Assembly: GCA_964471945.1 (NCBI GenBank) | Contig: CAYYIJ010000001.1 | Location: 48,168 to 112,167 of the forward strand | DNA length: 64,000 nucleotides | Source: an uncultured Chlorobiaceae bacterium | GTDB lineage: Bacteria > Bacteroidota > Ignavibacteria > UBA10030 > SZUA-254 | Direction: 5' to 3' | In this document: piece after piece, positions 1-64,000 of the stretch | Position numbering within the stretch: position 1 is the stretch's first letter | Layout: every line of letters starts with the position of its first letter | Made by a program: the position numbers and the translations under genes | The notes under the pieces: model-generated | What the model saw: only the letters and a program-made list of their open reading frames with translations | Told to the model about the DNA's origin: nothing | The model's database searches: none

Positions 1-708
1 AAACTGCACATTGTCCATTGCCCAGAAATACCAGTTTGCCAGTTCGCTGAAAAATCTTTTGTTGAGCTCTTTGGTATCAAGTGTTTTCTGCCATGCGTTG
101 TGCAGCTCAACAAAGTCTGTGAACTGAAATTTATCTTTGAGTTCATCAAACGAAAGGTCAAACAAAATTTCAATGTGGGCTCTGTGCGGGTTTGCAATGT
201 TGATGTCTTTAATCAAGGTAACTTTTTCCAATACGTCCTTGTTTGTGCCACGCTTGCTTTCTCGGCGGTTAATCATTGATAAGGTGAGGAACTTTCCATA
301 ACGGAAAAATACCATCACGGGCATATCAAATAATCTGTTTATCAAGCGAGTAATATCTGAGAGTCGTCCTCGTGGGTAATCATTTTGTTTAAGCTCAACT
401 GCAAAAAACAGATACGATTGAATAAGGTCTGTGTCAATTGTATTAAAAAGCCCATCCCCAGATTTTATCTCATCATCGGTCAACTGGAAAATCAACTCGG
501 CAGTTTTAATCTCATCAAACCTTGACTGGTCAACACCTCGTTCGTCTGCCCGTCTCTTTAACGAATCAAAATTAATCTTGGTTTTCTTTTTACTTTGGTA
601 ACCGAGAACATTCAGGAGTACCAAACAATTGGATTCAACATTTCCTTTTGAAAACGCTGTGAGAGCTTCTTGGATCAGCTCTCGGTGTCGCACACCATCC
701 GTTTTCAT
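1..708 (-). CDS. Partial CDS, N-terminal 236 aa, continuing past the left edge. PD-(D/E)XK-type N-terminal domain resembling MmeI/YeeA-family Type IIG RM or DISARM DrmMI-like methyltransferase N-termini.
   Basis: Reverse-strand frame is open from the ATG (rc of 706-708) to position 1, checked codon by codon. ATGA overlap with the stop of the DUF1016 gene implies translational coupling. Motifs: GDGLFNTIDTD...LFFAVELK (D...ExK), then VMVFFRYGKFLTL. Assignment to a Type IIG/methylase family is inference from recalled MmeI N-terminal layout. Confidence 0.5.
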   Translation of the reverse strand, partial: MKTDGVRHRELIQEALTAFSKGNVESNCLVLLNVLGYQSKKKTKINFDSLKRRADERGVDQSRFDEIKTAELIFQLTDDEIKSGDGLFNTIDTDLIQSYLFFAVELKQNDYPRGRLSDITRLINRLFDMPVMVFFRYGKFLTLSMINRRESKRGTNKDVLEKVTLIKDINIANPHRAHIEILFDLSFDELKDKFQFTDFVELHNAWQKTLDTKELNKRFFSELANWYFWAMDNVQF

Positions 709-1775
709 TTTTCGAATCTCTCCTTTGCCGCAATGACTGCCTTATGGAGTTTTTCTTCGAGAAGTTTCTTCGGCGGCAAACCGGTCAGGTATTGCGCCAC
801 TCGGATATTTCCTTTATTGAGCATCAGGAGTTCAATGTGCTCATCTGATTTGTCAGCGCAGAGTATTAAACCAACGGGTGATTCTTCTCCGTTAGCTCGT
901 TCATACTTGTCAAGCCAGTTCAGATACAATTCCATCTGCGATTTATAAGCGGCTTTGAATTTGCCTAACTTCAAATCGATGACAACCAACCTGCGGAGTT
1001 TTCGGTGGTAGAAGAGAAGGTCGATGTAATAATCTTCATTATCAACAGTGATGCGTCTTTGTCTTGCTAAGAAAGCGAAATCGGTTCCTAGTTCAATAAT
1101 GAATCTTTGTAACTCAGAAACGATTGCAGATTCTAAATCCTTTTCGCTGTATGTATCTTTTAGTCCAAGAAAATCAAGAAAGTACGGGTCACGGAACACG
1201 AGGTCGGGAGTGAGTTTATTACCATCTCGAAGAGATTTCAATTCTTGTTTGATGAGCCTGTCGGGCTTCTTCGAGATTGCCGTGCGTTCGTAGAGCATAC
1301 TCGATATTTTGTCACGCAGAGTGCGAACACTCCATCGTTCGATACGGCACATTTCTGCGTAAAAATTACGTTGAAGATTATCTTCGAGTGCAATAAGCTC
1401 CACGAAGTGGCTCCAGCCCAATTGTTGCGACAGTGTCGCAACAATCTTAGAGCGTGGAAATTTTTCAGCAAATGTCACCATCCGTGTCAATGCACTGTAA
1501 GTAAATCCTTTTCCATATTCGTTTGTCAATTGTGCAGACAATGTCTGCAATATCTGTTTCCCGTATTCTGCCCTCTGTTCACCGAGGGTGCCCTTAAGAA
1601 TTCTTGTGCCGATTTGCCAGTACAACATGACAAGCGTAGCGTTAACTGTTTGAATGACCTGCGACCGAGCAGTCTCAATAAGCGAACGAATCTCCCCAAA
1701 TAATTTTTGCGTTGCTTGTTCTGGCTTTGCAGGCTGAGATTTGGTAATCCTTTTAAAGTTTTTTCTTTCCCTCAT
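705..1775 (-). CDS. DUF1016 / YhcG-family PD-(D/E)XK nuclease.
   Basis: 356 aa. N-terminal LYWQIGTRIL region and C-terminal YIDLLFYHRKLRRLVVIDLKLGKF (D...ELK-like) are typical of YhcG/DUF1016, which are frequently embedded in RM/defence loci. Confidence 0.8.
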   Translation of the reverse strand: MRERKNFKRITKSQPAKPEQATQKLFGEIRSLIETARSQVIQTVNATLVMLYWQIGTRILKGTLGEQRAEYGKQILQTLSAQLTNEYGKGFTYSALTRMVTFAEKFPRSKIVATLSQQLGWSHFVELIALEDNLQRNFYAEMCRIERWSVRTLRDKISSMLYERTAISKKPDRLIKQELKSLRDGNKLTPDLVFRDPYFLDFLGLKDTYSEKDLESAIVSELQRFIIELGTDFAFLARQRRITVDNEDYYIDLLFYHRKLRRLVVIDLKLGKFKAAYKSQMELYLNWLDKYERANGEESPVGLILCADKSDEHIELLMLNKGNIRVAQYLTGLPPKKLLEEKLHKAVIAAKERFEK

Positions 1776-1793
1776 TTCTTTTTTTCCCTATTA

Positions 1794-4700
1794 CTATTTG
1801 ATAATTAGCCAAGTAATCAGTTCAAAGTCGTCTTCAACCTTGGGTAACTGGTCTTCGTCAATCAATCTTCCACCTCTGCCCTCTAATTGCATTTCATTTC
1901 GTCTGTCAAGCAAAGATGCAATATTGCTCACTGCCTTTTGCATCATACCAGAATACAAATCCATTTTCTTACCCTCGTCAGTTTCTTCATTAAATAATCT
2001 ACACAATTCTTCCAAATATTCTTTCCTGCCTGAGCATAAAAGTCGGAACATTTCTAAGATTTGTTTTGGGTGTGTAAAACTAAAACGCACATCACCGTTG
2101 TTTCGTACATACACGAGATAATATGGTTGCAATGGATTTACCTTTTCAGTTGCTTTAGCATCTTCTTTTTGTTTCAAACAAAATATAACTCCTGGCTGCA
2201 ATACATCTTTCGCTTTTTCTGTAAGGTTTAAGCTCTCAACTTCTTTTGATGTAAGTGCATATATCCCAAAAAGTGCATCGTCCAATTTATCTTTGTTCTC
2301 TTGTAGATAATTAATCAGGTCAATACGAAAATCATCCAATGTAAATTCACTCAACGAGGGAATATTTTCGTTGAGGTCATCCATTTCTAATACTTCATCT
2401 TTCATCCTTAACAACTGTTTATCACGATAACGTAATTCTGTTTCTACCAAATCTTTTATTTCATCAGGATTTAATACATTATCTTCATGCGTTGCGGTTA
2501 CATCTACCAGTGCCATCCGTGCCTCAACACGATATTTCAGTTTGATATATTTGTCTAAGTTTGGCGTAGGCCAAAAGTTTACCAAATGAATCTTATCGTT
2601 CAGCGAACCGATGCGGTCAATTCTACCAAATCGCTGAATTACTCTGACTGGATTCCAGTGAATGTCATAGTTAATAAGGTAATCGCAATCCTGTAAATTC
2701 TGTCCTTCACTTATGCAGTCTGTTGCTATCAAAATATCAATCTCACCTTCCTGAGGCATAGCTTCTTTTAATTTTTCTCTTTGCTTGGCGATCGGGCAAA
2801 AGTTGGTCAGGATATGATTATACTCAGTGAGTTCCTTAAAACCTTTCGGTTGAAAATTTGTTCTATTACCACCCGTCCCACCAGTAACCATAGCGGTATG
2901 TAAATTTAATTCTTGCATTGCCCTATCAGCAATATTGTCATAAAGGTACGATGCTGTATCAGCGAAGGCAGTAAATATCAAAACCTTTTTATTGAATTTA
3001 CCGTCACGATTTTTGGTCGGGTTGTTAGCTTTTTGTGAAATAAGGTATCTCAGTTTCTTAAGTTTTGCATCACGGTCAGGAGTTACTGCTTCTGCATTAT
3101 CACGTAATAAGCTCAACTGTTCTTTGTCTTTTTTTAAGTCCTTAAGCCAGTTGTCAAGATGCAAATGTTTTAATTCGTATCTAAGTTTCTTACCAACTGT
3201 GTAAAGCTCATTGTATTCTTCGTCTTCTTCTCCTTCCATTTTTGTATCATCTAAATCAAATTCAGAGTCTTCGGCTTTCTTTTTTAGGTAATCTTTTATT
3301 TTTATTTCAAGTGCTTCGATTTTACTTACACATCGTTGCATTGTAATTTCAAATGATTCAACTGAACTTTCCAACCGTTTCAAAAAATTTACTTTCATCA
3401 TTCCAATCAAAAACTCTTCACGGTCTTCCTGCTTAAACACAGCCGCACCGATTGATTGTGCTTTCTCAGAATAATGTTGCTTAAATTCTTGTTTTACATA
3501 AGAAGATGGTTTGAATAATGATAATTCATATTTTTCGATTTCATCTTGTAATCTATCATAAGAAAGGAAGCTACCCTTAAGGTCAATGTCGCTGTAAATA
3601 GGGTGTGGTTTCCCTCTGTCAGGGAATAAACCAATTTTTTCCATCTCGTGGCGATAATATTTCTTTATGTGATTACGTGAGCGAGATATTGTAAGTTCAT
3701 CGAGTAACTTGAACAATGCACTATCTAATTTGTCAAGAAGTTCCTTGCTGCTGATTGCTTCTCTTTGTTTTTGCTTTGCCCAATGAGTGAATTGAGTTTG
3801 TGCAAGTTTTAAAGTTTCAGAAAAACTTTTTATTTGCAGTGTTTCTGTGAAAGCTTTATCATTATCATCTGTGATGATGCGTATTTGATTACGTAAATCC
3901 TTAAGGTTAGTGTTTACTGGTGTTGCTGAAAGTAATAATACTTTTGTTTTAACACCCGAACCAATAATATCCTGTAGTAATCTTTCGTAACGGCTCTTTC
4001 GTATAATTTTTTCATCTTCATCCTTTTTTCCTTTTGTGTCGTTACGAAAATTATGGCTTTCATCAATTACGACTAAATCGAAAGCTCCCCAGTTAAACTC
4101 TGCTAACTTTATCCCGTCTGCATCTGAAGTACCGGTAATCCGACTTAAATCTGTATGATATAATACTGTATATGAAAAGCGGTCTTTAGTGAAAGGATTT
4201 AATATATTCCCCTTGTGTGCTTGATATACTGTCCAATTGTCTTTTAACTTTTTCGGACAAATCACTAATACACGGAAGTTCTTAAGTTCAAAATATTTGA
4301 TAATTGCAAGTGCTTCATAGGTTTTACCTAAGCCAACACTATCGGCAATGATACAGCCATTGTGTCGATTAATTTTATTTATCGCTGACTTAACAGCATC
4401 CTTTTGAAAATCGAACAATGTGTTCCAGATTTGAGTATCCTTAAGCGTTCCACCTTCAGTTAGTAGGTCTGCTGATTTTTGCTTTTCTATAAAATCGTAG
4501 AAAAGATGATAAAGAGTTTTGTAATAGATAAATTCAGGTGAATAATCATGATATAGTTGTTTAAGATATTGAAGTACTTCATCTTTCACATCTTCTACCT
4601 CAACACCATCCATTTCATTGTTCCATAACTTAGTGAACCATAATCTTAAATCTTCTCTATCACGTTTGCTGTCTACTTCCAGATTCAGTTCGATGTTTTT

Positions 4701-5171
4701 ATAGGTTGATAATCCCAGTCCCCTAACAGTGAAGTTTGAACTTCCTATAATAGCATCCTCTATACCGTTATTGTTGATATGATAGAGTTTGCCATGAAGA
4801 AAATTAACTTTTTTTACTGAACGAATTTCAACTTTCTTTTCAATCCAATCCGAACATTCTCTTGCAATACGGTTTTGCTCAAGTACATTCACAAGTTCAA
4901 TATTTTCATCTTGAATCATGAATGCTTTCTTAGATGCTTTAGATGGGTCGAGGGATTTGGTAAAACTTGGGTCACCATATAAAAACCGAAGTGAATTGAT
5001 TTGTCCCAATTCATTTTTCAATGCTTCATAAGCATAAATAGTGAAAAATGCAGAAACGACAGACATGTCACTCCCCGGTTTGATTTTTCCCTTTAAGAAA
5101 TCACCTACAGAACCATGCTGATGATTGTCTTTTATGGAAGATAAATTTCTTTCTCTTGATGTATCAGCCAT
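1794..5171 (-). CDS. Fusion protein: N-terminal PLD-like (HKD) nuclease domain + SNF2/Rad54-family helicase + ~300-aa uncharacterized C-terminal domain.
   Basis: 1125 aa. HKD-like motif LHGKLYHINNNGIEDAIIGSSNFT near the N-terminus. SNF2 motifs: SVGLGKT (I), VVIDESHNFRN (II), LLLSATPVNTNLKDL (III), ILIATDCISEGQNLQ...HWNPVRVIQRFGRIDRIGS (V/VI). Confidence 0.85.
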   Translation of the reverse strand: MADTSRERNLSSIKDNHQHGSVGDFLKGKIKPGSDMSVVSAFFTIYAYEALKNELGQINSLRFLYGDPSFTKSLDPSKASKKAFMIQDENIELVNVLEQNRIARECSDWIEKKVEIRSVKKVNFLHGKLYHINNNGIEDAIIGSSNFTVRGLGLSTYKNIELNLEVDSKRDREDLRLWFTKLWNNEMDGVEVEDVKDEVLQYLKQLYHDYSPEFIYYKTLYHLFYDFIEKQKSADLLTEGGTLKDTQIWNTLFDFQKDAVKSAINKINRHNGCIIADSVGLGKTYEALAIIKYFELKNFRVLVICPKKLKDNWTVYQAHKGNILNPFTKDRFSYTVLYHTDLSRITGTSDADGIKLAEFNWGAFDLVVIDESHNFRNDTKGKKDEDEKIIRKSRYERLLQDIIGSGVKTKVLLLSATPVNTNLKDLRNQIRIITDDNDKAFTETLQIKSFSETLKLAQTQFTHWAKQKQREAISSKELLDKLDSALFKLLDELTISRSRNHIKKYYRHEMEKIGLFPDRGKPHPIYSDIDLKGSFLSYDRLQDEIEKYELSLFKPSSYVKQEFKQHYSEKAQSIGAAVFKQEDREEFLIGMMKVNFLKRLESSVESFEITMQRCVSKIEALEIKIKDYLKKKAEDSEFDLDDTKMEGEEDEEYNELYTVGKKLRYELKHLHLDNWLKDLKKDKEQLSLLRDNAEAVTPDRDAKLKKLRYLISQKANNPTKNRDGKFNKKVLIFTAFADTASYLYDNIADRAMQELNLHTAMVTGGTGGNRTNFQPKGFKELTEYNHILTNFCPIAKQREKLKEAMPQEGEIDILIATDCISEGQNLQDCDYLINYDIHWNPVRVIQRFGRIDRIGSLNDKIHLVNFWPTPNLDKYIKLKYRVEARMALVDVTATHEDNVLNPDEIKDLVETELRYRDKQLLRMKDEVLEMDDLNENIPSLSEFTLDDFRIDLINYLQENKDKLDDALFGIYALTSKEVESLNLTEKAKDVLQPGVIFCLKQKEDAKATEKVNPLQPYYLVYVRNNGDVRFSFTHPKQILEMFRLLCSGRKEYLEELCRLFNEETDEGKKMDLYSGMMQKAVSNIASLLDRRNEMQLEGRGGRLIDEDQLPKVEDDFELITWLIIK

Positions 5172-5515
5172 TTTAGATTTACTATTATGTCAATACTGTT
5201 ATGGATTAAACTTTCAATATACCATCTCAACAAGCCGTCATAAATGTAAGGGAAAAAGAAAGAAGAAGCAAAATCATCCTCAAGGAAACGTGACTCCCAA
5301 ATTAAGACTACCCCCTACATCTTTTTTAGCTTTTTCTTAGAGAGCATGCTTATACCTTTGTACCTTCAAGAGCCGGTGTAATGGAGTAACACTAGGCATA
5401 CCCCCACCAATAAAAAATCCTAACAATCTACTGTTAGGGTTAACCTAATCCACCAGAAAAATCCATCCTCCCTAATAGAAATATAAAAATTATTCCCCTT
5501 AAGTTGATTAATGTT

Positions 5516-6360
5516 TCAATTTAAAGGTATAGAAATCTTGTTGACCGCATTATGAAGCTCACTCGCTGCAAGATGAGAATAAACCTCAGTAACCTTCACA
5601 CTGGAATGCCCAAGAAGCTTCTGCACCTCATAAATGCTCACCCCATCCTGTACAAGCCAGCTTGCAAAAGTATGTCTCAAGCTGTGAAAGTGGAGTTTAT
5701 CGTTTAATCCTGCAACGCTTACATACTCTTTAAATTTATGAGTAACAAAACCCTCTTTGACCTTAACATCGCTAAGCGGTAGTGTTCGCCTTTTGCCCTG
5801 TTTTGTCTTAAACGTTGGATTGCTCTTAACCTGAATTAGCTTTCGCTGCAAATCAACATCCTGCCAGCGTAAGTTGATAATTTCTCCACGCCTCATTCCT
5901 GTCAATACTGCAAATATTACTATTTCCTTAAGCCAGTTTTCTTTGATAATCAAAATGAGTTTTTGAAAGTCTTCTTTGGTGAAAAATGCAGGAGGCAATT
6001 CAGGTGTGTGTACAAGCTGTACGTTGCTGAACGGATTGCTTTCAATATGCCGTGGAGTAATATCAGTGAGAAGGCAATCTCCTGCGACCGTGTGAAGGTG
6101 TCTCAATCCAATTACAAAAATATCTACTGTTGGCTTTGCATAGGTTGCCCTTGCGTAAGAAAGATACTCTTGTGTGAGTTGTGTAAGGGTTTTTGTTTTT
6201 GGCTTCGACTATCATAACGCCTTGAACTCTGTCAGCTTTTTCAGCGCTTCATACTTGAGAGAACATTTTGAGGATTTCCAGCGCTTCTTACCTTGTTCAT
6301 CAGAATAACCAATATAATAAATGCTATTACGCTTCCAGAGGTAAAACTTTGGTGAGAGAA
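5516..6360 (-). pseudogene. Tyrosine recombinase/integrase, apparently frameshifted and N-terminally degraded.
   Basis: Catalytic C-terminal domain is in one frame (LRHTFASWLVQDGVSIYEVQKLLGHSSVKVTEVYSHL; R..HxxR..Y). It is extendable only to an ATG at 6212-6214. A short arm-binding-like N-terminal segment (KFYLWKRNSIYYIGYSDEQGKKRWKSSKCSLKYEALKKL) lies in a different frame at ~6210-6360, with no ATG, and ends in a stop that overlaps the other frame. Confidence 0.55.
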
Positions 6361-6373
6361 CCTATCTTTTTAG

Positions 6374-6448
6374 TCGGAACGGCGGGATTTGAACCCGCGA
6401 CCCCTTGCACCCCAAGCAAGTGCGCTAGCCGGGCTGCGCCACGTTCCG
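6374..6448 (-). tRNA. tRNA-Pro (anticodon GGG).
   Basis: 75-nt cloverleaf read on the minus strand: acceptor CGGAACG/CGTTCCG, anticodon stem CTTGC/GCAAG with loop TTGGGGT (G37), T-arm GCGGG-TTCAAAT-CCCGC, discriminator A, no encoded CCA. Confidence 0.85.
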
Positions 6449-6475
6449 TCTGGATTGCTGATATAAAAAAACTAC

Positions 6476-6886
6476 TCAGGTCAGCTTCACCAATAGTTCT
6501 TCAAGAAATCTTTTAATCTCAACCATATCATTCCTCAAACGATTCTCAGTCGTTTTTTGTTGTTGTGTCGGCGTTGAGGGTGCCGTTGTGGTTACACCTT
6601 CGTGTATCAACTCTAATTGTTCACCTGTTTCACTATCGGGCATATAATCTTTGAGAACCTGTTTAGCTCCTTCAATCGTATACCGTTCTTCACGCAGTAA
6701 TCTTTTTATGAACAAAATGAGTTTAATATCCTTGCTCGTATATATACGGTTACCCGCTCTATTTTTTGCAGGTCCAAGTTGCTCAAATTCCGATTCCCAG
6801 TACCGGAGTACATATTGTTCAAGGTCAGCAATTTTACTAACCTCACTGATTGAATAATACAGCTTCTTTATTCCTAATTGTTTCAT
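6476..6886 (-). CDS. MerR-family transcriptional regulator.
   Basis: N-terminal HTH YYSISEVSKIADLEQYVLRYWE is typical of MerR. 136 aa. Confidence 0.7.
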   Translation of the reverse strand: MKQLGIKKLYYSISEVSKIADLEQYVLRYWESEFEQLGPAKNRAGNRIYTSKDIKLILFIKRLLREERYTIEGAKQVLKDYMPDSETGEQLELIHEGVTTTAPSTPTQQQKTTENRLRNDMVEIKRFLEELLVKLT

Positions 6887-7037
6887 ATTAAATCCATTTG
6901 AGGATAAAATTTGATATTAATCATACCAAACATACGGAAATTCTCAATTAAAGGCAACATCCGTTCATTTGGAAATTCATGTAACCGTGTATCTAAATAT
7001 TTTTTGCTTTAACGATATAAAACGATTATATTTGACC

Positions 7038-7787
7038 ATGACAAAGAAAGAACTCAGACAGCTATTACAACAATACAAGCGTGGTAAGCTTAGCGATCAA
7101 CAAATAGTAGAGAAGATATCCTCACTAAAATTTGAATCACTTAGTTTTGCTACAATAGATCATCATCGTCAACTTAGACAGGGATTCCCGGAGGTTATTT
7201 TGTGTCAAGGTAAAACACCCGATCAAGTTGCTGAGATCGCCTCGAGGATTCATAAACGTTCACAGCCACTATTAGCAACTCGCGCAACACCTGATCATTA
7301 TAAAGCGGTGAAAAAGGAAATCCGTCAGAGCCATTACCATAAGTTTGCTCGTACAATTACAGCGAATGAACCAAAAAAGCAGTTACTGAACCGTGGAACA
7401 ATTCTCGTAATCACGGCTGGAACATCCGACATTCCAGTGGCTGAGGAAGCTTTTATTACTTCTCAAATGCTCGGCAATCCAGTTGAAAGATTATATGATG
7501 TTGGAGTTGCTGGTATTCACCGCTTGCTATCCCAAAGCGAAAAACTTATGAAAGCAAGCGTAATAATTGTAGTTGCAGGAATGGAGGGTGCCCTTCCAAG
7601 TGTGGTTGGTGGTTTAGTGGATGTACCAGTTATTGCTGTTCCAACTTCAATCGGTTATGGTGCAAGTTTTCAAGGTGTCGCAGCGTTGCTCGGGATGTTG
7701 AACACGTGTGCAAGCGGTGTTACTGTTGTGAATATTGATAATGGATTTGGGGCTGGGTTTGCAGCAAGTTTGATGAACAAAAGATAG
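7038..7787 (+). CDS. larB: LarB-like (PurE-related) nickel-pincer nucleotide biosynthesis carboxylase/hydrolase.
   Basis: Diagnostic IDHHRQLRQGFPEVI motif plus a PurE-like core VVAGMEGALPSVVGGL..PVIAVPTSIGYG. The likely start is the internal Met (MTKKELRQLL), not the ORF-track start at 6969. Confidence 0.8.
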   Translation: MTKKELRQLLQQYKRGKLSDQQIVEKISSLKFESLSFATIDHHRQLRQGFPEVILCQGKTPDQVAEIASRIHKRSQPLLATRATPDHYKAVKKEIRQSHYHKFARTITANEPKKQLLNRGTILVITAGTSDIPVAEEAFITSQMLGNPVERLYDVGVAGIHRLLSQSEKLMKASVIIVVAGMEGALPSVVGGLVDVPVIAVPTSIGYGASFQGVAALLGMLNTCASGVTVVNIDNGFGAGFAASLMNKR

Positions 7788-7820
7788 CCGAATTTAAATA
7801 AATAAATCGATAATTTAATT

Positions 7821-8960
7821 ATGCGTTTCTCTACAAAAGCAATTCACGCAGGCCAGAGGCCTGATCCAACTACCGGGGCAGTAATGACACCGGTTTATTT
7901 AACTTCGACGTATGTTCAAAAAGAAATCGGAAAACATAGCGGCTATGTTTATTCTCGTATTGCCAATCCGACACGGACTGCACTTGAGCAAAACATTGCC
8001 GCGCTGGAAAATGGGAAGCATGGTGTTGCATTCGGGTCTGGCATGGCAGCGATCGATGCAATCTTTCGATCGCTGAAACCATGCGACCATGTAATCGTTT
8101 CACACAATGTTTATGGCGGTACATACCGGATTGCAAAAAATATACTCGAAGATTTTCGGTTACAATTCGATTTCATCGACACAACAAATCTGAAATTGGT
8201 CGAACAGTCCATCCGTCAAGAAACAAGAATGATTTTCGTTGAGAGTCCAACAAATCCAACGATGGAAATAACTGATCTAAGTGCCATTGCAAATATCGCA
8301 AAGCGATATCGCCTTATCTCCGTATGCGACAACACATTTGCAACACCTTACTTACAACAGCCGCTTGAATATGGAATCGACATCGTGGTTCATAGTCTTA
8401 CTAAATATCTCAACGGTCACAGCGACATGCTCGGTGGGTTGGTTGTTACCGATGATGCTAAGATTGCAGAAATGTTGCGTTTTATCCAAAAATCTACCGG
8501 TGGAATATTGAGTTCTTTCGAAGCATGGCTTTGTTTGAGAGGAATTAAAACCTTACCTATTCGGATGGAACAACACAGTAAAAATGCAATGGCCATTGCA
8601 CAGTGGCTCTCTAAGCAAAGGAAGATCAAGCGTGTTCTATATCCGGGGCTTCCTTCACATCCCCAGCATAAACTGGCTAAAAAGCAAATGAAAAAATTTG
8701 GCGGAATGATTTCTTTTGATTTAGGCAGCTTCAAAAAGACAAAGAAATTTTTGAAAAAAGTACAACTTTGTGCTCTCGCTGAAAGTTTGGGCGGCGTAGA
8801 GACTCTAATATCACATCCTGCAACAATGACACATGCAGCGGTTCAAAAAGATCAAAGACAGAGGATTGGTATTACTGATGGACTAATACGTATATCAGTT
8901 GGCTTGGAAGATATCGATGATATAACCACGGATATTCAACGAGCTTTAAAAAACATTTAA
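7821..8960 (+). CDS. Cys/Met-metabolism PLP-dependent enzyme (cystathionine gamma-synthase/lyase or methionine gamma-lyase family).
   Basis: 379 aa. N-terminal STKAIHAGQ...TGAVMTPVYLTSTY and overall trans-sulfuration family architecture. Confidence 0.85.
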   Translation: MRFSTKAIHAGQRPDPTTGAVMTPVYLTSTYVQKEIGKHSGYVYSRIANPTRTALEQNIAALENGKHGVAFGSGMAAIDAIFRSLKPCDHVIVSHNVYGGTYRIAKNILEDFRLQFDFIDTTNLKLVEQSIRQETRMIFVESPTNPTMEITDLSAIANIAKRYRLISVCDNTFATPYLQQPLEYGIDIVVHSLTKYLNGHSDMLGGLVVTDDAKIAEMLRFIQKSTGGILSSFEAWLCLRGIKTLPIRMEQHSKNAMAIAQWLSKQRKIKRVLYPGLPSHPQHKLAKKQMKKFGGMISFDLGSFKKTKKFLKKVQLCALAESLGGVETLISHPATMTHAAVQKDQRQRIGITDGLIRISVGLEDIDDITTDIQRALKNI

Positions 8961-9085
8961 TTTGGTTGCTAATAACATTTATTTTATTTAAATTATATCC
9001 AGCTTATTAATAATCATCTTTTCTTGCGTTTATCATACAGGTGAAATATCGGAGCACTTTATCTTTCTTGGAGTAAAATTGTAAT

Positions 9086-9556
9086 ATGAAGATTAGTGAT
9101 ATTCTCGACGAAAAATTAGTCGTCAGCAACCTCCCGGGAAGCTCGAAAGAGGACGTAATCGATGGGTTGGTTGAAATCGTTGGTCAATCACCGAAAGTTT
9201 TAAATATTGATAAGGTTCGCACCGCTATATTTGAAAGAGAGAAAATCATGTCAACTGGCGTGGGCAATGGATTTGCCATTCCTCATGGAAAAACCGATGC
9301 AGTTACTGACATCGTTGCAGCTTTCGGTATCACAGCAGAACCGATCCAATATCAGTCACTCGATGAAAAACCTGTGCGTCTTATTTTTCTTCTAGTGGGC
9401 AAGGACAATCTTGTCGGTCCACATATTAAACTCCTCAGTCGTATTTCAAGACTAATGAACAAAGAGGAATTTCGTAATAAACTATTGGAAACCACTACAC
9501 CGCAAGAAATTATCGCAACATTCAAACAAGAGGAAGCGAATTATTCCGAGATGTAA
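9086..9556 (+). CDS. PTS EIIA-type-2 (PtsN/EIIA-Ntr-like) regulatory protein.
   Basis: 156 aa. GVGNGFAIPHGKTD phosphorylatable-His motif. Confidence 0.65.
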   Translation: MKISDILDEKLVVSNLPGSSKEDVIDGLVEIVGQSPKVLNIDKVRTAIFEREKIMSTGVGNGFAIPHGKTDAVTDIVAAFGITAEPIQYQSLDEKPVRLIFLLVGKDNLVGPHIKLLSRISRLMNKEEFRNKLLETTTPQEIIATFKQEEANYSEM

Positions 9557-9620
9557 CATTTTGGTGTAATCTATCATCTTCCTTACCACAATATGTCATC
9601 CAATTTATTTTGAAGCTATT

Positions 9621-10907
9621 TTGAAGTTCAAATCAATCAAAGGTACACAGGATGTACTCCCCGATGATAGTTATCGTTGGCAGTTTGTTGAACAGAAAAT
9701 CCGCTCGGTAATGCATAGGTTCAACTACCGTGAAATTCGTACTCCAGTGTTCGAAGAAACAGCCTTATTTGCACGCGGTATTGGTGAATTAACAGATATC
9801 GTTAAGAAAGAAATGTACACTTTTCAGGATAGAGGTGGAACTATGCTGACATTGAAACCTGAAATGACCGCAGCGGTTATGCGTTCCTATCTCCAACATA
9901 ACATGGGTGAACGAAAACCATTAATTAAAGTATATTATATCGCACCGATGTTCCGCCAGGAAAGACCGCAAGCCGGACGCCTTAGGCAATTTCACCAATT
10001 TGGTGCCGAAGCTATTGGCGGAAGCAATCCTTTTGTCGATGCCGAAATTATAGCATTGTCTGCCGAAGTTTACCGGGTACTCGAGGTAAAAAACTTTCAG
10101 ATTAAAATTAACTCGGTCGGTTGTTTAAATTGCCGCCCGATTTATAAAGAAATTCTGAAGAAAAATCTACATAGTGTTTTTGAGCACTTATCAGAAGATA
10201 GCAAGCGGCGATTCGAGCAAAATCCGTTACGAATACTTGACTCGAAAGATGAAAATGATCAGAAGCTTACTAAGAATGTTCCATTGATCAAGGATTATTT
10301 ATGCAAAGAATGTTCAGCACATTTCATCGAACTTCAATCAACTTTAAGATCATTGAATATTGAATTTGAAATCGATGGCAGAATTGTTCGGGGTTTAGAT
10401 TATTACACTAAAACAGCATTCGAAATCATCAGTAAAGACTTGGGATCACAGGATGCATTGGTTGGTGGTGGTCGATACGATCTTTTATTAAAAGAACTTG
10501 GTGGCAAACCAACACCATCTGTCGGATTTGCGGCTGGTGTAGAACGTCTTCTGCTAACGATGGAGAAACAGCAATTATTTGCCGGAGTAAATAACAAGCC
10601 GAAGGTTTTTATTGCTGCGGTTGATGAAGAGGGAAGAAGATACGCAATGGTACAGGCGATCATGTTGCGACGCAATAACATTCCGTGCGAAGTCGATTTG
10701 CTTGGGCGAAGCCTAAAATCACAAATGCGAGAAGCAGACCGGCAAGAGGTAGAATTTGTTATTATCATCGGCGGTCATGAGCTTGAAAAAGAGATTGTCA
10801 TTATTAAGAATATGAAAAATGGAATACAAACAAACCTTGCGGCGAAGGATTTAATTGGCTATTTTCAAGAAACGGAGGAAAAAATTGAAACGGGGGGAAT
10901 CCGTTAA
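9621..10907 (+). CDS. hisS: Histidine--tRNA ligase.
   Basis: 428 aa. Class II aaRS motifs and HisRS-typical N-terminus KGTQDVLPDDSYRWQFVEQKIRSVMHRFNYREIRTPVFE, plus an anticodon-binding C-terminal domain. Confidence 0.9.
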   Translation: MKFKSIKGTQDVLPDDSYRWQFVEQKIRSVMHRFNYREIRTPVFEETALFARGIGELTDIVKKEMYTFQDRGGTMLTLKPEMTAAVMRSYLQHNMGERKPLIKVYYIAPMFRQERPQAGRLRQFHQFGAEAIGGSNPFVDAEIIALSAEVYRVLEVKNFQIKINSVGCLNCRPIYKEILKKNLHSVFEHLSEDSKRRFEQNPLRILDSKDENDQKLTKNVPLIKDYLCKECSAHFIELQSTLRSLNIEFEIDGRIVRGLDYYTKTAFEIISKDLGSQDALVGGGRYDLLLKELGGKPTPSVGFAAGVERLLLTMEKQQLFAGVNNKPKVFIAAVDEEGRRYAMVQAIMLRRNNIPCEVDLLGRSLKSQMREADRQEVEFVIIIGGHELEKEIVIIKNMKNGIQTNLAAKDLIGYFQETEEKIETGGIR

Positions 10908-11292
10908 ACCAATAATTGCAGTTGAGTACTACTTACTTATAACACCAAAGTATAAGGAACGTGATAAAAAAGTGGTAACTTATTTCACACTAAGGACTGT
11001 ACCAGAGTTTACATATTTTAGATATGAGATTATTGTTAAACCCGTTATTCAGGATCGTACAATACGATTCGACATTCATGGGTTACGAGCACCACTAGTT
11101 ACAATCCCAAACATGGGTCCGGCTACATTTACCGCTGAATTTGAAAATTTATCTGGTGATTACACACTGATTGTTTCTAAGCATGGTAAAAAGGTAAATA
11201 GATTTTTACTGAAAATAAAAAAAAATAAGATCATCGTAGAAAAAAGTCCGGAGAATAAATTTATTGAGATCGTCACGGACGAGACAAAATAG
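10885..11292 (+). CDS. Hypothetical small Lys-rich protein.
   Basis: ORF overlapping the hisS 3' end. No ATG is available until late in the frame; the start is uncertain (TTG at 10885 proposed). No recognisable domain. Confidence 0.3.
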   Translation: MKRGESVKPIIAVEYYLLITPKYKERDKKVVTYFTLRTVPEFTYFRYEIIVKPVIQDRTIRFDIHGLRAPLVTIPNMGPATFTAEFENLSGDYTLIVSKHGKKVNRFLLKIKKNKIIVEKSPENKFIEIVTDETK

Positions 11293-11328
11293 TGAGTAAA
11301 TCTTTTATGATTAATTATATTATGTATT

Positions 11329-12159
11329 ATGTGCCCCGAATTATTTAAAATAGGACCATTCACTGTTCACAGCTTCGGCTTGATGATGGCAATCAGTTTC
11401 ATTGTCGCCAGTTGGATTTTAACAAAGGAATTAGTGCGTAAAGATTATCAACCGAATTTAGGTAGTACGATAACACTCCTCTCTGTAATTTTTGGAATTA
11501 TAGGTTCCAAACTGCTTTTTCTCATCGAAGATTGGGATAATTTTATTCTAAATCCGTTGGGAGAAGCTTTTTCGCCTGGGGGTTTAACCTGGTATGGTGG
11601 TTTTATCCTTGCAACTTTCATAATTTGGCTATACGTGAGGAGGAAGAAAATTTCTTTTCTAAAAATATGTGACGCGGCGGCTCCCGCCTTGATGATAGGT
11701 TACGGTATTGCCCGAATTGGTTGTCACTTTGCGGGTGATGGGTGTTATGGCATGCCAACCAATTTAGCGTGGGGGGCGGTGTATTCAGGCGGAACGTATC
11801 CTCCCTCGATCGCATTTCGTGAATTTCCGGAAATTGCGCAAAAATATGGAGTTGACGGAATTATTCTGAATAATATAACTGTTCATCCCACACCCATTTA
11901 TGAATTCTTTACATCAATAATTATGTTCTTAATATTGTGGAGACTCCGAAAAAAGAATTTTACTGATGGAACTATTTTTATGTTTTATCTTATTTTATCT
12001 GGGATTAGCCGCTTCTTGGTGGAGTTTATTAGATTGAACCCACGTTTACTTTTCGGACTCTCTGAGGCGCAGTTGATCTCAATCGTTTTAATCATTGTTG
12101 GGATTGTTGGTACAATAATTTTAATAAAACCCAAACAACATATGAAAATGTCAATATAA
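11329..12159 (+). CDS. lgt: Prolipoprotein diacylglyceryl transferase.
   Basis: 276 aa multi-TM protein. The GGLTWYGGFI signature and overall layout are typical of Lgt. Confidence 0.85.
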   Translation: MCPELFKIGPFTVHSFGLMMAISFIVASWILTKELVRKDYQPNLGSTITLLSVIFGIIGSKLLFLIEDWDNFILNPLGEAFSPGGLTWYGGFILATFIIWLYVRRKKISFLKICDAAAPALMIGYGIARIGCHFAGDGCYGMPTNLAWGAVYSGGTYPPSIAFREFPEIAQKYGVDGIILNNITVHPTPIYEFFTSIIMFLILWRLRKKNFTDGTIFMFYLILSGISRFLVEFIRLNPRLLFGLSEAQLISIVLIIVGIVGTIILIKPKQHMKMSI

Positions 12160-12166
12160 TTATTAA

Positions 12167-13087
12167 GTGAAATTTATGAATTCTGAAATAAAAAATACTT
12201 ACAATTCGTATTATGACCGACAACGTACCCGTCCTTCACCATTGCGTGTTGTTCATGACCGTAAACCCACTGCAAATATCATTGCAGGTCGCAATCCAGT
12301 AATCGAAGCTTTACGGGCGGGAACGATAATCGAAAAAATTGTTATTCTTGCTGGTGTCAAAGGATCTTCTATAGAAAAAATTAAACAATTGGCAAAAAAT
12401 AACCGGATAAATTTTGTTGAAGTCGGTAAAATTAAATTCCGTGAACTGGTTAGTGACACTACAACTCAAGGAGTCGTAGCAATTGTTGGCACAAAAAAAT
12501 ATGTTGAAATTTCAGATATCCTGAAAATAGCTGAGAAGCGTAACGAAAACCCATTTATTTTATTATTGGATGAGATCGAAGATCCACAGAACTTAGGGGC
12601 ACTAATTCGAACAGCAGAATGTGCTGGTGTGCATGGCGTTGCCATCTCGAAACACCATGCAGCTTCGGTAAACCAAACTGTTGCAAGAACCTCGGCGGGG
12701 GCAAGTGAACATTTACCAGTTGCTAAAGTAACTAATATAGTGAATACAATAGATGAATTGAAGAAAAAAGGTGTTTGGGTGGTTGGAACTGATTCGAAGG
12801 CGGACAAACTTTATACCGAGATTGATTACACCGGACCGATTGCCGTTGTTGTTGGGAGCGAGGGGAAAGGAATCCGTACTTTGGTAAAAGAAAAATGTGA
12901 CTTTATGGTAAAAATCCCAATACGCGGTAAAATTCCCTCTCTGAACGCTTCTGTTGCCGGCGGTCTTTTGATGTATGAAGTTGTAAGGAAACAAGAAATG
13001 AAGGATAGTCAGGATACAATTTTAATTCCAGACAATAATGAACTATCATCCGATGAAGGGAACAACTCTGATTCTGAGAATATCTAA
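12167..13087 (+). CDS. rlmB: TrmH/SpoU-family rRNA 2'-O-methyltransferase (RlmB-like) with an acidic C-terminal tail.
   Basis: SpoU MTase motifs LLLDEIEDPQNLGALIRTAECAGV, VVGSEGKGIR and SLNASVAGGLLMYE, plus an N-terminal substrate-binding domain. Confidence 0.8.
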   Translation: MKFMNSEIKNTYNSYYDRQRTRPSPLRVVHDRKPTANIIAGRNPVIEALRAGTIIEKIVILAGVKGSSIEKIKQLAKNNRINFVEVGKIKFRELVSDTTTQGVVAIVGTKKYVEISDILKIAEKRNENPFILLLDEIEDPQNLGALIRTAECAGVHGVAISKHHAASVNQTVARTSAGASEHLPVAKVTNIVNTIDELKKKGVWVVGTDSKADKLYTEIDYTGPIAVVVGSEGKGIRTLVKEKCDFMVKIPIRGKIPSLNASVAGGLLMYEVVRKQEMKDSQDTILIPDNNELSSDEGNNSDSENI

Positions 13088-13163
13088 TTTTTTATTTTTT
13101 ATATATTTTTTTTAGTATTTTGTTGTGTTAAAATCGTCCAGAAAATTTATAGGTTACGGATAA

Positions 13164-13781
13164 TTGCAATTCATTGTTAGCTTCGTAATAGGTTATGTAA
13201 TCGGTTCTTTTCCGACTGCATATCTAATTGTTAGACATCAAGCTCACCTCGATATTCGTTTGGCTGGAAGTGGTAATGTCGGAGCAAGAAATGTATATGA
13301 GGTTACAAGCTCGAAATTACTGGGACTAATAGTACTTCTAATAGATTTGTTAAAAGGTGGAGCGTCAATATTTTTAACGTACCTAATTTATGGTTGTCAT
13401 TATTGGATTTTAGGAGTTGCCGGAATTGGCTCGGTTCTCGGACACAATTATTCTCCCTGGTTGCAATTTAAAGGTGGCCGCGGACTTTCCACAACTGCAG
13501 GTGTGATGCTATTACTCGGTTGGATTTATATTGTAATATGGTTGCTGATTTACTTTACAACAAATCGATTAAGCAAAAATATTCATCTTTCAAGCATTAT
13601 CGCAACCATTGTCAGCCCCATTTTAATCCTTTTGACTGTGGAACCTTTGAGAGCATCAATTATGTTTTCTCAAATTGAGATTATGGATTTATTCCTTTTA
13701 TGTTTGATACTCAGCTCTTTAATATTATTAGCACATATTGAGCCACTGAAAGAACTTATTCGAAAACGAAATGAAAAATAA
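13164..13781 (+). CDS. plsY: Glycerol-3-phosphate acyltransferase PlsY.
   Basis: GSGNVGARN and GHNYSPWLQFKGGRG motifs; polytopic membrane protein. Confidence 0.85.
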   Translation: MQFIVSFVIGYVIGSFPTAYLIVRHQAHLDIRLAGSGNVGARNVYEVTSSKLLGLIVLLIDLLKGGASIFLTYLIYGCHYWILGVAGIGSVLGHNYSPWLQFKGGRGLSTTAGVMLLLGWIYIVIWLLIYFTTNRLSKNIHLSSIIATIVSPILILLTVEPLRASIMFSQIEIMDLFLLCLILSSLILLAHIEPLKELIRKRNEK

Positions 13782-14643
13782 ACTTGATAATCTAGAATTA
13801 AAAGATATGTCGCGTCAGATACGGCGTGATGTAATCAAAATGTTGATGATATCTAAGTCAGGTCACTCTGGAGGACCACTTGGCTTGGCTGAAGTATTTG
13901 CAAGTTTCTACTTCAATATCCTGAATATTGATCCACAAAACCCCAAATGGGAAGATAGAGATTATTTCTTTTTGTCGGCTGGTCATCTTTGTCCAGCGTG
14001 GTATGCAACGCTTGCACGAAGAGGATATTTTCCATTGAGCGAATTAACAACTCTTCGAAAAATAAATACCAGATTGCAAGGACATCCCGCTCCTGCTCAT
14101 ACTCATGGTGTACCGGGAATTGAAATTGCTTCCGGCGCACTCGGACAAGGTTTATCTGTTGCAGTCGGTTGCGCTCTTGGTGTACGACTTGATAAAAAAA
14201 CAAACAGAGTTTATGTCTTGCTTGGTGATGGCGAGCTTGATGAAGGACAAATCTGGGAAGCAGCCATGACCGCAGGTCATCATAAAGTAGATAATCTCAT
14301 TGCGATAGTTGATAGGAATGATTGTCAGATTGATGGACGTACGATGAATGTTATGAATCTTGAACCGCTTGTCGAGAAGTGGAAAGCATTTAACTGGCAT
14401 GTCCTAGAATGTAATGGAAATGATGTTAATGAATTTGTCGGGACAGTCAAACTTGCTCAAGAGTTAAGAGGGAAACCAACAGTTATTATAACACGTACAT
14501 TTATGGGTAACGGAGTTTCGTTCATGCACGATGATTACAAATGGCATGGTGTGCCACCCAATGAAGAACAAGGCAAGCGAGCATTATCTGAATTACCTCT
14601 GACAAAGTTTGGAGATTTTGTAACATTTGATTGGGAGAATTAA
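13771..14643 (+). CDS. Transketolase, N-terminal (TPP-binding) subunit.
   Basis: SGHSGGPLG, GHP...GIEIASGALGQGLS and LLGDGELDEGQIWEA motifs. Ends where full-length transketolases continue. Confidence 0.9.
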   Translation: MKNKLDNLELKDMSRQIRRDVIKMLMISKSGHSGGPLGLAEVFASFYFNILNIDPQNPKWEDRDYFFLSAGHLCPAWYATLARRGYFPLSELTTLRKINTRLQGHPAPAHTHGVPGIEIASGALGQGLSVAVGCALGVRLDKKTNRVYVLLGDGELDEGQIWEAAMTAGHHKVDNLIAIVDRNDCQIDGRTMNVMNLEPLVEKWKAFNWHVLECNGNDVNEFVGTVKLAQELRGKPTVIITRTFMGNGVSFMHDDYKWHGVPPNEEQGKRALSELPLTKFGDFVTFDWEN

Positions 14644-14702
14644 ATTGGAATGATGGATTAATGGAATGTTGAACTAGGAATATTTAAATATCGGTTTAAA
14701 AT

Positions 14703-14963
14703 ATGGAAATTAAACTAGATAAACATATTATCGAACAAATGATAAAACGTGGAACTAATGAAAACGAGATTATGGAAGTGTTGAACGAAGCTGTTGAGTG
14801 TGATGCAAAATATGATAGAAAAAGAAAATCGAAAATTTTTCATTATAACACGTTTTGGTGCGGAAAATATTATAGACAAAAGAAAGTGGAGGTTATCTAT
14901 AAGTATGAAGGTAATCAAATAATTACTATAACAGTTTATGTATACTACGGAGAATGGAAATGA
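14703..14963 (+). CDS. DUF4258-family small protein (putative toxin of a TA-like pair).
   Basis: 86 aa. DKHIIEQMIKRG...ITITVYVY pattern is typical of DUF4258. Overlaps the next gene by 10 bp. Confidence 0.65.
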   Translation: MEIKLDKHIIEQMIKRGTNENEIMEVLNEAVECDAKYDRKRKSKIFHYNTFWCGKYYRQKKVEVIYKYEGNQIITITVYVYYGEWK

Positions 14964-15169
14964 AAATTTATTATAATCCCAAGGATGATCTCCTCAGAAT
15001 CACCTTAAAGGAAAGTAAGGAAGTCAGAAATGAAAGATATAATGACGATATCGTATTTGACGTCGACAAAGAAGATAAAGTCGTCGGGATCGAAATTTTT
15101 GATGCAGCAAAATATCTCGAGATCGGTGATTTATTAAGTGTTACTCTTGTTCAAGAAAAATTGGCATAA
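14954..15169 (+). CDS. DUF2283-family small protein (putative antitoxin partner).
   Basis: 71 aa. KIYYNPKDDLLRI...VVGIEIFDA is typical of DUF2283. Confidence 0.7.
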   Translation: MEMKIYYNPKDDLLRITLKESKEVRNERYNDDIVFDVDKEDKVVGIEIFDAAKYLEIGDLLSVTLVQEKLA

Positions 15170-15172
15170 TCA

Positions 15173-16141
15173 ATGGCAAAATTTCAAATCAAAGAACATA
15201 AAGCCACACGACTCGGCTTCGGTGAAGCACTTGTAGAGTTGGGTCACGAGAATCCGAATGTTGTAGTTCTCGGAGGAGACGTTACTGGTTCAGTTCGAAC
15301 AGATTTATTCATGAAAGCTTTTCCCGATCGGTTCTTCAGTGTCGGAATAGCAGAACAAGACATGATGGGAACAGCGGCAGGACTTGCGATTGCGGGAAAG
15401 ATTCCATTCGCATCTGCGTATGGTGTGTTTGCGACAGGAAGACCTTTCGATCAAATTCGTCAATCAATTGCATACAGTCAGATTCCAGTTAAGATTTGTG
15501 CATCTCACTGCGGAATAACTGTCGGACAAGATGGCGCAACTCATCAATCACTCGAAGATATCGCACTTATGCGTGCGCTACCGCATATGACAATTGCCTC
15601 GCCGTGCGATTATCATCAAGCAAAAAAAATGGTGAAAGGTTCAATCAATTGGAATCATCCGATTTATATCAGATTCTTCAGAGATAACTCACTTGTGTTC
15701 ACCGATCCATCCGCTACATTTGAATTTGGAAAAGCTGATACACTCATCGATGGTTCTGATGTAACGATAATCGCATGTGGATTACAAGTTTGGGAATCTA
15801 TTCTTGCCGAAGAAATGCTTGAGAAGGAAGGAATCAGTGCTCGCGTAATCGACATGCATACAATCAAACCATTGGATGCAGATGCAATTTTAAAAGCCGC
15901 CAAAGAAACAGGCGCCATTGTAACTGCAGAAGATCATCAGAAACATGGAGGTCTCGGCAGTGCAGTAGCTGAATACCTTTCACAACATTATCCAACACCG
16001 CAAGAGTTTGTTGCAATCAATGATACATTCGGAGAATCTGGTTTAGGTGATGAGTTGATGAAGAAATATGGAATTGATAAAGAAGCAATTGTCAAAGCTG
16101 TACACAAAGTTATTGAAAGAAAGAAAAACAAAAGATTTTGA
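15173..16141 (+). CDS. Transketolase, C-terminal (pyrimidine-binding + C-terminal domain) subunit.
   Basis: 322 aa. GIAEQDMMGTAAGLA and the Tkt C-terminal domain. Confidence 0.9.
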   Translation: MAKFQIKEHKATRLGFGEALVELGHENPNVVVLGGDVTGSVRTDLFMKAFPDRFFSVGIAEQDMMGTAAGLAIAGKIPFASAYGVFATGRPFDQIRQSIAYSQIPVKICASHCGITVGQDGATHQSLEDIALMRALPHMTIASPCDYHQAKKMVKGSINWNHPIYIRFFRDNSLVFTDPSATFEFGKADTLIDGSDVTIIACGLQVWESILAEEMLEKEGISARVIDMHTIKPLDADAILKAAKETGAIVTAEDHQKHGGLGSAVAEYLSQHYPTPQEFVAINDTFGESGLGDELMKKYGIDKEAIVKAVHKVIERKKNKRF

Positions 16142-16147
16142 AGGAGA

Positions 16148-17359
16148 TTGAACATGAAGAAGTTATTAATTTTATTGACGATAATTATTTTGCCGCTGGC
16201 AGTCGGATTTGGATTAGGATATGGAGTTGGACATAAAAGTTTTGCACCAAATACGAATGATAGTTTCAATATGGATGAACAGCTTTCTACAGCATCCTAT
16301 ACACAAGCTAACCGTGACAGCTTCAATGAACAGATTACTGTCGGTCGTCAAAATGCAATTACACGGGCTGTTGGATTTGCAAGTCCGGCTGTAGTTGGAA
16401 TTAACGTAACAGAAGTTCGTGAATATCGTTATCATAACCCTTGGTCGCGTATGTTCGGCGATGATCCATTTTTTCGACAGTTCTTTGGAGATAGAACTTA
16501 TCGACAAGAAGTCAAAGGTCTTGGATCGGGTTTTATAATTTCACCTGATGGGTATGTCTTAACAAACGACCACGTTGCCGGCAACGCATCAAAAATTACA
16601 ATCACACTAACTAACAAAGAAAAATATGAAGCCGAATTGATCGGCACTGATTTAGTTTCCGATATTTCTTTATTGAAAATTAATGGAAAAGATTTGCCAT
16701 ATATAAAACTTGGCAATTCAGATGATGTAATCATTGGTGAATGGGTTATCGCGATGGGAAATCCGTTCGGTCTTTTCGAAATTGCGGATAAGCCGACTGT
16801 TACTGTTGGAGTAGTGAGTGCAACTGGAATGAATCTCAATGCTGAAGGTGGACGAATTTATCGCGGTATGATTCAAACTGATGCTGCAATCAACCAGGGA
16901 AATAGCGGTGGTCCATTATTGAACTCTGCCGGTGAAGTAATCGGTGTAAACGCAGTTATATACACACCGAACCAAGGTAACATTGGTCTCGGTTTTGCAA
17001 TTCCCATCAATCGAGTGAAGGACATTGTTGCTGAGTTGAAAAGAAGCGGTAAAATTGAAAGAAATTTCTGGACAGGGCTTGAAGTGCAAACCGTTGATGC
17101 ACGTGTTGCAAGATATTTCGATTTAGATAAAGCAGAAGGTGTTATTGTTACCGATGTTAAACGCCGAAGTCCAGCCGATGAAAGCGGTTTTAAACCGGGT
17201 GATATCATCATCGATGTTAACGGTGAAAAGATTATAAATGAAAATGCAATCGTCTCTATTGTTAGAACATCGAAAGCGGGAGATTTGTTGAAAATGAAAG
17301 TGATTCGTGATAAGAAAATTATTAATTTAAGTCTAAGATTAGAAAAACAACCGTCATGA
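16148..17359 (+). CDS. HtrA/DegP-family periplasmic serine protease with PDZ domain.
   Basis: Signal/TM N-terminus, catalytic triad context [18 protein letters not shown] ... GNSGGPLLN, and a C-terminal PDZ domain. Confidence 0.9.
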
Positions 17360-18651
17360 TAAATCGCTATACGCGTCCAGAAATGGGAAAAATCTGGACG
17401 GAAGAAAATAAATTCCAAACTTGGCTCCATATTGAGATTCTCGCTTGTGAAGCGCAGGCAGAGCTTGGGGTGATTCCGAAAGAAGCTGTCAAAGTTATTC
17501 GCGAGAAAGCCAAGTTCGATGTTAAACGGATCGATGAAATTGAAGCTCAGGTAAAACACGATGTAATCGCTTTTCTGACGAATGTCGGAGAATACGTTGG
17601 ACCAGAATCCCGCTTCATTCATCTCGGTATGACTTCCTCAGATATTATTGATACTGGAATCGCACTTCAGATGAAACAATCCGGCGATTTGCTTTTAAAG
17701 GATTTGACTGAGTTGAAAGATATCCTCGCGAACCGAGCAAAGGAACATAAGTACACCATCATGATCGGCAGGACGCACGGTATTCATGCCGAGCCGATAA
17801 CTTTTGGTTTGAAGCTTGCTCTTTGGTATGATGAAACTCGTCGCAACATCAAGCGGCTTGAACAGGCAAAGGAAAATATTTCTTATGGACAAATCTCAGG
17901 AGCCGTTGGCACTTACGAACATCTTGATCCATTTGTTGAAAGATATGTTTGTGAAAAATTAGGATTGAAGCCTGCACCAATCTCGACTCAGATTCTTCAG
18001 CGGGATCTTCATGCTGAATTTCTTACAACACTTGCAATAATCGGAAGTTCTTTAGAAAAATTTGCAACAGAGATTCGTCATTTACAAAAGACCGAAATAC
18101 TTGAAGCGGAAGAATTTTTTTCAAAAGGACAAAAGGGCTCATCTGCAATGCCGCACAAGCGAAATCCGGTAAATTGCGAACGTGTAGCTGGATTAGCAAG
18201 AGTTCTTCGAGGAAACGCTCAGGCTGCGATGGAAAATATTTCACTCTGGCACGAACGGGATATCTCACATTCATCGGCAGAGAGAGTTATAATTCCCGAT
18301 AGCTGTACCCTCCTCGATTTTATGATTTCAGAATTCACGAACATCACCGACAAGCTCATTGTGTATCCCGAGAACATGATGAAGAACATCGAGCTTACAC
18401 ACGGACTCATTTTCTCGCAAGAAGTTCTACTCGCATTAACGAAGAAAGGTATGACACGTGAAGATGCATATTCTGCTGTACAGAAATACGCAATGGAAGT
18501 GTGGCAGAACAAAAAGAATTTTAAAGAAGTTTTGAAATCTGATTCCAATATTACGAAGTATTTGGGCGGCAGTGAGATTGACGAGTTGTTTGATTTGGAG
18601 AAAAGTATTCGTAATGTAGATTATATTTTTAAAAGAGTTGGATTAATGTAA
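17356..18651 (+). CDS. purB: Adenylosuccinate lyase.
   Basis: 431 aa. Fumarate-lyase signature [11 protein letters not shown], PurB-typical N-terminus, and the ADSL C-terminal domain. Confidence 0.9.
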
Positions 18652-18654
18652 AAA

Positions 18655-18725
18655 TACTCTGCGTTCTCAGCGTCTCTGCGGTGAAAGAATTTCTCGCAAA
18701 GATCGCAAAGGTCGCAAAGAAATAA
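18655..18725. repeat. Short intergenic repeat of the cgcaaag-triplet family.
   Basis: gcgttctcagcgtctctgcg...ctcgcaaagatcgcaaaggtcgcaaag. Related to the elements at 26482-26658, 38690-38770 and 58551-58655. Confidence 0.6.
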
Positions 18726-18746
18726 ATTTAAAAAGAATTTCTATTA

Positions 18747-20240
18747 ATGGAGAACAATATGAAAAAATATCAAAATTTTATTAACGGCAAGTGGTGTGAT
18801 GCCAAATCTGGAAAAACATTCGAGAACCGCAACCCAGCCAACTGGAGTGAGATAGTTGGTATCTTCCCAAAATCTGGGAAAGAGGATGCTGAAGAAGCGA
18901 TAAAAGCTGCACGAACAGCATTCGAAAAATGGCGGCTCGTGCCTGCACCTAAGCGTGGAGACATTCTTAAAAAAGTCGGCGACATAATGAGCAGCCGTAA
19001 AGATGAGATTGCAAAACTCATGACTCGCGAAATGGGTAAAGTTCTCACCGAAACAAAAGGCGATGTACAAGAAGGAATCGATACAGCGTACTACGGTGCA
19101 TCCGAAGGGCGCAGACTTTTCGGCAAGACAGCACCATCTGAGCTTTCAAACAAATTCAACATGGCGATACGTGTTCCAATCGGTGTGGCTGGAGTGATTA
19201 CACCATGGAATTTTCCGATGGCAATTCCAACATGGAAAATATTTCCTGCACTGCTTTGCGGTAACACAGTTGTCTTTAAGCCCGCATCCGATACACCAGC
19301 AACAGCAACGGTACTTGTAGAAATTTTATCGGAAGCAGGTGTTCCTGAAGGTGTTGTCAACATCGTTCATGGCGGTGGTGGTGAAGTTGGTAATGCAATA
19401 GTCGGAAGTCCCGATGTGGATTTAGTCAGCTTCACTGGCTCGACTGAGATTGGAATAAAGATTTCCGAGATGGGCAGTAAAACATTGAAGCGTATCTCGC
19501 TCGAACTCGGTGGTAAGAATGCACAGATTGTTATGGACGATGCCGACTTGAATCTTGCACTCGATGGCGTGCTTTGGGGAGCGTTTGGAACAACCGGTCA
19601 GCGTTGCACTGCAACCAGCCGATTGATTTTGCACGAAAAAGTTTTCGATAAGTTCATGTCGATGCTTATTGACCGCACTAAGAAACTCCGACTTGGCGAT
19701 GGACTTCTTCCAACTACCGATGTTGGACCTTGCGTAAACGAAGGGCAAAGAAATACTGATCATAGCTATGTTGAGATTGGATTGAAAGAAGGTGCAAAAC
19801 TTTCATGCGGTGGCGATATAGGAAAAGGCGGCGACCTCGACAACGGTTGGTTCTATCAACCGACTATCTTTACTGAAGTAACTCCCGATATGCGAATTGC
19901 AAAAGAAGAAATTTTCGGTCCGGTGCTTTCTGTTATCAGAATAAAATCGCTTGAGGAAGCAATCAACGTTCTCAACAATACCATCTACGGACTCTCGTCT
20001 TCTATTTATACGAAGAATGTGAACGATGCATTCAGAGCCATTCGAGATATCAAAGCTGGAATTACTTACATCAACGCACCGACAATTGGGGCAGAAGCTC
20101 ACATGCCGTTCGGTGGCGTGAAGCAAACAGGTAACGGTCACCGCGAAGGCGGCTGGACAGTTTACGACTTCTTCAGTGAATGGAAAACTGTGTACATCGA
20201 TTACAGCGGCGGATTGCAGAGGGCGCAAATAGATACTTGA
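18747..20240 (+). CDS. NAD(P)-dependent aldehyde dehydrogenase family protein.
   Basis: 497 aa. ALDH motifs VVFKPASDTP, ELGGKNA and FGTTGQRCTATSR. Confidence 0.85.
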   Translation: MENNMKKYQNFINGKWCDAKSGKTFENRNPANWSEIVGIFPKSGKEDAEEAIKAARTAFEKWRLVPAPKRGDILKKVGDIMSSRKDEIAKLMTREMGKVLTETKGDVQEGIDTAYYGASEGRRLFGKTAPSELSNKFNMAIRVPIGVAGVITPWNFPMAIPTWKIFPALLCGNTVVFKPASDTPATATVLVEILSEAGVPEGVVNIVHGGGGEVGNAIVGSPDVDLVSFTGSTEIGIKISEMGSKTLKRISLELGGKNAQIVMDDADLNLALDGVLWGAFGTTGQRCTATSRLILHEKVFDKFMSMLIDRTKKLRLGDGLLPTTDVGPCVNEGQRNTDHSYVEIGLKEGAKLSCGGDIGKGGDLDNGWFYQPTIFTEVTPDMRIAKEEIFGPVLSVIRIKSLEEAINVLNNTIYGLSSSIYTKNVNDAFRAIRDIKAGITYINAPTIGAEAHMPFGGVKQTGNGHREGGWTVYDFFSEWKTVYIDYSGGLQRAQIDT

Positions 20241-20526
20241 GGGAGGATGTAAGTAGTTGAGTAGATTAGTAGTTGAGCATTTTCCTCCCTAGGATAGGAT
20301 TTGCCGATAACAATATAAAATCAATATCTCAGAATTTTTTTGTCATTACTGCTGTTGCAATATATTGTTATCGATGGGGAAATGCTAAGAATAACTGTTT
20401 TCAATCTGTAGAGATTTTCAATTAATTATTCTAGATGTTTGCTAATGATTAATATTAAATATATATTAGGATAATCAAAGGCTTATTTACGATATTTTTA
20501 CAAACACAGTCTTAATTTTAGGTTAG

Positions 20527-21822
20527 GTGACTAAAATGCTTATAGAATTTACAGTTGAAAATTTCAGATCAATTAAGGGAAGACAAACCTTATCACTGCT
20601 CTCGTCTGGTAAAGTTAGTGAACATCCAGAAAATTTAATTATTACTAAAGATAACCTCAGGGTAAATAAATCTACAATTATTTATGGGCGTAATGCATCA
20701 GGTAAAACTAATTTCTTGATGGCGATGAAAGCACTCGAATTTCTAGTAAGAAGGTCTGTTCATTTTAAAATAGATCAAGAGATACAACCATATGAACCGT
20801 TTAAGCTAGATAAAAACTCAAGTGACAAACCGATCAGTTTGGAAATCGATTTTATCGCAAAAGATAATGTTAGGTACAAATACTCGGTATCATTTTCAAA
20901 ATCTGAAATAATTCATGAATCGTTATTTTATTATCCGAAGGGTCAACCTGCTAAGCTGTTTATGAGGGAAAACAAAAAACCTATTATTTTTGGTACGTCA
21001 ATAAAAGGTGATAGACGCAGTGTTGAGAAACAATTATTGAGTAATCAACTTTTTCTATCCAAGGGAGCAAACAGTAACATTGAACAACTAAAAATACCTT
21101 ATCTTTTTTTTAATAAATACATTTTTGCAAGAATTTATAGTGATTTTGATTTTGATGATTCTCTTATCAATAGTTATACAAGAGCTATTGCAGAAAAAAA
21201 AGATACAAAGTTAAAAGAAAATCTTGATAAGTTGATAAGGATTGCTGATACAGGTATCTCATCTATTATAGTTAATGAAGTAGCGGTTGATAAAATAAAA
21301 TTCCCGGACGGTTTATCGGAGGATGCTAAAAGGCGAATAATAGATAGAAATAAGTATGAGATAAAAACAATTCATAAAATCTATAATGAAGGCATTACAT
21401 CAGGTGAAATCACTTTTGACTTACATGATGAATCAATGGGCACAATAAAATTATTAGCAGTAGGTGGAATGATTCTCGATGCTTTAAGTGATGGTACTGT
21501 TTTAATCATCGATGAATTAGATAAAAGTTTACACCCATTGTTAACCCGTGTACTAATAAAGTTATTCCATAACTCCATAACTAATCCCAACAATGCACAG
21601 CTAATATTTGCGACTCACGATGTCTCCCTTATGGATAAGGAGTTATTTAGACGAGATCAAATCTGGTTTACCGAGAAGGAAATTGATGGGGCTACGAAGC
21701 TATATTCGCTATCAGATATAAAAGGAGTTCGGAAAGAATATTCATATGAAAAATGGTATCTGAGTGGGAGATTCGGTGGTACACCGGTTATCAACGAACA
21801 CGAGTTGATATCTAGTTTTTAA
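20527..21822 (+). CDS. AAA_21/ABC-type ATPase, AbiLi-like (OLD-family-like ATPase without a nuclease domain).
   Basis: Walker A GRNASGKTN, Walker B LIIDELDKSLHP, H-loop IFATHD. Lower GC than flanking genes. Confidence 0.8.
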   Translation: MTKMLIEFTVENFRSIKGRQTLSLLSSGKVSEHPENLIITKDNLRVNKSTIIYGRNASGKTNFLMAMKALEFLVRRSVHFKIDQEIQPYEPFKLDKNSSDKPISLEIDFIAKDNVRYKYSVSFSKSEIIHESLFYYPKGQPAKLFMRENKKPIIFGTSIKGDRRSVEKQLLSNQLFLSKGANSNIEQLKIPYLFFNKYIFARIYSDFDFDDSLINSYTRAIAEKKDTKLKENLDKLIRIADTGISSIIVNEVAVDKIKFPDGLSEDAKRRIIDRNKYEIKTIHKIYNEGITSGEITFDLHDESMGTIKLLAVGGMILDALSDGTVLIIDELDKSLHPLLTRVLIKLFHNSITNPNNAQLIFATHDVSLMDKELFRRDQIWFTEKEIDGATKLYSLSDIKGVRKEYSYEKWYLSGRFGGTPVINEHELISSF

Positions 21823-21823
21823 T

Positions 21824-22441
21824 ATGGCTAATCGACTCAGACAAAATAAAATTCTACCCCTTAGAAAAAGGGGACTGATTCTATGTGAAGGAAAAACAGA
21901 AATAAGTTACTTCAATGGATTGAAACATGACGAGATGGTTAGAAGGCGTCTTTCTGCAATAGATATTTACATCGGTCAGCCCTCAAATTACTCACCACTA
22001 GGTCTTGTGAAAGAGGCTAAGGAGAGAAAAAAACAAGCTATAAGGGAAAAGAATCACTATGATTTTGTGTGGTTGGTGTTTGATAGGAATGGTCATGATA
22101 AAGTACCAGAAGCATTCAATATGGCACATTCAAATAAAATTAAAATTGCTTTTTCGGTTAGGTGTTTTGAGTTTTGGTTCTTATTACATTTCACTCAATC
22201 GCTAAAACCATATACGAAATGCGATGAATTAATTCATGAATTGAAAAAGAAATATCATCGTTATGATGGCTCTATCAATCACTATGAAGAATTGAAAGCT
22301 CAAACCTTGACTGCAATAAGTAATGGTGCCTGGGTAATCAAGCAAAATCAAAATGATATAGACAGGGGTACACCTTTGTACGATTTAAATGCTTATACTG
22401 ACGTACATCTACTCGTGGAGTATTTACTTAATTTGTCATAA
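21824..22441 (+). CDS. RloB-family protein, AbiLii-like partner.
   Basis: N-terminal LILCEGKTEISYF matches the RloB signature (ILIVCEGEKTEPNYF). Starts 2 bp after the ATPase stop. Confidence 0.7.
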   Translation: MANRLRQNKILPLRKRGLILCEGKTEISYFNGLKHDEMVRRRLSAIDIYIGQPSNYSPLGLVKEAKERKKQAIREKNHYDFVWLVFDRNGHDKVPEAFNMAHSNKIKIAFSVRCFEFWFLLHFTQSLKPYTKCDELIHELKKKYHRYDGSINHYEELKAQTLTAISNGAWVIKQNQNDIDRGTPLYDLNAYTDVHLLVEYLLNLS

Positions 22442-22532
22442 ATAAATTTGATATAAAACGGTTCATCTGTGGACCTCGAATCTGAAATACTCAAAGAGCA
22501 TTCTAAGAGGCAGGTGTTATAGGAATGTGAAT

Positions 22533-22562
22533 AAAAAAAGTCGGCTATTAACCGACTTTTGA
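22533..22562. terminator. Bidirectional rho-independent terminator between convergent genes.
   Basis: aaaaaagtcggctattaaccgacttttg: 8-bp perfect stem flanked by an A-run and a T-run. Confidence 0.6.
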
Positions 22563-22595
22563 ATGTTATTGTGATATTAAAAGTTCAAGAAATCT

Positions 22596-25500
22596 TTATC
22601 GGATTAATACCATCTTTTTAACTTGAGTGAAAGTCTTTGCCAGATGAGCCAATCCCACTACACTAATTCGATAGAAATACATACCGCTTGCTACTGGAGT
22701 TCCTTTACCATTCGTAGAGTTCCATTTTATGGATTTTATACCAGCATCTTGAATATCATCAACGAGTGTGATTACTTCCTGACCGAGAATGTTATAGATT
22801 TTTAATTTGACATCTGAGGTTACAGGTAGCGTATATTCGATATTGGTAATAGGATTGAATGGATTTGGATAATTTTGATGTAATGAGAATGTTTCGGGGA
22901 GGTTATTGTCGGAAACGTTATTTATTAACGAATTAACAATGAGAAAATCTCCGGGTAGATTTGGTTTTACAGTAGTGATGCGGAATATTGTACCGATTTC
23001 AGGGAGAGTCTGATTGAAATTCCCTGATGGAGGTACCGCGCCAATATCGCCATTCCAATTTACTAAAACCATTCGTGCCATGACTTCAGTTTCACGATTA
23101 CCATTATAAGTACCTGCAATCATTTCGGCTTCAGCGGTTGAATATCCTGTTGCCCCGGGCGATATATCTTCAGGTCTCTGCCAATAAATCCAATCGGTAT
23201 ATGGGTCGTTTTCACCACCCGATACACTGTGATCATATGTTCCATAGAATTTTGTATTAGGTGCACCCATATTAAAGGTACGGCTGCTATCATCATCTGA
23301 TAACCAGGGGACCAATCTGTAATCGTCAGAGGGATCTATAGGTGTACCAATTCCGATATTCCATAATTCGAACGGTACCTGAAAGAAATTTGTTCCTGAG
23401 TTATAAGCATCGTAAGCCCAACCCCCACTTGATGTAAATCGTATCTCAAAATCGAACGGAACGATCTCATACCAAAAAGTTCCATTTCGTGTAGTACGAT
23501 CTATGAAAGCAGAATAACTACCTCTGTTTCCGTTATCTGCGGTATGAATGAACCATTTGGCTGGTCCAACTTGTTGCGCATCAGTGGGTCTAGTAGATGG
23601 GAAGGATGCAAAATCCGCAGCACCACCTTCGGTCGGTACTAATGGACCATTTGCATTAGCAACTACTTCAAAATTCGAGAAGCCAGGTAAAGGTGATCCC
23701 ATTTTCCATAATATTCCATCGATTACCGGGTGTGGAAATAATTCATCGGTGGAGGATGGGGAGTTGGTAAGTTTAATCTCACCGATTGTTGAATCTTTAA
23801 GTTGCCAAACAATTTGTTGGGTCATCGAGTCTCGCATAAAAGTTATTGAGTATGTATGACCGTTCAAAAGCAATGGGTCTGCGATAATCGGAGTAAGAAA
23901 ATCGGCCGGACCTTTAATCGATAATACATCTAATGTATCTCCCCAAAGAGAACCGGGATTCCAGCTTGATATTGGTACATCAAAGTTCACTAGCTTAAAG
24001 TGATGATCAAAATATATTGTGGTCGTGAAATTCAATGTATCTCCTGATGCTGGAGCGGTTAATCTTACATAGAATGAAGTATCGGAGAGTGTACCGCCTG
24101 GAATAATAGGAATCGAATTATATGGTGTTTTATTTTGTGCACTTGTAACGAAAATCTCACTGATGTCATTAGCATTATCTGGATTTTCGATATCGAACGT
24201 TAGATGAACAAGTTCATAATTATTTATCTTTTTATCTTGTTGCCCATTCTCCCATATAACTCTCCAATTTTTCAATTGTGGCAAAGGACGAATAGCGATT
24301 CGGGAATATACCCCAGTAAATGTATCGGTACGTCCTGTATATTGTACTATTAAATCAGCTTTGAAAGGAAACTTTCGATTTTCTCTTTGTTGTATGTTTC
24401 CCCAAATATTGTCTCCAGCAAATCCATCCTGATGTAAGCCATCGTCATACAAATAGGTATAGAATTCAGATTCCAATCCATACTCAGGTGAGAAATATAA
24501 TTTTACACTCGACGCGGTTGGGTATTCCGTTAGATCCACAGTCGTTGTCAACTCGGTTGTCGTAGCACTTGTACTTCTTGATGATATTGAGCATTTAGGG
24601 TAGTGGAAACCTTGGTCGTAATAGCGCTGAGCGATAACATCAGTCTTTCGCAAGTTTTTAATAGCATCGAGTCTATCTATCCCCATGCCGCCTATACATG
24701 CAAGCATCACTATTTGAGTATCACCCACAGCCAAATTGAACGGACCCGTACAAAGCATCATACGTTTATCGTCTGGACGTGGATCAAGCTCGTAAGAGGT
24801 CAATGGATCTGCAGGGTAAGTCCATCTACTTGGTTTAGTATCTCCATTTTTTTCCAAACCTCGCATCAAGTTGTACAATTCTTGGTCATTATCTGGATCG
24901 CCTTCAGCTCCACGAACGTTAATGTACCTAACTGTAGAGCTCAATCCTAAAACTTTTTTACCCGGAACTTCTCTCTGTTCAAAACCATCTGAAGTCAATT
25001 CAAGATAACGCGCGGTATCAGTTGTTGATCCGGTAACTACTGGTCCCTGGAAAAAGTCCGCACCAAATGCTGAACCACCATAACTAATTGGGTCGGTGTT
25101 ATCAGCGTTGTACATGAAAAGCATGTTCTTTACGGTATCATCAGTTCCTGGAATATTATAGAGTGTATCTGTTGCAACGAGATCATTGGAAGCCCTATCA
25201 ACATCAGAGTCAAACCATCCCGCAATATAAACATCAGAAAGATTTTTTGTTCCTTTATTTATTATTTTCCAATACATGAAAAAGACATCACTATAGCCTG
25301 AGCTATTCAATTGGATTGACGTTTGTTGTACTTCTAAGCCAAGGGGATCTTTCTGCGATGTATCAGGTATATTATGGCGGTTCGAGTCCATATCATTATA
25401 AACACACCAACTCATCAGATCTCCCACCACTAGTGGACTACCGTCACCTTTGATAGGTGCGCCATAATTTTTGGGCCAATTTGTGTAATCGTCTATACCA

Positions 25501-25985
25501 TCTCCATTACCGGGGGGAGTTCCATCGCTACCGTCAGAATAAAGTGCAAAGAGTTTGTTTAATGGAGACCCTGGATCTGTTGCGATTGGAATTTCAGAGG
25601 TATCACGCGGATTATTTTTTATCAAGGCACCGGGTTGAAATTCAGCCTCAAAATCGACTACACTAACTTTTGGTGTACCATCGACGAGTGCCCCGATCTG
25701 CAAACCTGCAGCATAAATAATATAGGTTCCAGTCCCTTTTGGGAACTCACCGCCAGCACCATTTCCAGATAGCCGACCTGCGATATCATACGCATATGGA
25801 CCGTAGTTTGTCATCTCGAAAGCCCAGTTATTACCTGCCATAGTAACTTGGTTCTGTACCATCGCTTCATTAATTTTTTTTGTTGCGATACTTTTTCTTA
25901 CCCCCTTGCCTGCCTGTCCTTGGATACTAATGATCATTAGCAACCCAATAACTAAATACAACCGAGTTTTTAAATAATTATACAT
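22596..25985 (-). CDS. Large secreted protein (1129 aa) with T9SS type-A C-terminal sorting domain.
   Basis: Signal peptide at the N-terminus. C-terminus is NYPNPFNPITNIEYTLP...VKLKIYNILGQEVITL (TIGR04183-like). No catalytic motif recognised. Confidence 0.8.
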   Translation of the reverse strand: MYNYLKTRLYLVIGLLMIISIQGQAGKGVRKSIATKKINEAMVQNQVTMAGNNWAFEMTNYGPYAYDIAGRLSGNGAGGEFPKGTGTYIIYAAGLQIGALVDGTPKVSVVDFEAEFQPGALIKNNPRDTSEIPIATDPGSPLNKLFALYSDGSDGTPPGNGDGIDDYTNWPKNYGAPIKGDGSPLVVGDLMSWCVYNDMDSNRHNIPDTSQKDPLGLEVQQTSIQLNSSGYSDVFFMYWKIINKGTKNLSDVYIAGWFDSDVDRASNDLVATDTLYNIPGTDDTVKNMLFMYNADNTDPISYGGSAFGADFFQGPVVTGSTTDTARYLELTSDGFEQREVPGKKVLGLSSTVRYINVRGAEGDPDNDQELYNLMRGLEKNGDTKPSRWTYPADPLTSYELDPRPDDKRMMLCTGPFNLAVGDTQIVMLACIGGMGIDRLDAIKNLRKTDVIAQRYYDQGFHYPKCSISSRSTSATTTELTTTVDLTEYPTASSVKLYFSPEYGLESEFYTYLYDDGLHQDGFAGDNIWGNIQQRENRKFPFKADLIVQYTGRTDTFTGVYSRIAIRPLPQLKNWRVIWENGQQDKKINNYELVHLTFDIENPDNANDISEIFVTSAQNKTPYNSIPIIPGGTLSDTSFYVRLTAPASGDTLNFTTTIYFDHHFKLVNFDVPISSWNPGSLWGDTLDVLSIKGPADFLTPIIADPLLLNGHTYSITFMRDSMTQQIVWQLKDSTIGEIKLTNSPSSTDELFPHPVIDGILWKMGSPLPGFSNFEVVANANGPLVPTEGGAADFASFPSTRPTDAQQVGPAKWFIHTADNGNRGSYSAFIDRTTRNGTFWYEIVPFDFEIRFTSSGGWAYDAYNSGTNFFQVPFELWNIGIGTPIDPSDDYRLVPWLSDDDSSRTFNMGAPNTKFYGTYDHSVSGGENDPYTDWIYWQRPEDISPGATGYSTAEAEMIAGTYNGNRETEVMARMVLVNWNGDIGAVPPSGNFNQTLPEIGTIFRITTVKPNLPGDFLIVNSLINNVSDNNLPETFSLHQNYPNPFNPITNIEYTLPVTSDVKLKIYNILGQEVITLVDDIQDAGIKSIKWNSTNGKGTPVASGMYFYRISVVGLAHLAKTFTQVKKMVLIR

Positions 25986-26062
25986 TTTTACTCCTCCATT
26001 GATATGTTGATAGATAATTTTTATTTAATGTTAGAAAAAAAATCTGACATAGTCAAGTATAA

Positions 26063-26095
26063 AAATAAAAAAAGTCGGTTGATAACCGACTTTTA
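26063..26095 (-). terminator. Rho-independent terminator.
   Basis: aaaaaaagtcggttgataaccgacttttaa, nearly identical stem to the terminator at 22533-22562. Lies downstream of the minus-strand sod remnant. Confidence 0.6.
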
Positions 26096-26121
26096 ACTCT
26101 TAAATAAGAGAAGATGTCTTT

Positions 26122-26424
26122 TTATTTACCAATTACCAACTTTTTATAGCGTTCGTTGATTCGTCCCCAATGTAGATTTGCCATGAAATTGTCGATGTAA
26201 GCTGCACGCTTTGCACCATCCTTATGATAGTATGCATGCTCGAATACATCGAGTGCAATCATTGGGATACCACCCCAGATCGCGCCATACTGGTGTTCAT
26301 CGACGAGGATATTTAGCAACCGACCAGACCATAATCTATCTACCACGAGAAGTCCCCATCCGCTTAACTTAGCTGAGATTGCAGTTGCTTTAAAATCTTC
26401 CTTCCATCTTTGAAGCATCGTCAT
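26122..26424 (-). pseudogene. sodA: Fe/Mn superoxide dismutase, C-terminal domain only (N-terminal half absent).
   Basis: 100 aa matching SOD residues ~100-200 (GSGWGLLVV...ALDVFEHAYY...NW). An in-frame stop lies 2 codons upstream of the Met. No N-terminal SOD sequence in any frame in the ~45 bp before the adjacent MITE-like element. Confidence 0.65.
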
Positions 26425-26481
26425 ACCTCAGTTAAATAAAAGCTCACTTATTGTTTCCGAATAGCTGATCATCATTGAGTA

Positions 26482-26658
26482 ACTGATGTTACGCAAGAAT
26501 ATGGTTTATCACAAAAGTTTCGCGTGTCTTTGCGTCCTCTGCGACTCTGCGTTTAACCAAAATGCTAAATTGCTCTTGGAAATGAAGAGGAACCGCAAAG
26601 ACGCTAAGAACGCAAAGGTTCGCAAAGATGATTATTTAGTTCTGTGCGTAACATCAGT
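26482..26658. repeat. MITE-like element, 177 bp, with 14-bp terminal inverted repeats and a 5-bp target-site duplication.
   Basis: TIRs actgatgttacgca / tgcgtaacatcagt. Flanked on both sides by the direct repeat GAGTA (26477-26481 and 26659-26663). Interior carries a cgcaaag triplet. The right end overlaps the acrB-like stop codon. Confidence 0.7.
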
Positions 26659-29600
26659 GAGTAACCTTTCTTTCCTCTGATAAATACGTGTACATCGCTG
26701 GTATTACATACAATGTCAGTACACCGGAAAATATCAAACCACCGATAACGGCGATACCCATCGAGACGCGGCTCTCGGAACCGGCACCAAGTCCTAATGC
26801 AATTGGCAAGATACCGAATATCGTTGATAGACTCGTCATTAGTATGGGGCGGAAACGTGCGACGGCAGAACTTTTCACTGCATCCACAATGGATAGACCT
26901 TTCGCCTTTCGCTGGTTAGCAAATTCTACTATCAGAATTCCGTTCTTAGTTACAAGTCCGATGAGCATAATCATACCTATCTGACTGAAGATATTTATAG
27001 TTTGACTGAAATACCAGAGTGTAAATAAAGCGCCTGCAATTGCGAGCGGTACAGTGAACATGATGATGAGTGGATCTCGGAAACTCTCAAACTGAGCGGC
27101 AAGGATCAAGTATGTAAGCGTGAGCGCTAAAAGAAATACAAAAATCAAACTCGACGAGCTTTCTGAAAAGTCCCGCGCGGCACCGGCGAGAGAAGTTGCA
27201 AACGATTCATCCAATACTTTATTAGCAATCTCATCCATGGCGTTAATTCCATCGCCAAGTGAATAGCCCGGCGACAGACCTGCAGAGATTGTAGCAGATT
27301 TATAACGGTTGAATCGGTACAGTTGAGGCGGATTTGCTTGTTCGGAAATGGCAACTAAGTTATCAAGTTGTATAAGCTCGCCGTTACGACTTCGCACAAA
27401 TATTGATTTTAAATCCATCGGCTCATCGCGATTTTCACGCGTAAGCTGTCCGATTACTTGATACTGCTTCCCATCTTTAATAAAGTAACCATATCGCTGT
27501 CCGCCTAATGTTAGTTGCAATGTTTGAGCAACATCGCTGATAGAAACACCGAGTGCGCGAATTCGATCTCGGTTTATTGATATTACCAACTCAGGTTTAT
27601 TAAATTTCAAATTTATATCGGATACACCAAACGCTGGATGATTATTGACTTCGTCAATGAAGCGAGGTAGTATATCTTGCAATTTTATTAGATTAGGCGC
27701 TTGAAGTACATATTGCACTGGCAATCCGAAACGCGCCATGCCTGTACCGACACTGATAGTTTGTTCTTGAGTAACGATTGTTCGTGCGTCGTTCATCTGA
27801 CGCACCCTGCGGGATAAATCCTCAGCAATATCATTCTGTGTTCGGTCACGATCAACAGGTGAATTTAATGTTATAGTCATAGAACCTGCATTTGCGCCGC
27901 CGGCAAATCCTGAAGTGTTTGCCATGACATTCCTTACTTCCGGAACTCTTTGTCTAATCACATCGATTAAACTATTCATGTAATTATCCATTCTTTCAAA
28001 CGAGGTACCTTCAGGAGCGGTAGAACTGATACGCAGTCGACTTCGGTCTTCTAAAGGTGCAAGCTCTTTTTGAATTACGATAATAAAAAGCGATAGCATT
28101 CCTGCCGATAAAAGAATTACTATAAATGCCAGCCAACGGCGCTGTAAGAAGGAATTCAAAGAGTTACGGTATAAATCAATTAATTTGTTGAAAAACGGTT
28201 CGGTCTTATTATAAAACCAGTTATGTTTACTATGAGGCTTTATGATTCGTGAGCTCAGCATAGCTGTAAGTGTTAGTGCAACAAATGCCGAAATCGCAAC
28301 AGAGCCGCCTATCACGATACCGAATTCTTTGAAAAGGCGACCTGTGAACCCTTGCAAAAAGACAATAGGCATAAAGACTGCAATGAGAGTCATTGTTGTA
28401 GAGAGTACGGCGAAGAAGACTTCCTTTGAACCTTTCAGTCCCGCCTCAATCGGGTCCATTCCTTGTTCAATCTTGGCGTAAATATTTTCCAGTACGACAA
28501 TGGCATCATCTACGACAATGCCAATTGCTAATATCAAACCCAATAAAGTTAGAATATTAATAGAAAAATCTGCAAGATACATTATGAAAAATGTTCCGAC
28601 TAAGGACAGAGGAATTGCAAATACAGGAATTAGAGTTGTTCTCCAAGCACGGAAAAAAAGAAAAATGATCAATACGACAAGTATAAATGCAATAATGATA
28701 GTCTCTTTGACCTCTTCAAGAGATGCACGAATGTATTCTGTGGTATCGAAGCCTTTGGCAAGCTCAATGTCTTCGGGTAAATCTTTCTTGATTAGTTCTA
28801 CGCGGCGGAAAAATTCGTTAGCTATAGCAATGTGATTCGACCCGGGCTGTGGTACGATTGCAATGGCAACTCGTGGTCCCGATAATCCTTTAGTTGCCGA
28901 CCGCTCGTTTTCCGGACCAAGCTCAGCAGATCCTATATCTCGAAATCGAATTATCTGTCCGTTATGCTCACGGATTATTAGGTTGTTGAATTGTTCAGGA
29001 GTCTCGAGCCGGCTGAGTGTTCTTACTGTAAGCTCGACATCGTTTCCTTCAATTCGACCGGCAGGCAGCTCAAGGTTTTCTGCATTCAACGCACTGCGAA
29101 CATCTAAAGGTGTTAGCTGATAGGCGGCGAGTTTCGCTTGATTCAGCCACAAACGCATTGAATAGCGTTTCTCTCCAAAAATCCTTACTTCACTTACTCC
29201 CGGAATAGTTTGCAGACGTTCCTTAAATGTACGGTCAGCAATATCACTTAATTGTAATAGGTTCCTGGTGTTGCTGCCTATGCTCAATATAACTATCGGA
29301 CTTGCGTCGGCATCGGCTTTTGAGACGACTGGGGGATCAACATCGGGTGGCAAATTGCGGGCGGCGCCTGCTACTTTATCTCGCACATCGTTTGCGGCTG
29401 TTTCGAGATCAACCGCTAAGTCGAATTCGATTGTGATTGAGCTTCGACCGTCTCGACTTGTAGAGTTGATTGTGCGAATTCCCGGTACACCACTTATTGC
29501 ATCTTCAAGACGCTCTGTAATCTGCGATTCGATTACATCTGCATTCGCACCCGTATATGCTGTATTAACGGTTATTATTGCAGGGTCAACATTTGGATAT

Positions 29601-29707
29601 TCGCGTACCCCAAGGAAAGTATAACCTATTACTCCGAATAAAATAATAATAAGAGACATTACAATCGTCAGCACGGGGCGCCTAATACATACAGCAGATA
29701 AACTCAA
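26654..29707 (-). CDS. RND-family efflux transporter permease (AcrB/CzcA-like).
   Basis: 1017 aa. 12-TM RND architecture with two large periplasmic loops; typical N-terminus RRPVLTIVMSLIIILFG. Confidence 0.9.
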   Translation of the reverse strand: MSLSAVCIRRPVLTIVMSLIIILFGVIGYTFLGVREYPNVDPAIITVNTAYTGANADVIESQITERLEDAISGVPGIRTINSTSRDGRSSITIEFDLAVDLETAANDVRDKVAGAARNLPPDVDPPVVSKADADASPIVILSIGSNTRNLLQLSDIADRTFKERLQTIPGVSEVRIFGEKRYSMRLWLNQAKLAAYQLTPLDVRSALNAENLELPAGRIEGNDVELTVRTLSRLETPEQFNNLIIREHNGQIIRFRDIGSAELGPENERSATKGLSGPRVAIAIVPQPGSNHIAIANEFFRRVELIKKDLPEDIELAKGFDTTEYIRASLEEVKETIIIAFILVVLIIFLFFRAWRTTLIPVFAIPLSLVGTFFIMYLADFSINILTLLGLILAIGIVVDDAIVVLENIYAKIEQGMDPIEAGLKGSKEVFFAVLSTTMTLIAVFMPIVFLQGFTGRLFKEFGIVIGGSVAISAFVALTLTAMLSSRIIKPHSKHNWFYNKTEPFFNKLIDLYRNSLNSFLQRRWLAFIVILLSAGMLSLFIIVIQKELAPLEDRSRLRISSTAPEGTSFERMDNYMNSLIDVIRQRVPEVRNVMANTSGFAGGANAGSMTITLNSPVDRDRTQNDIAEDLSRRVRQMNDARTIVTQEQTISVGTGMARFGLPVQYVLQAPNLIKLQDILPRFIDEVNNHPAFGVSDINLKFNKPELVISINRDRIRALGVSISDVAQTLQLTLGGQRYGYFIKDGKQYQVIGQLTRENRDEPMDLKSIFVRSRNGELIQLDNLVAISEQANPPQLYRFNRYKSATISAGLSPGYSLGDGINAMDEIANKVLDESFATSLAGAARDFSESSSSLIFVFLLALTLTYLILAAQFESFRDPLIIMFTVPLAIAGALFTLWYFSQTINIFSQIGMIMLIGLVTKNGILIVEFANQRKAKGLSIVDAVKSSAVARFRPILMTSLSTIFGILPIALGLGAGSESRVSMGIAVIGGLIFSGVLTLYVIPAMYTYLSEERKVTH

Positions 29708-29730
29708 ACAATCTCCTTTCTATTAATCTT

Positions 29731-30798
29731 TCATTCTTTGGAAAGCTTAACAGCCATGCCAGACCGTAATTGCAGGATAGCAGAAGTAATTAGTGTGTCG
29801 CCAGATTTTAATCCGTTCGTGATTTCTATATATTCTTCCGTTCGAGTTCCGATTTCGACCGTATGTTCTTCGACTTTTCCATTTTTATAGATAAATACTT
29901 TATGCTTTTTCATTTCAGGAATAACCGCATACGAAGGAACGGCGAGGGCTTCTTTTTCTTTTAATTGAACTTCCACGTTTGCAAACCTTCCCGGAAGAAG
30001 ATATCCATCGTGATTTGGGCATGTGGCTCTTATCCGTAATGTGCGTGTGTTAGGATCGACTTTTGGAGAGATAGCGTAAACTGTCGCATTAAATTGTCTA
30101 GATGTGCCCTGAACGTTGAATGTGATCTTGTTTCCTAACTTTATCTCTCCCGAATATTTTTCTGGAAAAGTAAAGTCAATTTTTACTCTGCTAATATCTT
30201 GAAACGTAGTAATGAGAGTAGATGGAGAAATGTAACTGCCTTCGCTGACATATCGAAGTCCGATAATTCCATCGAAGGGAGTGCGTATCTCGGTTTTATT
30301 GAGCTGAGCTTGAACCAATTGTGCTTCTGCTTTGATTACGTTCATCTCATTTACGGATTTTTCGTAATCTTCCGGACTGATTAAGTTTTTATCGGATAAT
30401 TGGCGTTGGCGTTCTTCTTGTTGCTCGGCTAACTTTTGTTTTGAGTGGGCTGATAGAAATCGTGCTTGAAGCTCGTCATCATTTATTTTCAGGAGTAATT
30501 CTCCCCTCTTAACTTTATCACCTTCTTTAAAATAAATATTGGTAATCTTCCCGGCAATCTCGCTTCTGATTTCCACTTCTTCGTTCGAAAGAATTGTTCC
30601 AACTGTAACAATTTTTTCACTAATTTTTTCCGGAAGTAATATCTGGTATTTAACGGATATTTGTGGATTCTGTGTGCTGGATGCCAGATTGTTGTTTTTA
30701 TTTGTGCCACCTTCGAAAAGGATTTTGATAAGAACAAAAGCAACAATTACTACACAAGTAATAATTGAGGTAAGCTTATAGCGATTTATTTTTGTCAT
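29731..30798 (-). CDS. RND efflux periplasmic adaptor (membrane fusion protein, HlyD family).
   Basis: 355 aa. N-terminal TM, coiled-coil, lipoyl/beta-barrel domains. Directly upstream of the RND permease. Confidence 0.85.
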   Translation of the reverse strand: MTKINRYKLTSIITCVVIVAFVLIKILFEGGTNKNNNLASSTQNPQISVKYQILLPEKISEKIVTVGTILSNEEVEIRSEIAGKITNIYFKEGDKVKRGELLLKINDDELQARFLSAHSKQKLAEQQEERQRQLSDKNLISPEDYEKSVNEMNVIKAEAQLVQAQLNKTEIRTPFDGIIGLRYVSEGSYISPSTLITTFQDISRVKIDFTFPEKYSGEIKLGNKITFNVQGTSRQFNATVYAISPKVDPNTRTLRIRATCPNHDGYLLPGRFANVEVQLKEKEALAVPSYAVIPEMKKHKVFIYKNGKVEEHTVEIGTRTEEYIEITNGLKSGDTLITSAILQLRSGMAVKLSKE

Positions 30799-31114
30799 GA
30801 TAATGTGTAAATGACTGATGTTGACACACAGAGTAGAATCAAATTAGTCAAACCTTGAATAAAATACAAACAAAACAGTTGTTTGGCAGTAAAAGTTTTT
30901 TTTCTTATATTCTGACATGAAATTCTTCCGACAGACAGAAAAAGTTTGGTTTAAACTTCAAATTCCGCAAATCCCAGGAAGACCTTACATTCTTTCCCTC
31001 TACGAGCACCAGGAATTCTTCTAAATCGCGTTTAGTTTTTGTCATTTTAATCATGAGGCAATTTTAAAATATTGCTTTATGAAACTAATAACTTATTACT
31101 ATTAACTTATAACT

Positions 31115-32467
31115 TTGATAAGGTGCTTTATGAAATTAAATATTTTACCTAAGGACGTTGAGTCCACTATCGGCAAGCATATGCTTGTTGACGTCCTCGA
31201 TTTTATCGTTGATCTTAAAAAAAGTGAAGGAGCATATATCTGGGATTCAAAATCAAATCGCAGGCTTCTCGATTTCTTTACATTCGTTGCTTCTATGCCG
31301 ATCGGTTTAAATCATCCAAAGATGATGACGCCGGAATTCAAAGAGAAGATGGCATACGTTTCCATCAACAAACCAACTAACTCCGACGTGTATTGCGTGG
31401 AGATGGCAGAGTTCGTTGAAACATTTTCCCGTGTTGCGATGCCGGATTATCTACCGTACGTTTTCTTTGTGGAGGGCGGCGCGCTTGGTGTTGAGAACGC
31501 TTTGAAAGCCGCGTTCGATTGGAAGATGCGTAAAAATCTTGCTAAAGGAATTTACAATGGCTTGCAGGATGAATCGAAGATGAAAGTAATTCACTTCCGT
31601 CAGGCATTTCATGGACGAACAGGTTATACAATGTCTCTGACCAACACAGACCCCACGAAGATTGATTACTATCCGAAATTCCAGTGGCCCCGCATCGATA
31701 ACCCGGTTGTAATATTTCCACTAACCGAAGAAAATCTGAAAGCGGTTCAGCGAGCAGAACAGCATTCTTTAAAACAGATTAAAGATGCGATCACTCGATA
31801 CAGGAATGATATCGCATCAATCATCATCGAGCCGATACAGGGTGAAGGGGGAGATAATCACTTCAGGAAAGAATTCTTCGAAGCGCTACGCACTATTGCG
31901 GATGAGAATGAAATCATGTTGATAATGGATGAGGTACAAACCGGTATCGGACTCACAGGTAAGATGTGGGCACATCAACACTTCGTAAAACCGGATATGA
32001 TAGCATTTGGAAAAAAAACACAGGTGTGCGGATTCATGTCGAGCAAGCGGGTAGATGAGGTGAAAGATAATGTTTTCAAAGTTGCTGGCAGGTTAAATTC
32101 AACTTGGGGTGGCAGTTTAGTAGATATGGTTCGCTCGCAGCGGTATCTTGAAATTATCGAGGAAGATAAACTTGTTGAGAATGCACGTGTTGCTGGTGAG
32201 TATCTACAGTCTCAATTACAAGCTATGCGAAACGAATTTCCGAAACTCGTCAGCAATCCACGTGGTAGAGGGCTATTCTGCGGATTCGATTTACCGACAA
32301 CTACATTACGAAACGAACTGCGGAAAAAAACATCAGAAAAAGGTCTCGTGATCCTCGGAAGTGGAGAAAGAGCAATGCGTTTCCGACCACCGCTCACAAT
32401 TCAGAATCGTGAGATTGATGAGGGAGTGAAGATACTAAAAGAATCGTTGAATGAACTAAATTATTAA
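31115..32467 (+). CDS. Class III PLP-dependent aminotransferase, L-lysine 6-transaminase-like.
   Basis: 450 aa. DEVQTGIGLTGKMWAHQHF ... AFGKKTQVCG motifs (the PLP lysine is in the GKK context). LAT-like assignment is tentative. Confidence 0.75.
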   Translation: MIRCFMKLNILPKDVESTIGKHMLVDVLDFIVDLKKSEGAYIWDSKSNRRLLDFFTFVASMPIGLNHPKMMTPEFKEKMAYVSINKPTNSDVYCVEMAEFVETFSRVAMPDYLPYVFFVEGGALGVENALKAAFDWKMRKNLAKGIYNGLQDESKMKVIHFRQAFHGRTGYTMSLTNTDPTKIDYYPKFQWPRIDNPVVIFPLTEENLKAVQRAEQHSLKQIKDAITRYRNDIASIIIEPIQGEGGDNHFRKEFFEALRTIADENEIMLIMDEVQTGIGLTGKMWAHQHFVKPDMIAFGKKTQVCGFMSSKRVDEVKDNVFKVAGRLNSTWGGSLVDMVRSQRYLEIIEEDKLVENARVAGEYLQSQLQAMRNEFPKLVSNPRGRGLFCGFDLPTTTLRNELRKKTSEKGLVILGSGERAMRFRPPLTIQNREIDEGVKILKESLNELNY

Positions 32468-32488
32468 TTCATCTAATATCTTGAAATT

Positions 32489-32517
32489 AAAAGCCCTGAC
32501 ATAAAATCAGGGCTTTT
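32489..32517 (+). terminator. Rho-independent terminator.
   Basis: aaagccctgacataaaatcagggcttttt. Confidence 0.7.
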
Positions 32518-32604
32518 TGTTTGATTTACATTATTAAAGATTGCATAATATTTGAAAAAGATACCAAAAATGGTTATTATTAATTGTTTTAATAACTATT
32601 CCAC

Positions 32605-33258
32605 ATGAAGATACCATATTTTAAAAAGGTTATGCAAGAGGAGAATATAGAAAATATTACTCAAAACGAAACAAATGGAGTTAAGCAAGATATTCCAGTT
32701 CAAGTGCCTGTGTTGAGTGAAGTTGATAAGCTAAACACAATAATTGTTGAACTCGAGAATACTGTTAACCAAAACAAAGATCAATTGCTTCGGAAAGCTG
32801 CCGAATTTGATAATTATAAAAAACGTATTGAAAATGATTATGCTAATCTCGTCAAGTTTGCTAATGAAAATTTAATTGAAAAACTTCTTCCTGTGTTGGA
32901 TGATTTCGATAGATCGTTCAAGGCGGTGAAGAATTCAGCAATTCAATGTGGATCATCAAATACTGAAAATAATAGTTTCCAAAAAGGGATAGAAATGATT
33001 CATAGTAAGTTTAAAAGAATTTTGGAATTGGAAGGTGTCAAACCGCTTGAAGTTCTTGGGCAGCCCTTTGATCCCCAGCTTCACGATGCTTTATTACAAA
33101 TTCAGAATAAAGAATATCCACCTCATACAGTTTTAGAGGAAGTAGAAAAAGGTTACACTCTCCACGACAAAATTCTTCGACATGCAAAAGTGATAGTTTC
33201 TGCCGAACCGATAGATGACCATTCGCACTCAAGTGTGGAATCAGAGGGTGGAGAATGA
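32605..33258 (+). CDS. grpE: Nucleotide exchange factor GrpE.
   Basis: Coiled-coil N-terminus. GrpE signature region FDNYKKR...[10 protein letters not shown] and a C-terminal beta domain. Confidence 0.9.
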
Positions 33259-34439
33259 CAATGGCAAAACGAGATTATTATGAAATCCTCGGAGTACCTC
33301 GAAGTGCAACCATAGATGAAATAAAAAAATCGTATCGAAAAGCTGCTATGCAGTGGCATCCCGATCGCAATCCAGGGAACAAAGATGCAGAAGAAAAATT
33401 CAAAGAAGCAGCAGAAGCTTATGAAGTGTTGAGCGATGAAAATAAACGTCAACGCTACAATCAATTTGGTCATGAAGGATTGCGCCCTGGTGCTGATTTT
33501 CATACCTACACAAACTTCGATGATGTCTTCAGGCATTTCAGTGATATTTTCGGTGGTGGAATCGGTAGCAGTATTTTTGAGGATGTATTCACAGGTGGCA
33601 GAAGCCAATCACGCAGCCGATCTCAAATGGGTGTTCCCGGCTCTGATCAGAAAATTCGGTTAAAGTTAACTCTTGAGGAAATTGCAACCGGTGTTGAGAA
33701 AAAACTTAAAGTAAAACGATATAAAACTTGTGATGTTTGCAGTGGGAGTGGGTCGAGGGCAGGGTCATTAAAAGCAACTTGTCCCGCATGCGGTGGCAAG
33801 GGCGAAATACGACAAGTTGCTCGTTCGGTTTTCGGTCAATTTGTTAGTGTTACCATGTGCAATAATTGTAATGGAGAAGGACGAATAATTAAAGAACAAT
33901 GTTCAAGTTGTGGTGGAGAAGGAAGAGTCCATGGAGAATCTACTATTAAGGTAAATGTTCCTCCAGGTGTCTCTGAAGGGAATTACATACCGCTTCATGG
34001 GCAAGGAAATGCCGGGCAGCGTGGCGGTCCACCTGGGGATTTGATTGTAATAGTTGAAGAGGAATCGCATAATATTTTCACGCGTAACGGTGATGATATT
34101 ATTCTTGACCTTATCATTAGTTATCCACAAGCTGCCTTAGGCGCTGAAATAGAAGTGCCGACGTTATCTGGACATGCGAGATTGAAAATTGAACAAGGGA
34201 CTCAATCAGGGAAAATTCTTCGGATGAGAGGAAAGGGAATTCCAAATCTTCGCGGCAATTACCGCGGCGATCAACTAGTTCGTGTGAATGTTTGGATACC
34301 TACTCGTCTTTCGAAAGAAGACAAGGAACTTCTTAGATTGCTTGCAAAAAGTGATAACATTCAACCCCACGAGGGTGATAAATCTGCACATTCTGATAAG
34401 AGTTTTTTCGAGAAAATGAAAGATATTCTTTCTAAGTAA
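33255..34439 (+). CDS. dnaJ: Chaperone DnaJ.
   Basis: J-domain DYYEILGV...HPDRN, G/F-rich linker, and four CxxCxGxG zinc-finger repeats. ATGA overlap with grpE. Confidence 0.95.
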
Positions 34440-34928
34440 ATGAATTTTCTAACAAAAATCAACCAGACATTCGGCTTGACTAATACTGAGAGTCGAGTTA
34501 TACTTTTCCTTATCGTAACTTTCATCATCGGTGTGGGATTGAAAATCATTAAGTTTTCTCCTCAACAAAAATTTTCATACAATTATACAGCCTTAGATTC
34601 GGAATTCGCTGCTCGATCAAATCTTATTTCTATTTCTGATTTAGATAGTTCAAAAAATACTTCTACTGATAGCACCACAAGGATAATGAGAGTTAATAAG
34701 AAGACTAAATCTAAAGATAGTATAGCACCAAAGAGCATTAATATTAATACTGCAACGAAAGAGGAATTGATGAAACTCCCCGGTATTGGAGAAGTGATAG
34801 CGGATAGAATCATTCTCTATCGAAAGGTAAACGGTACCTTCTCATCTATCGAGGATATTATGAATGTTAAAGGGATTGGGAAAAAGAAATTCGAGCGGCT
34901 AGCACCCTACGTCATAGTGGGGAAATAA
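34440..34928 (+). CDS. comEA: ComEA-family helix-hairpin-helix DNA-binding protein.
   Basis: N-terminal TM. C-terminal tandem HhH: INTATKEELMKLPGIGEVIADRII...VKGIGKKKFERL. Confidence 0.8.
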   Translation: MNFLTKINQTFGLTNTESRVILFLIVTFIIGVGLKIIKFSPQQKFSYNYTALDSEFAARSNLISISDLDSSKNTSTDSTTRIMRVNKKTKSKDSIAPKSININTATKEELMKLPGIGEVIADRIILYRKVNGTFSSIEDIMNVKGIGKKKFERLAPYVIVGK

Positions 34929-35795
34929 ATGAGTAAAGAGATAGTTGCGGGTATTGGTCTTGATAACGATCGTGCTACTTTAGTTATACTTAAAGTCAAA
35001 GAAAAAGTAACCAAGCTTTTATACATTGAAGAATTTGTGAAAACGAACGCAGAAGAACTGTGGTTTTTGGAAAAAATTTTACATCCGGTAAATCGGAGAT
35101 TCAAAAAAATTAAAAAAGTATCAATTGCTATTGATTCTACTTCGGCTTTTCTTCATTTATTTCCTTTGGATGAGACGCTCAATCAGTCAGAACAAAATGA
35201 ACATATTCATTGGGAGCTTTCCAATTTTATTAAAGATTACAATTCCAAAGATTATATAAACGATCCTCACATACTAAAGACCCATGCACGAGAACAAGTT
35301 GCTGATGTTCTTGTCGTATCTGCTAAGCGATCCTTGATATCTGATGTCCAAGAAGCTCTGAGGAATAAAGGAATAGAATTACATATCATAGATACAAATT
35401 ATTTTGGAGCGGAATGTTCCCTATTGAATGCTATACCGGAAATAAAAACGAAGACAATTGGTTTAGTGCATCTAACGTCCAATAGTTATGATGTTGGAAT
35501 AATTTCTAATGCACGATTGATACAGTATAGTTTTGGTATTGCAGCATCTCCGGAGGTTATTGCGGAAAGATTACAAAATATAACGAATGAATCATCAATA
35601 ACACAAATATTTTGTTGTGGGTCTGCAGGATCGGTTGAATTTGTTGAAAATTTAGGAAACATCACGGGCATACACACGCTTTTTTTCAATCCTTTCGGTA
35701 AAATAAAAACATCCCGATGCAAGGATTATACAAATATCCTTGGTTCTGAGCATCGTTTTGCTGCCTCGACGGGAATCGCTTTATGGCGACGATGA
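34929..35795 (+). CDS. Hypothetical protein, possibly PilM-like (actin/Hsp70-fold) assembly protein.
   Basis: N-terminal IVAGIGLDNDRATLVILK and C-terminal ASTGIALW are reminiscent of PilM. Weak evidence. Confidence 0.35.
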   Translation: MSKEIVAGIGLDNDRATLVILKVKEKVTKLLYIEEFVKTNAEELWFLEKILHPVNRRFKKIKKVSIAIDSTSAFLHLFPLDETLNQSEQNEHIHWELSNFIKDYNSKDYINDPHILKTHAREQVADVLVVSAKRSLISDVQEALRNKGIELHIIDTNYFGAECSLLNAIPEIKTKTIGLVHLTSNSYDVGIISNARLIQYSFGIAASPEVIAERLQNITNESSITQIFCCGSAGSVEFVENLGNITGIHTLFFNPFGKIKTSRCKDYTNILGSEHRFAASTGIALWRR

Positions 35796-35796
35796 T

Positions 35797-36363
35797 ATGA
35801 GAATTATTACAGGAAAATTCAAAGGCAGAACACTGTCATCAATTCAGATTAAAGGTTTACGCCCTGCCACGGATCGCGTTAAAAGTACAATCTTTAATAT
35901 GCTTCAAAATAGAGTGCAAATTAAAGGTGCCAATGTGTTAGATTTGTTTGCGGGCAGTGGAAATTTAGGTTTTGAGGCGATAAGTCGTGGAGCTACATCG
36001 GTATTGTTTGTGGATGACTCGAATGAAATTCTAGATATCGTGGAAAAGAATGCGAAACAACTAAATTGTCTAGATATGTGTATCATTATTCAGAGTGATG
36101 CAGAATCATTTCTCAAGAAGACAGACAAAAGCTTCGATTTGATATTTGCCGATCCACCATATGCTTATGAGAGAACAGCAGAGCTTCCAGAAACAATATT
36201 TAATAGGAAACTATTAACAGCAGATGGATACTTGATAATAGAACATTCGAAACACACGAAGATTACAGAATCGAAATTGTATCAAATGGAAGTGCAGAAG
36301 GAATTCGGTAACACACGGGTTAGTTTCTTCATTCACCCAAAAGAAAAAGGAGATGATAAATGA
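35797..36363 (+). CDS. rsmD: 16S rRNA (guanine966-N2)-methyltransferase RsmD.
   Basis: RIITGKFKGRTL...VLDLFAGSGNLGFEAISRGA...ADPPY. Start moved to the internal Met; the ORF-track start at 35740 overlaps the upstream gene. Confidence 0.8.
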   Translation: MRIITGKFKGRTLSSIQIKGLRPATDRVKSTIFNMLQNRVQIKGANVLDLFAGSGNLGFEAISRGATSVLFVDDSNEILDIVEKNAKQLNCLDMCIIIQSDAESFLKKTDKSFDLIFADPPYAYERTAELPETIFNRKLLTADGYLIIEHSKHTKITESKLYQMEVQKEFGNTRVSFFIHPKEKGDDK

Positions 36364-36848
36364 GAATTGCAATTTATCCTGGCACATTCGATCCGATCAC
36401 GTACGGGCACATCGACATCATTGAGCGGGCAAGAGAAATATTCGATAAGGTAATCGTCATGGTTGCACAGAATCCTGAAAAGCAGCCGCTCTTCTCGAAC
36501 TCTAAAAGAGTGAAGATGATAAAACAAGTGGTTGTCAAATATAAAAACGTAGAGGTTGATAGTTTTAATGGTTTACTTGTTGAGTTTGCGAAGCGGAAAA
36601 AGGCAACAGCAATCGTAAGGGGATTACGCGCGGTTTCCGATTTTGAATATGAGTTCCAGATGGCTTTGATGAACCGAAAACTTGAAGATGAAATTACAAC
36701 TGTTTTCCTAATGCCTCACGAAAAATATACTTATCTCAATTCAAGTCTTGTTCGTGAGTTAGCAGGATTGGGTGGTGATATATCTGAGTTTGTACCGCCG
36801 ATTGTTCAGCAGCTTCTCTCGAAGAAAATAAAAAGTTTAAGGAAATAA
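36360..36848 (+). CDS. coaD: Phosphopantetheine adenylyltransferase.
   Basis: MRIAIYPGTFDPITYGHIDII. 162 aa. Confidence 0.95.
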   Translation: MRIAIYPGTFDPITYGHIDIIERAREIFDKVIVMVAQNPEKQPLFSNSKRVKMIKQVVVKYKNVEVDSFNGLLVEFAKRKKATAIVRGLRAVSDFEYEFQMALMNRKLEDEITTVFLMPHEKYTYLNSSLVRELAGLGGDISEFVPPIVQQLLSKKIKSLRK

Positions 36849-36851
36849 TTT

Positions 36852-38048
36852 GTGAAGCCGCTATCTATAAAAGTTCAACAGATTGAAAAATCGAGAACTG
36901 CTGTTTTGACCGGTTTAGCGAATCAAATGAGGCGTGAAGGTATCGATGTAATTGTTTTGACGGCGGGTGAACCGGATTTTCCGACACCAGCGCACATCAA
37001 ACGTTCTGCAATCAGAGCAATTGAAGAAAACCACACACACTATACTTTGCTTGAAGGTATTCCAGAATTAAAGGATGCTATCATCCAAAAGTTTAAGCTT
37101 GATAACAACCTGCATTTTGAGCGCTCACAGATATTGGTTTCGTGTGGTGCCAAGCAATCAATATTCAATACACTACAAGCTATTTGCAATTCCAATGACG
37201 AAGTAATAATTCAAGCTCCACATTGGGTTACGTATCCTTCGATGATCAAACTGGTAGGAGCTATCCCAAGGATTATTGAGACGAACGCAGAAACAAGATT
37301 TAAAGTTACTGCTAAGCAATTGCGAAAAGTAATTAATGCGAAGACAAAAGTGGTTTTGTTCAACACACCCGCAAATCCCACCGGTGCAGTTTATTCTCAA
37401 GGTGAGATTGAAGAGCTTGCCGAGGTTGTCAGGCAGACTGGAATCTATGTGATCTCTGATGAAGTCTATGAGAAGATAGTTTTTAATGGAGTGAAACACT
37501 TCAGTATAGGAAGCATCAAGCAAATAAAGGATCAAGTCATTACTGTGAATGGAGTATCAAAAGCGTATGCGATGACGGGATGGAGGATTGGTTATCTCGG
37601 TGCTACTGAAGAAATCACTCGTGCGTGTGCTAAGGTTCAGGGACAGATAACTTCCAATGCAAACTCAATCGCTCAACATGCTGCAGTAACAGCTTTAACA
37701 GGTTCTCAAGAGGATGTAGAAACAATGCGGAAAGAATTTGAGAAGCGGAGGGATTTCGTTATCGGACAGTTATCGAAAGTTTCCGGGATTGAGTTTATTA
37801 AACCACAGGGTGCATTCTATTTTTTTCCCTCTGTGAAATCGTTCGTTGGAAAGCGAGTTGACGGAAAGCTCATGAAAGATGATGAAGAGATTTGCCGATT
37901 TTTACTGGAGGAAGAACATCTCGTAATTGTTCCCGGCTCACCGTTTGGAGTTAAAAATCATTTCAGGATATCATTCGCTTGTTCGATGAAGGAATTGGAA
38001 GAAGGGATGAAACGGCTGAGAAGTGGAATTAATAAGTTACAATCCTAA
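36852..38048 (+). CDS. Class I/II PLP-dependent aminotransferase (aspartate/aromatic aminotransferase family).
   Basis: 398 aa. GVSKAYAMTGWRIGY with the PLP-lysine context. GTG start. Confidence 0.85.
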   Translation: MKPLSIKVQQIEKSRTAVLTGLANQMRREGIDVIVLTAGEPDFPTPAHIKRSAIRAIEENHTHYTLLEGIPELKDAIIQKFKLDNNLHFERSQILVSCGAKQSIFNTLQAICNSNDEVIIQAPHWVTYPSMIKLVGAIPRIIETNAETRFKVTAKQLRKVINAKTKVVLFNTPANPTGAVYSQGEIEELAEVVRQTGIYVISDEVYEKIVFNGVKHFSIGSIKQIKDQVITVNGVSKAYAMTGWRIGYLGATEEITRACAKVQGQITSNANSIAQHAAVTALTGSQEDVETMRKEFEKRRDFVIGQLSKVSGIEFIKPQGAFYFFPSVKSFVGKRVDGKLMKDDEEICRFLLEEEHLVIVPGSPFGVKNHFRISFACSMKELEEGMKRLRSGINKLQS

Positions 38049-38585
38049 TTCCACTGAGATGGATTTCATCGTATTAATGACAAACTGAATGTGTTCATCC
38101 ATCGAAACATTCAGCTCTTCACATCCTTTGGTAATATCCTCTCGGTTCACATTCGCAGCGAACCGTTTATCTTTCAATTTTTTCTTGACAGAAGAAATTT
38201 CAAGATCAGCAATTTTATTTGGACGGATAACTGCAACAGCGCTGATGAAACCGCATAACTCATCACAAGCGTAAAGGATTTTTGCCATCAGTGTATCGCG
38301 TGCAACACCCGAATACGTTGCGTGCCCTAATATCGCACGACGCACATCTTCAGGGTAACCTTTCTCTTTTAAAATCTCCGAACCCTTCATCGGATGATCG
38401 GGAGCGGTTGGATACATTTCATAATCGAAGTCGTGCAATAAGCCAACAATAGCCCACTTTTCTTCATCCTCGTTATACTTTTGAGCGTATGCACGCATGG
38501 CGGCTTCGACTGCGTACATATGTTTTAATAATGCTTCGTTTTTTGTGTACTCTTTTAAAAGAGTGAGTGCATCCTGTCGGTTCAT
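38037..38585 (-). CDS. HD-domain phosphohydrolase.
   Basis: 182 aa. H..GLLHDFDY... HD motif. Confidence 0.8.
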   Translation of the reverse strand: MNRQDALTLLKEYTKNEALLKHMYAVEAAMRAYAQKYNEDEEKWAIVGLLHDFDYEMYPTAPDHPMKGSEILKEKGYPEDVRRAILGHATYSGVARDTLMAKILYACDELCGFISAVAVIRPNKIADLEISSVKKKLKDKRFAANVNREDITKGCEELNVSMDEHIQFVINTMKSISVELGL

Positions 38586-38640
38586 AGTTATTTATCCCTA
38601 ATCATGTATTAGAAAATGTAATTGGTAGAGAAAAGTTAGT

Positions 38641-38806
38641 ACTAGAGACATCTGAAATATTGTTTCTCGTGCCAAAGGCATCATTTCGTGACAAAGATGC
38701 AAAGATCACTAAGGTTTGATGTTTGAACACAACATTTTCTTTGCGACCTTAGCGAGCTTTGCGAGATGTATTGTTTTGAATTTTTCAGAAGTATCTAATA
38801 TTTAAT
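38641..38806. repeat. MITE-like intergenic element with imperfect terminal inverted repeats (tagagacWtctgaaa). Encloses a reverse-oriented cgcaaag-family unit.
   Basis: Left end tagagacatctgaaatatt, right end tttcagaagtatctaatatt. Interior is tttgcgaccttagcgagctttgcgag (rc of the cgcaaag triplet core). Confidence 0.55.
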
Positions 38807-39121
38807 TCTTTTCCTGTTGCTTTGGGAAATAATTCAATCACAAGAATTTTCTTAATGCGATTTGTAAATTTCGCAGCAGCTCAACTTCCATCGCACCCAA
38901 CAGAGAAAAGGTCTCTTCTAAAAAGTTTACCGTTTCTTACACTTTATCCAATTTAACACTTTTTATTGAATTTTTCGGGATTATGGTGGTGGCTGACAAG
39001 TCGCCGTCATAGATTATCGTAAGCCCCGATTACTCGGGATACCCGCTTACATTATACTCCAGGATCAATGTTGTTTGGTCTTTTTGATTTCGGGAAGATT
39101 CTTTCTATATTTAACATAATT

Positions 39122-39748
39122 ATGGATATTGTCAATGCAAATATTGTCGACTATCTTTTAAATGTTACGCCCGAGCGTGATGACGTGTTAGAGGATATGG
39201 AGGAATATGCACTCGCCCGCAACTTCCCTATCGTCGGTCCATTGGTTGGCCGTTTACTCTTCCTCTTAACCAAATCAATCCAGGCACAGCGTGTTCTCGA
39301 GTTAGGTTCAGGTTTCGGTTACTCAGCTTACTGGTTTGCAAAAGCTGTTGCAAAAGATGGTGAAGTAGTTTGCACAGAAGGCGACCCCGATAATATTGCT
39401 CATGCAAAAGAATATTTCCATCGCGCGAAGATTGCAAATAAAATAACTTACCTCACGGGTGATGCGTTGAAGGTCATCGATGAAGTTAACGGGCAGTTTG
39501 ATATTATTTTTAATGATGTTGACAAACACCAATACCCAAAAGCATATCGCAAAGCTGTTCCTCGTTTGAGGAAGGGTGGACTATTAATAAGCGATAACGT
39601 TTTATGGAATGGTAAAGTTGTTCAAAACAATCCTGATAGAGAAACTGCTGGCATTCTCACCTACAATCGACTTGTATATTCATCAAAGGAATTCTTTACA
39701 ACTATTATTCCTCTTAGGGATGGTATCTCCATAAGCATCAAACTCTAA
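39122..39748 (+). CDS. Class I SAM-dependent O-methyltransferase (caffeoyl-CoA OMT / YrrM-like).
   Basis: VLELGSGFGYSAYWFA...DIIFNDVDKHQYP. Start set at the internal Met, downstream of the ORF-track start. Confidence 0.8.
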   Translation: MDIVNANIVDYLLNVTPERDDVLEDMEEYALARNFPIVGPLVGRLLFLLTKSIQAQRVLELGSGFGYSAYWFAKAVAKDGEVVCTEGDPDNIAHAKEYFHRAKIANKITYLTGDALKVIDEVNGQFDIIFNDVDKHQYPKAYRKAVPRLRKGGLLISDNVLWNGKVVQNNPDRETAGILTYNRLVYSSKEFFTTIIPLRDGISISIKL

Positions 39749-39799
39749 GTTTTTTCACACCACGGTAGATACTTACACCTAAAAAATATATTTTAAAAC

Positions 39800-39985
39800 G
39801 ATGAGTCATTCCGTCCCGACTGTGTCGGGATCGAAATCTAAGCTATTAGAGACTTCTGAAATATTATAAAACCATACCCGTCATTCCGAACGCGGGCAGG
39901 TGTTTCGGAATCTAAGCGATTTTAGACCCTGAAATGAATTCAGGGTGACCCTTTGGGTGATTTTTCAGAAGTCTCTATTATAGAT
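39800..39985. repeat. Composite hairpin-repeat region: two gtcattccg...aatctaagc units and a 138-bp element bounded by perfect 15-bp inverted repeats tagagacttctgaaa.
   Basis: gtcattccgtcccgactgtgtcgggatcgaaatctaagc and gtcattccgaacgcgggcaggtgtttcggaatctaagcg. TIRs at 39848-39862 and 39968-39982. Internal palindrome accctgaaatgaattcagggt. Confidence 0.55.
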
Positions 39986-40079
39986 TCCTGTCTACGACTC
40001 ATTTTTGCTTTTCATTTAACGATTATTTATTTTATTCATCGAATCATTTAAGTATCACTTACATTAAAAGGAAATAGGT

Positions 40080-40550
40080 ATGGCATTGACAGTAGGAACA
40101 AAAGCCCCAGATTTCAAACTTTTCGATATTGATCGCAAAGAACGTACACTTGCTCAATTTTTAGGTAAGAAAACCATTCTCGCATTTTATCCAGGTGCCT
40201 TCACCGGAGTATGCACTAAAGAATTGTGTGAATTCAGAGATGCAATGGCAAACTTTAACAATATGGATGCACAAGTTGTCGGCATCAGTGTGGATGGACC
40301 GTTTGCGAATAAAGCTTTCTCCGATGCAAATAAACTAACATTTCCACTCCTCAGCGACCATCTGCGTGAGGTTAGTAAAAAATATGGCGGTGTTCATGAA
40401 GATTTTGCCGATATAAAAGGGTATAGCGCCGCAAAGCGAGCTGTGTTTATCTTGGATAAAAATGGAATCGTGCAGTATTCCTGGGTATCTGAGGCTCCCG
40501 GAGTTGAACCACCTTACGAAGATATTAATAAAGCATTATCGACATTTTAA
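40080..40550 (+). CDS. Peroxiredoxin (AhpC/TSA-Redoxin family, atypical).
   Basis: 156 aa. FYPGAFTGVCTKELCEF peroxidatic-Cys motif. Confidence 0.8.
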   Translation: MALTVGTKAPDFKLFDIDRKERTLAQFLGKKTILAFYPGAFTGVCTKELCEFRDAMANFNNMDAQVVGISVDGPFANKAFSDANKLTFPLLSDHLREVSKKYGGVHEDFADIKGYSAAKRAVFILDKNGIVQYSWVSEAPGVEPPYEDINKALSTF

Positions 40551-40566
40551 TTTTTCATTATTACCA

Positions 40567-41046
40567 ATGGCTAAACTCAAGGTTGGTGATCCCGCACCGA
40601 TATTTTCGCTACCAAACTCTAACGGAAAGATTCTATCATTGAATGATTTCAAGGGAAAGAAAGTTATATTATACTTCTATCCTAAAGACGATACCCCGGG
40701 TTGTACAAAAGAAGCATGTGCTTTTCGTGATAATTTAGTTCGTTTAGAACGAAGAGGAGCCGTTGTTGTTGGGATCAGTACCGATACAATCGAATCACAT
40801 CGAAAATTTTCAGAAAAATATCAACTACCATTCCCTCTCTTAAGCGACGATAGTAAAGAAACAATTAAAGCTTATGGCGCATGGCAGGAGAAGTGGTTCA
40901 TGGGAAAATCCTTCATGGGTATCGAGCGCACTACATTCATCATAGATGAAGAAGGAAGGATCGCGCAGATATTCCCACGAGTGAAGGTTGATAAACATAT
41001 CTGGGAAATATTAAAATTTATAAATCCGAATACAGAAGAAGAATAA
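40567..41046 (+). CDS. bcp: Peroxiredoxin Bcp/PrxQ.
   Basis: FYPKDDTPGCTKEACAFRD. Start at the internal Met (MAKLKVGDPAP). Confidence 0.85.
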   Translation: MAKLKVGDPAPIFSLPNSNGKILSLNDFKGKKVILYFYPKDDTPGCTKEACAFRDNLVRLERRGAVVVGISTDTIESHRKFSEKYQLPFPLLSDDSKETIKAYGAWQEKWFMGKSFMGIERTTFIIDEEGRIAQIFPRVKVDKHIWEILKFINPNTEEE

Positions 41047-41067
41047 TTATATAATTAAGGAGAATTG

Positions 41068-41670
41068 ATGGAAACAACACAATTAAACATCGGTAATTCA
41101 GTACCAAATTTTATAATCGAAACCTTTGACCCCGTAAAAAACGATTTCACTGAAATATCACTCGAGTCGATAAAGAAGAAAAAGAAGTGGACAGTATTAT
41201 TTTTCTATCCTGGCGACTTCACTTTCGTATGTCCAACCGAGTTAGCTGACTTGGGGACAGTCCATAACGAATTGAAAGAACACGGCGTTGAAATCATTTC
41301 AGTCAGTACCGATACAAAATACACGCACCTTGGATGGAATCAAGCTGAGATGCTTCTGAAAAATGTAAAATATCAGATGGGTTCTGATCCGACCGGAAAA
41401 ATATCGAGGTTATTCGGTGTTTATGATGAACAAACCGGTATGGCATTTCGGGGAACATTCATCATTAGTCCTGATGGAATCTTGATTGGCTCAGAGATCA
41501 ATTATTACAATGTCGGCAGAAATGCTGATGAGCTGCTTCGGAAAATAAAAGCAAATGTTTATCTATGTTCGCATCCGAATGAAGCTTGTCCTGCGAAATG
41601 GGAAGAAGGTGATAAAACACTCAAGCCTGGTGCACGGCTTGTCGGGAAAGTATATCAAGCTTTAAAGTAA
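41068..41670 (+). CDS. Typical 2-Cys peroxiredoxin (AhpC/Tsa-like).
   Basis: FFYPGDFTFVCPTE peroxidatic Cys and C-terminal resolving-Cys region CPAKWEEGDKTLKP. RBS aaggagaa lies upstream of the ATG at 41068. Confidence 0.85.
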   Translation: METTQLNIGNSVPNFIIETFDPVKNDFTEISLESIKKKKKWTVLFFYPGDFTFVCPTELADLGTVHNELKEHGVEIISVSTDTKYTHLGWNQAEMLLKNVKYQMGSDPTGKISRLFGVYDEQTGMAFRGTFIISPDGILIGSEINYYNVGRNADELLRKIKANVYLCSHPNEACPAKWEEGDKTLKPGARLVGKVYQALK

Positions 41671-41672
41671 AA

Positions 41673-42080
41673 ATGATCTACTTGACAAGGCGAGAGAGTT
41701 TTTCTGCCTCACATCAGTTATTTAATCCGAAGTTCTCTGAACAGGAGAACTTCGAGATTTATGGAAAATGTGCATATCCACACGGGCATGGACACAATTA
41801 TGAAATCGAAGTAACAGTTGTCGGCGAACCGGATAAAAATACGGGGATGATTCTCGACCTCAAGAAGCTTTCCGAAATTATCGAAAAAGAAATTCTTGTC
41901 AAAGTCGATCACAAACATCTCAATATCGATGTCGATTTCCTCAATGGAATTCTGCCAACTGCTGAGAATATTTGTATTGTTTTCTGGAAGATTTTAGCTC
42001 CAAAGATTCAGGTTGGAAAACTCTATTCCATAAAGGTATTTGAAACTCCCGATAACTATGCGGAATATCGAGGAGAATAA
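41673..42080 (+). CDS. 6-pyruvoyl-tetrahydropterin synthase family (PTPS/QueD).
   Basis: 135 aa. SASHQL...[18 protein letters not shown] catalytic Cys/His-triad context. Confidence 0.85.
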
Positions 42081-42661
42081 TGGTGGAAAAACCAAAAAGC
42101 AAACAGAAACTTGAGGAAGCGGTAAAAATCATCCTTACCTTAATTGGTGAAGACCCAAATCGTGAGGGCTTAGCTCGCACTCCTCAACGCGTTGCCAAAG
42201 CATGGGATTTTCTCACCTGTGGCTACAAACAAGATGTCAAGAAAGTTCTTAACGACGCAGTATTCAAAGAAAAATATGATGAGATGGTTATTGTTAAGGA
42301 TATCGATTTCTTCAGTCTGTGCGAACATCACATGCTGCCATTTTATGGTAAAGCACACGTTGCATACATTCCGAATGGAAAGATTCTTGGACTTAGCAAA
42401 CTTCCTCGACTTGTAGAAGTTTTCAGTCGACGGCTTCAAGTGCAGGAACGAATGACACAGCAAATTGCAGATACACTTTTTAAAACTCTTGAGCCGGATG
42501 GTGTTGCCGTAGTTATTGAAGCGAGACATTTGTGTATGATGATGCGTGGAGTTGAGAAACAAAACTCCGTAGCAACCACGAGTGCCATGCTTGGCTCGTT
42601 CCGCGAGGACGAAAGAACACGGAATGAATTCCTTAAACTTATCAGCAATAAATTAGCTTAA
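42080..42661 (+). CDS. folE: GTP cyclohydrolase I.
   Basis: CEHHMLPF...[28 protein letters not shown]. Confidence 0.9.
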
Positions 42662-42662
42662 G

Positions 42663-43397
42663 ATGAATAAAAGTAAAGTTGAAATTTATCATCCAGTTGT
42701 ATGGGTAACTGGTGCATCGCGAGGTATTGGAAGAGAAATCGCAAAGCAATTTGCTCAGCTTGGCTGTATCGTTTGTCTATCCGGAAGAAATAAAAAAGCA
42801 CTTAAATCGGTAGTCAAGGAAATCGTTAAGGATGGCGGTAGAGCGAGCTCATTTATATTAGACATTAACAATCCCAAAGCCGTTCAATCTGTTCATCGAG
42901 TTATTCGGAAGACCATTGGAGAAGTGGATGTATTAATCAATAACGCCGGAATTTCTTCATTCAAATCATTTTTAGAAACACCGCTGAAAGATTTTAACAA
43001 AATCATTTCAACCAATCTCCTTGGACATATAGCGTGTATGAAAGCTGTTCTTCCTTCGATGGTAGAAAGGAAGAAAGGATGGGTTTTCAATATTGTCTCG
43101 ATGGTTGCAGTGAAAACCTATGAAAACTCTACCGCATACACCGCATCGAAATTAGGATTGTTCGGACTTGGTAAAGTACTGCGCGAAGAAGTGAAGAAGT
43201 ACGGTGTTAAAGTTGTGAATGTTCTGCCGGGTGCAACCGCAACTGAGATTTGGCATCCTAAAGTACGGGTGAAATATTCATCCCGAATGATGAAACCCAA
43301 AAGTGTAGCCGAAGCTGTTCTCTCTGTGTTTCAAATGCCCGATGATTTAGTGGTGGATGAATTTGTAATTAGACCAGTTAAAGGAGACCTGAGTTAA
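42663..43397 (+). CDS. Short-chain dehydrogenase/reductase (candidate sepiapterin-reductase-like).
   Basis: VTGASRGIGREIA Rossmann motif and YTASK catalytic motif. 244 aa. Tightly coupled to PTPS-folE. Confidence 0.8.
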   Translation: MNKSKVEIYHPVVWVTGASRGIGREIAKQFAQLGCIVCLSGRNKKALKSVVKEIVKDGGRASSFILDINNPKAVQSVHRVIRKTIGEVDVLINNAGISSFKSFLETPLKDFNKIISTNLLGHIACMKAVLPSMVERKKGWVFNIVSMVAVKTYENSTAYTASKLGLFGLGKVLREEVKKYGVKVVNVLPGATATEIWHPKVRVKYSSRMMKPKSVAEAVLSVFQMPDDLVVDEFVIRPVKGDLS

Positions 43398-43434
43398 GCT
43401 GGTAGATGATATCAGTTAATAAAAATTTCTTACA

Positions 43435-44193
43435 TTGCCAAATGTAAATATGCCAAAAGCTGAAATCCAATTCACATATTTCAAGGACTTAGAAAAACTC
43501 ACGAAATCGGGTCTTATGGCGTATTTAATTCTAATGATTTATGGATTATTGATAACGATTGTTGGGATCGATACAACATTCTACTTTATAACAAATATCA
43601 AACTTTGTGAATCCCTATTATTAACGCTCATAAGCGTAAATCTAATTTATTTTTTTCTACATGGGATTAATAAGATCCATGGGTTGGGAGAACTTCACAT
43701 TTGGCTTGATAAAAAGTTTTTTGGCTTTTTGCATAAATCGAATGAGATTATTTTACGCGAACTGCTCGTTCTCCTTGAGCCACACGAACGCAGCGTAGTC
43801 GAGTCACTTGTACGTTATGAACAAACTGCGATCGCACAAACAATATTTTCACACCTTGCAGAGAACCAATCAATATTTGAACGGCTTTTAAAACGTGGTA
43901 TCTTTCGCTCATGGATATGGTACTGGATCGCTATTTACGGATTGTTCGTATTTATTTTATTGACATTAACTTCTTTTTCAAAATTCTTACATCTTCCCAC
44001 AATTTATTCACAAGCTTTTTTAATATCAATTGTGGTTGTTACTGCACTGCATTTAATAATTATTTATATGTTTGGGTATAATCTCCTTTTTGCAACTAAG
44101 CGTATAATGCGTGAAATTATCAATCTTCATTATACCGAAATACTTACACTCCTCCGCTCGCACTTCAAAAAAAATCATAATAATCTTTGCTAA
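43435..44193 (+). CDS. Hypothetical polytopic membrane protein.
   Basis: Multiple hydrophobic helices. No recognised domain. Confidence 0.4.
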   Translation: MPNVNMPKAEIQFTYFKDLEKLTKSGLMAYLILMIYGLLITIVGIDTTFYFITNIKLCESLLLTLISVNLIYFFLHGINKIHGLGELHIWLDKKFFGFLHKSNEIILRELLVLLEPHERSVVESLVRYEQTAIAQTIFSHLAENQSIFERLLKRGIFRSWIWYWIAIYGLFVFILLTLTSFSKFLHLPTIYSQAFLISIVVVTALHLIIIYMFGYNLLFATKRIMREIINLHYTEILTLLRSHFKKNHNNLC

Positions 44194-44276
44194 TTAGGTA
44201 CGTTTTACTCATTTAAGTTTCCGAAAATACTTTTGTCTATTGATACCTGTGACTCGAAATTGTACATTATAATATA

Positions 44277-44825
44277 ATGCCGCTGAATATTCAAAAAAAT
44301 ACTTCTATTACATCTGAAAAAGAGTCAAAGCTCGAGCTTAAATCCAATAAATCCAAAGGATATGTCTCACTTCTTAAATACTTTTTTATCGGTTTGTCTA
44401 TTATTGTAGTAGTTTCCTCAATTATATTTTTAGTTTATATCTTTTCGCTGAAGCGGCCGGAATCAATACAACAAACGCAAGAAATTTTACAACCACCCAT
44501 TGTTGATACATCAGTTAATATAACTTCCATACCGCCTGAAATAACTCCCAAAGTCAGAGCACCTGTTGACCAAGTAGAAATACAGACACCTACTTTACGT
44601 GCATACTGCATCTATATCGCCGCATATAAAAATGAACCACCTGCTGCGGAAGAGGTCTCACGGTGGAAAGAAGCTGGCTTTGTTGCGGCAGTTGTTGAAT
44701 CTAACAATTATTTCAGCGTAGCATTAGGTCGATATCCAACAATATCCGAAGCCCAACTTTTCGCACGGCAAATGTGGGAAGCGTTCGAAAACGGTTATTT
44801 TATTGGCAGGATAAGAATAATATAA
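44277..44825 (+). CDS. SPOR-domain (peptidoglycan-binding) membrane-anchored protein.
   Basis: N-terminal TM. C-terminal YCIYIAAYKNE...FVAAVVE...YFSVALGRYPTISEAQ resembles a SPOR repeat. Confidence 0.55.
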   Translation: MPLNIQKNTSITSEKESKLELKSNKSKGYVSLLKYFFIGLSIIVVVSSIIFLVYIFSLKRPESIQQTQEILQPPIVDTSVNITSIPPEITPKVRAPVDQVEIQTPTLRAYCIYIAAYKNEPPAAEEVSRWKEAGFVAAVVESNNYFSVALGRYPTISEAQLFARQMWEAFENGYFIGRIRII

Positions 44826-44856
44826 ACACCGTCAACAATTTATTTTTCCCAATAAG

Positions 44857-44885
44857 AAACCCCAATCATTACTGATTGGGGTTTT
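44857..44885 (+). terminator. Rho-independent terminator.
   Basis: aaaccccaatcattactgattggggtttt. Confidence 0.6.
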
Positions 44886-45082
44886 ACTTTCTCATAAATA
44901 ACTGTTACTGTTGGGATAAATGTCCTTATCTTATCAACACCATCTTTTTAACCTGAATGAAGATTTTGCCATCATCCTTGTTATCGATTTGTTCGGTGAC
45001 GATGAGATAACCTAGAGTTAAACATTTTTCTTGAACACTCCACTAAAATATCTTATCTTTAATCTCATTACGATAATTAGTT

Positions 45083-47233
45083 ATGATTGAAGTTCCAGAA
45101 AATCAAATAATTCCTAAAAAAATAAATTATCATATTTGCACACTGTTATCTATCCTCGCTCTTGGATTATCGCTGCGTCTATGGCATATTACGTGGGGAT
45201 TACCAGAGTTGTATGAAGAGGCAACGCCGTTCTCTATTGCTTGGAAATTTTGGAATTGGGATATGCCCGGATTTGATTTCAATCCGCATTTTTTCAACTA
45301 TCCGGCATTCACGTTTTATTTTCATTACCTAATCCAGTCAATTCATTATGGTATCGGCTATCTCTTAGGAATTTACACTGATGTTGCATCATTTAAGGAG
45401 AGTTATACAATCTCAATTATCCTTGCACGCCTTGTTACTGCAATCTTTGATTTAGGAACAATACTTATAATATTTCTTTTTGTTAAGCATTTGGCTGGTG
45501 AAAAAATTGCTCTGATTGCTGCTGGACTTCTCGCAATTAACCCACTTCATATTCAGAATTCTCATTCAATCAATGTCGATATTCCACTCGCTTTTTTTGT
45601 AATACTCTCTTTATTTTTTATTCATAAGATTTACAGCACTTCAGAAAAGAAATGGTACCTGTTAGCCGGTTTGGGCATCGGATTAGCAACAGCCACAAAG
45701 TACAACGGTGCATTGTTGTTAGTAGTACTAATATCAGCGCATCTTTTTCGCTCACAAACCATTACTGATGCTATCCGCTCACTCAAAGATTCTTCGTTCT
45801 ATCAAAGTATAGCGATCGCGACAACCATCTTCTTTCTCTTTAATCCTTTTATCATTATTAGCTTTGGTGAGTTTTGGAGAGATTTCTCTTTCGAAAAACT
45901 CCATATGTCGTATGGACATTTAGGAATAGAACCATCTGAGAGTACACTTACTTTTTATTTTTTAAACGCTCTCCCAAAATATCTTACCTGGGTTTTTTAT
46001 ATAATCATCATAGTTTCGATCTTTTATCTCATCTTAAAAAGAAACAAATCATATTTTATATTACTCGTATTCCCAATTATTTTCCTCGTGACTATCAGTT
46101 CATGGGAAATGCGATCCGAACGATATCTTGTACCAGTTATCCCTAGCCTTATCGTCATCGGAACAATCGGAATGAGAGTGATGTGGGAATGGTTTATACG
46201 ATTACGTAAAGAACAAATCCCACAATCATACTTTGTCCTGTTCGGGATATTGGCGATCCTCGGTTCGTTAATGGCGATACCATTAGCAATCGAAAATTAC
46301 AAATATCTTCATTCGCTAACATTAACAGACACACGAACTATTGCAAAAGAGTGGATACTAAAGAACATAGTGCATCGTTCTACAATTGCCACTGGTCCTT
46401 TTGGTATAAATCTTCCTAAAGGCAATTTTTCATTTTTTATGATACCTTTTACTCCCACTGGTTCGGAAGCACTTGCACCCTTCTACGATGCCCGTTGGTA
46501 TAAAGATTTTGATCTTCTTATTGCAAGTGATTATGACTACGGACGATTTACCCTCGAGCCAGAGCGATATAAATCTGTTCTGGCATATTACGATTCTCTC
46601 AAGTTACACTGGAAAATGGTACATGAAATACAACCGACTTCAGACCAGATGGGACCAATATTCTGGTTTTATCAACCACATGATTCTATACGAACGGAAT
46701 TATTCGAGTTCGACCTTCTGAAAAAGCTCAGCATCATACAAGAAAAAAATATAGTTGCTGATTTTTTAGAACGGCTCGCTTTTGCACATTTCAATATGGG
46801 GAAATTACTCAAGAGCGGACAATTACTTACCATCGCAATAGATTATGATACTGAGAACATCAGAATATTAAGAGCATTTGCTATGACACTTTTCAAACTT
46901 GCTGAGATACCAACATGTTTGGACGTAGTGAATCGTTCACTTCAATTAAAACCAAATCAACCTGAACTGGCTGCACTCCGCGGAAGCTTACTTCTCCGTC
47001 TTGGACAATTTGCTGAAGCTGAAGCCCAGCTTTATAAAGCGTTAGAAATGAATAATAGATTAACGATTTGCTATCTCGATCTGGAACTACTTTATCGAAC
47101 ACAAAATGAAAATCAAAAAATTATTGCTATCTTAAACAAATATTTACAAATCCTTCCTCCGGGAAGCGAAACCGCTCGATTAACAGTTGAGCGAATTCAG
47201 GAATTGCATATACAAACAAGGACAACTAAATGA
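45083..47233 (+). CDS. Family 39/83 (PMT/ArnT-like) integral-membrane glycosyltransferase with C-terminal TPR domain.
   Basis: 716 aa. ~12 TM N-terminal PMT_2-like region and C-terminal TPR repeats. Tandem paralog of the next gene. Confidence 0.7.
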   Translation: MIEVPENQIIPKKINYHICTLLSILALGLSLRLWHITWGLPELYEEATPFSIAWKFWNWDMPGFDFNPHFFNYPAFTFYFHYLIQSIHYGIGYLLGIYTDVASFKESYTISIILARLVTAIFDLGTILIIFLFVKHLAGEKIALIAAGLLAINPLHIQNSHSINVDIPLAFFVILSLFFIHKIYSTSEKKWYLLAGLGIGLATATKYNGALLLVVLISAHLFRSQTITDAIRSLKDSSFYQSIAIATTIFFLFNPFIIISFGEFWRDFSFEKLHMSYGHLGIEPSESTLTFYFLNALPKYLTWVFYIIIIVSIFYLILKRNKSYFILLVFPIIFLVTISSWEMRSERYLVPVIPSLIVIGTIGMRVMWEWFIRLRKEQIPQSYFVLFGILAILGSLMAIPLAIENYKYLHSLTLTDTRTIAKEWILKNIVHRSTIATGPFGINLPKGNFSFFMIPFTPTGSEALAPFYDARWYKDFDLLIASDYDYGRFTLEPERYKSVLAYYDSLKLHWKMVHEIQPTSDQMGPIFWFYQPHDSIRTELFEFDLLKKLSIIQEKNIVADFLERLAFAHFNMGKLLKSGQLLTIAIDYDTENIRILRAFAMTLFKLAEIPTCLDVVNRSLQLKPNQPELAALRGSLLLRLGQFAEAEAQLYKALEMNNRLTICYLDLELLYRTQNENQKIIAILNKYLQILPPGSETARLTVERIQELHIQTRTTK

Positions 47234-49368
47234 AGAAAATATTTCATGATAACATTTCACTCTTTTTTATTATTTTCGTCGGTGCATTGCTTCGCATCTG
47301 GTATATTAATTGGGGGCTACCCGATTTGTATGAAGAAGCAATACCTCTTAGTATCTCGTGGAGATTCTGGAATATTGGAAACCCAGGTTATCAGTTCGAC
47401 CCGAACTTTTTTACATATCCTGCATTCACTTTTTATTTGCAATTTCTGATTCAAAACATTCATTATTTAATCGGAAATATTATCGGTGTTTATCCAAGTC
47501 TCGCCTCGTTTTTACAGGCATTCGAGCAAGATTCATCGGCTGTCATCATTATTGCCCGTTCGACTTCAGTGTTATTTGATATCACAACTATCATAATCGC
47601 CTATAAATTGATTTCTTCCATTGTAGATAAAAGAACCTCCATCCTCGCAGCATGTCTTCTTGCTTTGAATCCTCTTCATATTAAACAGGCACACTTTGTA
47701 AATGTCGATACACCACTAACATTCTTTGTTTTATTATCACTTTATTTCATAATAAAGCTGATGAAAGATCAATCACTCAGAAATTATATTGGCGCCGGGA
47801 TAAGTATTGGATTGGCAGCATCAACAAAATATAATGGTGCTATACTGCTTGCCGTTCTTATTCTCGCTCAAATGCTCCAGTCCGATTCCATGCGCAATTT
47901 AATAAAAACACTTACTCAGCCACGTTTTCTACTATCAGGAATAACATCCATTATAGTCTTTATCCTTTGCAATCCATATATCATACTTCGGATGAATAAA
48001 TTCCTAAGCGATTTCGGTGAAGTCCAACGGCACATGGAAATCGGACACCTCGGCGTAGATCAAACAACCAGCACAATCGACTACTATATTCTGGAAGCAC
48101 TTCCCGCTTACCTGAGTTGGATATTATTGATAATTTGTTGCGTAACCATTTATATTTTCTTTAAAAAGAAAGAGACAACCCAGATTGTGTTATCTATATT
48201 TCCAATATTGTATCTCATAATTATAGGTCGATGGGAGATGCGGGCAGATAGATATATCTTCCCCGCAATACCTATCCTGATTTTAATTGGCTCAATCGGT
48301 GTTATGAGATTATGGGACATTTTTCAAAAATATTTATCGAACCAACACTCGAAAGTTTATCAATCAAAAATATTCAAGTCAATTGTAGTTTTTATCGGAT
48401 TATTTATTTTACTTATTCAACCGGTAGTGAGTAATTATAAATATCTTTATCCATTAGGTTTACCCGATACACGTGCGATAGCGAAAAAATGGATAAGTGA
48501 TAACCTCCCACCCGGGTCTGTGATCGCGACCGGTCCATACGGTGTTGAGTTCCCTAGAGAAAACAAATACTTAATGTTCCGAATTCCTTACCTGTCGTAT
48601 GAAACAGAGTTAGCCGCACCATTTTACGATACGCGTTGGTACGAAGACCTCGACTTGCTTATTGCTTCCGATTATGATTATGGAAGATTTCGCATGGAGC
48701 CAAAACGTTATGGAGAATTTTTAGGATATTATGATACATTACGCACACACTGGAGGTCTGCTTTAATCCTTCAGCCTGATGAAGAAAAAACAGGCCCAAC
48801 AATATGGCTTTATACTTGTCCTGATTCATTAAAACGGTCGAAGTTCGATCCAACAATGTTCCAACGATTCCATGATAATCCAGAGAGTACTAGAATAAGT
48901 AATTTCTTGAAAGGACTTAACACAATTCTTTTCAAAAGAGGAAAGCTCGAGAAGTGTGAGCAAATCCTGAATGAGATTTTAGTTGTTGAAGTTGAAAATA
49001 TTACTATGAGAAATCAACTTGCACAAGTACTTTTTGATCTCGGTAGATATGAACAGTCGCTTGTTCAATTAGGTCTTTCTATCCAGTATAAACCAGATCA
49101 ATCGCACGTTTACGTATTAGCAGGACGTTCATTATTGAAATTAAATAAAGTGAAAGAAGCAGAAGGTGTTTTTCACAAAACAATTACGATAGATAATCGA
49201 TTAGCAGCCCCTTACCTTGAACTAATACAACTCTACACGATACAAAATGAAAAATTAAAATTATTCGATATACTCAAACGATATTTAGCAATATTGTCAC
49301 CGAAGAGCCAAGAAGCAAACGAAGTAAAGAAGCAAATAAAAGAATTGGACCCAAGCAGAAAGAACTAA
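47230..49368 (+). CDS. Family 39/83 (PMT/ArnT-like) glycosyltransferase with C-terminal TPR domain (paralog).
   Basis: 712 aa, ~50-55% identical to 45083-47233 by eye over the N-terminus. ATGA start/stop overlap. Confidence 0.7.
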   Translation: MKKIFHDNISLFFIIFVGALLRIWYINWGLPDLYEEAIPLSISWRFWNIGNPGYQFDPNFFTYPAFTFYLQFLIQNIHYLIGNIIGVYPSLASFLQAFEQDSSAVIIIARSTSVLFDITTIIIAYKLISSIVDKRTSILAACLLALNPLHIKQAHFVNVDTPLTFFVLLSLYFIIKLMKDQSLRNYIGAGISIGLAASTKYNGAILLAVLILAQMLQSDSMRNLIKTLTQPRFLLSGITSIIVFILCNPYIILRMNKFLSDFGEVQRHMEIGHLGVDQTTSTIDYYILEALPAYLSWILLIICCVTIYIFFKKKETTQIVLSIFPILYLIIIGRWEMRADRYIFPAIPILILIGSIGVMRLWDIFQKYLSNQHSKVYQSKIFKSIVVFIGLFILLIQPVVSNYKYLYPLGLPDTRAIAKKWISDNLPPGSVIATGPYGVEFPRENKYLMFRIPYLSYETELAAPFYDTRWYEDLDLLIASDYDYGRFRMEPKRYGEFLGYYDTLRTHWRSALILQPDEEKTGPTIWLYTCPDSLKRSKFDPTMFQRFHDNPESTRISNFLKGLNTILFKRGKLEKCEQILNEILVVEVENITMRNQLAQVLFDLGRYEQSLVQLGLSIQYKPDQSHVYVLAGRSLLKLNKVKEAEGVFHKTITIDNRLAAPYLELIQLYTIQNEKLKLFDILKRYLAILSPKSQEANEVKKQIKELDPSRKN

Positions 49369-49399
49369 TTGATTTAGTATTCAACCCGCCTTCGGCGGG

Positions 49400-51958
49400 C
49401 TACAGCTTTGCGGCTACTACCACTGTTTCTTTTACTGATAGAAAACTACCACCATTTCCATCGAGTGCTTCAAGGAGAACAATATAAATACCGATTCTCA
49501 CTCGGTTTCGGTCATCGTTATAACCGTTCCAAATAATTTCACCTATTGAGCCGCTTGGTTCACTATCAGCAAGCACACGGATAAGCCGCCCTTTTGCGTC
49601 GTAAATCCTCACGCGTATTAACGCAGTTGTTGATGGAAGTTGGTATCTCAATATCGTTACATCTTCAAAACCGTCGCCATCGGGTGAGAAAGGATTTGGA
49701 AAGAAAGAAAGCGATGCACTACTTTGTACAACTGTAGTGTAGATACTATTTTGTTTTCCGGGTGTTCCACCAAGCGGGTTTGCACATGTGCTCCAGTTTC
49801 GTTTATCAGTACCCGGTAGATCCGGATTGATACGTTCCAAAGATCTTCCATTAACATCTTCAACATCAGGATTGTGCCAGATAGGAAAATATTTCATGCT
49901 ATCGATTGTTGTTCTTGTTAGGTCCGTAAGTATTATATCATCCCCTTCATTATTCAAGCTAATCAAGTCTTTTTTTACTATCACACGATAGCTCGATTCC
50001 GTCAGATAAGAGAACCGATTGAAGATAGACGAGTCTGATACAATCACTAAATATTCTCCAACACTAATTATACATGATGAATGACGAATGACGTTAGCTT
50101 TCGATTCTTTTCCAGTATCCGGTTTATCCGAAATTTTCCATCCAGATATATCGACGGTTTTGTTATTAGGATTAAAAAGTTCCACATATTCCGGCTCATT
50201 TGTTTTTGGTTGATACATGATTTCGTTGATTATGAGTGAACTTGGTGGGAAAGATATTTTAATTTCACTAAACACCATATTGTCTTTTTGTCTCAAATCG
50301 TCTGGGAAATTCACTATAGCAATTAAAATATTTTTACCAAGCGCAGGGTTTAACCATTGAAATATGATTGAAATAGAATCCTTTGGAAGTATTGGAGATG
50401 CTATAAATTGAGTTGAAAAAAGTTCAACTGGGTCAGGAATCGTATCCCGATTCTTATCATGGAAAAGAGAAACTTCGAAATTTTCAATCGGTTGACGGCC
50501 AGCATTTCGGACTAAGACCGAAAGAAGAGTATTATTATAAAAATAATTCACTGCAGAGACATGGAGGACGCAGAGGTCGTGTTCGAGAGGTGTTAGATAA
50601 TTATGTCTTCCCGGCGTGCTTCCCTTCGAATCTTTACTTGTTCCCCAGTTCAACGAATCGTTTGAATCAACAGCAAAATCTATCCGTTCCAATGATTTTC
50701 CGTTTGTTCCGCCCCAAGTTGGGGAATATCTGACACTATCCATTATAGCTCCTCGAGAATCGGACAATACCACCATATCACCGTTGTTGTTAAAAAGATA
50801 TGTTGGAATGGTTGGAGATTGGATTATTTGTGATTGAATGTCGGAATGAATGGCAGTAAAAAGTGAGAGATCCTTAGTTACGATACAAAACTCTCTCGGC
50901 TTGAGATATATTGATGATGCTGTGAGATTGTACCGGGGTTTAAGATTACGATTGCTGATTTTCCAATTGTTTAGGTTAACAGTATCTGATGAACAATTGT
51001 AAAGCTCGACCCACTCAGGTTCCGGACTTGTTGGGGCGTACATAATTTCGTTAATGATAATGGTTTGAGGTGGAAAACCAATGGAAAGTGTTGTGTGTTT
51101 TATATCGTTAAAGCTATTTTGATCTCCGAGGAGAATATTTTTAATAATAATAGTATGATCTCCGAAAGATACGTTTTTTAATAACGATTGAACCTGCATC
51201 GTATCACCTTGTTGGAGTGTTTGGTTGATGAGTGAAGAGCCAAACAACTCTTCCAATTCCGGTTGTAAATTGTTGTTCGTGTCGATATAAAACTCAACGG
51301 ATATATTTTGAAACGGCTGCAAACCGGCATTCTTGATTGTAGTCATCACGATCACTGTATCACCGATGACTGGGTATGCGGGTTGAAAACGAATTGATGA
51401 TACTGCCACATCGGTATTATAGAGTGCAGTGATTGTGATATCGTCGAAGCGGATTGTACCGGTTGCACCTGTTCCATTTCCAACCACACGCCAACGTATT
51501 TTAGCCGATGGCTGATTGTTAAGTGCAGCCGCAAGCTTCAGCTTGCGTAAAACATAAGAAGTTATTCCAGGGTTGTGAAGTGTATCGCTAAGGATGATTG
51601 GAAATGTTATGCCGCCATCTATTGATGCTTCAATGATTAAACCAGAATTGTGTGTACTTGATCTTCGCTCATAAAACTTTAGTGTATCGACTTCCTTATT
51701 AGAGAAATCTATAAGAGGAGAAATAAGCCACTGAGTTATTTTTGAATTTGTACTGATGATGGCATTCGAATCCGAGCGAGGTGTTGATTTTGTAGTCGTG
51801 AAATCGCCTGTTGATGTTCTGTTAGCCGAAGTAATCCAGCCTACAGGTAACACCGGTGCAACAACGCTGTCAAAATTTTCTGTGTATGGAAAATATTTTA
51901 CCTGTGCTTGTGCCATTCCCACAAGCAGTAGCGGGAGTAGAAGTTTTTGTATATGCAT
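49400..51958 (-). CDS. Secreted protein with two lamin-tail (LTD) domains, CARDB-like repeats and C-terminal FlgD-Ig/T9SS-type domain.
   Basis: Signal peptide. LTD motifs IINEIMYAP..EPEWVELYN and IINEIMYQP..EPEYVELFN. C-terminal FPNPFSPDGDGFEDV...RIYDAKGRLIRVL. Confidence 0.7.
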   Translation of the reverse strand: MHIQKLLLPLLLVGMAQAQVKYFPYTENFDSVVAPVLPVGWITSANRTSTGDFTTTKSTPRSDSNAIISTNSKITQWLISPLIDFSNKEVDTLKFYERRSSTHNSGLIIEASIDGGITFPIILSDTLHNPGITSYVLRKLKLAAALNNQPSAKIRWRVVGNGTGATGTIRFDDITITALYNTDVAVSSIRFQPAYPVIGDTVIVMTTIKNAGLQPFQNISVEFYIDTNNNLQPELEELFGSSLINQTLQQGDTMQVQSLLKNVSFGDHTIIIKNILLGDQNSFNDIKHTTLSIGFPPQTIIINEIMYAPTSPEPEWVELYNCSSDTVNLNNWKISNRNLKPRYNLTASSIYLKPREFCIVTKDLSLFTAIHSDIQSQIIQSPTIPTYLFNNNGDMVVLSDSRGAIMDSVRYSPTWGGTNGKSLERIDFAVDSNDSLNWGTSKDSKGSTPGRHNYLTPLEHDLCVLHVSAVNYFYNNTLLSVLVRNAGRQPIENFEVSLFHDKNRDTIPDPVELFSTQFIASPILPKDSISIIFQWLNPALGKNILIAIVNFPDDLRQKDNMVFSEIKISFPPSSLIINEIMYQPKTNEPEYVELFNPNNKTVDISGWKISDKPDTGKESKANVIRHSSCIISVGEYLVIVSDSSIFNRFSYLTESSYRVIVKKDLISLNNEGDDIILTDLTRTTIDSMKYFPIWHNPDVEDVNGRSLERINPDLPGTDKRNWSTCANPLGGTPGKQNSIYTTVVQSSASLSFFPNPFSPDGDGFEDVTILRYQLPSTTALIRVRIYDAKGRLIRVLADSEPSGSIGEIIWNGYNDDRNRVRIGIYIVLLEALDGNGGSFLSVKETVVVAAKL

Positions 51959-52020
51959 ACGAATCCCTTATTCAAATATTTTAACATATTATTGATTGTC
52001 TGGGAGACGGATTTTATTAT

Positions 52021-52160
52021 AAGAGACTTCTAAAAAAACGTAAAAGTCATGGTGAGCTTGTCGAACCATGACTATTTACTACAAGCTCACGCTTCGACAA
52101 ACACAGCGTGACAGGTACTATAGGTGTTGTACACATTAAAGACGAACAGCACCTCTGAAA
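52021..52160. repeat. Palindrome-rich intergenic repeat region.
   Basis: ataagagacttctaaaaa (TIR-like), gtcatggtgagcttgtcgaaccatgac hairpin, and acaagctcac inverted copy. Confidence 0.4.
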
Positions 52161-52162
52161 CT

Positions 52163-54142
52163 TTATTCTTCCTTAGCTCGCAATGTATCCCACAAAGCGT
52201 AAGCGATAAGTCCACCGAACATAATTAAACCAAGGATTTCACCTGCATGTGATTCTGCCCATTCCGCATTATACCAATTCGCACCGCCAAATCTGATGAG
52301 AGCATTAAGAACTCCGAATAGCGAGCCGCCTGCGATAAATCCTGATGCGATTAATGTCCCTCTTGAAAATCGTGCATTGTTTAGTTTTTCGTTCTTTGTT
52401 CTAGATGTAACGAACCAGGCAACAAGTCCGCCAAAAACTAATGGAACATTTAACTCTTGCGGGATATACATCCCGAGCGCAAATGCAAGTGGTGGAATTT
52501 TCACCATGATAAGAATCAGAGAAATTACGCATCCAACAAGATATAGTATCCATGGTGCGGGTGTTTCCGACATCAACGGCTGAATCACTGCTGCCATCGC
52601 GTTTGCTTGCGGTGCGGCCATCGCGTTCGGACCTTTAAATCCATAAGTCTCATTGAGAATCATAATCACACCACCAACGGTTGCCGCGGAAACGAGAACA
52701 CCTAGAAACTTCCAAGTTTCTTGTTTTTTAGGTGTTGAACCTAACCAATATCCTATTTTAAGATCGGTTATAAATCCACCAGCAACTGATAGAGCCGTAC
52801 ATACAACACCGCCGATTATCAGAGCGCTAATCATTCCCGATGTTCCAGATAATCCAATTCGAACGAGGATGAATGAAGAAAGAATCAGCGTCATCAATGT
52901 CATTCCCGAAACTGGATTTGTCCCAACTATAGCGATTGCATTTGCTGCTACGGTAGTAAAGAGAAATGCAATTATGATAACAATCATTAATCCGACAATA
53001 GCATGAGTGAAGTTAAAGACAACACCGCCATAAAAGAAAACAAAAAGCAAAAGCGCAGCTAAGAGTATGAGTAAAACAATGAAGTTCATTTTCAGGTCAG
53101 TTTGCCATCTTACGGTCGATTCGAGGTCGCCCGCTTTCCGATGGAAGATTTCTTTGTATGCAAGTTTGAATGCCCCGCTAATAATTTTTGATGAGCGAAG
53201 TATGCCGATGATTCCTGCCATTGCAATACCACCTATACCAATCTGGCGGACGTATGATCTGAATATTTCCTCGGCACTCATATCAGCAATTAGTTTAGTT
53301 GCAGTTGCACCCAGCGGAGTTGTAAGATATTGACCGATTTCATAAAACAATGGAATCAAAACAAACCATGAAAGAAATGAGCCAGCCGCGATTATTGCCG
53401 AATATTTCAACCCCACAATGTATCCGAGGCCGAAGACCATTGCTGAGACATTAATTTTTGCAACCATCTTTAATTTATCTGCCATCACTTCACCATATTG
53501 GAACATTCTTGAAGTAACAACTTCCGCCCAAGCACCAAAAGCGCTGAAGAGGAAATCAAAGATACCACCGATTAAACCAGCTACCACAAGAACACCAGCT
53601 TGCTTTCCGCCTTTTTCACCTGCGACAAGAATTTCTGTAGTCGCGGTTGCTTCGGGGAATGGAAACTTTCCGTGCATATCCTTAACAAAATATTTTCTGA
53701 ATGGAATCAGGAATAAAATTCCCAAACATCCTCCAAATAAAGAAGCAAGGAACATTTGATAAAAACTTGTCGGCAAATCTAGAATGTAAAGAGCAGGGAT
53801 TGTAAATATAGCCCCTGCTACAATAACTCCCGAAGATGCGCCGATGGATTGGATAATAACATTTTGCCCGAGTGCATTCTTCTTTTTAAAAGCTGCCGAT
53901 AGACCAACTGCAAGGATTGCAATTGGTATTGCAGCTTCGAATACCTGCCCGATTTTTAAACCTGAATATGCAGCTGCAGCAGAGAAGAGAACAGCCATTA
54001 TAAGTCCCCAGCCAATCGACCATCCCGTTACTTCGGGATAAGATTTTGTTGGATCCATGATGGGACGGTAGCTTGCCCCCTCTTTTAATTCTTTGTACGC
54101 ATTTTCCGGTAAACCAGTAATAGTGGTGGTGGGTTGCTCCAT
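52163..54142 (-). CDS. OPT-family oligopeptide transporter.
   Basis: 659 aa, ~16 TM. N-terminus and overall layout typical of the OPT superfamily. Confidence 0.85.
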   Translation of the reverse strand: MEQPTTTITGLPENAYKELKEGASYRPIMDPTKSYPEVTGWSIGWGLIMAVLFSAAAAYSGLKIGQVFEAAIPIAILAVGLSAAFKKKNALGQNVIIQSIGASSGVIVAGAIFTIPALYILDLPTSFYQMFLASLFGGCLGILFLIPFRKYFVKDMHGKFPFPEATATTEILVAGEKGGKQAGVLVVAGLIGGIFDFLFSAFGAWAEVVTSRMFQYGEVMADKLKMVAKINVSAMVFGLGYIVGLKYSAIIAAGSFLSWFVLIPLFYEIGQYLTTPLGATATKLIADMSAEEIFRSYVRQIGIGGIAMAGIIGILRSSKIISGAFKLAYKEIFHRKAGDLESTVRWQTDLKMNFIVLLILLAALLLFVFFYGGVVFNFTHAIVGLMIVIIIAFLFTTVAANAIAIVGTNPVSGMTLMTLILSSFILVRIGLSGTSGMISALIIGGVVCTALSVAGGFITDLKIGYWLGSTPKKQETWKFLGVLVSAATVGGVIMILNETYGFKGPNAMAAPQANAMAAVIQPLMSETPAPWILYLVGCVISLILIMVKIPPLAFALGMYIPQELNVPLVFGGLVAWFVTSRTKNEKLNNARFSRGTLIASGFIAGGSLFGVLNALIRFGGANWYNAEWAESHAGEILGLIMFGGLIAYALWDTLRAKEE

Positions 54143-54196
54143 AAATTATTCCTTTGTTAATGGATTATGTTATGATAGTTGATAAAAAATAATAAT

Positions 54197-55882
54197 CTAT
54201 CTGAGTAGTATAAGTTTTTTTATTGTTTCAGACGTCGAAGTTCGCATCCGGCAAAAATATATTCCACTTGGTTGACCAGTTGCATTCCATATCACACTAT
54301 GCTCACCAACCATCACTTCTTTTTCAATAAGTGTTGTTATTTCTTCACCGAGTATATTATAGATTTTTAAAGTTATAAATTCTTTCTTTGGTATATTGAA
54401 TTTAATCGTCGTTGTTGGATTAAATGGATTTGGAAAATTTTGTGCAAGAACAATTTCCTGGGGAATAACTTCAGGTGAAAAATCAGTCACAATATCGACC
54501 GACTCATGTGATATCCAATTTGAAGGAATACTAACATTTAACCTGACATAAAGACCATTGGTTAAATGTTTAAATGTTTGATCTCCCGAATCACGCATCT
54601 CGTAAGAAAAATCATAAAACGATGGCGAATATGGATTTAATACATCTAAGTTTGAAATAGCAACTCTCATTGTATGAGCCCCAATTTTTACAGGATAATA
54701 AATTGAGCTGATGGCTTGAACTTGCTTTGAAAATGATGTTGAAGGGGATGTATATTGTACTGTATCCTGTTGTCGAATCTGTGGATAATAGTTTCCTTCT
54801 GAATAATAATTTATAGTATCAGCGTGAAGTCCAGTATTATAATTCCAAATCGTCCAATCTAAAAAAGCTTCTTTGAATGAACTGCCAGGGATCTTCAAAG
54901 CGCTGTCCAGTGCAGGAACGCTTTGCATAGAGCGCATGAATTCCCAAGCATTTCTCATTACATCTTTTGAATAACGCTTCTCAATAAATTTTCCCCAAAT
55001 GGCTCTACTGTATTCAATATTTGAGTTAGTATATGTGAAAGCAGTAGCAGGTGATGCAAAATGTCCTTTGGGCACACCATTCGGAGCTTTAAGATAATTG
55101 TAGTAATCATTAACCTCGGTATATAGAACATCTTCCATCCAGGTTGATGTAATCTCATATAAGTATAAATCAGGATCCCGATAACCGTAGCCACTTAATT
55201 GGATTGCGTGATGAAATTCGTGTGCGGCAGTAACTTTTAATCCTGCCATCCCTCGACTATAGTGTAGATTGAAATCGTTATCTATCTCGATGTGAGAAGA
55301 GTATCGTGGTGGTGAATAATTACCGATCTGATTACGGAGATATGTAGCTCCATATAAAGAACCGCCAAGTTCTTCAATGTAAATTTCATAATTTGATAAA
55401 CCTAAACGAAAAATCGGGGCATCATATCCAAGCGAATCAACTTGGATCAACCATACTTGGTTGAAATATTTTCCCACAGAATCGATATATGCCTCAGCCG
55501 TATTCTGAATACGTTGGAAATTGTTATCAAGAAGCGCTGGTTCATTAATGCCTGTGGTGTCATAATGAATCTGAAAATTTCCAATGATCCGTGATTTTTG
55601 CATTGTCGGTGCTGCAAGTAGTGATCGTATTTGGTCTTTCTGTTTTTCAGATAAATTATTCCAGTTTTTTATGATCTCGAACATTAACGGTAACCCGCAT
55701 TTCGCTGAATCGAGGTTGAATGATATTGTGGTGCTATTCTCTCTAATGATTTGCGTTATCTGACGGTGCACAGACGAATGATCTTGCTTATTATTATTCT
55801 CGCTGCTATATCCGGCAACTGTTAGCGTGCCGAAGGGGATGATCAATATGTAGATGAATTGTTTAAGAGTCGTTAGAATCAT
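54197..55882 (-). CDS. Secreted zinc metallopeptidase (HExxH) with T9SS type-A C-terminal domain.
   Basis: TAAHEFHHAIQ motif. C-terminus FPNPFNPTTTIKFNIP...LKIYNILGEEITTL. Confidence 0.6.
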   Translation of the reverse strand: MILTTLKQFIYILIIPFGTLTVAGYSSENNNKQDHSSVHRQITQIIRENSTTISFNLDSAKCGLPLMFEIIKNWNNLSEKQKDQIRSLLAAPTMQKSRIIGNFQIHYDTTGINEPALLDNNFQRIQNTAEAYIDSVGKYFNQVWLIQVDSLGYDAPIFRLGLSNYEIYIEELGGSLYGATYLRNQIGNYSPPRYSSHIEIDNDFNLHYSRGMAGLKVTAAHEFHHAIQLSGYGYRDPDLYLYEITSTWMEDVLYTEVNDYYNYLKAPNGVPKGHFASPATAFTYTNSNIEYSRAIWGKFIEKRYSKDVMRNAWEFMRSMQSVPALDSALKIPGSSFKEAFLDWTIWNYNTGLHADTINYYSEGNYYPQIRQQDTVQYTSPSTSFSKQVQAISSIYYPVKIGAHTMRVAISNLDVLNPYSPSFYDFSYEMRDSGDQTFKHLTNGLYVRLNVSIPSNWISHESVDIVTDFSPEVIPQEIVLAQNFPNPFNPTTTIKFNIPKKEFITLKIYNILGEEITTLIEKEVMVGEHSVIWNATGQPSGIYFCRMRTSTSETIKKLILLR

Positions 55883-57132
55883 TTTAAGTTATCAGTTTGA
55901 AATTGTTGAGTATAATAGCCGGGTGGGAAATATTCGTTGTTGACTAATATCGAAATAACTTCGCCGGTGATTTTATGAACTTTCATTGTAATATAAGATG
56001 GCTGATACACAAAAAATCTAATCGACGTCGTGTGAGTAAATGGATTAGGATAGTTTTGAGACAATTTATTTTTTACGATAAGTTTTATAATAAGACAATC
56101 GAGTGTCGGATCGTTGAGTTTTATTGTGCCGCTGTCAAGAAGTGTGAAAGGACCAATTACATTTTTACCAGGGCAACTGGTCAATTCGAATAGGGCAGGT
56201 TGGTCAACAAACTTCCACTCGAATGTAAGCGGAAAGGCATTCGATTGAATTTTAATTCTATAAACATATACACTATCAGGTTTTAAATTTGATGGATATG
56301 CTCGTATTGAATGATTCGTAGAAAAACGTACATCGTATCCTGGAGGGGGTGGAAGGGGAGGTAATTCTGAGTAATCTGGATTTGAAATGAGGTCTGAACG
56401 TGCTAAAAATAAATCTTTTGGTCGTCCTACTGAATCGCGAATGATTATATGGTTCCATCGCGACGTATCATCGTTTCCTTTCTGAACATAAGAAAAGGAG
56501 TGTGTTGAAGAAGATGTATGTACGTTTGGTGGAATCTGGTCAACATTCGGTATCCAGAAAAAAGAAAATTCATTCTTCCCCGGTTTCAAAACACCGTAAA
56601 AGATTGCTGCAGCCCGATGCTGATTTTGTGTGTCTCTTAAAACAAACTGCATAGTATCAAGGATAGAAAAATTGCCAACAATATCGTGGTTTTTGTTTGT
56701 TATGTTGAAAAATCTATAGTTAGATAAATTGGGAAACAAGGTTGTATCTTCTGTATAGAATGTTCCATCTGAGGATGTATATCCGAGTTGATTTGTAACA
56801 ATATCTTGGTCAGCATTAACTATCAATATTGAATCTAGGAAGTGAATTAATCCAGTGCTTGTATCTTGTAATGTTGTCGATAGTTTGAATACCGTTGAAA
56901 CAATTAATCGGTGTGTGGGATTTAGATTTTGAGGTAGAAGATTTCCACCAGAGATTTGTAAACCTCGAACGGGATTCCCCGCACTATCTTTTACACTGAT
57001 ACGCAGACTAAAAGATTCGGAAGGCGGTGATGGAGGTTTGGTTGGCACATCTTTACAAGATAAAAAATAACCAAACATGATTGCGAGGATGAGTGCGAAC
57101 ATAAATTTTAAAAAATATTTCATATTAATCAA
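55879..57132 (-). CDS. Secreted hypothetical protein with T9SS type-A C-terminal domain.
   Basis: Signal peptide. C-terminus YPNPFTHTTSIRF...MKVHKITGEVISIL. 4-bp overlap with the downstream gene. Confidence 0.6.
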   Translation of the reverse strand: MINMKYFLKFMFALILAIMFGYFLSCKDVPTKPPSPPSESFSLRISVKDSAGNPVRGLQISGGNLLPQNLNPTHRLIVSTVFKLSTTLQDTSTGLIHFLDSILIVNADQDIVTNQLGYTSSDGTFYTEDTTLFPNLSNYRFFNITNKNHDIVGNFSILDTMQFVLRDTQNQHRAAAIFYGVLKPGKNEFSFFWIPNVDQIPPNVHTSSSTHSFSYVQKGNDDTSRWNHIIIRDSVGRPKDLFLARSDLISNPDYSELPPLPPPPGYDVRFSTNHSIRAYPSNLKPDSVYVYRIKIQSNAFPLTFEWKFVDQPALFELTSCPGKNVIGPFTLLDSGTIKLNDPTLDCLIIKLIVKNKLSQNYPNPFTHTTSIRFFVYQPSYITMKVHKITGEVISILVNNEYFPPGYYTQQFQTDNLK

Positions 57133-58382
57133 TTTCTACTTTTTTCAACCCAGACTTGAACTAAATTCAGAACAGTTTCGATAGATTTTTCCATACCCCA
57201 AAGCGAAATCCACTCAGTTTTGCCGTGAAAGTTTTGTCCGCCTGTGAAAATATTCGGACATGGCAGTCCCATCGCTGTCAATCGTGAACCATCCGTACCA
57301 CCGCGGATTGGTACCCATTTGGGTTCAAGACCTGCACGCTTGGTCGCATCAAATAAACATTCAATCACACGCGGTTCTTTCTCTAAACCTTCACGCATAT
57401 TGCGGTACGACTCTTTTATTTCTAATTCAATCCTCGCTTTTGGATGTAAAGGTTTAACTTCTTGGATAATATTTTCCAATTTTTGTTTTAGCGTGTCTAA
57501 TCCTTCGGTTTTAAAATCCCGCAATAAAATATTCAGCGTCGTTTTTTCTTCTTCACCCTTGAGGACATGAGGATGAATATACGGCTCATAACCTTCAGTC
57601 GTTTCTGGTGCTACATCTTTCGGCATCCGAACAATAATATCTGCCATAGCCCGGATCGAATTAACCATTTTATTTTTCGCTGTCCCAGGATGGATGTTCC
57701 GACCATGAACGGTAATAATGGCGCTGTTTGCGCTGAATGTTTCTTTATTCAATTCACCGATTGCATCGCCATCTACCGTATAGGCAACATCAGCTCCGAA
57801 TTTTTTTAGATCGAAATATTTTGTTCCATTCCCCACCTCCTCGTCCGGTGTGAATCCAACTTTGATGTTACCATGTAATATTTTTGGATTACTTAAAAGC
57901 GATTGGATCGCGGTCATGATAATAGCAATACCGGCTTTGTTATCTGCTCCGAGTAGTGTAGTTCCGTCTGATGTAATTATAGTTTTACCAATACATTTTC
58001 TTAATTCTGGGTTCTCAGCTTCACGTATGACAATGGACGGATCACCCGGAAGAACTATATCACCTCCGTTGTATGTAAGCATTTGAGCTTTAACATTTTC
58101 ACCATTTGCGGAAGGCGAAGTATCTACATGTGCAATCAATCCAATCGATGGAACTTTTTGAAATGATCTATCTGTTGGTGGAATATTGCTCGGTAAAGTG
58201 GCTATCACATAACCATATTGATCAATATTAACATCTTGTAGCCCGAGTATTTTTAACTCTTTCACGAGCAGATTGAGTAAGTCGAATTGTTTCTTAGTGC
58301 TTGGATAAGTATCTGAATCCTCCTTTGATTGAGTATCGATCTTTACATATCGTAGAAATCTATCAAGTACTGTTTCTTTCAT
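57129..58382 (-). CDS. pepT: Peptidase T (M20B tripeptide aminopeptidase).
   Basis: 417 aa. N-terminal MKETVLDRFLRYVKIDTQS and the GADNKAG metal-binding region. Confidence 0.85.
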   Translation of the reverse strand: MKETVLDRFLRYVKIDTQSKEDSDTYPSTKKQFDLLNLLVKELKILGLQDVNIDQYGYVIATLPSNIPPTDRSFQKVPSIGLIAHVDTSPSANGENVKAQMLTYNGGDIVLPGDPSIVIREAENPELRKCIGKTIITSDGTTLLGADNKAGIAIIMTAIQSLLSNPKILHGNIKVGFTPDEEVGNGTKYFDLKKFGADVAYTVDGDAIGELNKETFSANSAIITVHGRNIHPGTAKNKMVNSIRAMADIIVRMPKDVAPETTEGYEPYIHPHVLKGEEEKTTLNILLRDFKTEGLDTLKQKLENIIQEVKPLHPKARIELEIKESYRNMREGLEKEPRVIECLFDATKRAGLEPKWVPIRGGTDGSRLTAMGLPCPNIFTGGQNFHGKTEWISLWGMEKSIETVLNLVQVWVEKSRN

Positions 58383-58550
58383 GGTTATGTCCTAATTCGA
58401 ATATTATAAATTGTTTTGGAAATCGTTTAGAAGCATTGTATGAATTTTCGATAAAAAATCCAAATAAATGCAAAACCTGGATAAATCGAAAAACTATATT
58501 GACAACCATCACGGATAAATTGTGCAATGATTCATAATTTATATATGTTA

Positions 58551-58655
58551 ACCAAAATGCTAAATTGCTCTTGGAAATGAAGAGGAACCGCAAAGTCGCT
58601 AAGAACGCTAAGGTTCGCAAAGATGATTATTTAGTTCTGTGTGTAACATCAGTAT
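58551..58655. repeat. Truncated second copy of the cgcaaag-triplet MITE-like element.
   Basis: ~105 bp, >95% identical to 26553-26658, including the right TIR tgtgtaacatcagt. The left ~75 bp of the full element are absent. Confidence 0.7.
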
Positions 58656-58837
58656 GTTAAGTACTTCTTATGGATTACTAAATAATTTGTTTGATGGTGG
58701 TAAAATTCGTATAATCACACAAGCATTTAATCTCTCGTTGATATATGTTTCTATAATAGGATAGATTTTTATTTTTAAGATAATGAGATATATTAAGTTG
58801 AAACCTCTGAAAAACTTTTTTCATCATTATGTCATTC

Positions 58838-58900
58838 TGAACGCCCGCCTGCCAAAGTCGGCAATGGTGGACGGCGGGCAGGAAGTGAAGAATCTTTCTC
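58838..58900. repeat. gtcattcYgaacgc hairpin-type repeat unit.
   Basis: gtcattctgaacgcccgcctgcc...ggcgggcagg, related to the units at 39803 and 39879. It was translated as the false N-terminal extension of ORF 58783. Confidence 0.45.
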
Positions 58901-58935
58901 GTTTTTGCAAGACAAGATGTTTCGCTCCGCTCAAC

Positions 58936-60126
58936 ATGACAACTAATTATGAATTTTTCAGAGGTTTCAAGTTATTTGTAATATTATTTTTTTTGTTGTT
59001 GTTAGTCGAGGATACTGGACATTCCCAGATCGTTCAGGATTCTTCTCTCTCGGTAATCCTTGAACGTGCGTATTCTCTTTTGGATAGCAATCCTAACGAG
59101 GCGGAACGTTTGTTTGAAAGTGCTATATCAATCGAACCGATGAATGTTGATTATCGGAGACAACTCGGATATATATATAACTCACTTCAAAAATATGATC
59201 TTGCTTTGCAACAATTTTACTTTGCTGAAAGTCTATACCCATCAGACACAATAAAATTGCAGATTGCTTATACATATTTACTTGTTGACCAAAAAGAAAA
59301 AGCCGAGAAAATTTTAGAAGAACTCGAATCAAGTTCATCCCAAGATATTAAAATAAAAGCTCGAGAGGAGTTAAAAGTAATCCAAGAGAGGCAATCCAAT
59401 TGGTGGACGCGTATTTACACCGCAGCATTTTATGATACCCGGTGGGAGACATCATTTTTACAAGCTGAAATGCAGCGTGGATACTTCCTGACCGATGATA
59501 AAATCCTTAGCGGTTTTGGTTTCATCATGCTATCTGGTGATGCACGTTCACGTGGTGGTCTTACGCCTATGATTATATCTGATAATTCTCTAATACTTGG
59601 ATTAGGGATTAATATTAAACCACTTGAAGGATTTCAAATTAATATACAAGATGGTTTAGCTTTTGATTTAATCGCTGAAGGCACTTTATTAAAACCAAAA
59701 AATGATTTTCGGACAGTTGCAATTTATTCGTACGGAATTTATCCTACGTTTACATACAACTCTAAATTTAAAACTCCATATACACCGTTTGCCGATATCT
59801 ATTCATCCGTTGGATATTATTCACGTTACCAGAACAGTATCGGGTATCTTCAGGGAAGATTGGGACTTCGCATGATAGAAGTGTCGTACACTGCTGTTGA
59901 TATTTTTTCGAAGGGCAATTTAGTTCGCGACACCGAAAAAGAATTTTACAATAATCTAGTCGAAGGTGGAATTGGAATTCAAATTATACCCCATATCGAA
60001 TGGGGAGTTTATTTATCGGCGGAATATGATGTTGGTCAGTATTTAAATTATTTCGGTAGTCCTAATCCATATAAACGTTATTACAGTATGTGTAGATATT
60101 TTCTAATATTTGAACGTTCCTTCTGA
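58936..60126 (+). CDS. Exported TPR-repeat protein, possibly an outer-membrane TPR/beta-barrel partner of the downstream synthase.
   Basis: Signal peptide begins at the internal Met (MTTNYEFFRGFKLFVILFFLLLL). N-terminal TPR-like repeats and a C-terminal aromatic-rich beta region ending in F. Confidence 0.45.
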   Translation: MTTNYEFFRGFKLFVILFFLLLLVEDTGHSQIVQDSSLSVILERAYSLLDSNPNEAERLFESAISIEPMNVDYRRQLGYIYNSLQKYDLALQQFYFAESLYPSDTIKLQIAYTYLLVDQKEKAEKILEELESSSSQDIKIKAREELKVIQERQSNWWTRIYTAAFYDTRWETSFLQAEMQRGYFLTDDKILSGFGFIMLSGDARSRGGLTPMIISDNSLILGLGINIKPLEGFQINIQDGLAFDLIAEGTLLKPKNDFRTVAIYSYGIYPTFTYNSKFKTPYTPFADIYSSVGYYSRYQNSIGYLQGRLGLRMIEVSYTAVDIFSKGNLVRDTEKEFYNNLVEGGIGIQIIPHIEWGVYLSAEYDVGQYLNYFGSPNPYKRYYSMCRYFLIFERSF

Positions 60127-60129
60127 CAT

Positions 60130-61542
60130 ATGATTGACTGGTTAATCGAAATATTTCGCGCTTCATACTCAACATTGTATATGGCGACCTTTATTGTTGC
60201 AACCTTTCTATTCATGAGTGGTTTAGACGATTTATTTGTTGATATGTATTATTGGGTTCACCATCTATTCATGCGAAAGAAGTTCAATAAATTTCGATAT
60301 GAATCTCCTGAAAAGCTCCATCAAATTGTTGAGAAACCCATCGCTATTTATATACCAGCATGGCATGAATACGAGGTTATAGATAAAATGTTAATCAACG
60401 CTTGCAGCACAATTCAATATAAAAACTACGATATATTTGTCGGTGTTTATCCGAACGACCCTGCTACTCTCATGAAAGTTGATCAAATCAGCAGGCAATT
60501 TCCAAATGTTCATGCAGTGATATCCGAAAAAGAGGGACCGACAACTAAAGCAGATAATCTTAATCAGATACATGAAGGAATGATTCGGTGGGAGAACAGA
60601 ACGGGAATACGATATGATATTATTGTAATGCACGATTCAGAAGATGTTGTTCATCCCATGTCTTTAAAGATCCATAATGCATTAATTCCTGAGTACGATA
60701 TGGTACAAATGCCAGTGTTTCCGTTGAACACAAATCATTTAAATCTTGTGCATTGGACTTATGCAGATGAATTTGCAGAATACCATACAAAAGATCTCTT
60801 CGTTCGCCAGCATTTTAGTGGATTCGTGCCATCAGCAGGTGTCGGAACTGCATTCAACCGCTGGATCATCGAATTTATCGGTACGTCGTATGCGAAAAAT
60901 ATTTTCCGTTCTACCTCGCTCACAGAAGATTATGACCTCGCATTGCGATTAGCATTAGGAAAAGCAAATCTTTTATTTACATATAAACCATTTGGAATTA
61001 ACTGTGCAACCCGCGGGTATTTTCCACATTCGATGAAAGCATCTATAAAACAAAAAAGCAGGTGGATTACCGGTATTTGTCTCCAATCATGGCAAACTAT
61101 TGGTTGGAAAGGTGATGCTAAGTTCAGATTTGTACTATACCGCGACCGAAAAGCAATCATTACGAATCTTATAAACTTTTTTGCCTATGTCGTAATACTT
61201 TATTTAATTCTTTATGAAGGGATTCGGTTTGGATTCGCTGCGTATCGCCAACTTCCACCGATCGTTGTTAAAGGAACCATATTGTGGGATCTCGTTGTAA
61301 TTGATAGTGTTCTGATGCTATGGCGAATAGTACATAGATTCATAACGGTGCGGCGTGTATATGGTTTTTGGGCGGCATTCCTGAGTGTAATTCGATTACC
61401 GGTCTCGAACATTATTAATTTTAGTGCAACTGGAAGGGCGTTATTTCAATTCACAAGGGCGGCATTTCGTAAGAAGGAATTAAGATGGGAAAAGACAGCA
61501 CATCATTTTCCTGCTGAATCAGAACATGCAACCCACTATTAA
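60130..61542 (+). CDS. Processive family-2 glycosyltransferase (polysaccharide synthase; BcsA/PgaC-like catalytic core).
   Basis: N- and C-terminal TM helices. Motifs VGVYPNDP, TTKADNLN, HDSEDVVHP (DxD-type) and QKSRW (QxxRW). Confidence 0.7.
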   Translation: MIDWLIEIFRASYSTLYMATFIVATFLFMSGLDDLFVDMYYWVHHLFMRKKFNKFRYESPEKLHQIVEKPIAIYIPAWHEYEVIDKMLINACSTIQYKNYDIFVGVYPNDPATLMKVDQISRQFPNVHAVISEKEGPTTKADNLNQIHEGMIRWENRTGIRYDIIVMHDSEDVVHPMSLKIHNALIPEYDMVQMPVFPLNTNHLNLVHWTYADEFAEYHTKDLFVRQHFSGFVPSAGVGTAFNRWIIEFIGTSYAKNIFRSTSLTEDYDLALRLALGKANLLFTYKPFGINCATRGYFPHSMKASIKQKSRWITGICLQSWQTIGWKGDAKFRFVLYRDRKAIITNLINFFAYVVILYLILYEGIRFGFAAYRQLPPIVVKGTILWDLVVIDSVLMLWRIVHRFITVRRVYGFWAAFLSVIRLPVSNIINFSATGRALFQFTRAAFRKKELRWEKTAHHFPAESEHATHY

Positions 61543-61578
61543 TTATTTAAAAACAATCAAATTCATAGGAGGAAACGA

Positions 61579-61947
61579 ATGAGCAAACAGATTCGGATTT
61601 TATATGTGGATGATGAAGATCATTTAAGATTCTTAGTCCAACACCAGTTATCGGATGAGGGATTTTATATCGAAACTGCGGACGACGGTGATACTGCGTT
61701 AGAGATGTTGAAAGAAAAAAGTTATGACGTTATTTTATTAGATATTCGAATGCCGCGAGTGAATGGCTTGGAAGTATTAAAATATTTAAAACAAAGAAAG
61801 GTTACATCTCGCATTATCATGTTGACTGGGGTTGATGATCTCGCTGTAGCTCTTGAAGCTGTCAAGAGCGGTGCTATAGATTATCTAACAAAGCCGTATG
61901 AGATAAAGGATCTAACCAGAGCTATAATGCGGAGTGTTGCTAAATAA
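61579..61947 (+). CDS. Stand-alone response-regulator receiver (CheY-like) protein.
   Basis: 122 aa. DDE...D(55)...K receiver residues in ILYVDDEDHL...ILLDIRMP...KP. Good RBS ggagga. Confidence 0.85.
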   Translation: MSKQIRILYVDDEDHLRFLVQHQLSDEGFYIETADDGDTALEMLKEKSYDVILLDIRMPRVNGLEVLKYLKQRKVTSRIIMLTGVDDLAVALEAVKSGAIDYLTKPYEIKDLTRAIMRSVAK

Positions 61948-62016
61948 TTTTTTTAAGTAGAGAGATGCAATGATATCGAATGCTTTGCATCTTCAGAATA
62001 AAATATGTAATTTATT

Positions 62017-62117
62017 TTAGTTATTGGGGTCAAGTCCTATGCAACGGGAAACTTCCAAACCCCGTCAGGTCCGGAAGGAAGCAGCGGTACGAAGCTATTT
62101 TCGTGTGACGTGGGGAA
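62017..62117 (+). ncRNA. ffs: Signal recognition particle RNA (small/4.5S type).
   Basis: Contains the near-invariant domain IV sequence GUCAGGUCCGGAAGGAAGCAGC. The 5' ggggtcaagtcc and 3' ggaagcttgacc can pair as a closing helix. Confidence 0.7.
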
Positions 62118-62427
62118 GCTTGACCTCTTTCTTTTCATTATTGCAATCCAACCGAGAATTTCTTATTTTATATCTGTCAAATCTATAAATTAAACGAATT
62201 TTTAATTATTTTAATGTTTAGTAATATAGCAACAGGTCAGTGGTTAACGATGTTGGGTATGATAATACAACGAATTTATCTCCCCCAAAAGGGGATTTTA
62301 CCCATTTCGTTCCAGGGCTTCGCCGCGGCATCGATCCGTTGGCGCCGTTGTACTAATGAATTAATGGATCTTCACCGGGTACTCCAAAAAATATCTGGGA
62401 ACGATTCGAAGGGACGAAGTAATAACA

Positions 62428-64000
62428 ATGCGAAAAGAAATTATTATCAATGCTATTGCCAACGAAATACGGATCGCCATCACGGAGGATGGTCGCTTAG
62501 CAGAGCTATTTGTTGAAACTCCAGAAAAAGAGCGATCGGTAGGCGATATATATTTAGGGAAGGTTGCCAAAGTAATGCCCGGCATCAGAGCTGCATTCAT
62601 CAACTTGGGTTTGAAACAAGATGCATTTCTCCATTTTTCTGACATCGGAAACTCTTTTGGTGAATATTCTTCTCTTATTGGGGATGAAGACTCTGATGTT
62701 GATATTGAGGAAGACAACGATGGAGATGAAATTGCCGTGGAAAATGGGTCCCAAACATCTGACATCAAAACAACCCTGCCACGAAGGACTACACAATCAG
62801 TATCACAAATTAAGCGACAAGGGCTCAAAGAGAATGGAAAAGACAGATCGATTCCGGAGCTGAAAAGAGGACAGGATATCCTTGTTCAGGTAACGAAAGA
62901 ACCTATAGGAAAAAAAGGAGTTAGAGTTACGTCCGAAGTTTCTTTACCTGGTCGTTTCCTAGTTTTACTCCCATTTGAGGGTAAGATTGGTGTTTCCAAA
63001 AAACTTCAGAATTTCAAAGAGAAGCGGCGTCTTCGCCGAATAGTCAGAAGTATGCTTCCAGAAACTTTTGGAGCGATCATTCGGACTGTTGCGCAAGAAC
63101 AAGATGAAGCAACTCTAAAGCAAGATATTGAATCACTCCTTTCAAACTGGCGAGACATTGAAAAAAGTATCAAATCGGAAGACGCTCCTACACTTGTTTA
63201 TAAAGATATGACCACGACATCGAGTGTAATTCGTGATCTCTTTTCCGAATCTGTTGATCGCATTGTCGTTGACTCAAAGAAATTATTTAAAGAGATTCGG
63301 TTATATGTAAAATCAGTCTCACCTGAACTTGTAGATAAAATCGAGCTATACAAAGAACGTGAACCTGTTTTCGATACTTTTGAGGTCGAGAAAGAAATTG
63401 TTGCTGCCTTAAGTCGGAAAGTTTGGCTTAAAAGTGGAGGGTATATCATTATAGAGCAGACCGAGGCGATGGTCGTTATTGATGTCAATAGCGGAAGGTA
63501 TGCAGCGAAAAGAGAACAAGAATTAAATTCGCTAAGAACTAATCTTGAAGCTTCACGCGAAATTTGCAGGCAGCTCCGGCTGCGTGACATAGGCGGAATA
63601 ATCGTTGTCGATTTTATTGACTTAGAAGAAGAGAAGAATCGTAAAAAAGTTTATGATGAACTACGGAAAGAATTTAGGCGCGATAGAGCCAAAGTAACAG
63701 TTTTACCAATGACCGAAATCGGTATTGTCCAAATCACTCGCCAACGGATTCGACAGAATATCTTGAGTAGCTTTAGCGAGCCATGTCCCGTTTGTGGTGG
63801 GGGAGGTATGGTCGAATCAAAATCTAGTATTGTAAATCATATCGAGCGATGGATCCGCCGTTTTAAGGCAGAATCACATGAATTCCGCTTGAAACTCAAA
63901 GTCCATTCCAATATCGCACAATATTTACGAGAAGGAACGATAAGTCGAATTACGAAAATGATGTTTCGTTATCGTCTAATTATACGCATTGAAGAAGATG
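62428..64000 (+). CDS. Ribonuclease G/E family (Rne/Rng), 3'-partial; continues past the right edge.
   Basis: Open frame from the ATG at 62428 to the window end, with no stop. S1 domain GDIYLGKVAKVMPGIRAAFINLG. Catalytic-domain segments DIGGIIVVDFID and PCPVCGGGG (Zn-link). Confidence 0.85.
   Translation, partial: MRKEIIINAIANEIRIAITEDGRLAELFVETPEKERSVGDIYLGKVAKVMPGIRAAFINLGLKQDAFLHFSDIGNSFGEYSSLIGDEDSDVDIEEDNDGDEIAVENGSQTSDIKTTLPRRTTQSVSQIKRQGLKENGKDRSIPELKRGQDILVQVTKEPIGKKGVRVTSEVSLPGRFLVLLPFEGKIGVSKKLQNFKEKRRLRRIVRSMLPETFGAIIRTVAQEQDEATLKQDIESLLSNWRDIEKSIKSEDAPTLVYKDMTTTSSVIRDLFSESVDRIVVDSKKLFKEIRLYVKSVSPELVDKIELYKEREPVFDTFEVEKEIVAALSRKVWLKSGGYIIIEQTEAMVVIDVNSGRYAAKREQELNSLRTNLEASREICRQLRLRDIGGIIVVDFIDLEEEKNRKKVYDELRKEFRRDRAKVTVLPMTEIGIVQITRQRIRQNILSSFSEPCPVCGGGGMVESKSSIVNHIERWIRRFKAESHEFRLKLKVHSNIAQYLREGTISRITKMMFRYRLIIRIEED

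Follow-up and report, generated by a model that had tools for sequence, protein, structure and literature searches.

The left end of the 64-kb window (the whole stretch of DNA from an uncultured Chlorobiaceae bacterium analyzed here) carries three genes that we interpret, with a probability of roughly 0.6, as a two-component, ATP-dependent, Type I-like restriction-modification module residing on a fixed tRNA island. All features listed in an earlier sequence-only reading of this DNA were found on the minus strand, with the same coordinates. The three genes are co-directional and tightly packed, as that reading had described. The first (positions 1794 to 5171) encodes a protein of 1,125 amino acids in which a PLD (HKD) nuclease is fused to an SNF2 helicase (PLD-SNF2), the second (positions 705 to 1775) encodes a YhcG/DUF1016 PD-(D/E)XK nuclease of 356 amino acids, and the third (positions 1 to 708) comprises the first 236 codons of a methylase gene with a DUF4391-like N-terminal domain. 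PLD-SNF2 and YhcG are separated by a spacer of 18 nucleotides (nt), and the YhcG and methylase open reading frames (ORFs) overlap by 4 nt (ATGA), as seen directly in the sequence; Pfam matches bear out the named domains.

The methylase ORF stays open over all 236 codons and extends off the window. Two public Logan contigs from the same samples, L001 and L002, carry the exact YhcG protein, and the 760 nt compared between L001 and the window are 100% identical. In L001 (positions 5690 to 9775), the ORF runs on to 1,361 amino acids, confirming that the module continues past the left edge, and all three long ORFs (1,125, 356, and 1,361 amino acids) are intact. The readable sequence ends 180 bp (L001) and ∼100 bp (L002) past the methylase stop codon, and scanning metagenome contigs for exact matches to the end of L001 gave none. 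At the other side of the operon, a terminator-like hairpin (positions 5419 to 5438, minus strand; a weak consensus match only) lies between PLD-SNF2 and an integrase relic; the promoter/terminator scan yielded no more sites of either kind than expected from shuffled sequence.

The tRNA-Pro-linked island

The right boundary of the island is a tRNA-Pro(GGG) gene (positions 6373 to 6448, minus strand; predicted with ARAGORN and scoring 62.9 bits with the Rfam tRNA model), the 3′ end of which faces the island. Directly 3′ of it lies a tyrosine integrase pseudogene (positions 5516 to 6361, minus strand), recognized by its Phage_integrase match and by frame reading. The residual ORF (positions 5516 to 6106, 196 amino acids) matches Phage_integrase in two stretches (2e-30) and retains the catalytic R, HxxR, H, and Y motifs; matches to XerA/XerC/XerD-like models were far under the cutoffs. 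The integrase frame runs upstream to position 6361, right after the tRNA, and contains tandem in-frame stop codons (TGA TAG) at positions 6214 to 6209, leaving an N-terminal fragment (positions 6361 to 6215) without a start codon. Because the integrase is a pseudogene, we regard the island as now fixed.

The closest available relative, L087 (LarB 91% identical), has the same MerR gene and an identical tRNA-Pro(GGG), and its similarity to the window ends exactly at the tRNA 3′ end, with unrelated genes beyond. Independent Logan assemblies break within this tRNA gene. The GC content is mosaic, with 34.8% for PLD-SNF2 and 42.9% for YhcG against 38.5% (standard deviation, 1.7) for the backbone. 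No copy of the tRNA 3′ end that would mark an att repeat was present in the last 250 bp of L001, and the island extends to the left past both the window and L001. The tandem stop codons and the divergence of L087 at the tRNA support the assignment of the locus as a tRNA-integrated accessory island with a degenerate tyrosine integrase, as had been proposed from the sequence, and the different gene content at this tRNA in L087 upholds its accessory nature.

PLD-SNF2 and its partner methylase

PLD-SNF2 contains PLDc_2 (1.6e-8), SNF2-rel_dom (2.3e-8), ResIII, and Helicase_C (2.9e-15) domains within a single ORF, so the proposed fusion of a PLD nuclease with an SNF2 helicase is real; DUF3427, which was also searched for, was not found. 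The protein matches the PADLOC model C3a139 (HKD+Snf2) over its full length (7.6e-132). It has one HKD motif (H126-x-K128 ... G143-S-S-N146) and the helicase motifs Walker A (GLGKT, residues 280 to 284), DESH (residues 370 to 373), and motif VI (QRFGRIDRIG, residues 846 to 855), and the HKD, Walker A, DExH, and motif VI residues were invariant among 20 homologues from many phyla. A sequence search against the PDB returned only generic SNF2/RapA matches (∼1e-9), and the AF2 model (20 sequences) reached a pLDDT of 59, which is too poor for a fold search or for comparison with SauUSI and MtsD.

The fusion is not unusual: more than 8,000 full-length homologues (∼58% identity) were detected, and the family occurs in at least 597 species-level genomes, from bacteria and an archaeon, as well as on 117 plasmids, including those of Listeria, Enterococcus, Bacillus, Escherichia, and Lactococcus. 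The window locus is an ordinary member of this widespread family. Neighboring genes in relatives encode OLD/AAA_15-type ATPases, AlbA_2/HATPase_c_4 proteins, GmrSD, Fic, AbiL, and integrases, and an ATPase and integrases surround the gene pair in the closest relative (77% identity). A chromatin-remodeling or repair SNF2 protein with housekeeping synteny was therefore ruled out, because the neighbors are methylases, integrases, and defense-type genes in all phyla. No experimental characterization of any family member was found in the searchable literature, consistent with what had been noted for this arrangement.

PLD-SNF2 is almost always paired with a DUF4391-domain gene, which accompanied it in 76 of the 77 informative species-level loci. 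This domain was fused to an Eco57I-type methylase directly downstream in 63 loci (median gap, 71 bp), was encoded by a stand-alone gene downstream of PLD-SNF2 in 11, and belonged to a fused DUF4391-methylase gene elsewhere in the locus in 2. When four genome loci with the stand-alone gene were scanned with Pfam, three had a Type III-like N6_N4 methylase following DUF4391, and a Res gene came next in both of those whose following ORF was scanned. By annotation, a Providencia plasmid shows the same order (helicase, DUF4391, methylase, and DEAD/DEAH helicase).

The partner in the window is the methylase, which matches Eco57I (2.2e-26) and N6_Mtase (5.8e-12) and has the motif order X (FYTP), I (DPACGSGAF), and IV (NPPY) of the gamma class. 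Its N-terminal domain is followed by a helical region with FYTP, an HUH/Y1 insert, motif I, the Eco57I core, and a C-terminal specificity domain (C-terminal region, ∼210 amino acids). The partial ORF had been predicted to belong to an Eco57I/MmeI-type adenine methylase with a specificity domain, and motifs I and IV in L001 bear this out. The match to MmeI_Mtase (4.4e-5) was under the cutoff; among PADLOC models, REase_MTase_IIG (5.5e-55) was matched far better than DrmMI (1.1e-19, partial), which places the protein in the broad Eco57I class but not with DrmMI in particular. A sequence search against the PDB gave no match. Just past the present stop codon lies a relic methylase C-terminal tail, which we relate to specificity swapping.

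The methylase N-terminal domain scored 22.4 bits against Pfam DUF4391 (PF14335), under the cutoff of 29.9. Alignment of the fused domain with stand-alone DUF4391 proteins by hhalign gave a probability of 94% (E value, 1.4e-7; 154 columns), and by this profile comparison it is a distant DUF4391 homologue. The AF2 model of the part encoded at positions 1 to 708 had a pLDDT of 88.7, and Foldseek returned no PDB match, which counts against a nuclease at this end of the protein. The sequence-only reading had taken the domain for a PD-(D/E)XK endonuclease of the MmeI/YeeA type, but only 13 of 73 relatives have all residues of the D..ExK triad, and we therefore read the domain as a probable adaptor rather than a conserved nuclease, a role suggested by gene linkage only. 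The missing conserved triad fits the proposal of Morgan et al., who suggested an adaptor role for MmeI homologues that lack PD-ExK and lie beside a helicase (PMC2731913).

If the triad were functional, the methylase might instead be a self-sufficient, MmeI-like Type IIG enzyme, with PLD-SNF2 and YhcG as independent defense genes that share the island. The window protein itself has D92/D94, E105, and K107 all present and may thus have an active N-terminal nuclease, a point that speaks against our preferred interpretation. Across the family, however, position E105 is E or D in 66% and position K107 is K in 37% of the proteins, whereas catalytic residues would be near-invariant, and the authors of the Lactococcus lactis study identified no restriction domain in their methylase homologue (PMC6098607). 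The adjacency to PLD-SNF2 in 76 of 77 loci and the separate DUF4391 genes next to PLD-SNF2 speak for a domain that works on behalf of the helicase-nuclease. Together with the Foldseek result, this makes a self-sufficient Type IIG enzyme unlikely.

Between motifs X and I, at about residues 560 to 735, the methylase contains an inserted, conserved HUH/Y1 domain (REP_Tyr_transpos, 4.7e-18; Y1_Tnp, 2.9e-7). These two matches, the labels "transposase" or "RayT" that some sources give to methylase homologues, and the free-standing Y1 genes at the corresponding position in two related loci (L035 and L063) could indicate that the locus is mainly a transposon, with an IS200/RAYT-type transposase hitchhiking in the methylase, and not a defense operon. 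We consider this highly improbable: the insert forms no separate gene but is in frame and, in 33 of 34 cases, sits inside the methylase fold in the interval from motif X to motif I, with both flanks conserved, and in other family members a DUF559/Vsr endonuclease occupies the same insertion site. The occurrence of Vsr at the site of HUH/Y1 points to a slot for plug-in effectors. The HUH survey that was checked makes no mention of methylase fusions.

YhcG matches DUF1016_N (1.3e-47, 161.8 bits) and YhcG_C (1.8e-48, 164.8 bits), both over the cutoff, and the PADLOC candidate PDC-S02 (1.3e-133). These domains and the 4-nt overlap confirm the description of a DUF1016 PD-(D/E)XK gene that overlaps the methylase gene. 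Its position between the two core genes is not unusual; the order PLD-SNF2, YhcG, and methylase was found again in eight unrelated lineages. In related loci, YhcG lies between the core genes in 8 of 63 cases and after them in 2, and it is absent from the rest; it is an optional passenger or accessory gene of the module.

Comparison with DISARM and other known systems

Class 1 DISARM was the system to which the locus had been assigned from the sequence, and an SNF2 helicase, a PLD nuclease domain, and an Eco57I-type adenine methylase are indeed present in both. The rest of that assignment did not stand. DrmA and DrmB (DUF1998), which define DISARM, are absent from the readable island (from the tRNA to 180 bp past the methylase stop codon) and from the loci of 80 relatives. 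DrmC is a separate PLD gene in DISARM, whereas PLD forms the N terminus of the SNF2 protein here. PLD-SNF2 reached 154.8 bits with the DrmD model NF038317 (cutoff, 610) and 97.3 bits with NF038318 (cutoff, 950), in matches that cover only parts of the protein (four and two stretches, respectively, best in the helicase C region), and the DrmMI match was likewise partial and under the cutoff.

The locus could still form the right portion of a system of the class 1 DISARM type, in which PLD-SNF2 replaces DrmC and DrmD, the methylase replaces DrmMI, and DrmA/DrmB lie just past the left edge. The overlap in domain content and the partial DrmD and DrmMI matches agree with this, the readable sequence stops 180 bp left of the methylase stop codon, and on Bacillus cereus plasmids, a 40%-identical PLD-SNF2, DUF4391, Mod, and Res are directly downstream of annotated DrmA and a DUF1998 protein. 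In that arrangement, however, DrmA/B lie upstream of PLD-SNF2, a position occupied here by the integrase relic and the tRNA. Moreover, phmmer searches with B. cereus DrmA and DrmB gave 0 matches in any ORF of 84 loci (up to 10 kb of flank each), no Drm family was among the 25 most frequent PADLOC/Pfam families in 122 adjacent ORFs and the 61 largest neighboring ORFs, and the closest relative has its ATPase and integrases instead of DrmA/B. With the DrmD score at 154.8 bits against a cutoff of 610, we judge a DISARM-type system to be very unlikely.

Loci with the same described architecture have been reported, namely, L. lactis pLd8 orf33/orf34 and "Cj0031-homologue with upstream PLD+SNF CDS" loci, in which a PLD, SNF2, and helicase-C protein lies beside a Type IIG-like methylase without a recognizable restriction domain (PMC6098607; PMC9881135). 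A comparison of this architecture with class 1 DISARM was made in 2018 (PMC6098607), and a 2023 listing (PMC9881135, Table 3) also includes a locus in which a DUF1016 CDS immediately precedes such a methylase. Both reports are annotation only and do not refer to DUF4391 or the HUH insert, and the likeness drawn here is one of described architecture.

MANTIS/Gao_RL (BREX-related type 2) systems resemble the module proposed here in being methylase directed, with an N-terminal HKD/PLD domain, an SF2/SNF2-like ATPase, and a dimer active site (bioRxiv 10.64898/2026.09.23.753747; PMC12839542). The helicase region of PLD-SNF2 is collinear with NF042964 (phospholipD_antiphage; residues 363 to 886 against model positions 359 to 823 of 895, 8.2e-39), at 133.6 bits far under the cutoff of 1,100, and in sequence terms it is of a MANTIS-related architecture but not of the same family. 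Neither the DUF499 AAA+ ATPase (MtsA) nor MtsB was found in the readable island or among the most frequent neighbor families, and the methylase is of the alpha class in MANTIS but of the gamma class (Eco57I/MmeI-like) here, where DUF4391 is present instead. MtsD is a dimeric PLD and SF2 effector that is targeted via its methylase; its cleavage has not been reconstituted in vitro, and the MANTIS analogy rests on genetics (bioRxiv 10.64898/2026.09.23.753747).

Like the locus described here, Bacillus subtilis YeeA (DnmA), YeeB, and YeeC combine an MmeI-like methylase lacking a working nuclease motif with a helicase and a putative nuclease, and they have been proposed to form a Type I-like system (PMC2731913). 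By description, the B. subtilis helicase and nuclease each have a gene of their own, located downstream of the methylase gene, and YeeC is GIY-YIG-like (PMC2731913). YeeA/DnmA methylates DNA and affects gene expression, and no restriction was observed in transformation assays (PMC7261158). This precedent raises the alternative that the locus is no longer, or never was, a defense system but serves an epigenetic or DNA-maintenance function or is merely left over, inert, on a dead island. The island is old, since its integrase has decayed, and the relic methylase tail attests to a past rearrangement, both of which would suit such a reading. Against it, the three long ORFs are intact and their catalytic motifs invariant, the family moves between phyla and onto plasmids and is found in defense-type neighborhoods, and it is not obvious what regulatory purpose an HKD nuclease linked to a motor would serve; we thus consider a nondefense role improbable.

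Type I, Type ISP, and SauUSI enzymes share the motor-nuclease design with PLD-SNF2, and in Type I and Type ISP the motor-nuclease is joined to a methylase/specificity module. The nucleases of Type I HsdR and of Type ISP enzymes, however, are of the PD-(D/E)XK or Mrr kind, and their helicases belong to another family. SauUSI has a PLD and SF2 dimer architecture, as proposed here, but consists of a single protein and, as a Type IV enzyme, is directed against modified DNA. MmeI-type Type IIG/IIL enzymes share the gamma-class N6A methylase and the C-terminal specificity domain, but their N-terminal PD-ExK motif is not conserved in the family described here.

Proposed mechanism and significance

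In the two-component restriction-modification module that we favor, the methylase would be the modification and recognition subunit, with its own specificity domain. Judging from its analogues in the MmeI family, YeeA/DnmA, and BREX PglX, it is likely to methylate a short asymmetric site on one strand, leaving it hemimethylated. The DUF4391-like domain may dock the methylase to PLD-SNF2, the putative restriction subunit. Because each chain has a single HKD motif, one active site would require two PLD-SNF2 chains, just as two HKD chains come together in Nuc, BfiI, SauUSI, and MtsD. The SNF2 motor is expected to use ATP, move along the DNA from an unmodified site, and then cut. YhcG would be an additional, optional nuclease such as is carried along in restriction-modification operons, and the HUH/Y1 domain might be a second, cis-acting add-on of the methylase.

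A broader reading is possible but on the whole doubtful. PLD-SNF2 and DUF4391 might together define a separate and very widespread class of ATP-dependent restriction systems. DUF4391 would be its universal coupler, linking the motor-nuclease to any available methylase: a gamma-class Type IIG-like enzyme to which it is fused, or a Type III Mod/Res pair next to which it stands alone. In the methylase, the loop from motif X to motif I might then be a slot for second nucleases, here filled by HUH/Y1 as a RAYT-like single-strand DNA endonuclease domain taken over for defense. If true, this would be a new use of the HUH transposase fold.

Methylation-based motor-nuclease defenses (Type I/III/ISP, BREX, DISARM, and MANTIS) are under active study, and the PLD-SNF2/methylase pair is at least as widespread as some of these systems, yet no name for it was found. 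The linkage of DUF4391 provides a concrete hypothesis for a domain of unknown function, and a modular "second nuclease" slot is suggested by the inserts of HUH/Y1 and Vsr. With only two proteins and without a loader ATPase, the pair would be the simplest form of these defenses and might thus be a useful minimal system in which to model the handover of an unmodified site from a methylase to a PLD motor-nuclease.

Organization of the locus at tRNA-Pro

All features listed in the sequence-only reading are present, on the minus strand: a tRNA-Pro(GGG) gene at 6373-6448 (Rfam match), a broken tyrosine integrase directly 3' of it, and, separated from the integrase relic by a 344-bp spacer, three co-directional genes. 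The integrase is a pseudogene: its frame (6361 to 5516) lacks an upstream start codon and is interrupted by tandem stops (TGA TAG at 6214-6209), and the residual open reading frame (ORF) of 196 amino acids (5516-6106; Phage_integrase, 2e-30) retains R, HxxR, H, and Y of the catalytic site. The operon itself is intact. It encodes a PLD(HKD)-SNF2 fusion of 1125 amino acids (PLD-SNF2; 1794-5171) and, 18 nt further on, a YhcG/DUF1016 nuclease of 356 amino acids (705-1775), both with strong HMM support, followed by a partial methylase ORF that starts at 708, in an ATGA overlap with yhcG, and leaves the window at base 1. Its base composition is mosaic, with GC contents of 34.8% for PLD-SNF2, 42.9% for YhcG, and 38.6% for the methylase (34.3% in the specificity region), against a backbone of 38.5% (standard deviation, 1.7). 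Elsewhere in the window, unrelated to the defense locus, lies a bacterial small SRP RNA (62028-62128, plus strand; 66.5 bits).

Searching for the exact YhcG protein identified L001 and L002, public contigs that derive from the same samples (SRR11582139 and SRR11582140, as assembled by Logan); L001 is 100% identical to the window across the 760 nt compared. In these contigs the cut ORF is complete and encodes 1361 amino acids, comprising an N-terminal DUF4391-like domain, a helical stretch that closes with FYTP (motif X), an insert of ∼180 amino acids with similarity to REP-associated tyrosine transposases (NF047646, 4.7e-18; Y1_Tnp, 2.9e-7), and, downstream of it, motif I (DPACGSGAF), an Eco57I core (2.2e-26) with NPPY, and a C-terminal specificity region. 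The predicted continuation of the ORF into an N6-adenine methylase was thus borne out by the Eco57I core and both motifs; the protein is a gamma-class methylase with its own specificity domain, and PADLOC places it closest to the Type IIG enzyme-methylase class (5.5e-55). Just past the methylase stop, a 48-codon ORF ending in ALDNEIDRMVYKLYGLTEDEIKIVEG (L001:9741-9887) aligns with the very ends of the C-termini of 41 homologous methylases (E values down to 5e-9). It is the relic of another methylase C-terminus, left behind when the specificity region was replaced, and the match is evidence of that swap.

The closest host relative found (GCA_030019075.1; LarB 91% identical) shares the MerR gene with the window, as well as an identical tRNA-Pro(GGG), and diverges from it exactly past the tRNA 3' end, where it encodes three unrelated proteins, none of them with a Pfam match. 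The MerR-tRNA arrangement is wholly absent from more distant relatives. In addition, independent Logan assemblies from two runs end within the 3' half of tRNA-Pro (window 6397-6410; ends of contigs L001, L085, and L086), which could reflect either a tRNA-end repeat at the far island boundary or the coexistence of strains with and without the island. Taken together, the divergence of the relative at the tRNA, the assembly breaks, the decayed integrase, and the uneven GC content support the view that the locus is an accessory island no longer able to excise. The relative also carries another restriction-modification pair (N6_N4_Mtase+SNase and RE_MjaI; L087:4631-6513, in the contig from that genome) between larB and a Cys/Met-metabolism gene, which adjoin in the window.

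Pairing of PLD-SNF2 with DUF4391

The PLD-SNF2 fusion forms a very large and well-conserved family, with more than 8000 members (∼58% full-length identity from Alphaproteobacteria to Poribacteria), at least 597 loci among genomes sampled once per species (an archaeon among these), and representatives on 117 PLSDB plasmids. It has a single HKD motif, and the Walker A, DExH, and motif VI residues are invariant. ORFs were called in the best 80 of the at least 597 loci and searched with the window proteins. A DUF4391-like::Eco57I methylase is the next same-strand gene in 63 of these 80 (median gap, 71 bp), and a stand-alone DUF4391 gene (∼250 amino acids) lies next to PLD-SNF2 in 11; the fused gene is elsewhere in the locus in 2, downstream sequence is missing in 3, and neither form is present in 1. 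PLD-SNF2 is therefore paired with a DUF4391 domain in 76/77 informative loci, a near-obligate association. The 11 stand-alone loci are more distant (42 to 45% identity; Firmicutes, Methanobrevibacter, and others). Those scanned with Pfam gave DUF4391 matches of 1e-60 to 1e-66; a Type III Mod-like methylase follows in three of four, and a Type III Res gene comes next in both of the loci whose following ORF was scanned. The same order, annotated by PGAP as "helicase-related protein," "DUF4391 domain-containing protein," methyltransferase, and DEAD/DEAH helicase, is found on plasmids. Profile-profile comparison of the fused and free DUF4391 forms (94% probability; E value, 1.4e-7) indicates that they are homologous.

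The sequence-only reading had taken D..LFFAVELK in the N-terminal domain for a PD-(D/E)XK motif. The residues are there in the window protein (D92/D94, E105, and K107), but the full D..ExK triad is complete in only 13 of 73 family members, position 105 being E or D in 66% and position 107 being K in 37%. Invariant positions are instead F101, L106, R121, N124, P130, R149, V159, and a PHRAH motif. Across the family the domain is not a conserved nuclease, although a restriction-endonuclease fold may lie in its ancestry. As the DUF4391-like domain is constantly tied to PLD-SNF2, whether fused or free, the simplest reading makes it the link between methylase and motor-nuclease. Such coupling has been proposed for helicase-adjacent MmeI homologues without PD-ExK (Morgan et al. 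2009; PMC2731913).

The RAYT-like HUH/Y1 domain, in frame at methylase residues ∼560 to 735 (L001:7350-7900, left of the window edge), recurs in 37 of the best 120 methylase homologues. In 33 of 34 cases it separates motif X from motif I, lengthening that gap from a median of 69 to ∼304 amino acids. The HUH motif (MPNHVH), NlPHW, HSWKS, WMHESYDH, and the YIxxNP tyrosine are kept in at least 90% of the aligned inserts. Other homologues carry a DUF559/Vsr-like endonuclease in the same gap (P0006, residues 554 to 659; P0106, residues 544 to 647), and two loci have a free-standing Y1 gene in the intergenic position, which suggests that the motif X-I gap is a slot for second, alternative nuclease domains. 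No account of the HUH/Y1 insert was found in the literature. A DUF1016 gene lies between the core genes in 8 of the 63 loci and after both in 2, the remainder having none; the intercalated lineages are unrelated (Desulfuromonadales, Akkermansiaceae, Thermotogaceae, Chitinophagales, Comamonas, and others). It is missing from the closest relative locus (77% identity) and, in the window, differs in GC content from PLD-SNF2 (42.9% versus 34.8%). YhcG is, by its behavior, an optional passenger or an accessory nuclease. Within or beside the core pair, other loci have OLD/AAA_15-type ATPases, AlbA_2/HATPase_c_4, GmrSD, or Fic genes.

Relation to DISARM and other described systems

The locus had been likened to class 1 DISARM, a reading that did not hold. 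DrmA and DrmB (DUF1998) are absent from the stretch that runs from tRNA-Pro through the methylase gene, Bacillus cereus DrmA/DrmB queries (phmmer) matched no ORF of 84 loci, neither is among the most frequent Pfam/PADLOC families (122 adjacent ORFs; 61 largest neighboring ORFs), and the helicase scores 154.8 bits against the DrmD model, far below its cutoff of 610. The readable sequence ends 180 bp past the methylase stop, and a DISARM-type system with DrmA/DrmB further left has a small probability. A link to DISARM does exist on B. cereus plasmids such as NZ_AP022875.1 (L092:4131-17864), in which annotated DrmA and a DUF1998 protein stand directly upstream of a block of PLD-SNF2 (40% identical), DUF4391, a Mod methyltransferase, and a Res DEAD/DEAH helicase. 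In that hybrid, however, DrmA/B sit upstream of PLD-SNF2, where the window has the integrase relic and the tRNA, and the linkage was not seen in the 80 closer relatives. The hybrid implies that the PLD-SNF2/DUF4391 module can be combined with DISARM parts; the window locus itself, as far as its sequence could be read, is not DISARM.

MANTIS and BREX-related systems (PMC12839542) have a DUF499 loader and MtsB, both lacking here, and the MANTIS methylase is of a different class from the gamma-class enzyme. The same PLD-SNF2 and methylase architecture was described in 2018 on the Lactococcus lactis plasmid pLd8, whose authors noted a methylase without a restriction domain, proposed PLD-SNF2 as its supplier, and likened the pair to class 1 DISARM (PMC6098607). 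A 2023 survey of programmed inversions reported Cj0031-like Type II methylase genes preceded by a PLD+SNF coding sequence and one preceded by a DUF1016 coding sequence (PMC9881135), and the PADLOC model for the fusion derives from a 2018 list of genes beside Type III CRISPR loci (PMC6546367). YeeA/DnmA, with YeeB and YeeC, the other system to which the sequence-only reading had compared the locus, methylates GACGAG, with no restriction seen (PMC7261158). No experimental test of the PLD-SNF2/DUF4391-methylase family was found in the searchable literature.

Proposed mode of action

By analogy with the MmeI family, DnmA, and PglX, the methylase would mark an asymmetric site, probably on one strand, and may also recognize unmodified copies of that site, whereupon the DUF4391-like domain would recruit or license PLD-SNF2. 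Two PLD-SNF2 chains would then combine into a single HKD active site, power their translocation with ATP, and cleave the DNA, as modeled on SauUSI and MANTIS MtsD; restriction by MtsD requires its own methylase and both ATPases (bioRxiv 10.64898/2026.09.23.753747). The sequence-only reading was sound in its observations, the methylase included, and partly supported in its interpretation, DISARM excepted. The locus is best placed with ATP-dependent, methylation-based defense rather than DISARM and is an ordinary member of a widespread, unnamed two-gene restriction-like family. It is not exceptional in itself; it is the family, its DUF4391 coupler, and its nuclease slot that deserve experiments.

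Follow-up and report, generated by a model that had tools for sequence, protein, structure and literature searches.

The question raised by this locus is what is encoded by an open reading frame that runs off the edge of the window (the whole 64-kb stretch of DNA analyzed here), and with which of its neighbors the product belongs. The first-pass annotation had read this frame as the truncated gene of a PD-(D/E)XK nuclease, most likely the N-terminus of an MmeI-like Type IIG enzyme, coupled to a gene for a DUF1016 nuclease. As had been claimed, the minus strand is free of stops for 236 codons from position 708 to position 1, with which our translation agrees, and the chance of such a run is ~1.6e-7 at the window GC of 0.384 (stop probability of 0.064 per codon). 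The overlap of its ATG with the DUF1016 stop is present as described. Searches with the fragment returned 345 homologues at E<=1e-3, the top match reaching 3.6e-78, and the edge ORF is a real gene. The sequence missing beyond the edge was recovered from two metagenome contigs, L001 and L002, which were found via an exact match to the DUF1016 protein in public assemblies. L001 has 0 mismatches to the window over 6,397 nt and L002 has 0 over 4,880 nt, while past the window edge the two contigs are identical except for 1 nt in 3,484 nt. A stop or frameshift was looked for past the edge and none is there, since the frame runs on to 1,361 aa in both contigs. The complete gene is 4,086 nt long (L001:5690-9775), its remainder lying past the edge, and the ORF of the window covers the first sixth of this DNA adenine methylase of 1,361 residues. 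The features of the locus within the window are as follows.

Positions 1 to 708, minus strand: first 708 nt (5' end, aa 1-236) of the methyltransferase/specificity gene, from the open frame, contigs L001 and L002, and homologues.
Positions 705 to 708, minus strand: ATGA overlap between the DUF1016 stop (TGA, 707-705) and the methyltransferase start (ATG, 708-706).
Positions 705 to 1775, minus strand: DUF1016/YhcG protein of 356 aa, with DUF1016_N and a YhcG_C PD-(D/E)XK domain (Pfam, 1.8e-48 and 1.3e-47).
Positions 1794 to 5171, minus strand: PLD(HKD)-nuclease plus SNF2 helicase of 1,125 aa (Pfam, PADLOC).
Positions 5516 to 6448, minus strand: island boundary, consisting of tRNA-Pro(GGG) at 6373-6448 (ARAGORN) and a tyrosine-integrase fragment of 196 aa at 5516-6106 (Phage_integrase Pfam match on L001).

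Four parts make up the 1,361-aa protein: an N-terminal domain resembling DUF4391, a helical linker, an N6-adenine methyltransferase of the Eco57I family and a variable specificity domain. Its methyltransferase motifs are intact (X, GSFYTP at 476; I, DPACGSG at 778; IV, NPPY at 1021), and the full protein is matched by the Pfam families Eco57I (2.2e-26, 93 bits) and N6_Mtase (5.8e-12) as well as by the PADLOC 'REase_MTase_IIG' models (best 5.5e-55). A PDB sequence search with the full protein gave weak matches to the TaqI methyltransferase and TnpA-REP regions alone. Eight full-length relatives share the same plan, with a sub-threshold DUF4391 match (19-28 bits, under the threshold of 29.9), Eco57I/N6_Mtase and a TaqI_C specificity domain. 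An exhaustive HMM search yielded 1,101 cluster representatives at E<=1e-3, of which the full-length members measure ~1,150-1,380 aa and always carry the N-domain at aa ~38-200. A free-standing family of proteins of <=413 aa was also considered and rejected, as context look-ups identified the short homologues as contig-end fragments or decayed genes. Gene decay is common among loci of the methylase family, and a tblastn search of plasmids returned a single match, a decayed Planktothrix copy. L001 ends 180 nt past the methylase stop codon. After this stop, a 48-aa ORF echoes a motif typical of methylase C-terminal tails (...VYKLYGLTEDEI...), the methylase itself ending in ...IFPLYELTDEEN..., and this ORF looks like a remnant of specificity-domain replacement.

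The principal partner of this methylase is encoded upstream. At least 524 relatives were identified when a single genome was scanned for each GTDB species, and among the 80 loci that were fetched, 73 encode a homologue of the window's helicase upstream of the methylase on the same strand, at 52-78% identity and usually in full length. The upstream DNA is shorter than 1 kb at five of the remaining seven loci, and L048 and L056 show no helicase in the 2.7-3.3 kb that precede the methylase there. At 29 of the 67 assessable loci, the helicase gene directly abuts the methylase gene or overlaps its start, and at the other 38 there is inserted DNA. The first-pass annotation missed this conserved PLD and SNF2 helicase, DUF1016 being a facultative gene between the two. 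The helicase contains the Pfam domains PLDc_2, RE_NgoFVII, SNF2-rel_dom, ResIII and Helicase_C, it matches the PADLOC model C3a139 'HKD+Snf2' at 7.6e-132, and it exhibits a Walker A motif (GLGKT at 280), DESH at 370 and the HxK...GSSN signature of its PLD domain (H126 and K128 in HxK), with one HKD motif per chain. No terminator-like site was found on the minus strand between the helicase, DUF1016 and methylase genes. Likewise, the flanks of the relatives contain no universally conserved third gene. An ABC ATPase of ~600 aa follows the methylase in 8 of the 45 loci with a full-length methylase, and a third component, such as this ABC ATPase, may exist in the window's genome.

The surroundings of the pair are those of a genomic island. 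The tRNA gene and integrase remnant mark its boundary, GC drops to 0.34-0.36 across the helicase compared to ~0.40 in the flanks, and L001 encodes three genes only from the integrase to the contig end. The space between the two core genes is itself variable. The DUF1016 gene of the window matches PADLOC PDC-S02 at 1.3e-133, whereas intact DUF1016 genes occupy the slot in just 7 of 67 relatives, where they are 26-36% identical to the window copy, and an eighth locus (L011) retains a short DUF1016 remnant. Elsewhere, DUF1016 precedes the helicase (L050, 65% identical) or follows the methylase (L033, 55%; L009; L060). As DUF1016 is seldom in the slot, diverged when it is and sometimes outside, it is a recurrent yet facultative cargo. 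Other cargo genes encode the Pfam domains KilA-N, Bro-N, SLFN_AlbA_2+HATPase_c_4, ORF6N, DUF6036 and DUF3800, a Gp49/HigB-like toxin with an HTH partner, and a free-standing RayT-like protein. DUF1016 is thus one of many interchangeable accessory genes between two core genes rather than a core part of the system, and the ATGA coupling is the 3' junction of its insertion.

Based upon these features, we favor, at slightly better than even chances, the view that the locus is a two-gene, ATP-dependent restriction-modification-like defense system, in which the methylase is the modification and specificity subunit and the helicase is the motor and nuclease. The gene content, the intact catalytic motifs in both core proteins, the tight linkage and the hypervariable specificity domain are all directly seen. 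As to how such a system might operate, the scheme follows what is established for Type I, III and ISP enzymes and for PLD nucleases such as BfiI, Nuc and SauUSI. Firstly, the methylase with its specificity domain would read a short asymmetric DNA motif and methylate the host copies. Secondly, upon encountering unmethylated foreign DNA, this subunit would recruit or license the helicase subunit. Lastly, the helicase would translocate at the expense of ATP and cut through dimerized HKD domains; since there is one HKD motif per chain, two motors probably must meet.

What, then, is the N-terminal domain that had been taken for a nuclease? An AlphaFold2 model of aa 1-236, built on 71 homologues (pLDDT 88.3, pTM 0.85), divides the fragment into the following parts, with the residues of the proposed nuclease motif listed last.

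Positions 511 to 708, minus strand: N-terminal helical region, aa 1-66 (AF2 helices 5-20, 24-34, 47-57 and 62-66).
Positions 154 to 510, minus strand: DUF4391-like alpha/beta core, aa 67-185 (Pfam PF14335, AF2).
Positions 1 to 153, minus strand: start of the helical linker, aa 186-236 (AF2 helices 187-194, 199-209 and 212-233).
Positions 388 to 435, minus strand: D...ExK motif, comprising D92 (435-433), D94 (429-427), E105 (396-394) and K107 (390-388).

The core contains strands at 67-77, 98-106, 131-137, 140-148 and 160-170 and helices at 113-125 and 176-184, and the conserved helical linker extends past the window edge to about aa 470. PF14335 (DUF4391) is the sole Pfam family matching the fragment, at 22.4 bits over aa 96-210, below its gathering threshold of 29.9, and it is matched at E<=1 by 70 of the 71 homologues (best 4.6e-8). 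Judging from sequence comparison, the domain is a divergent relative of DUF4391 rather than a curated member, and it differs from the Pfam family in being fused to a methylase instead of free-standing. The literature we could search records no function for DUF4391, and one of its mentions there is probably a typo for DUF7941. A PDB sequence search with the N-domain profile produced 0 matches, and Foldseek against the PDB gave none at E<0.001 for this domain, the outcome of profile-profile and fold comparisons being negative or non-specific throughout. Its conservation is nonetheless about equal to that of the catalytic part of the protein (47-59% identity vs 34-69% in the methyltransferase core), whereas the specificity domain is hypervariable. 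In the homologue alignment, L35 and Y37 of the N-terminal helical region are invariant and G36 nearly so, and the invariant or near-invariant positions further include Q75, R113, R121, N124, P130, R148, R149, D158, K162, D168, H175, R176, H178, E180, D184 and the linker tryptophans W206 and W226. The N-domain is therefore under strong purifying selection, and as it is conserved while the ExK residues vary, it is presumably selected for a function other than canonical PD-(D/E)XK chemistry. The order of nuclease and helicase followed by N-domain, methyltransferase and specificity domain is collinear with that of single-chain Type ISP enzymes, which places the DUF4391-like domain and its linker at the position of a coupler. 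From this position, its co-occurrence with the helicase and its conservation, we tentatively suggest, at a little under even chances, that the N-domain is a non-catalytic module coupling the methylase to the helicase-nuclease.

Among the alternatives to such a coupler, the one that survives best, albeit still unlikely in our estimation, is a module that binds DNA or senses its modification, for instance by reading the methylation state or by clamping DNA, and that does not engage the helicase. Many invariant residues are basic or polar (R113, R121, N124, R148, R149, K162, H175, R176 and H178) and could contact nucleic acid, and the existence of DUF4391 as a separate Pfam family of ~230 aa implies that the module is autonomous. 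In related helicase systems, restriction-endonuclease-like domains that are inactive have also been suggested to sense nucleic acids (PMC12839542). Speaking against this reading, no fold match to known DNA-binding or reader domains was obtained. The two roles could both hold for the same domain.

Less probable is the original proposal of an active PD-(D/E)XK nuclease, according to which the protein would be an MmeI-like Type IIG/IIL enzyme that cuts and methylates on its own, with the helicase and DUF1016 as mere neighbors. The elements that inspired it are indeed in the sequence. D92 and D94 are followed by E105-L-K107, and then by a helix and strands; the peptide VMVFFRYGKFLTL (aa 131-143), quoted as a hydrophobic beta-strand, falls on the predicted strands 131-137 and 140-148, and KELNKRFFSELANWYFWAMDN (aa 213-233) corresponds to the helix 212-233, much as had been guessed. 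With D92, E105 and K107 all kept here, residual nuclease activity is conceivable, and the ELK is also kept in the closest relatives, such as L009 and P0002. The family as a whole does not sustain the motif. Among 121 aligned sequences, position 92 holds D in 82 and N in 25, position 105 holds E in 73, and position 107 holds K in 42, its replacements being S, R, T, E or A. All three positions (D92, E/D105 and K107) occur together in just 17 of 166 homologues and the latter two in 30 of 166, the ExK lysine being missing in ~80% of homologues. In addition, D92 lies outside any defined strand, at the edge of an indel-rich, low-confidence loop (~aa 83-97, with pLDDT <50 for aa 85-93). Profile comparisons were similarly unsupportive: neither MmeI_N nor any PD-(D/E)XK Pfam family was matched by any of the 71 homologues, MmeI_TRD and MmeI_C were found in neither the full protein nor the eight relatives, which instead bear TaqI_C, and a match to DrdV was lost when the alpha/beta core alone was searched. 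In favor of this reading, there is a weak MmeI_hel match in 6 of the 71 homologues, MmeI_Mtase scores 23.2 bits in the window's protein against a cut-off of 27, which it exceeds in three of the eight relatives, and the full-length protein is matched by the PADLOC Type IIG models. With the fragment alone, NCBIfam and PADLOC produced nothing meaningful, including no match to the PADLOC Type IIG models that recognize the full-length protein. Comparison of the N-domain to the YhcG_C PD-(D/E)XK domain of DUF1016 by hhalign yielded a probability of 0.06%, although its lone, non-significant alignment pairs FAVELK with the DLK motif of this domain. The Foldseek result also speaks against this reading, as does the near-obligate, often overlapping linkage to a nuclease-bearing helicase, which is ill-suited to an autonomous enzyme. 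Hence, the Type IIG-like architecture that had been predicted holds for the protein as a whole, in its succession of N-domain, helical linker, gamma-class N6-adenine methyltransferase and specificity domain, whereas the PD-(D/E)XK assignment and the MmeI-like nuclease are not supported. The N-domain is probably not the proposed active nuclease, and it may have a degenerate restriction-endonuclease fold.

It is highly improbable that the pair is an epigenetic or repair module with no role in defense, e.g. a regulatory methylase with a chromatin-remodeling-type SNF2 ATPase: the literature searched holds no phage-restriction experiment on the methylase family, yet the specificity domain is hypervariable, the island is tRNA-linked with an integrase remnant, the slot cargo (toxin-antitoxin, KilA-N, Schlafen/AlbA_2 and DUF1016) is typical of defense islands, gene decay is frequent, and the helicase carries a fused nuclease and is recognized by PADLOC defense models.

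The favored restriction-modification-like system shares features with several known systems. In its gamma-class N6-adenine methyltransferase motifs X, I and IV and its fused specificity domain, the methylase resembles Type IIG enzymes in the broad sense. It is distinct from Type IIG/IIL enzymes such as Eco57I, BpuSI, MmeI, DrdV and C. jejuni Cj0031 in that its N-domain is DUF4391-like with the catalytic lysine mostly missing from the family, the MmeI_TRD and MmeI_C domains are absent, and there is a near-obligate helicase-nuclease gene partner. Type ISP enzymes (LlaGI, LlaBIII) combine within one chain, in this order, a nuclease, an SF2 motor, an intervening module, a gamma-class methyltransferase and a specificity domain, and cut after ATP-driven translocation. 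The same order of functions is found here, split over two genes, and by analogy cleavage would likewise follow translocation. Co-encoding in 73 of 80 loci, with stop/start overlap in many, would also fit the logic of Type III or a split Type ISP, in which the two subunits act as a complex. Further features are shared with the Type-2 BREX-related (BR) systems, with PbeA of PbeABCD/CxC-ABC and with class 1 DISARM (DrmD, DrmMI and the PLD protein DrmC), namely an effector comprising an HKD nuclease and an SNF2-type motor, and an adenine methylase that serves as the self-marker. Type-2 BR systems encode a DUF499 AAA+ ATPase and DUF3780 beside the HKD-Snf2 helicase and N6-methyltransferase (PMC12839542). 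Both DUF499 and DUF3780 are absent upstream in the window, and the relatives' flanks lack a conserved large ATPase. Similarly, the class 1 DISARM genes DrmA (helicase) and DrmB (DUF1998) are absent between the integrase and the end of L001, and neither is conserved downstream in the relatives; the DrmD model scores 154.8 bits against an NCBIfam cut-off of 610, and the DrmMI match is also weak. As no DUF499/BrxC-like ATPase, DUF3780, DrmA/DrmB or DndE-like gene is conserved beside the methylase family, membership in DISARM, the BREX-related systems and Hma was rejected because their defining extra genes are missing. Comparable loci have been catalogued for programmed inversions and are uncharacterized: Milman et al. 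(2023; PMC9881135) list a Cj0031-like Type II RM coding sequence with an upstream PLD and SNF helicase, and another with an upstream DUF1016. These loci share the gene content and order of the window, i.e. a PLD and SNF2 helicase, an optional DUF1016 and a Type-IIG-like methylase (PMC9881135).

Past the window edge, the methylase contains a further peculiarity. Between motifs X and I, there is an in-frame insertion of ~240 aa that is a RayT/Y1 transposase domain (Pfam, 31 bits), with HVH at 651-653 and Y711 in YIRNNP. It is 52-69% identical to >3,000 free-standing proteins annotated as 'REP element-mobilizing transposase RayT', and the two free-standing RayT genes that we examined reside in ordinary housekeeping surroundings. 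The insert is flanked by REP-like palindromes, which are translated as 'SIPADG' linkers. One flank has two tandem 30-nt units, each with a perfect 9-bp stem, and the opposite flank has degenerate copies. Compared with shuffled sequences, both fold much more stably (z = -4.3 and -4.8), and the 64-kb window holds no further copies of the palindrome. A RayT insert is present at the same site in L011, L040 and L053, partial in L023 and L051 and absent from ~60 other loci. The methylases that bear the insert do not group together in a rough NJ tree, each having a closer insert-free relative (L011 and L010 are 74.9% identical), which suggests repeated gain or lateral spread. From these sequence relationships, several lineages appear to have acquired the insert independently. 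The literature searched contains nothing relevant on RayT within methylases.

More speculatively, and doubtful although possible, the pair could represent a distinct, widespread and unnamed class of ATP-dependent restriction, in which a DUF4391 adaptor hands the unmethylated site to the motor-nuclease and the junction of the two genes serves as a landing pad for accessory defense genes. In this scenario, the RayT domain, gained independently in several lineages, would be either a mobile domain targeting one permissive loop within a defense gene or a domesticated single-stranded-DNA-binding module.

These results have practical consequences for annotation. The edge ORF is properly described as the N-terminal part of a methyltransferase/specificity protein of the Eco57I family that bears a DUF4391-like domain, for which the labels PD-(D/E)XK nuclease and MmeI-like enzyme should be avoided, and DUF1016 should be treated as embedded cargo. 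The recombination slot between the subunits gathers toxin-antitoxin, KilA-N, Schlafen-like and DUF1016 genes. If functional, the RayT within the methylase would be an unusual REP-associated transposase residing within an open reading frame. For the family, on which the literature searched reports no experiment, the picture that emerges is of a compact two-gene restriction-like system. Its occurrence at no fewer than 524 loci among the GTDB species representatives, together with ~1,100 sequence clusters, gives DUF4391 a concrete and testable context.

The 1,361-aa Eco57I-family methylase is interrupted, between methyltransferase motifs X and I, by an in-frame RayT domain, that is, a Y1 (HUH) transposase domain, in which HVH (651-653) and Y711 are both intact. 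The domain lies beyond the window edge and was read on L001, a metagenome contig identical to the window over the overlap, which carries the following features:

L001:7182-7241, REP-like palindromes flanking the insert
L001:7200-7990, in-frame RayT (Y1/HUH) transposase domain, aa ~505-765 of the methylase
L001:7853-7921, REP-like palindromes flanking the insert on its other side
L001:9741-9887, 48-aa ORF that overlaps the stop codon of the methylase

This insert shares 52-69% identity with over 3,000 free-standing RayT proteins. The palindromes comprise two tandem 30-nt units, each with a perfect 9-bp stem (CCATCAGCA/TGCTGATGG), as well as degenerate hairpins on the 3' side, and are read in frame as ‘SIPADG’-type linkers; the folding z-scores of the flanks are -4.3 and -4.8, and no additional copy was found in the 64-kb window. 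Among methylase homologues in relatives, the insert occupies the same site at L011, L040 and L053, is partial at L023 and L051 and is absent from ~60 others. The carriers are dispersed on a rough tree and each has a closer relative lacking the insert. L011 bears far more REP-like repeats on both sides. At the methylase 3' end, the 48-aa ORF duplicates the C-terminal tail motif typical of these methylases (...LDNEIDRMVYKLYGLTEDEIKIVEG) and is probably a relic of specificity-domain replacement.

In Brocadiaceae homologues (e.g. L040 and L057), 20-25 extra residues rich in glycine (SPAGGGVRRTGVE...) are inserted directly ahead of the invariant HRAH motif of the methylase N-terminal domain. Decayed copies of the system are common, as seen at L003/L020, L004-L008 and L089, the copy on Planktothrix plasmid NZ_LR882966.1. 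Such copies have 2-3 ORFs in place of one helicase and methylases broken (413+89+737 aa at one locus) or shortened to 711, 265 or 305 aa, the last adjoining IS110 transposase genes.

In the window, GC drops to 0.34-0.36 in the helicase region, and three features occur in succession:

6373-6448 (-), tRNA-Pro(GGG)
5516-6106 (-), 196-aa tyrosine-integrase gene with a TTG start, apparently cut down to a fragment
5438-5419, terminator-like hairpin

This order places the defence operon within a tRNA-linked island.

Among loci L009-L088, the interval from helicase stop to methylase start is a variable cargo slot, with inserted DNA at 38 of the 67 loci. Its identified genes encode KilA-N, Bro-N, Schlafen/AlbA_2+HATPase_c_4, ORF6N, a DUF6036 nucleotidyltransferase, DUF3800, DUF1016 and a Gp49/HigB-like toxin that is paired with an HTH partner; genes resembling MazEF were assigned by eye. 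Further genes accompany the system in individual relatives:

L047:8352-8945, one free-standing RayT-like gene in the slot
L010:13702-15513, L003:13747-15573 and six more loci, ABC-type ATPase

The latter, ~600 aa with SMC_N, AAA_15 and AAA_23 (precomputed Pfam) and the Walker A motif GENGSGKSS, lies directly 3' of the methylase in 8 of the 45 loci with a full-length methylase, and possibly represents an optional third component of the methylase-helicase system.

Follow-up and report, generated by a model that had tools for sequence, protein, structure and literature searches.

Does a bacterial protein that joins a PLD/HKD nuclease-type domain to a SNF2 motor on one polypeptide act on its own, or is it one subunit of a larger system? 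The question is raised by a gene in a 64,000-nucleotide stretch of DNA from an uncultured Chlorobiaceae bacterium, here called the window. The gene occupies positions 1794..5171 on the minus strand as a single ORF of 1125 codons plus stop with an ATG start, and the plus-strand reading of the same interval has stops throughout. An earlier note on this DNA, which left the strand unstated, described one N-terminal HKD-type motif, a complete SNF2 ATPase core and a C-terminal region of ~300 aa without recognisable match, and regarded the protein as a plausible stand-alone effector. Each motif quoted there is found exactly once in the 1125-aa protein, and an identical protein is present in public data. 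From its ORF, Pfam and PADLOC annotation, the gene is predicted to encode the restriction/translocase (R) subunit of a restriction-modification (R-M) system.

The PLD/HKD nuclease-type domain comprises aa 10-208 (4548..5144, minus strand), as delimited by Pfam, an AF2 model (pLDDT 80-90 throughout) and conservation. PLDc_2 matches aa 99-183 with 34.9 bits against a cut-off of 27 (E 1.6e-8), and the PLD domain of RE_NgoFVII reaches 28.5 bits against a cut-off of 23.8, which excludes a chance match of the H/K/GSxN residues. The HKD motif, LHGKLYHINNNGIEDAIIGSSNFT, lies at aa 125-148 (nt 4728-4799) and is the sole HxK(x4)[DNE] match in the protein. In 72 aligned homologues H126, K128, G143, S144 and N146 are invariant; the classical HKD Asp is not conserved and is replaced by N133 in the window protein. 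Scores above threshold together with conservation of HxK...GSxN place the domain in the nuclease branch of the PLD/HKD superfamily (Nuc, BfiI, NgoFVII, SauUSI) and bear out the reading of an N-terminal HKD-type motif. There is one HxK motif per chain, which by established PLD enzymology would require two chains to pair, as they do in Nuc, BfiI and SauUSI.

The central part of the protein is a SNF2-family SF2 ATPase. Lobe 1 (aa 245-430, 3882..4439, minus strand) contains Walker A (GLGKT, aa 280-284), DESH (aa 370-373) and SAT (aa 415-417). Lobe 2 with its brace helix (aa 701-895, 2487..3071, minus strand) is defined by a Helicase_C match, invariant residues and Foldseek, and contains QRFGRIDRIGS from aa 846, the first eight residues of which (QRFGRIDR, aa 846-853) form motif VI. 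The two lobes are separated by a long insertion (aa 431-700, 3072..3881, minus strand) that is mostly helical in the AF2 secondary structure. SNF2-rel_dom, ResIII and Helicase_C each score above their Pfam cut-offs, SNF2-rel_dom with 33.9 bits against 24.9 in a match that covers profile positions 1-67 only. Walker A, DESH, SAT and motif VI are invariant in the 72 aligned homologues, and among 54 diverse relatives K283, D370, E371, R847 and R853 are invariant and R850 is kept in 53. Snf2, Sth1 and RapA are the sequence matches in the PDB, and RapA, BAF/PBAF, Mot1, Rad54 and ISWI the top Foldseek matches of the full model. With motifs I, II (DExH), III and VI intact and both profile and structural likeness found, the description of a complete SNF2 core is confirmed.

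In the C-terminal region (aa 896-1125, 1797..2486, minus strand), a long helix and a disordered linker precede a compact alpha+beta domain (aa ~940-1125, nt 1797-2354, minus strand), which has a confident fold (pLDDT 85) and is found in the HKD-SNF2 family only. That this tail is unmatched still stands, since no Pfam family and no solved-structure homologue was found for it, but the length given earlier does not: counted from VDVTATHEDN at aa 889 through ITWLIIK at aa 1119, it is ~237 aa (889-1125), with a folded part of ~185 aa (940-1125). DUF3427, named in the earlier note as a candidate for this region, gave no match. Pfam gave no match to a DUF3427/SRA-like modified-base reader in 83 tails, structure comparison of the tail gave no matching fold of this kind, and no PUA or EVE match was seen in the tail. 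Its sole invariant residue is one Gly, and it has no conserved polar or aromatic pocket residues. Searched alone, the tail is represented in 989 clusters at 50% identity.

In the window the helicase gene is the first of three genes in an operon, followed by a DUF1016/YhcG gene and a 1361-aa methyltransferase gene. The second gene (356 aa, 705..1775, minus strand) encodes a DUF1016_N domain and a YhcG PDDEXK nuclease (Pfam; PADLOC PDC-S02, E 1.3e-133); it is separated from the helicase stop by an 18-nt gap and overlaps the methyltransferase start by 4 nt. The methyltransferase gene runs off the left edge of the window, which holds its first 236 codons, a DUF4391-like N-terminal region (1..708, minus strand); a public contig (L001) is 100% identical to window positions 1-6397 and adds 3.56 kb beyond. 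The methyltransferase has Eco57I and N6_Mtase Pfam domains, NPPY at aa 1021 and a GxG SAM-binding motif, and is of the gamma-class, Eco57I-type (N6-adenine); its DUF4391 match is below the Pfam cut-off. A DUF1016 homologue fills the slot between helicase and methyltransferase genes in seven other loci and follows the methyltransferase gene in two. We regard the gene as a recurrent optional passenger or a third component, and not as part of the core. The window locus has two further nuclease-type modules, namely the YhcG PDDEXK protein and a Y1/HUH domain inside the methyltransferase, and its division of labour may differ from that of the minimal two-gene form.

On the other side of the helicase gene, a tyrosine-integrase gene is truncated to its C-terminal catalytic half (5516..6106, minus strand; Pfam Phage_integrase, 196-aa ORF), with an N-terminal fragment visible upstream in another frame. 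It is a remnant of the mobile element carrying the system. A tRNA-Pro(GGG) gene (6373..6448, minus strand; ARAGORN) is the probable integration site and island boundary, and the operon sits on a degraded integrative island beside tRNA-Pro.

Linkage among relatives was assessed in 80 GTDB species-level loci, 76 of which are informative; the other four end at or ~1 kb past the helicase gene. Every one of the 76 has a DUF4391 partner. In 68/80 loci this partner is fused to a gamma-class methyltransferase encoded on the same strand (directly downstream in 67), and in 8/80 it is a stand-alone protein accompanied by a Type III Mod, and by Res too where the contig reaches that far. Where Res proteins proper, with RE_endonuc, occur in these split-form loci, they are encoded by genes of their own. 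Three further contigs with Pfam-annotated gene calls have the helicase-methyltransferase pair with overlapping or abutting genes, and start and stop codons of helicase and partner genes often overlap. On plasmids, DUF4391 matches directly adjoin helicase matches, and the Lactococcus plasmid inspected has the split form, in which DUF4391 is a free protein and Type III genes are present. Pfam detects no other nuclease domain in those minimal two-gene loci that were examined. Nuclease and methyltransferase being co-transcribed and co-inherited is the generic hallmark of R-M systems, and both the operon arrangement and the linkage agree with it. The stand-alone effector proposed earlier is overturned by this survey of homologues' neighbours for methyltransferases, which the same note had suggested.

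The window protein is an ordinary member of its family. Homologues of ~1100 aa form at least 8000 clusters at 90% identity, and 117 sequenced plasmids carry a member, among them plasmids of E. coli, Listeria, Enterococcus, Bacillus cereus and Lactococcus. Both bacteria and archaea have the combination of HKD-SNF2 and DUF4391, which is also seen on E. coli IncF plasmids and on plasmids of Listeria and Enterococcus. At ~58% identity the distribution over phyla is patchy, with copies on plasmids and on integrase- or tRNA-flanked islands.

The catalytic residues differ between the two types of locus. H-x-K...GSxN is kept in 67/67 distinct helicases with a fused methyltransferase partner, with one K-to-R change (L014), and these helicases come from many phyla. 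In contrast, both the His and the Lys of the HKD motif are lost in 9/9 aligned helicases whose loci carry or adjoin a Type III system, and the ATPase motifs of the same nine are intact. The Type III-associated clade is monophyletic in a tree of the SNF2 core, so the loss may represent a single evolutionary event and not nine independent ones. Retention in the fused type and loss in the Type III-associated type, as read from the alignments, supports the PLD domain as the nuclease in the window protein.

Co-variation between helicase and methyltransferase domains was evaluated in 46 loci with 2000 permutations. Every helicase domain co-varies with the DUF4391 part of the methyltransferase (r 0.51-0.69, reached by 0/2000 permutations), the C-terminal domain and the helical insert having the highest values (both 0.69), a signal that fits physical contact or shared history alike and that faster-evolving domains alone can raise. 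With the methyltransferase core the correlation drops sharply, to r 0.14-0.24, and with the target-recognition domain (TRD) it is ~0. As the tail co-varies with DUF4391, it may dock the methyltransferase.

We consider it likely that the HKD-SNF2 protein is the R subunit of a two-component, ATP-dependent, R-M-like defence operon, with the large gamma-class N6-adenine methyltransferase as its partner (M). M has its own target-recognition region and an N-terminal DUF4391-like module, and would methylate its sites in the host DNA as a mark of self. On unmethylated incoming DNA, site-bound M would recruit or license R through contact of its DUF4391 module with R, at the C-terminal alpha+beta domain and/or helical insert. 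R would then use its SNF2 motor to hydrolyse ATP and translocate on double-stranded DNA. Because each R has one HKD half-site only, two R molecules would have to meet, either in an M2R2 complex or after convergent translocation, and the PLD site completed by this dimerisation would cut the DNA.

The family itself has already been catalogued, as "HKD+Snf2" in PADLOC, in notes of the Aravind group and in a 2018 Lactococcus plasmid paper. The PADLOC-DB profile PDLC01075 ('C3a139, HKD+Snf2') matches aa 31-1123 over profile positions 22-946 of 948 (E 7.6e-132), and this end-to-end match means that one existing family model covers the whole architecture, tail included; a Type III-associated homologue of Clostridium carboxidivorans matches equally well (E 1.3e-138). 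The entry is a label only, without partner genes, mechanism or experiment. In Lactococcus lactis FM03P plasmid pLd8 (orf33/orf34/orf35), a protein with PLD, SNF2 and Helicase_C domains adjoins a methyltransferase that REBASE lists as type IIG; this enzyme has TaqI_C for recognition but lacks a nuclease domain. The authors assigned restriction to PLD by prediction and pointed out the resemblance to class 1 DISARM (van Mastrigt et al. 2018, PMC6098607). Theirs is the same R-M reading as ours, predicted from domain content alone, and it makes no mention of DUF4391 or the tail. HKD-SWI2/SNF2 fusions have also been assigned to bacterial R-M systems more generally (PMC3417536).

Several established R-M types share parts with the operon. 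Type III R-M (Mod + Res) has the same two-subunit logic of a target-recognising methyltransferase and an SF2 ATPase-nuclease, and one HKD-SNF2 clade is physically attached to canonical Type III Mod/Res genes. However, Type III Res has a C-terminal PD-(D/E)xK domain (RE_endonuc) and a non-SNF2 helicase, whereas the only related match in the window protein is the generic ResIII ATPase and its partner is gamma-class, not a beta-class Mod. Type IIG/IIL enzymes (Eco57I, MmeI) have the catalytic domain type of the partner methyltransferase, but Type IIG carries its own nuclease at the N terminus, where DUF4391 is found here instead, with a putative ExK motif that is not conserved. Among the Type-2 BREX-related, Hma-like systems (Rakesh & Krishnan 2026, PMC12839542), an N-terminal HKD domain replaces other nucleases on a SNF2 helicase with C-terminal alpha+beta domain(s), which has an N6-methyltransferase partner and is interpreted as an R-M-like effector; HmaA, a Snf2-nuclease, gives defence against phage T4, and Hma-like and HKD-SNF2 loci both have a gene-insertion hotspot between the helicase and methyltransferase genes (PMC11232893). 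The two defining proteins of Hma-like systems, a DUF499 AAA+ ATPase and a DUF3780 protein, are both missing from the Pfam-annotated neighbourhoods (window/L001 and three other contigs), and the PADLOC HmaA profile matches the ATPase core only (aa 598-919, E 2e-25).

Alternative explanations have to be weighed against these data. SauUSI (PDB 7clg), an ATP-dependent Type IV enzyme, has the same part order of a single N-terminal PLD domain, SF2 ATPase and C-terminal domain, aligns over 1021-1145 columns of the full model (E 5.7e-9) and shows, in a solved structure, that a motor protein can bear a PLD half-site. The window protein could likewise be a translocase-nuclease whose C-terminal domain reads some property of foreign DNA, such as a modified base, and which then translocates, dimerises and cuts without a partner; in the Hma system, HmaA by itself reportedly suffices for defence (PMC11232893). 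This is very improbable: SauUSI is modification-dependent, lacks a methyltransferase partner and has a non-SNF2 motor, whereas every informative locus here has a DUF4391 methyltransferase or DUF4391 plus Mod beside the gene, an unexpected companion for a modification-dependent nuclease, and the SauUSI reader, DUF3427, is undetectable in a tail that also lacks conserved polar or aromatic pocket residues. Even less credible, to the point that we give it hardly any weight, is a housekeeping or transcription-linked RapA-type protein with a known accessory domain as tail and a non-catalytic PLD-like domain. RapA is the top Foldseek match of the full model (E 8e-13) and of the isolated tail, there without significance (E 0.042, probability 0.23), and one plasmid record labels a homologue rapA, but the match to the NCBIfam RapA model, at 54.5 bits, stays below the cut-off of 576, and neither the invariant catalytic HKD residues nor the obligate methyltransferase link, the patchy distribution and the plasmid and island locations suit such a role.

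A DISARM- or BREX-like exclusion mechanism, by which the SNF2 motor and the methyltransferase block replication of unmethylated DNA with PLD as an auxiliary or back-up, is unlikely but draws on several observations. Class 1 DISARM (DrmD, DrmMI, DrmC, DrmA/DrmB) shares the SNF2 motor, the PLD domain and an Eco57I-like N6-adenine methyltransferase, and, the family's own model aside, the best matches among named profiles are to DrmD in the case of the helicase and to DrmMI and PglX in that of the methyltransferase. Both classes of DISARM can defend without DrmC, their separate PLD protein (bioRxiv 10.1101/2021.12.28.474362), so a PLD domain beside a SNF2 motor is not automatically the effector, and the Type III-associated clade, in which the motor is kept and the HKD residues are lost, points to a PLD-independent role of the motor. 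Retention of the HKD residues in the fused-type clade, on the other hand, argues for selection on catalysis, and the minimal loci offer no other Pfam nuclease domain. Unlike in DISARM, PLD and SNF2 form one polypeptide here and DUF4391 is the conserved partner module. The helicase falls short of the DrmD equivalog cut-offs (NF038317, 154.8 bits vs 610; NF038318, 97.3 vs 950), drmA (helicase) and drmB (DUF1998) are absent in window/L001 and three other Pfam-annotated contigs, and BrxA/B/C/PglZ are likewise absent from the loci examined.

Beyond the R-M-like operon, we tentatively suggest, as a possibility somewhat short of even, that HKD-SNF2 and DUF4391 form a portable motor-and-adaptor cassette that plugs a SNF2 translocase into unrelated methyltransferases, with PLD kept only where it is the sole nuclease. 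Gamma-class Eco57I-like partners would be linked by the N-terminal DUF4391 fusion and beta-class Type III Mod by free-standing DUF4391, with the C-terminal alpha+beta domain and/or helical insert of the helicase as docking surface. Beside a Type III Res, PLD would have decayed, and the motor, now nuclease-dead, would act as helper of a classical Type III enzyme. If so, the family would be a distinct and very widespread class of ATP-dependent restriction that is experimentally untouched.

The HKD-SNF2 family is among the commoner prokaryotic SNF2 proteins, and we found no experimental study of it in the literature. If the R-M-like reading is true, a large share of the methyltransferases listed as type IIG without a recognisable nuclease domain would gain their missing restriction subunit, with consequences for predicting what hinders phage therapy, the spread of plasmids and the transformation of non-model bacteria. 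Bacterial R-M proteins of this sort have been put forward as ancestors of SWI2/SNF2 chromatin remodellers and TDP1 (PMC3417536), and a tractable bacterial HKD-SNF2 enzyme would open this idea to biochemistry. The PLD-intact and the PLD-dead Type III-associated forms would then constitute a natural experiment on what a SNF2 motor contributes to restriction.

The HKD-SNF2 protein is encoded by a single unbroken ORF of 1125 codons with an ATG start at 1794-5171 on the minus strand; read on the plus strand the same interval has many stops, and the strand, which the earlier description left out, is thus minus. The sole HxK(x4)[DNE] match in the chain lies in the HKD-type motif LHGKLYHINNNGIEDAIIGSSNFT (aa 125-148), and GLGKT (aa 280), DESH (aa 370), SAT (aa 415) and QRFGRIDRIGS (aa 846) each occur once. 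The Pfam matches within aa 99-185 are PLDc_2 at 34.9 bits (cut-off 27) and the NgoFVII PLD domain at 28.5 bits (cut-off 23.8); aa 252-418 match ResIII and SNF2-rel_dom, aa 795-855 match Helicase_C, and no family is matched beyond approximately aa 860. In the full-length AF2 model the PLD domain (aa 10-208) has a pLDDT of 80-90, the ATPase lobes have good confidence and a long helical insert spans aa 431-700. The C-terminal tail, from VDVTATHEDN (aa 889) to ITWLIIK (aa 1119-1125), each found once, is about 237 residues long and not the roughly 300 of the earlier note. Given that ORF, motifs and Pfam placements agree, the earlier domain-level description of a single HKD-type motif, a complete SNF2 core and a C-terminus without a Pfam match is real and correct once the strand is added and the tail length amended.

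Within its very large R-M-like family, already known from computational work, the protein is an ordinary member. An identical protein is present in public data, and of at least 8,000 scored candidates from a homology search the best 120 are all approximately 1100 aa long with identical Pfam content. Identity stays at around 58% throughout Bacteroidota, Calditrichota, Gemmatimonadota, Poribacteria, Mesorhizobium and Accumulibacter, and this flat profile over phyla suggests horizontal spread under strong constraint. The PADLOC-DB profile PDLC01075 "HKD+Snf2" matches aa 31-1123, tail included (E 7.6e-132), and H126, K128, G143, S144, N146, Walker A, DESH, SAT and motif VI are invariant in 72 aligned homologues. 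Homologues occur in 117 plasmid records (Listeria 20, Enterococcus 18, Bacillus 15, Escherichia 14, Acinetobacter 11, and others) and in just five records of a phage collection; the gene is therefore not typical of phages. One homologue, P0076 (1473 aa), has an additional Pfam PNP_UDP_1 (nucleoside phosphorylase-type) domain and is possibly a variant that gained a nucleotide-targeting effector. Our literature search found no experimental work on the HKD-SNF2 family, and for DUF4391, the partner domain described below, it returned unrelated mentions only.

The partner is seen directly on three Pfam-annotated contigs carrying relatives of 57-77% identity, in which a 1150-1380-aa DUF4391-Eco57I-N6_Mtase(-TaqI_C) protein directly follows the helicase and the two genes overlap or abut. 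We searched for it by tblastn, with four methyltransferase queries, in 80 loci sampled at one per GTDB species from many bacterial phyla and one methanogen. A same-strand methyltransferase homologue is present in 68 loci, downstream of the helicase in 67 and upstream in one (L014). Of the other 12, three stop within 4 bp of the helicase gene and one about 1 kb past it; the remaining eight have a stand-alone 250-aa DUF4391 gene directly downstream of the helicase, followed by a Type III Mod (N6_N4_Mtase) and, where the contig extends, by Res (ResIII and RE_endonuc). Fused (68) and stand-alone (8) forms together place DUF4391 in all 76 informative loci. The gene order of the stand-alone, or split, type is repeated in the NCBI annotation of Providencia, Lactococcus and E. 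coli IncF plasmids as "helicase-related/SNF2-related protein", "DUF4391 domain-containing protein", "site-specific DNA-methyltransferase" and "DEAD/DEAH box helicase family protein", and a DUF4391 search of plasmids returns the same records as the helicase search, at adjacent coordinates. The universal partner and the plasmid pattern therefore do not support the earlier proposal of a stand-alone effector. As to DUF4391 itself, the N-terminus of the window's methyltransferase reads ...DTD...FFAVELK, resembling the MmeI nuclease motif; an active PD-(D/E)xK nuclease was considered and rejected, since the Glu and Lys are not conserved in 65 aligned sequences and only L106 is.

The two architectures differ in the PLD catalytic site. 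In an alignment of 79 full-length helicases from the surveyed loci, H-x-K...GSxN and E161 are kept in 67/67 distinct fused-type proteins, including that of the window, with Lys replaced by Arg in L014; the L044 helicase, outside these 67, also keeps H-x-K...GSxN. In all nine aligned Type III-associated helicases (L068, L077-L079, L083-L087) both His and Lys are lost (window numbering aa 122-150), His being replaced by Q, N, D or L and Lys by R, S, N, H or E, and N146 is also replaced. Conservation of the ATPase residues extends across both groups of helicases. The PLD site is thus retained where the minimal system has no other Pfam nuclease, and it appears free to drift where the Res nuclease is co-encoded. 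The split-type clade is monophyletic in an SNF2-core tree, so the loss may be one event and not nine; the free variation of the former catalytic positions inside the clade indicates relaxed constraint. The PLD domain itself is retained there, so that a predicted nuclease-dead SNF2 motor accompanies a classical Type III system, a form common on E. coli IncF, Lactococcus, Enterococcus and Listeria plasmids.

Within the window, a 356-aa DUF1016_N/YhcG PDDEXK gene (705-1775, minus strand; Pfam) lies downstream of the helicase gene across an 18-nt gap. Its product matches the PADLOC candidate PDC-S02, and its stop shares 4 nt with the start of the next ORF, which leaves the left edge. A public contig, L001, is 100% identical to positions 1-6397 and adds 3.56 kb, which completes this ORF as a 1361-aa protein with a weak N-terminal DUF4391 match, an Eco57I/N6_Mtase/MmeI_Mtase catalytic region, a GxG SAM-binding motif and NPPY. 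A DUF1016_N/YhcG homologue lies between helicase and methyltransferase in 7/80 loci (L016, L024, L035, L039, L046, L047, L055) and after the methyltransferase in two more (L027, L034); this recurrence exceeds chance, and the gene may either belong to the system as an optional part or ride along as a passenger defence gene. On the upstream side, the helicase gene is preceded by the C-terminal 196 aa of a truncated tyrosine integrase (5516-6106, minus strand), accompanied by an out-of-frame N-terminal remnant, and tRNA-Pro(GGG) (6373-6448, minus strand). On the evidence of these two features, the unit is a degraded integrative island beside a tRNA gene, with 5516-6448 as its probable boundary. 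GC is 0.37 at positions 1-5171 versus 0.385 in the remainder of the window, and a promoter and terminator scan of positions 1-6900 found sites no more frequent than in shuffled sequence.

Several accessory genes accompany the core pair. The slot between the core genes is variable in L010, L018, L019, L021, L026, L027, L037, L038, L040, L042 and L048, where, judged from ORF sequences alone, it seemingly holds AlbA_2/Schlafen-like proteins of about 460 aa, a VapBC-like pair, a Uma2-like nuclease and other small genes; the Hma system reportedly has a comparable insertion hotspot (PMC11232893). Often the next gene after the methyltransferase encodes an AAA_15/AAA_23 (SMC/OLD/Gabija-like) ATPase (L002:17161-19047, L004:17453-18991, L005:19830-21023 and at least 10 further loci), in many cases with a stop/start overlap; this ATPase is possibly an optional third subunit. 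L001 stops 180 bp past its methyltransferase gene. Methyltransferases at L019:6612-11033, L029:13369-17937 and L024:14391-19085 carry further domains at their C-termini: two have DUF6577 and one has DUF3800. The methyltransferase of the window locus has an in-frame insert of about 200 aa matching Pfam Y1_Tnp (IS200/RAYT-like HUH domain) at L001:7370-7969, beyond the left edge of the window, and further inserts are found at L036:11952-12386, L042:15924-16559 and L048:6910-7383. The insert sits between the DUF4391/helical part and the catalytic domain, and an alignment of three methyltransferases, each time from another phylum, shows conservation of both the HUH motif (MPNHVH) and the Tyr in 'YIxxNP'. 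The insert could act in single-strand DNA binding or in nicking. The closest relative, L002, lacks the insert, and L062 has a free-standing Y1_Tnp gene between helicase and methyltransferase genes.

The tail had been described earlier as matching nothing recognisable, and this holds at the level of predicted structure. Searched alone, aa 860-1125 match 989 clusters at 50% identity; among the best 150, compared by sequence only, the tail either closes a protein of about 1000-1200 aa or occurs in a shorter, probably truncated sequence, with no other architecture. Full-length AF2 with 72 close homologues gives the tail a pLDDT of 30-55. Refolded alone (aa 896-1125, 83 sequences at 26-90% identity), it reaches a pLDDT of 84.8 and a pTM of 0.75, with a long helix (around aa 902-925), a disordered linker and a compact alpha+beta domain (around aa 940-1125) of five strands and five main helices. 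Foldseek gives no match to this model at E <= 1e-3, the two best being RapA at E 0.042 (probability 0.23) and E 0.1, both with a TM of approximately 0.17. Pfam finds no recurring family in the 83 tails, and a PDB profile search finds no credible homologue (best a CAP repeat protein, E 0.0011, 53 residues aligned). Its only invariant residue is a Gly, and neither an acidic nor a basic triad is conserved; the domain looks non-catalytic. C-terminal "inactive REase + alpha+beta" modules have been described in related defence SNF2 helicases and RapA (PMC12839542), a kinship that our data neither confirm nor exclude.

Pairwise distances in 46 fused-type loci (2,000 permutations) show that every helicase domain co-varies with the DUF4391 part of the methyltransferase (r 0.51-0.69, reached by 0/2000 permutations), as against r 0.14-0.24 with the methyltransferase core and r of about 0 with the recognition region. 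Tail and helical insert rank highest (both r 0.69), above ATPase lobe 1 (bootstrap interval for the difference, 0.11-0.26) and the PLD domain (0.01-0.18). Together with the separate DUF4391 gene beside an unrelated methyltransferase family, this suggests that DUF4391 is a helicase-facing adaptor, with the methyltransferase body and specificity region exchangeable, although shared history and rate differences likewise raise such correlations. Specificity and catalytic modules may accordingly have been swapped frequently behind a stable unit of helicase and DUF4391.

The Aravind group had already drawn attention to bacterial R-M systems in which HKD domains are fused to SWI2/SNF2 ATPases (PMC3417536, citing Iyer et al. 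2006 and 2008). On L. lactis pLd8, a PLD-SNF2 protein and a nuclease-less "type IIG" methyltransferase, the same pairing as here, have been read as an R-M system like class 1 DISARM (PMC6098607). "Type-2 BREX-related" systems are also defined by an HKD-SNF2 effector (PMC12839542) but require DUF499 and DUF3780, both absent from our Pfam-annotated loci. The Snf2-nuclease HmaA, which defends against phage T4, has a C-terminal PD-(D/E)xK domain (PMC11232893) and matches our protein in the ATPase core only. Membership in DISARM, Hma/Type-2 BR, Type III Res and RapA was rejected, with DrmD and RapA model scores far under their cut-offs, as was NCBIfam NF042964 ("phospholipase D-like anti-phage protein"; 133.6 bits, cut-off 1100).

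The best explanation of the domains, catalytic conservation, operon, linkage and co-variation is that the HKD-SNF2 protein is the R subunit of an ATP-dependent R-M-like system. The methyltransferase (M) would methylate host sites and, on unmethylated sites, recruit R through DUF4391; the SNF2 motor would then translocate along DNA until two single-HKD R subunits meet, assemble one PLD active site and cut. This final step, the meeting of two subunits and the cut, draws on established PLD enzymology and on the precedent of SauUSI, a solved PLD and SF2 restriction enzyme that aligns across our whole model. A SauUSI-like enzyme acting alone is nevertheless very improbable given the DUF4391 partner in 76/76 informative loci, and a RapA-like housekeeping role, with the RapA score so far under its cut-off, is more improbable still. 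The leading alternative is that the system works in the manner of DISARM or BREX and can dispense with the PLD domain, for which DrmC provides a precedent (bioRxiv 10.1101/2021.12.28.474362); we regard it as unlikely.

Of some interest are a tail that is predicted to fold confidently without a solved homologue, the universal coupling to DUF4391 through two architectures, and the loss of the HKD catalytic residues from helicases of the Type III-associated clade.

Follow-up and report, generated by a model that had tools for sequence, protein, structure and literature searches.

Our analyses of a stretch of 64,000 nucleotides of DNA (hereafter the window) have identified a pair of small genes, belonging to the families DUF4258 and DUF2283, that is located between the genes for the N- and C-terminal halves of a split transketolase (tktN and tktC; Table 1). 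The division of this enzyme is evident from its Pfam matches, since Transketolase_N is found on one gene and Transket_pyr together with Transketolase_C on another, and the same N/C split is present in 80 related loci, including loci from other phyla and from archaea. The initial annotation of this DNA had described a toxin-antitoxin (TA)-like pair between the transketolase halves, and this description is confirmed: the open reading frames lie exactly where they had been placed, Pfam agrees with the family assignments, and the quoted motifs are found in the first (HIIEQMIKRG...ITVY) and second (KIYYNPKDD...GIEI) small reading frames. The surrounding genes are tightly packed, with tktN overlapping the stop of plsY by 11 bp and tktC starting 3 nt beyond the antitoxin stop codon, and the gene order plsY-tkt-htrA-purB is conserved in relatives.

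Table 1. Features of the transketolase locus in the window.
Feature	Position	Strand	Description
plsY-tktN-[toxin-antitoxin]-tktC-htrA-purB	13164..18651	+	Co-directional string; genes overlapping or nearly abutting
tktN	13771..14643	+	Split transketolase N-terminal (TPP-binding) subunit, 290 aa; Pfam Transketolase_N 185 bits; upstream flank of insertion
Spacer, 59 nt	14644..14702	+	AT-rich (GC 0.25); between tktN stop and toxin start
Toxin gene, DUF4258, 86 aa	14703..14963	+	Predicted RNase, colicin-like BECR fold, probably tRNase
Antitoxin/immunity gene, DUF2283, 69 aa	14960..15169	+	71 aa from the alternative start at 14954
tktC	15173..16141	+	322 aa, C-terminal subunit (pyrimidine-binding and C-terminal domain); Transket_pyr 152 bits, Transketolase_C 111 bits

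The two small genes had been described as overlapping by 10 bp, which is true of the longest possible reading frame, but a shorter overlap is more likely. In gene calls on identical Logan contigs and in all homologues, the second gene starts at the later ATG (MKIYY...), so that it overlaps the stop codon of the toxin by 4 bp in the classic ATGA arrangement, and the earlier in-frame ATG derives from the codon of the invariant residue Trp85 of the toxin. The locus is found in identical form in the Logan runs SRR11582139/40. The spacer upstream of the toxin gene holds two TGGAWTRATGGA units, and because similar units fill the 174-bp empty-site spacer of the relative L014, it probably belongs to the native spacer and not to the cassette; the TGGAWTRATGGA motif shows no enrichment across the window. 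No terminal inverted repeats, flanking direct repeats or target duplications were found at the insertion.

The toxin gene product is a member of DUF4258 (PF14076; overlapping Ntox49), with a score of 28.6 bits against a gathering cut-off of 25 and a match that spans its residues 7-79 and positions 3-70 of the 71 in the profile. All 60 of its aligned homologues match PF14076, and the window toxin retains 15 of the 15 invariant residues of the family (viz. H8, R16, G17, E22, K42, K60, E63, T75, T77, V78, Y79, V80, Y82, G83, and W85). The best 150 family representatives are almost all small (45-203 aa), and the toxins of the related genomes L083 and L021 are not basic. The topology that defines colicin-like BECR RNases runs from a pre-alpha helix through an alpha helix to four beta strands, and its pre-alpha helix bears a conserved His (bioRxiv 10.64898/2026.08.28.747851). 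The structure model of the window toxin (pLDDT 89.5) shows this topology together with conserved active-site residues (a His together with Lys/Arg, located in the pre-alpha helix and beta4), and it resembles the structures of CdiA-CT toxins and colicin E5. The protein is not a member of the family Colicin_E5 (PF12106), scoring 20.9 bits against a cut-off of 25, and only 1 of the 60 homologues gives any match to it. DUF4258 has been listed as a BECR TA toxin family that is "undescribed in the literature" (PMC11980606), and it also serves as the toxin domain of a CdiA-CT, where its annotation reads "tRNase (?)" (PMC11630599). The protein is most likely a stand-alone colicin-like BECR ribonuclease that cleaves tRNA.

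The second protein belongs to DUF2283 (PF10049; COG5428, YuzE-like), with a score of 48.9 bits against a gathering cut-off of 23 and a match that covers its residues 4-51 and positions 1-48 of the 49 in the profile. It is acidic (pI 4.6; 4.6-4.8 among the antitoxins) and folds as a five-stranded beta domain followed by a C-terminal helix, for which the best structural match is the immunity protein CdiI of EC869; the acidity and the CdiI-like fold lend indirect support to its predicted role in neutralising the toxin. No recognisable DNA-binding domain, a canonical though not universal trait of type II antitoxins, was found in it.

The association of this DUF4258 subfamily with DUF2283 is close to obligate and independent of transketolase. 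In a set of 80 metagenome loci encoding this DUF4258 subfamily, a DUF2283 gene is immediately downstream in 75, and 3 more loci end at a contig edge (75 of the 77 assessable loci), while the toxin gene is found between tkt genes in a single locus and in contexts unrelated to tkt in the other 79. The subfamily comprises 688 clusters at 50% identity, with hosts from many phyla. The pair thus shows the characteristics of a type II TA module, viz. small, adjacent and co-directional genes with a 4-bp ATGA overlap, a pairing that is conserved across unrelated genomes, and a patchy distribution with the decay or loss that is typical of selfish modules. All hallmarks of a type II-like module that can be computed are present: the toxin has the fold of a BECR RNase, its partner is acidic, the two genes are almost always paired and are found in many unrelated contexts and phyla, their distribution is patchy, and decay begins with the toxin. 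The DNA-binding domain that is canonical for type II antitoxins was not recognised. The statement that this pairing is widely predicted to form a TA module overstates the literature, in which DUF4258 is an undescribed BECR family; in the literature searched, a single paper discusses DUF2283/YuzE, calling it a predicted antitoxin with reference to UniProt O32096, and we found no treatment of the two families as a pair. No model in PADLOC, PHROGs or NCBIfam matches either protein; when the PDB was searched by sequence, using either the individual proteins or a profile of 60 toxin sequences, the matches were confined to designed helical-repeat proteins and further noise; and no relatives were found among IMG/VR viral contigs or PLSDB plasmids at the sensitivities used.

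Comparison of the tktN-tktC junction across relatives provides information regarding the history of the cassette. In split transketolase loci from outside the Ignavibacteria the two halves abut in 11 of 11 cases, and most junctions in Ignavibacteria relatives are empty, with spacers of 1-65 nt; hence the pair does not occupy this position throughout the clade, an occurrence that the initial annotation had held to indicate an accessory function. In many Ignavibacteria tktN and tktC are unlinked. The same two genes are present in the same order in at least 5 related species-level genomes, and the ratio dN/dS is 0.07-0.18, indicating purifying selection on both genes, where dS is saturated in most cassette comparisons and only three values are usable; this recurrence and these ratios together indicate that neither small gene is a chance reading frame. 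The cassette is carried by two separate Ignavibacteria clades, both of which receive 100% bootstrap support in the host tree, viz. one comprising the window, L005 and L083, whose sister is the empty L004, and another in which L021 branches with the pair L169 and L018. Cassette identities follow the host topology, the co-divergence of cassette and host spans species-level distances in both clades (tktC 76-89% aa identity), and the GC3 of the cassette is like that of host genes. In view of this vertical co-divergence and host-like GC3, the insertion is neither strain-specific nor recently mobile, both of which had been considered at the outset. The two-clade pattern may reflect either one ancient gain followed by many losses or two gains.

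The junction is also a site of turnover. Insertions of more than 250 bp are present between tktN and tktC in 22 of 52 loci, compared with 0 of 32 between plsY and tktN and 6 of 74 between tktC and htrA. The occupants differ between lineages: in L009 a RelB-like gene is found with a ParE_toxin gene that carries an in-frame stop, its antitoxin being intact; L083 has an additional module of a 91-aa protein and TumE; and elsewhere a gene for a PrcB-like lipoprotein occupies the site. In L005 the toxin gene has a -1 frameshift in a run of A and the antitoxin gene is intact, a change that could be an assembly error in this MAG of ~5x coverage. L018 has lost the cassette, and the hairpin in its spacer is weak (z = -1.7). 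Orphan DUF2283 genes are present in the L169 lineage, and in hhalign comparisons the DUF4258 profile showed no similarity to other upstream partners of DUF2283 (a 79-aa protein of L169 and a 105-aa protein of L018). Between relatives the toxin retains 57-65% identity and the antitoxin 68-84%, the toxin evolving faster. The initial annotation had expected an insertion within an essential operon to be stably maintained. The cassette has persisted vertically for a long time, but it is not irreversibly locked in, given its clean loss from L018 and the empty junctions of most relatives.

Transcription of the locus was considered from sequence features. No terminator-like sites were found on the + strand in 13000-17500 and no Rfam families in 12900-16400; no convincing promoter was found in the 59-nt spacer, sigma-70-like matches occur at chance level only, and the Bacteroidetes-type pattern TTTG...TAnnTTTG does not occur in the vicinity of the cassette and shows no enrichment across the window. 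As judged from this arrangement, the genes from plsY to purB, and the cassette with them, are probably transcribed as a single unit. Among toxin genes outside tkt, the space upstream that is free of reading frames has a median of ~134 bp and is 60 bp or less in 16 of 59 cases, so that, in this rough test of the idea of a promoter-less cassette, the cassette usually has room for a promoter of its own and the compact tkt setting is an exception. A coupling or polarity effect on tktC, suggested in the initial annotation, is plausible because the genes of the operon are tightly packed and the cassette ends 3 nt before tktC, but the linking of the two transketolase halves is not essential, since in many Ignavibacteria they are not even adjacent.

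The explanation that we favour, to which we assign a probability of roughly 0.7, is that the pair is a type II-like TA cassette, consisting of a BECR RNase and an acidic antitoxin, that represents an old insertion in the tkt operon and has been vertically inherited as a selfish or addictive element. The cassette would have inserted into the tktN-tktC intercistronic gap in an ancestor of this Ignavibacteria lineage, been inherited vertically since, and been transcribed by read-through from the host operon; it abuts tktC, the antitoxin stop and the tktC start being 0-3 nt apart in this clade. The toxin would arrest growth by cleaving RNA, presumably tRNA, and the antitoxin, translated from the overlapping downstream gene, would relieve this arrest by binding and neutralising the toxin directly. 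Addiction of this kind would make the cassette slow to lose, its decay proceeding toxin-first with occasional deletion, and it would have no role in transketolase chemistry.

Several other readings of the locus were weighed against this one. A more far-reaching proposal, which we regard as rather unlikely, is that TA cassettes lacking a promoter dock in the tktN-tktC gap throughout the lineage, where they are transcribed by, and translationally chained to, an essential operon of central metabolism, the chain running from the toxin through ATGA to the antitoxin, whose stop is followed after 0-3 nt (the distance seen in three genomes) by the tktC start. As DUF2283 shows no DNA-binding domain, the balance of toxin and antitoxin would on this proposal depend on flux through the tkt operon and not on autoregulation. 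If true, tktC expression would be hostage to translation of the cassette, TA modules would have a new mode of regulation and maintenance, and the convergence of four different cassette types on one junction would be explained. A direct role in transketolase function, as a subunit assembly factor, a regulator, or a translational spacer that tunes stoichiometry, could be read from the location exactly between both subunit genes, the short gap to tktC and the retention of the cassette in two clades, but it is very improbable and, judged by distribution, close to refuted: 79 of the 80 metagenome toxin homologues (75 with DUF2283 directly downstream) lie outside tkt, junctions are empty in most Ignavibacteria and in all other phyla sampled, the halves are unlinked in many Ignavibacteria, other lineages hold unrelated TA families or a lipoprotein gene at the same site, and the modelled fold is that of an RNase toxin.

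It is also conceivable, with a small probability, that the cassette acts in abortive infection, the antitoxin restraining a tRNase that is set free upon phage infection or when host transcription is shut off, with the location in a constitutively expressed operon simply securing its supply. Defence is a function of many type II TA modules whose toxins are BECR proteins (PMC11980606), an AbiLi/AbiLii defence pair is located 4.4 kb downstream in the window, and the toxin of the TumE module at the junction matches the PADLOC candidate PDC-M44B; however, PADLOC matches neither cassette protein, the setting is a housekeeping operon and not a defence island, the long co-divergence with the host shows no quick turnover, and viral copies were not found in the searches described above. 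Lastly, the window toxin may no longer be toxic, the cassette being an inactive or domesticated remnant that persists only because it is rarely deleted precisely from between two essential cistrons, or because the antitoxin by itself is of benefit (e.g. in anti-addiction against incoming copies). The inactivated toxins of L005 (frameshift) and L009 (ParE, stop codon) beside intact antitoxins, the orphan DUF2283 genes of the L169 lineage and the faster divergence of the toxin are consistent with such decay, but we consider it quite improbable for the window itself, where the toxin is full length with all of its family-invariant residues, the toxin gene is under the purifying selection noted above, and the ATGA coupling is kept; furthermore, L018 shows that clean deletion is possible.

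The old, operon-embedded, predicted TA cassette that we favour is real, and it represents a fairly ordinary example of a known phenomenon. Its intact, frameshifted, lost, and replaced states provide a natural series for DUF4258/DUF2283 outside the usual model phyla, and the rule derived from E. coli that TA insertion loci are plastic and non-random extends with it to the Ignavibacteria, even to the gap between the halves of one enzyme. The compact pair (467 bp), with its confident fold model, is a good candidate for addressing the question of a stand-alone tRNase with DUF2283 immunity. The locus also carries a warning for annotation, as neither of the small genes is part of transketolase.

Intercistronic TA insertions are well documented in E. 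coli, where mazEF is found in relA-mazG, dinJ-yafQ in dinB-yafP, and ccdO157 at folA-apaH, and where the same sites can hold other elements, viz. parDE in relA-mazG of Salmonella and REP in folA-apaH of other lineages (PMC7167474; Mine et al. 2009). As in these cases, a TA pair lies here between cistrons of an operon that functions without it in relatives, different elements (DUF4258/DUF2283, RelB/ParE, TumE, or a hairpin-containing spacer) occupy the site by lineage, and decay proceeds, as for ccdO157, through nonsense and frameshift mutations of the toxin. Unlike them, the present insertion is found in Ignavibacteria, involves another TA family and a host operon encoding two halves of one enzyme, and has been kept across species-level divergence, whereas the E. 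coli insertions are strain-variable. Among TA modules, BrnA is a DNA-binding, autoregulating antitoxin, in contrast to DUF2283, which shows no DNA-binding fold. The toxin is like BrnT of Brucella abortus (PDB 3u97) in being a small stand-alone BECR RNase with a toxin-first gene order, but it belongs to a different Pfam family (PF14076 vs. PF04365). The toxin family and the predicted TA role are shared with the DUF4258-HicB module of Synechocystis (slr1421/ssr2377; PMC4963859) and with DUF4258-MqsA fusions (PMC11980606), from which the window pair differs in having a DUF2283 antitoxin that lacks an HTH and in placing the toxin first, as against the A/T order given for the family. With colicin E5/ImmE5 and the CdiA-CT/CdiI pairs of EC869, NC101, and Kp342 it shares the fold of a pre-alpha helix, an alpha helix and four beta strands with the His on the pre-alpha helix; however, those toxins are the C-terminal domains of large proteins that are secreted or delivered against neighbouring cells, whereas the window toxin is a cytoplasmic, stand-alone protein of 86 aa.

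The two small genes lie within a closely packed string of genes that runs from plsY to purB on the forward strand (13164-18651), where they separate tktN and tktC, the genes for the N- and C-terminal subunits of a split transketolase. All of the family assignments in the initial annotation were upheld by Pfam, and the motifs that it quoted are found in the sequence. The overlap that it described between the two genes was also recovered, although not at the reported size of 10 bp: both the gene calls made on a pair of identical Logan contigs and all homologues place the start of the second gene at ATG 14960 (MKIYY...). This start forms an ATGA overlap with the TGA of the first gene, and the alternative in-frame start at 14954 is a by-product of the invariant Trp85 codon of the toxin (here, toxin and antitoxin denote predicted roles). 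The toxin gene is preceded by a 59-nt spacer, and 3 nt separate the antitoxin stop from the ATG of tktC. The 59-nt spacer, which contains two TGGAWTRATGGA units, looks like native sequence, because an empty 174-bp junction in a related locus (L014) is largely built from copies of this short unit, for which the rest of the window shows no enrichment. No terminator-like sites were found on the forward strand between 13000 and 17500, promoter-like matches in the tkt region of the window are at chance level, and neither of the small genes, nor tkt, is duplicated within the window.

Coordinates of features in the window and in tkt loci of relatives or metagenome contigs (L handles)
Locus	Feature	Coordinates	Strand	Evidence or remarks
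Window	plsY	13164-13781	+	ORF
Window	tktN	13771-14643	+	ORF; Transketolase_N 185 bits (Pfam)
Window	two TGGAWTRATGGA units	14646-14665
Window	toxin, 86-aa ORF	14703-14963	+	DUF4258 28.6 bits, cut-off 25 (Pfam)
Window	antitoxin, 71/69-aa ORF	14954 or 14960 to 15169	+	DUF2283 48.9 bits, cut-off 23 (Pfam)
Window	tktC	15173-16141	+	ORF; Transket_pyr 152 bits, Transketolase_C 111 bits (Pfam)
Window	htrA-like protease	16148-17359	+	ORF
Window	purB	17356-18651	+	ORF
Window	AbiL-type pair, complete	20527-22441	+	431-aa AAA_21 ATPase (PADLOC AbiLi, 308.6 bits); 1 nt later, 205-aa protein (AbiLii, 76.7 bits)
L009	RelB-like antitoxin and ParE_toxin-family genes	2532-3035		PF18506, 33.6 bits; PF05016, 39.6 bits
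L014	empty junction	919-1092
L018	spacer in place of cassette	1240-1384
L018	105-aa ORF and DUF2283, tktC-htrA	2340-2900		ORF with weak PBECR2 similarity
L065	tktC without linked tktN	3728-6008		two-component regulator genes upstream, opposite strand
L083	extra module upstream of DUF4258 pair	4365-4996		91-aa ORF, no family match; 118-aa TumE toxin (PF20126, 78 bits; PADLOC PDC-M44B)
L118	cassette	1856-2110
L118	split transketolase	4760-6109		opposite strand to cassette
L169	orphan 75-aa DUF2283, tktC-htrA	6456-6683
L169	79-aa ORF and DUF2283	9723-10177		after aldehyde dehydrogenase gene
14 loci	PrcB-like lipoprotein gene	about 4450-4940 in most

With 60 homologues as input, AlphaFold2 gave a confident model of the toxin (pLDDT 89.5, pTM 0.79), which consists of N-terminal helices 7-15 and 20-29 followed by four antiparallel strands. 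This is the same "pre-alpha + alpha + beta1-4" topology that defines the colicin-like branch within the BECR ribonucleases, in which DUF4258 (overlapping Ntox49) has been explicitly placed, and whose characterised members are mostly tRNA cutters and rely on a conserved pre-alpha histidine and beta4 residues (bioRxiv 10.64898/2026.08.28.747851). Every residue that is invariant in the 60-sequence alignment (viz. H8, R16, G17, E22, K42, K60, E63, T75, T77, V78, Y79, V80, Y82, G83, and W85) is present in the window toxin. DUF4258 is listed as a BECR-fold type II toxin that is experimentally "undescribed" (PMC11980606), and the domain also occurs as a CdiA C-terminal toxin in E. coli, annotated "tRNase (?)" (PMC11630599). 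The antitoxin is an acidic DUF2283 protein that has no recognisable DNA-binding domain.

The best genome matches of tktC (86-87% amino-acid identity) are uncultured Ignavibacteria/Ignavibacteriales MAGs, some of them mislabelled Chlorobiaceae or Bacteroidota. The comparison of tktN-tktC junctions proposed in the initial annotation, covering 80 genome loci and additional contigs, places the cassette in two clades (the window, L005, and L083; L021 and L169/L089) and finds most junctions empty. A gap of only -4 to 65 nt is present in most close Ignavibacteria (L003, L004, L006-L008, L010-L013, L015, L017, L019, L020, L022, L023, L055, and L074), and tktN and tktC abut in 11/11 split tkt loci from other phyla and archaea. 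Hence, neither of the distributions envisaged there, strain-specific or present throughout the clade, describes the insertion. The two halves are unlinked across much of the class: tktC is not preceded by tktN in many Ignavibacteria (L024-L027, L032, L042-L047, L049-L053, and L056-L071, e.g. L065), among them Ca. Tepidiaquacella proteinivora, for which the genome is complete; two-component regulator genes instead lie upstream, on the opposite strand. Co-translation of the halves is thus no requirement in this class.

In a host tree based on tktN, tktC, htrA, and purB (1,486 columns, 200 bootstraps), the window, L005, and L083 form a clade with 100% support whose sister is the empty-junction L004 (100%), and L021 groups with the pair L169 and L018 (100%); many empty lineages separate the two cassette-bearing clades. 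Cassette identities follow this topology: L005 and L083 share 92% (toxin) and 93% (antitoxin), both share 64-65% and 83-84%, respectively, with the window, and values between the clades are 57-65% and 65-72%. Among the comparisons with unsaturated dS, L083-L005 has a dN/dS of 0.067 for the toxin and of 0.105 for the antitoxin, and L021-L169 has one of 0.18 for the toxin. In GC3, the cassette (0.26 and 0.33) matches the host genes (0.28-0.38); its low overall GC is an effect of amino-acid composition and no sign of recent import. The host-matching identities, low dN/dS, and host-like GC3 indicate that the insertion is old and vertically inherited, and the embedded cassettes form their own subclade, as a word-based search with the antitoxin gave only the five tkt-embedded orthologues. 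The two clades may go back to a single ancient gain with about 7 subsequent losses, or to two gains, for which homologous recombination in the flanking tkt genes is a possible route; a recent transfer between them is disfavoured, since the cassette is no less diverged than the host genes. One loss is seen in L018, which is nested with L021 and has a tktC 97% identical to that of L169, and in which a 145-nt spacer replaces the cassette. This spacer contains an imperfect hairpin of ~90 nt (GTGTCATTTCGAG...TTCAGAATGACAC) that is REP/MITE-like in look, with a fold z-score of only -1.7.

The same site has received other genes. Insertions >250 bp are found in 22/52 tktN>tktC junctions (one of them, in L031, being a weak match only), in 6/74 tktC>htrA junctions, and in 0/32 plsY>tktN junctions. 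In L083 a TumE-containing module precedes the DUF4258 pair, with spacers of 0-14 nt among the four small genes, and in L009 the junction carries a RelB/ParE-type pair whose full-length toxin gene has an in-frame stop at codon 53. In L005, a -1 frameshift within a run of A residues (A6 vs A7 in L083) splits the toxin, next to an intact antitoxin; given the low dN/dS over the rest of the gene, this change is very recent or an assembly error (~5x coverage bin). A conserved PrcB-like gene (~158 aa, signal-peptide/lipobox-like N-terminus, PrcB_C domain PF14343) occupies the junction in 14 loci of a more distant Ignavibacteria clade (L028-L030, L033-L041, L048, and L054). The tktC>htrA insertions include DUF2283-containing modules of L018 and L169, and DUF4258 similarity was not detectable by hhalign in the upstream partners of their DUF2283 genes.

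A profile search places the toxin in a subfamily of 1,467 proteins, 86-94 aa long and about 50% identical, which originate in Latescibacterota, Nitrospira, Thermodesulfovibrionales, Anaerolineae, Proteobacteria, and even Heimdallarchaeota bins; an exhaustive search yielded 688 clusters at 50% identity, and nearly all of the best 150 are small stand-alone proteins. Among the best 80 metagenome loci, a DUF2283 ORF lies immediately 3' of the toxin in 75, while 3 stop at a contig edge and the toxin ORF is damaged or absent in the other 2; only 1 of the 80 lies between tkt genes. Other copies, for example, adjoin GGDEF/pilin or cytochrome genes and are preceded by 168-320 bp of non-coding DNA. The downstream DUF2283 and the varied neighbours identify the pair as a conserved toxin-then-antitoxin unit that shifts between genomic contexts. 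In a rough survey, ORF-free upstream DNA of non-tkt copies had a median of about 134 bp; most thus have room for their own promoter, and the compact arrangement is specific to the tkt locus. No copies of the pair were found on IMG/VR viral contigs, in PHROGs, or on PLSDB plasmids, and the window cassette is flanked neither by terminal repeats nor by a target duplication. An NCBI contig (137,725 bp) and two Logan assemblies carry the exact window pair. In an unrelated metagenome contig (L118), a cassette and a split transketolase are about 2.6 kb apart, probably by coincidence.

All computable evidence agrees with a type II-like toxin-antitoxin (toxin-immunity) cassette, comprising a predicted colicin-like BECR RNase and an acidic DUF2283 antitoxin. 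The tkt operon is its seat in this lineage and probably drives its expression. The distribution of the pair nearly excludes an accessory function for transketolase. A decayed, non-toxic remnant is possible, and is disfavoured for the window copy by its intact invariant residues and purifying selection. Phage defence as the primary role is likewise possible, the sole positive evidence being the AbiL system 4.4 kb downstream. The AbiL genes themselves lie directly after an aldehyde dehydrogenase gene, in a low-GC stretch (0.27-0.33).

Two features of the putative toxin-antitoxin cassette are not textbook, viz. an antitoxin without a DNA-binding domain and very tight chaining to tktC. These leave room for operon-dependent cassettes that would hold the translation of tktC hostage, a reading that we consider unlikely. 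The overall pattern, in which one intercistronic locus takes varied toxin-antitoxin families and small repeats and the toxin decays first, is exactly that already described for intercistronic toxin-antitoxin loci of E. coli, where mazEF lies in relA-mazG (a site occupied by parDE in Salmonella), dinJ-yafQ lies in dinB-yafP, and folA-apaH carries a REP where O157 has ccd, with ccdO157 undergoing decay (PMC7167474).
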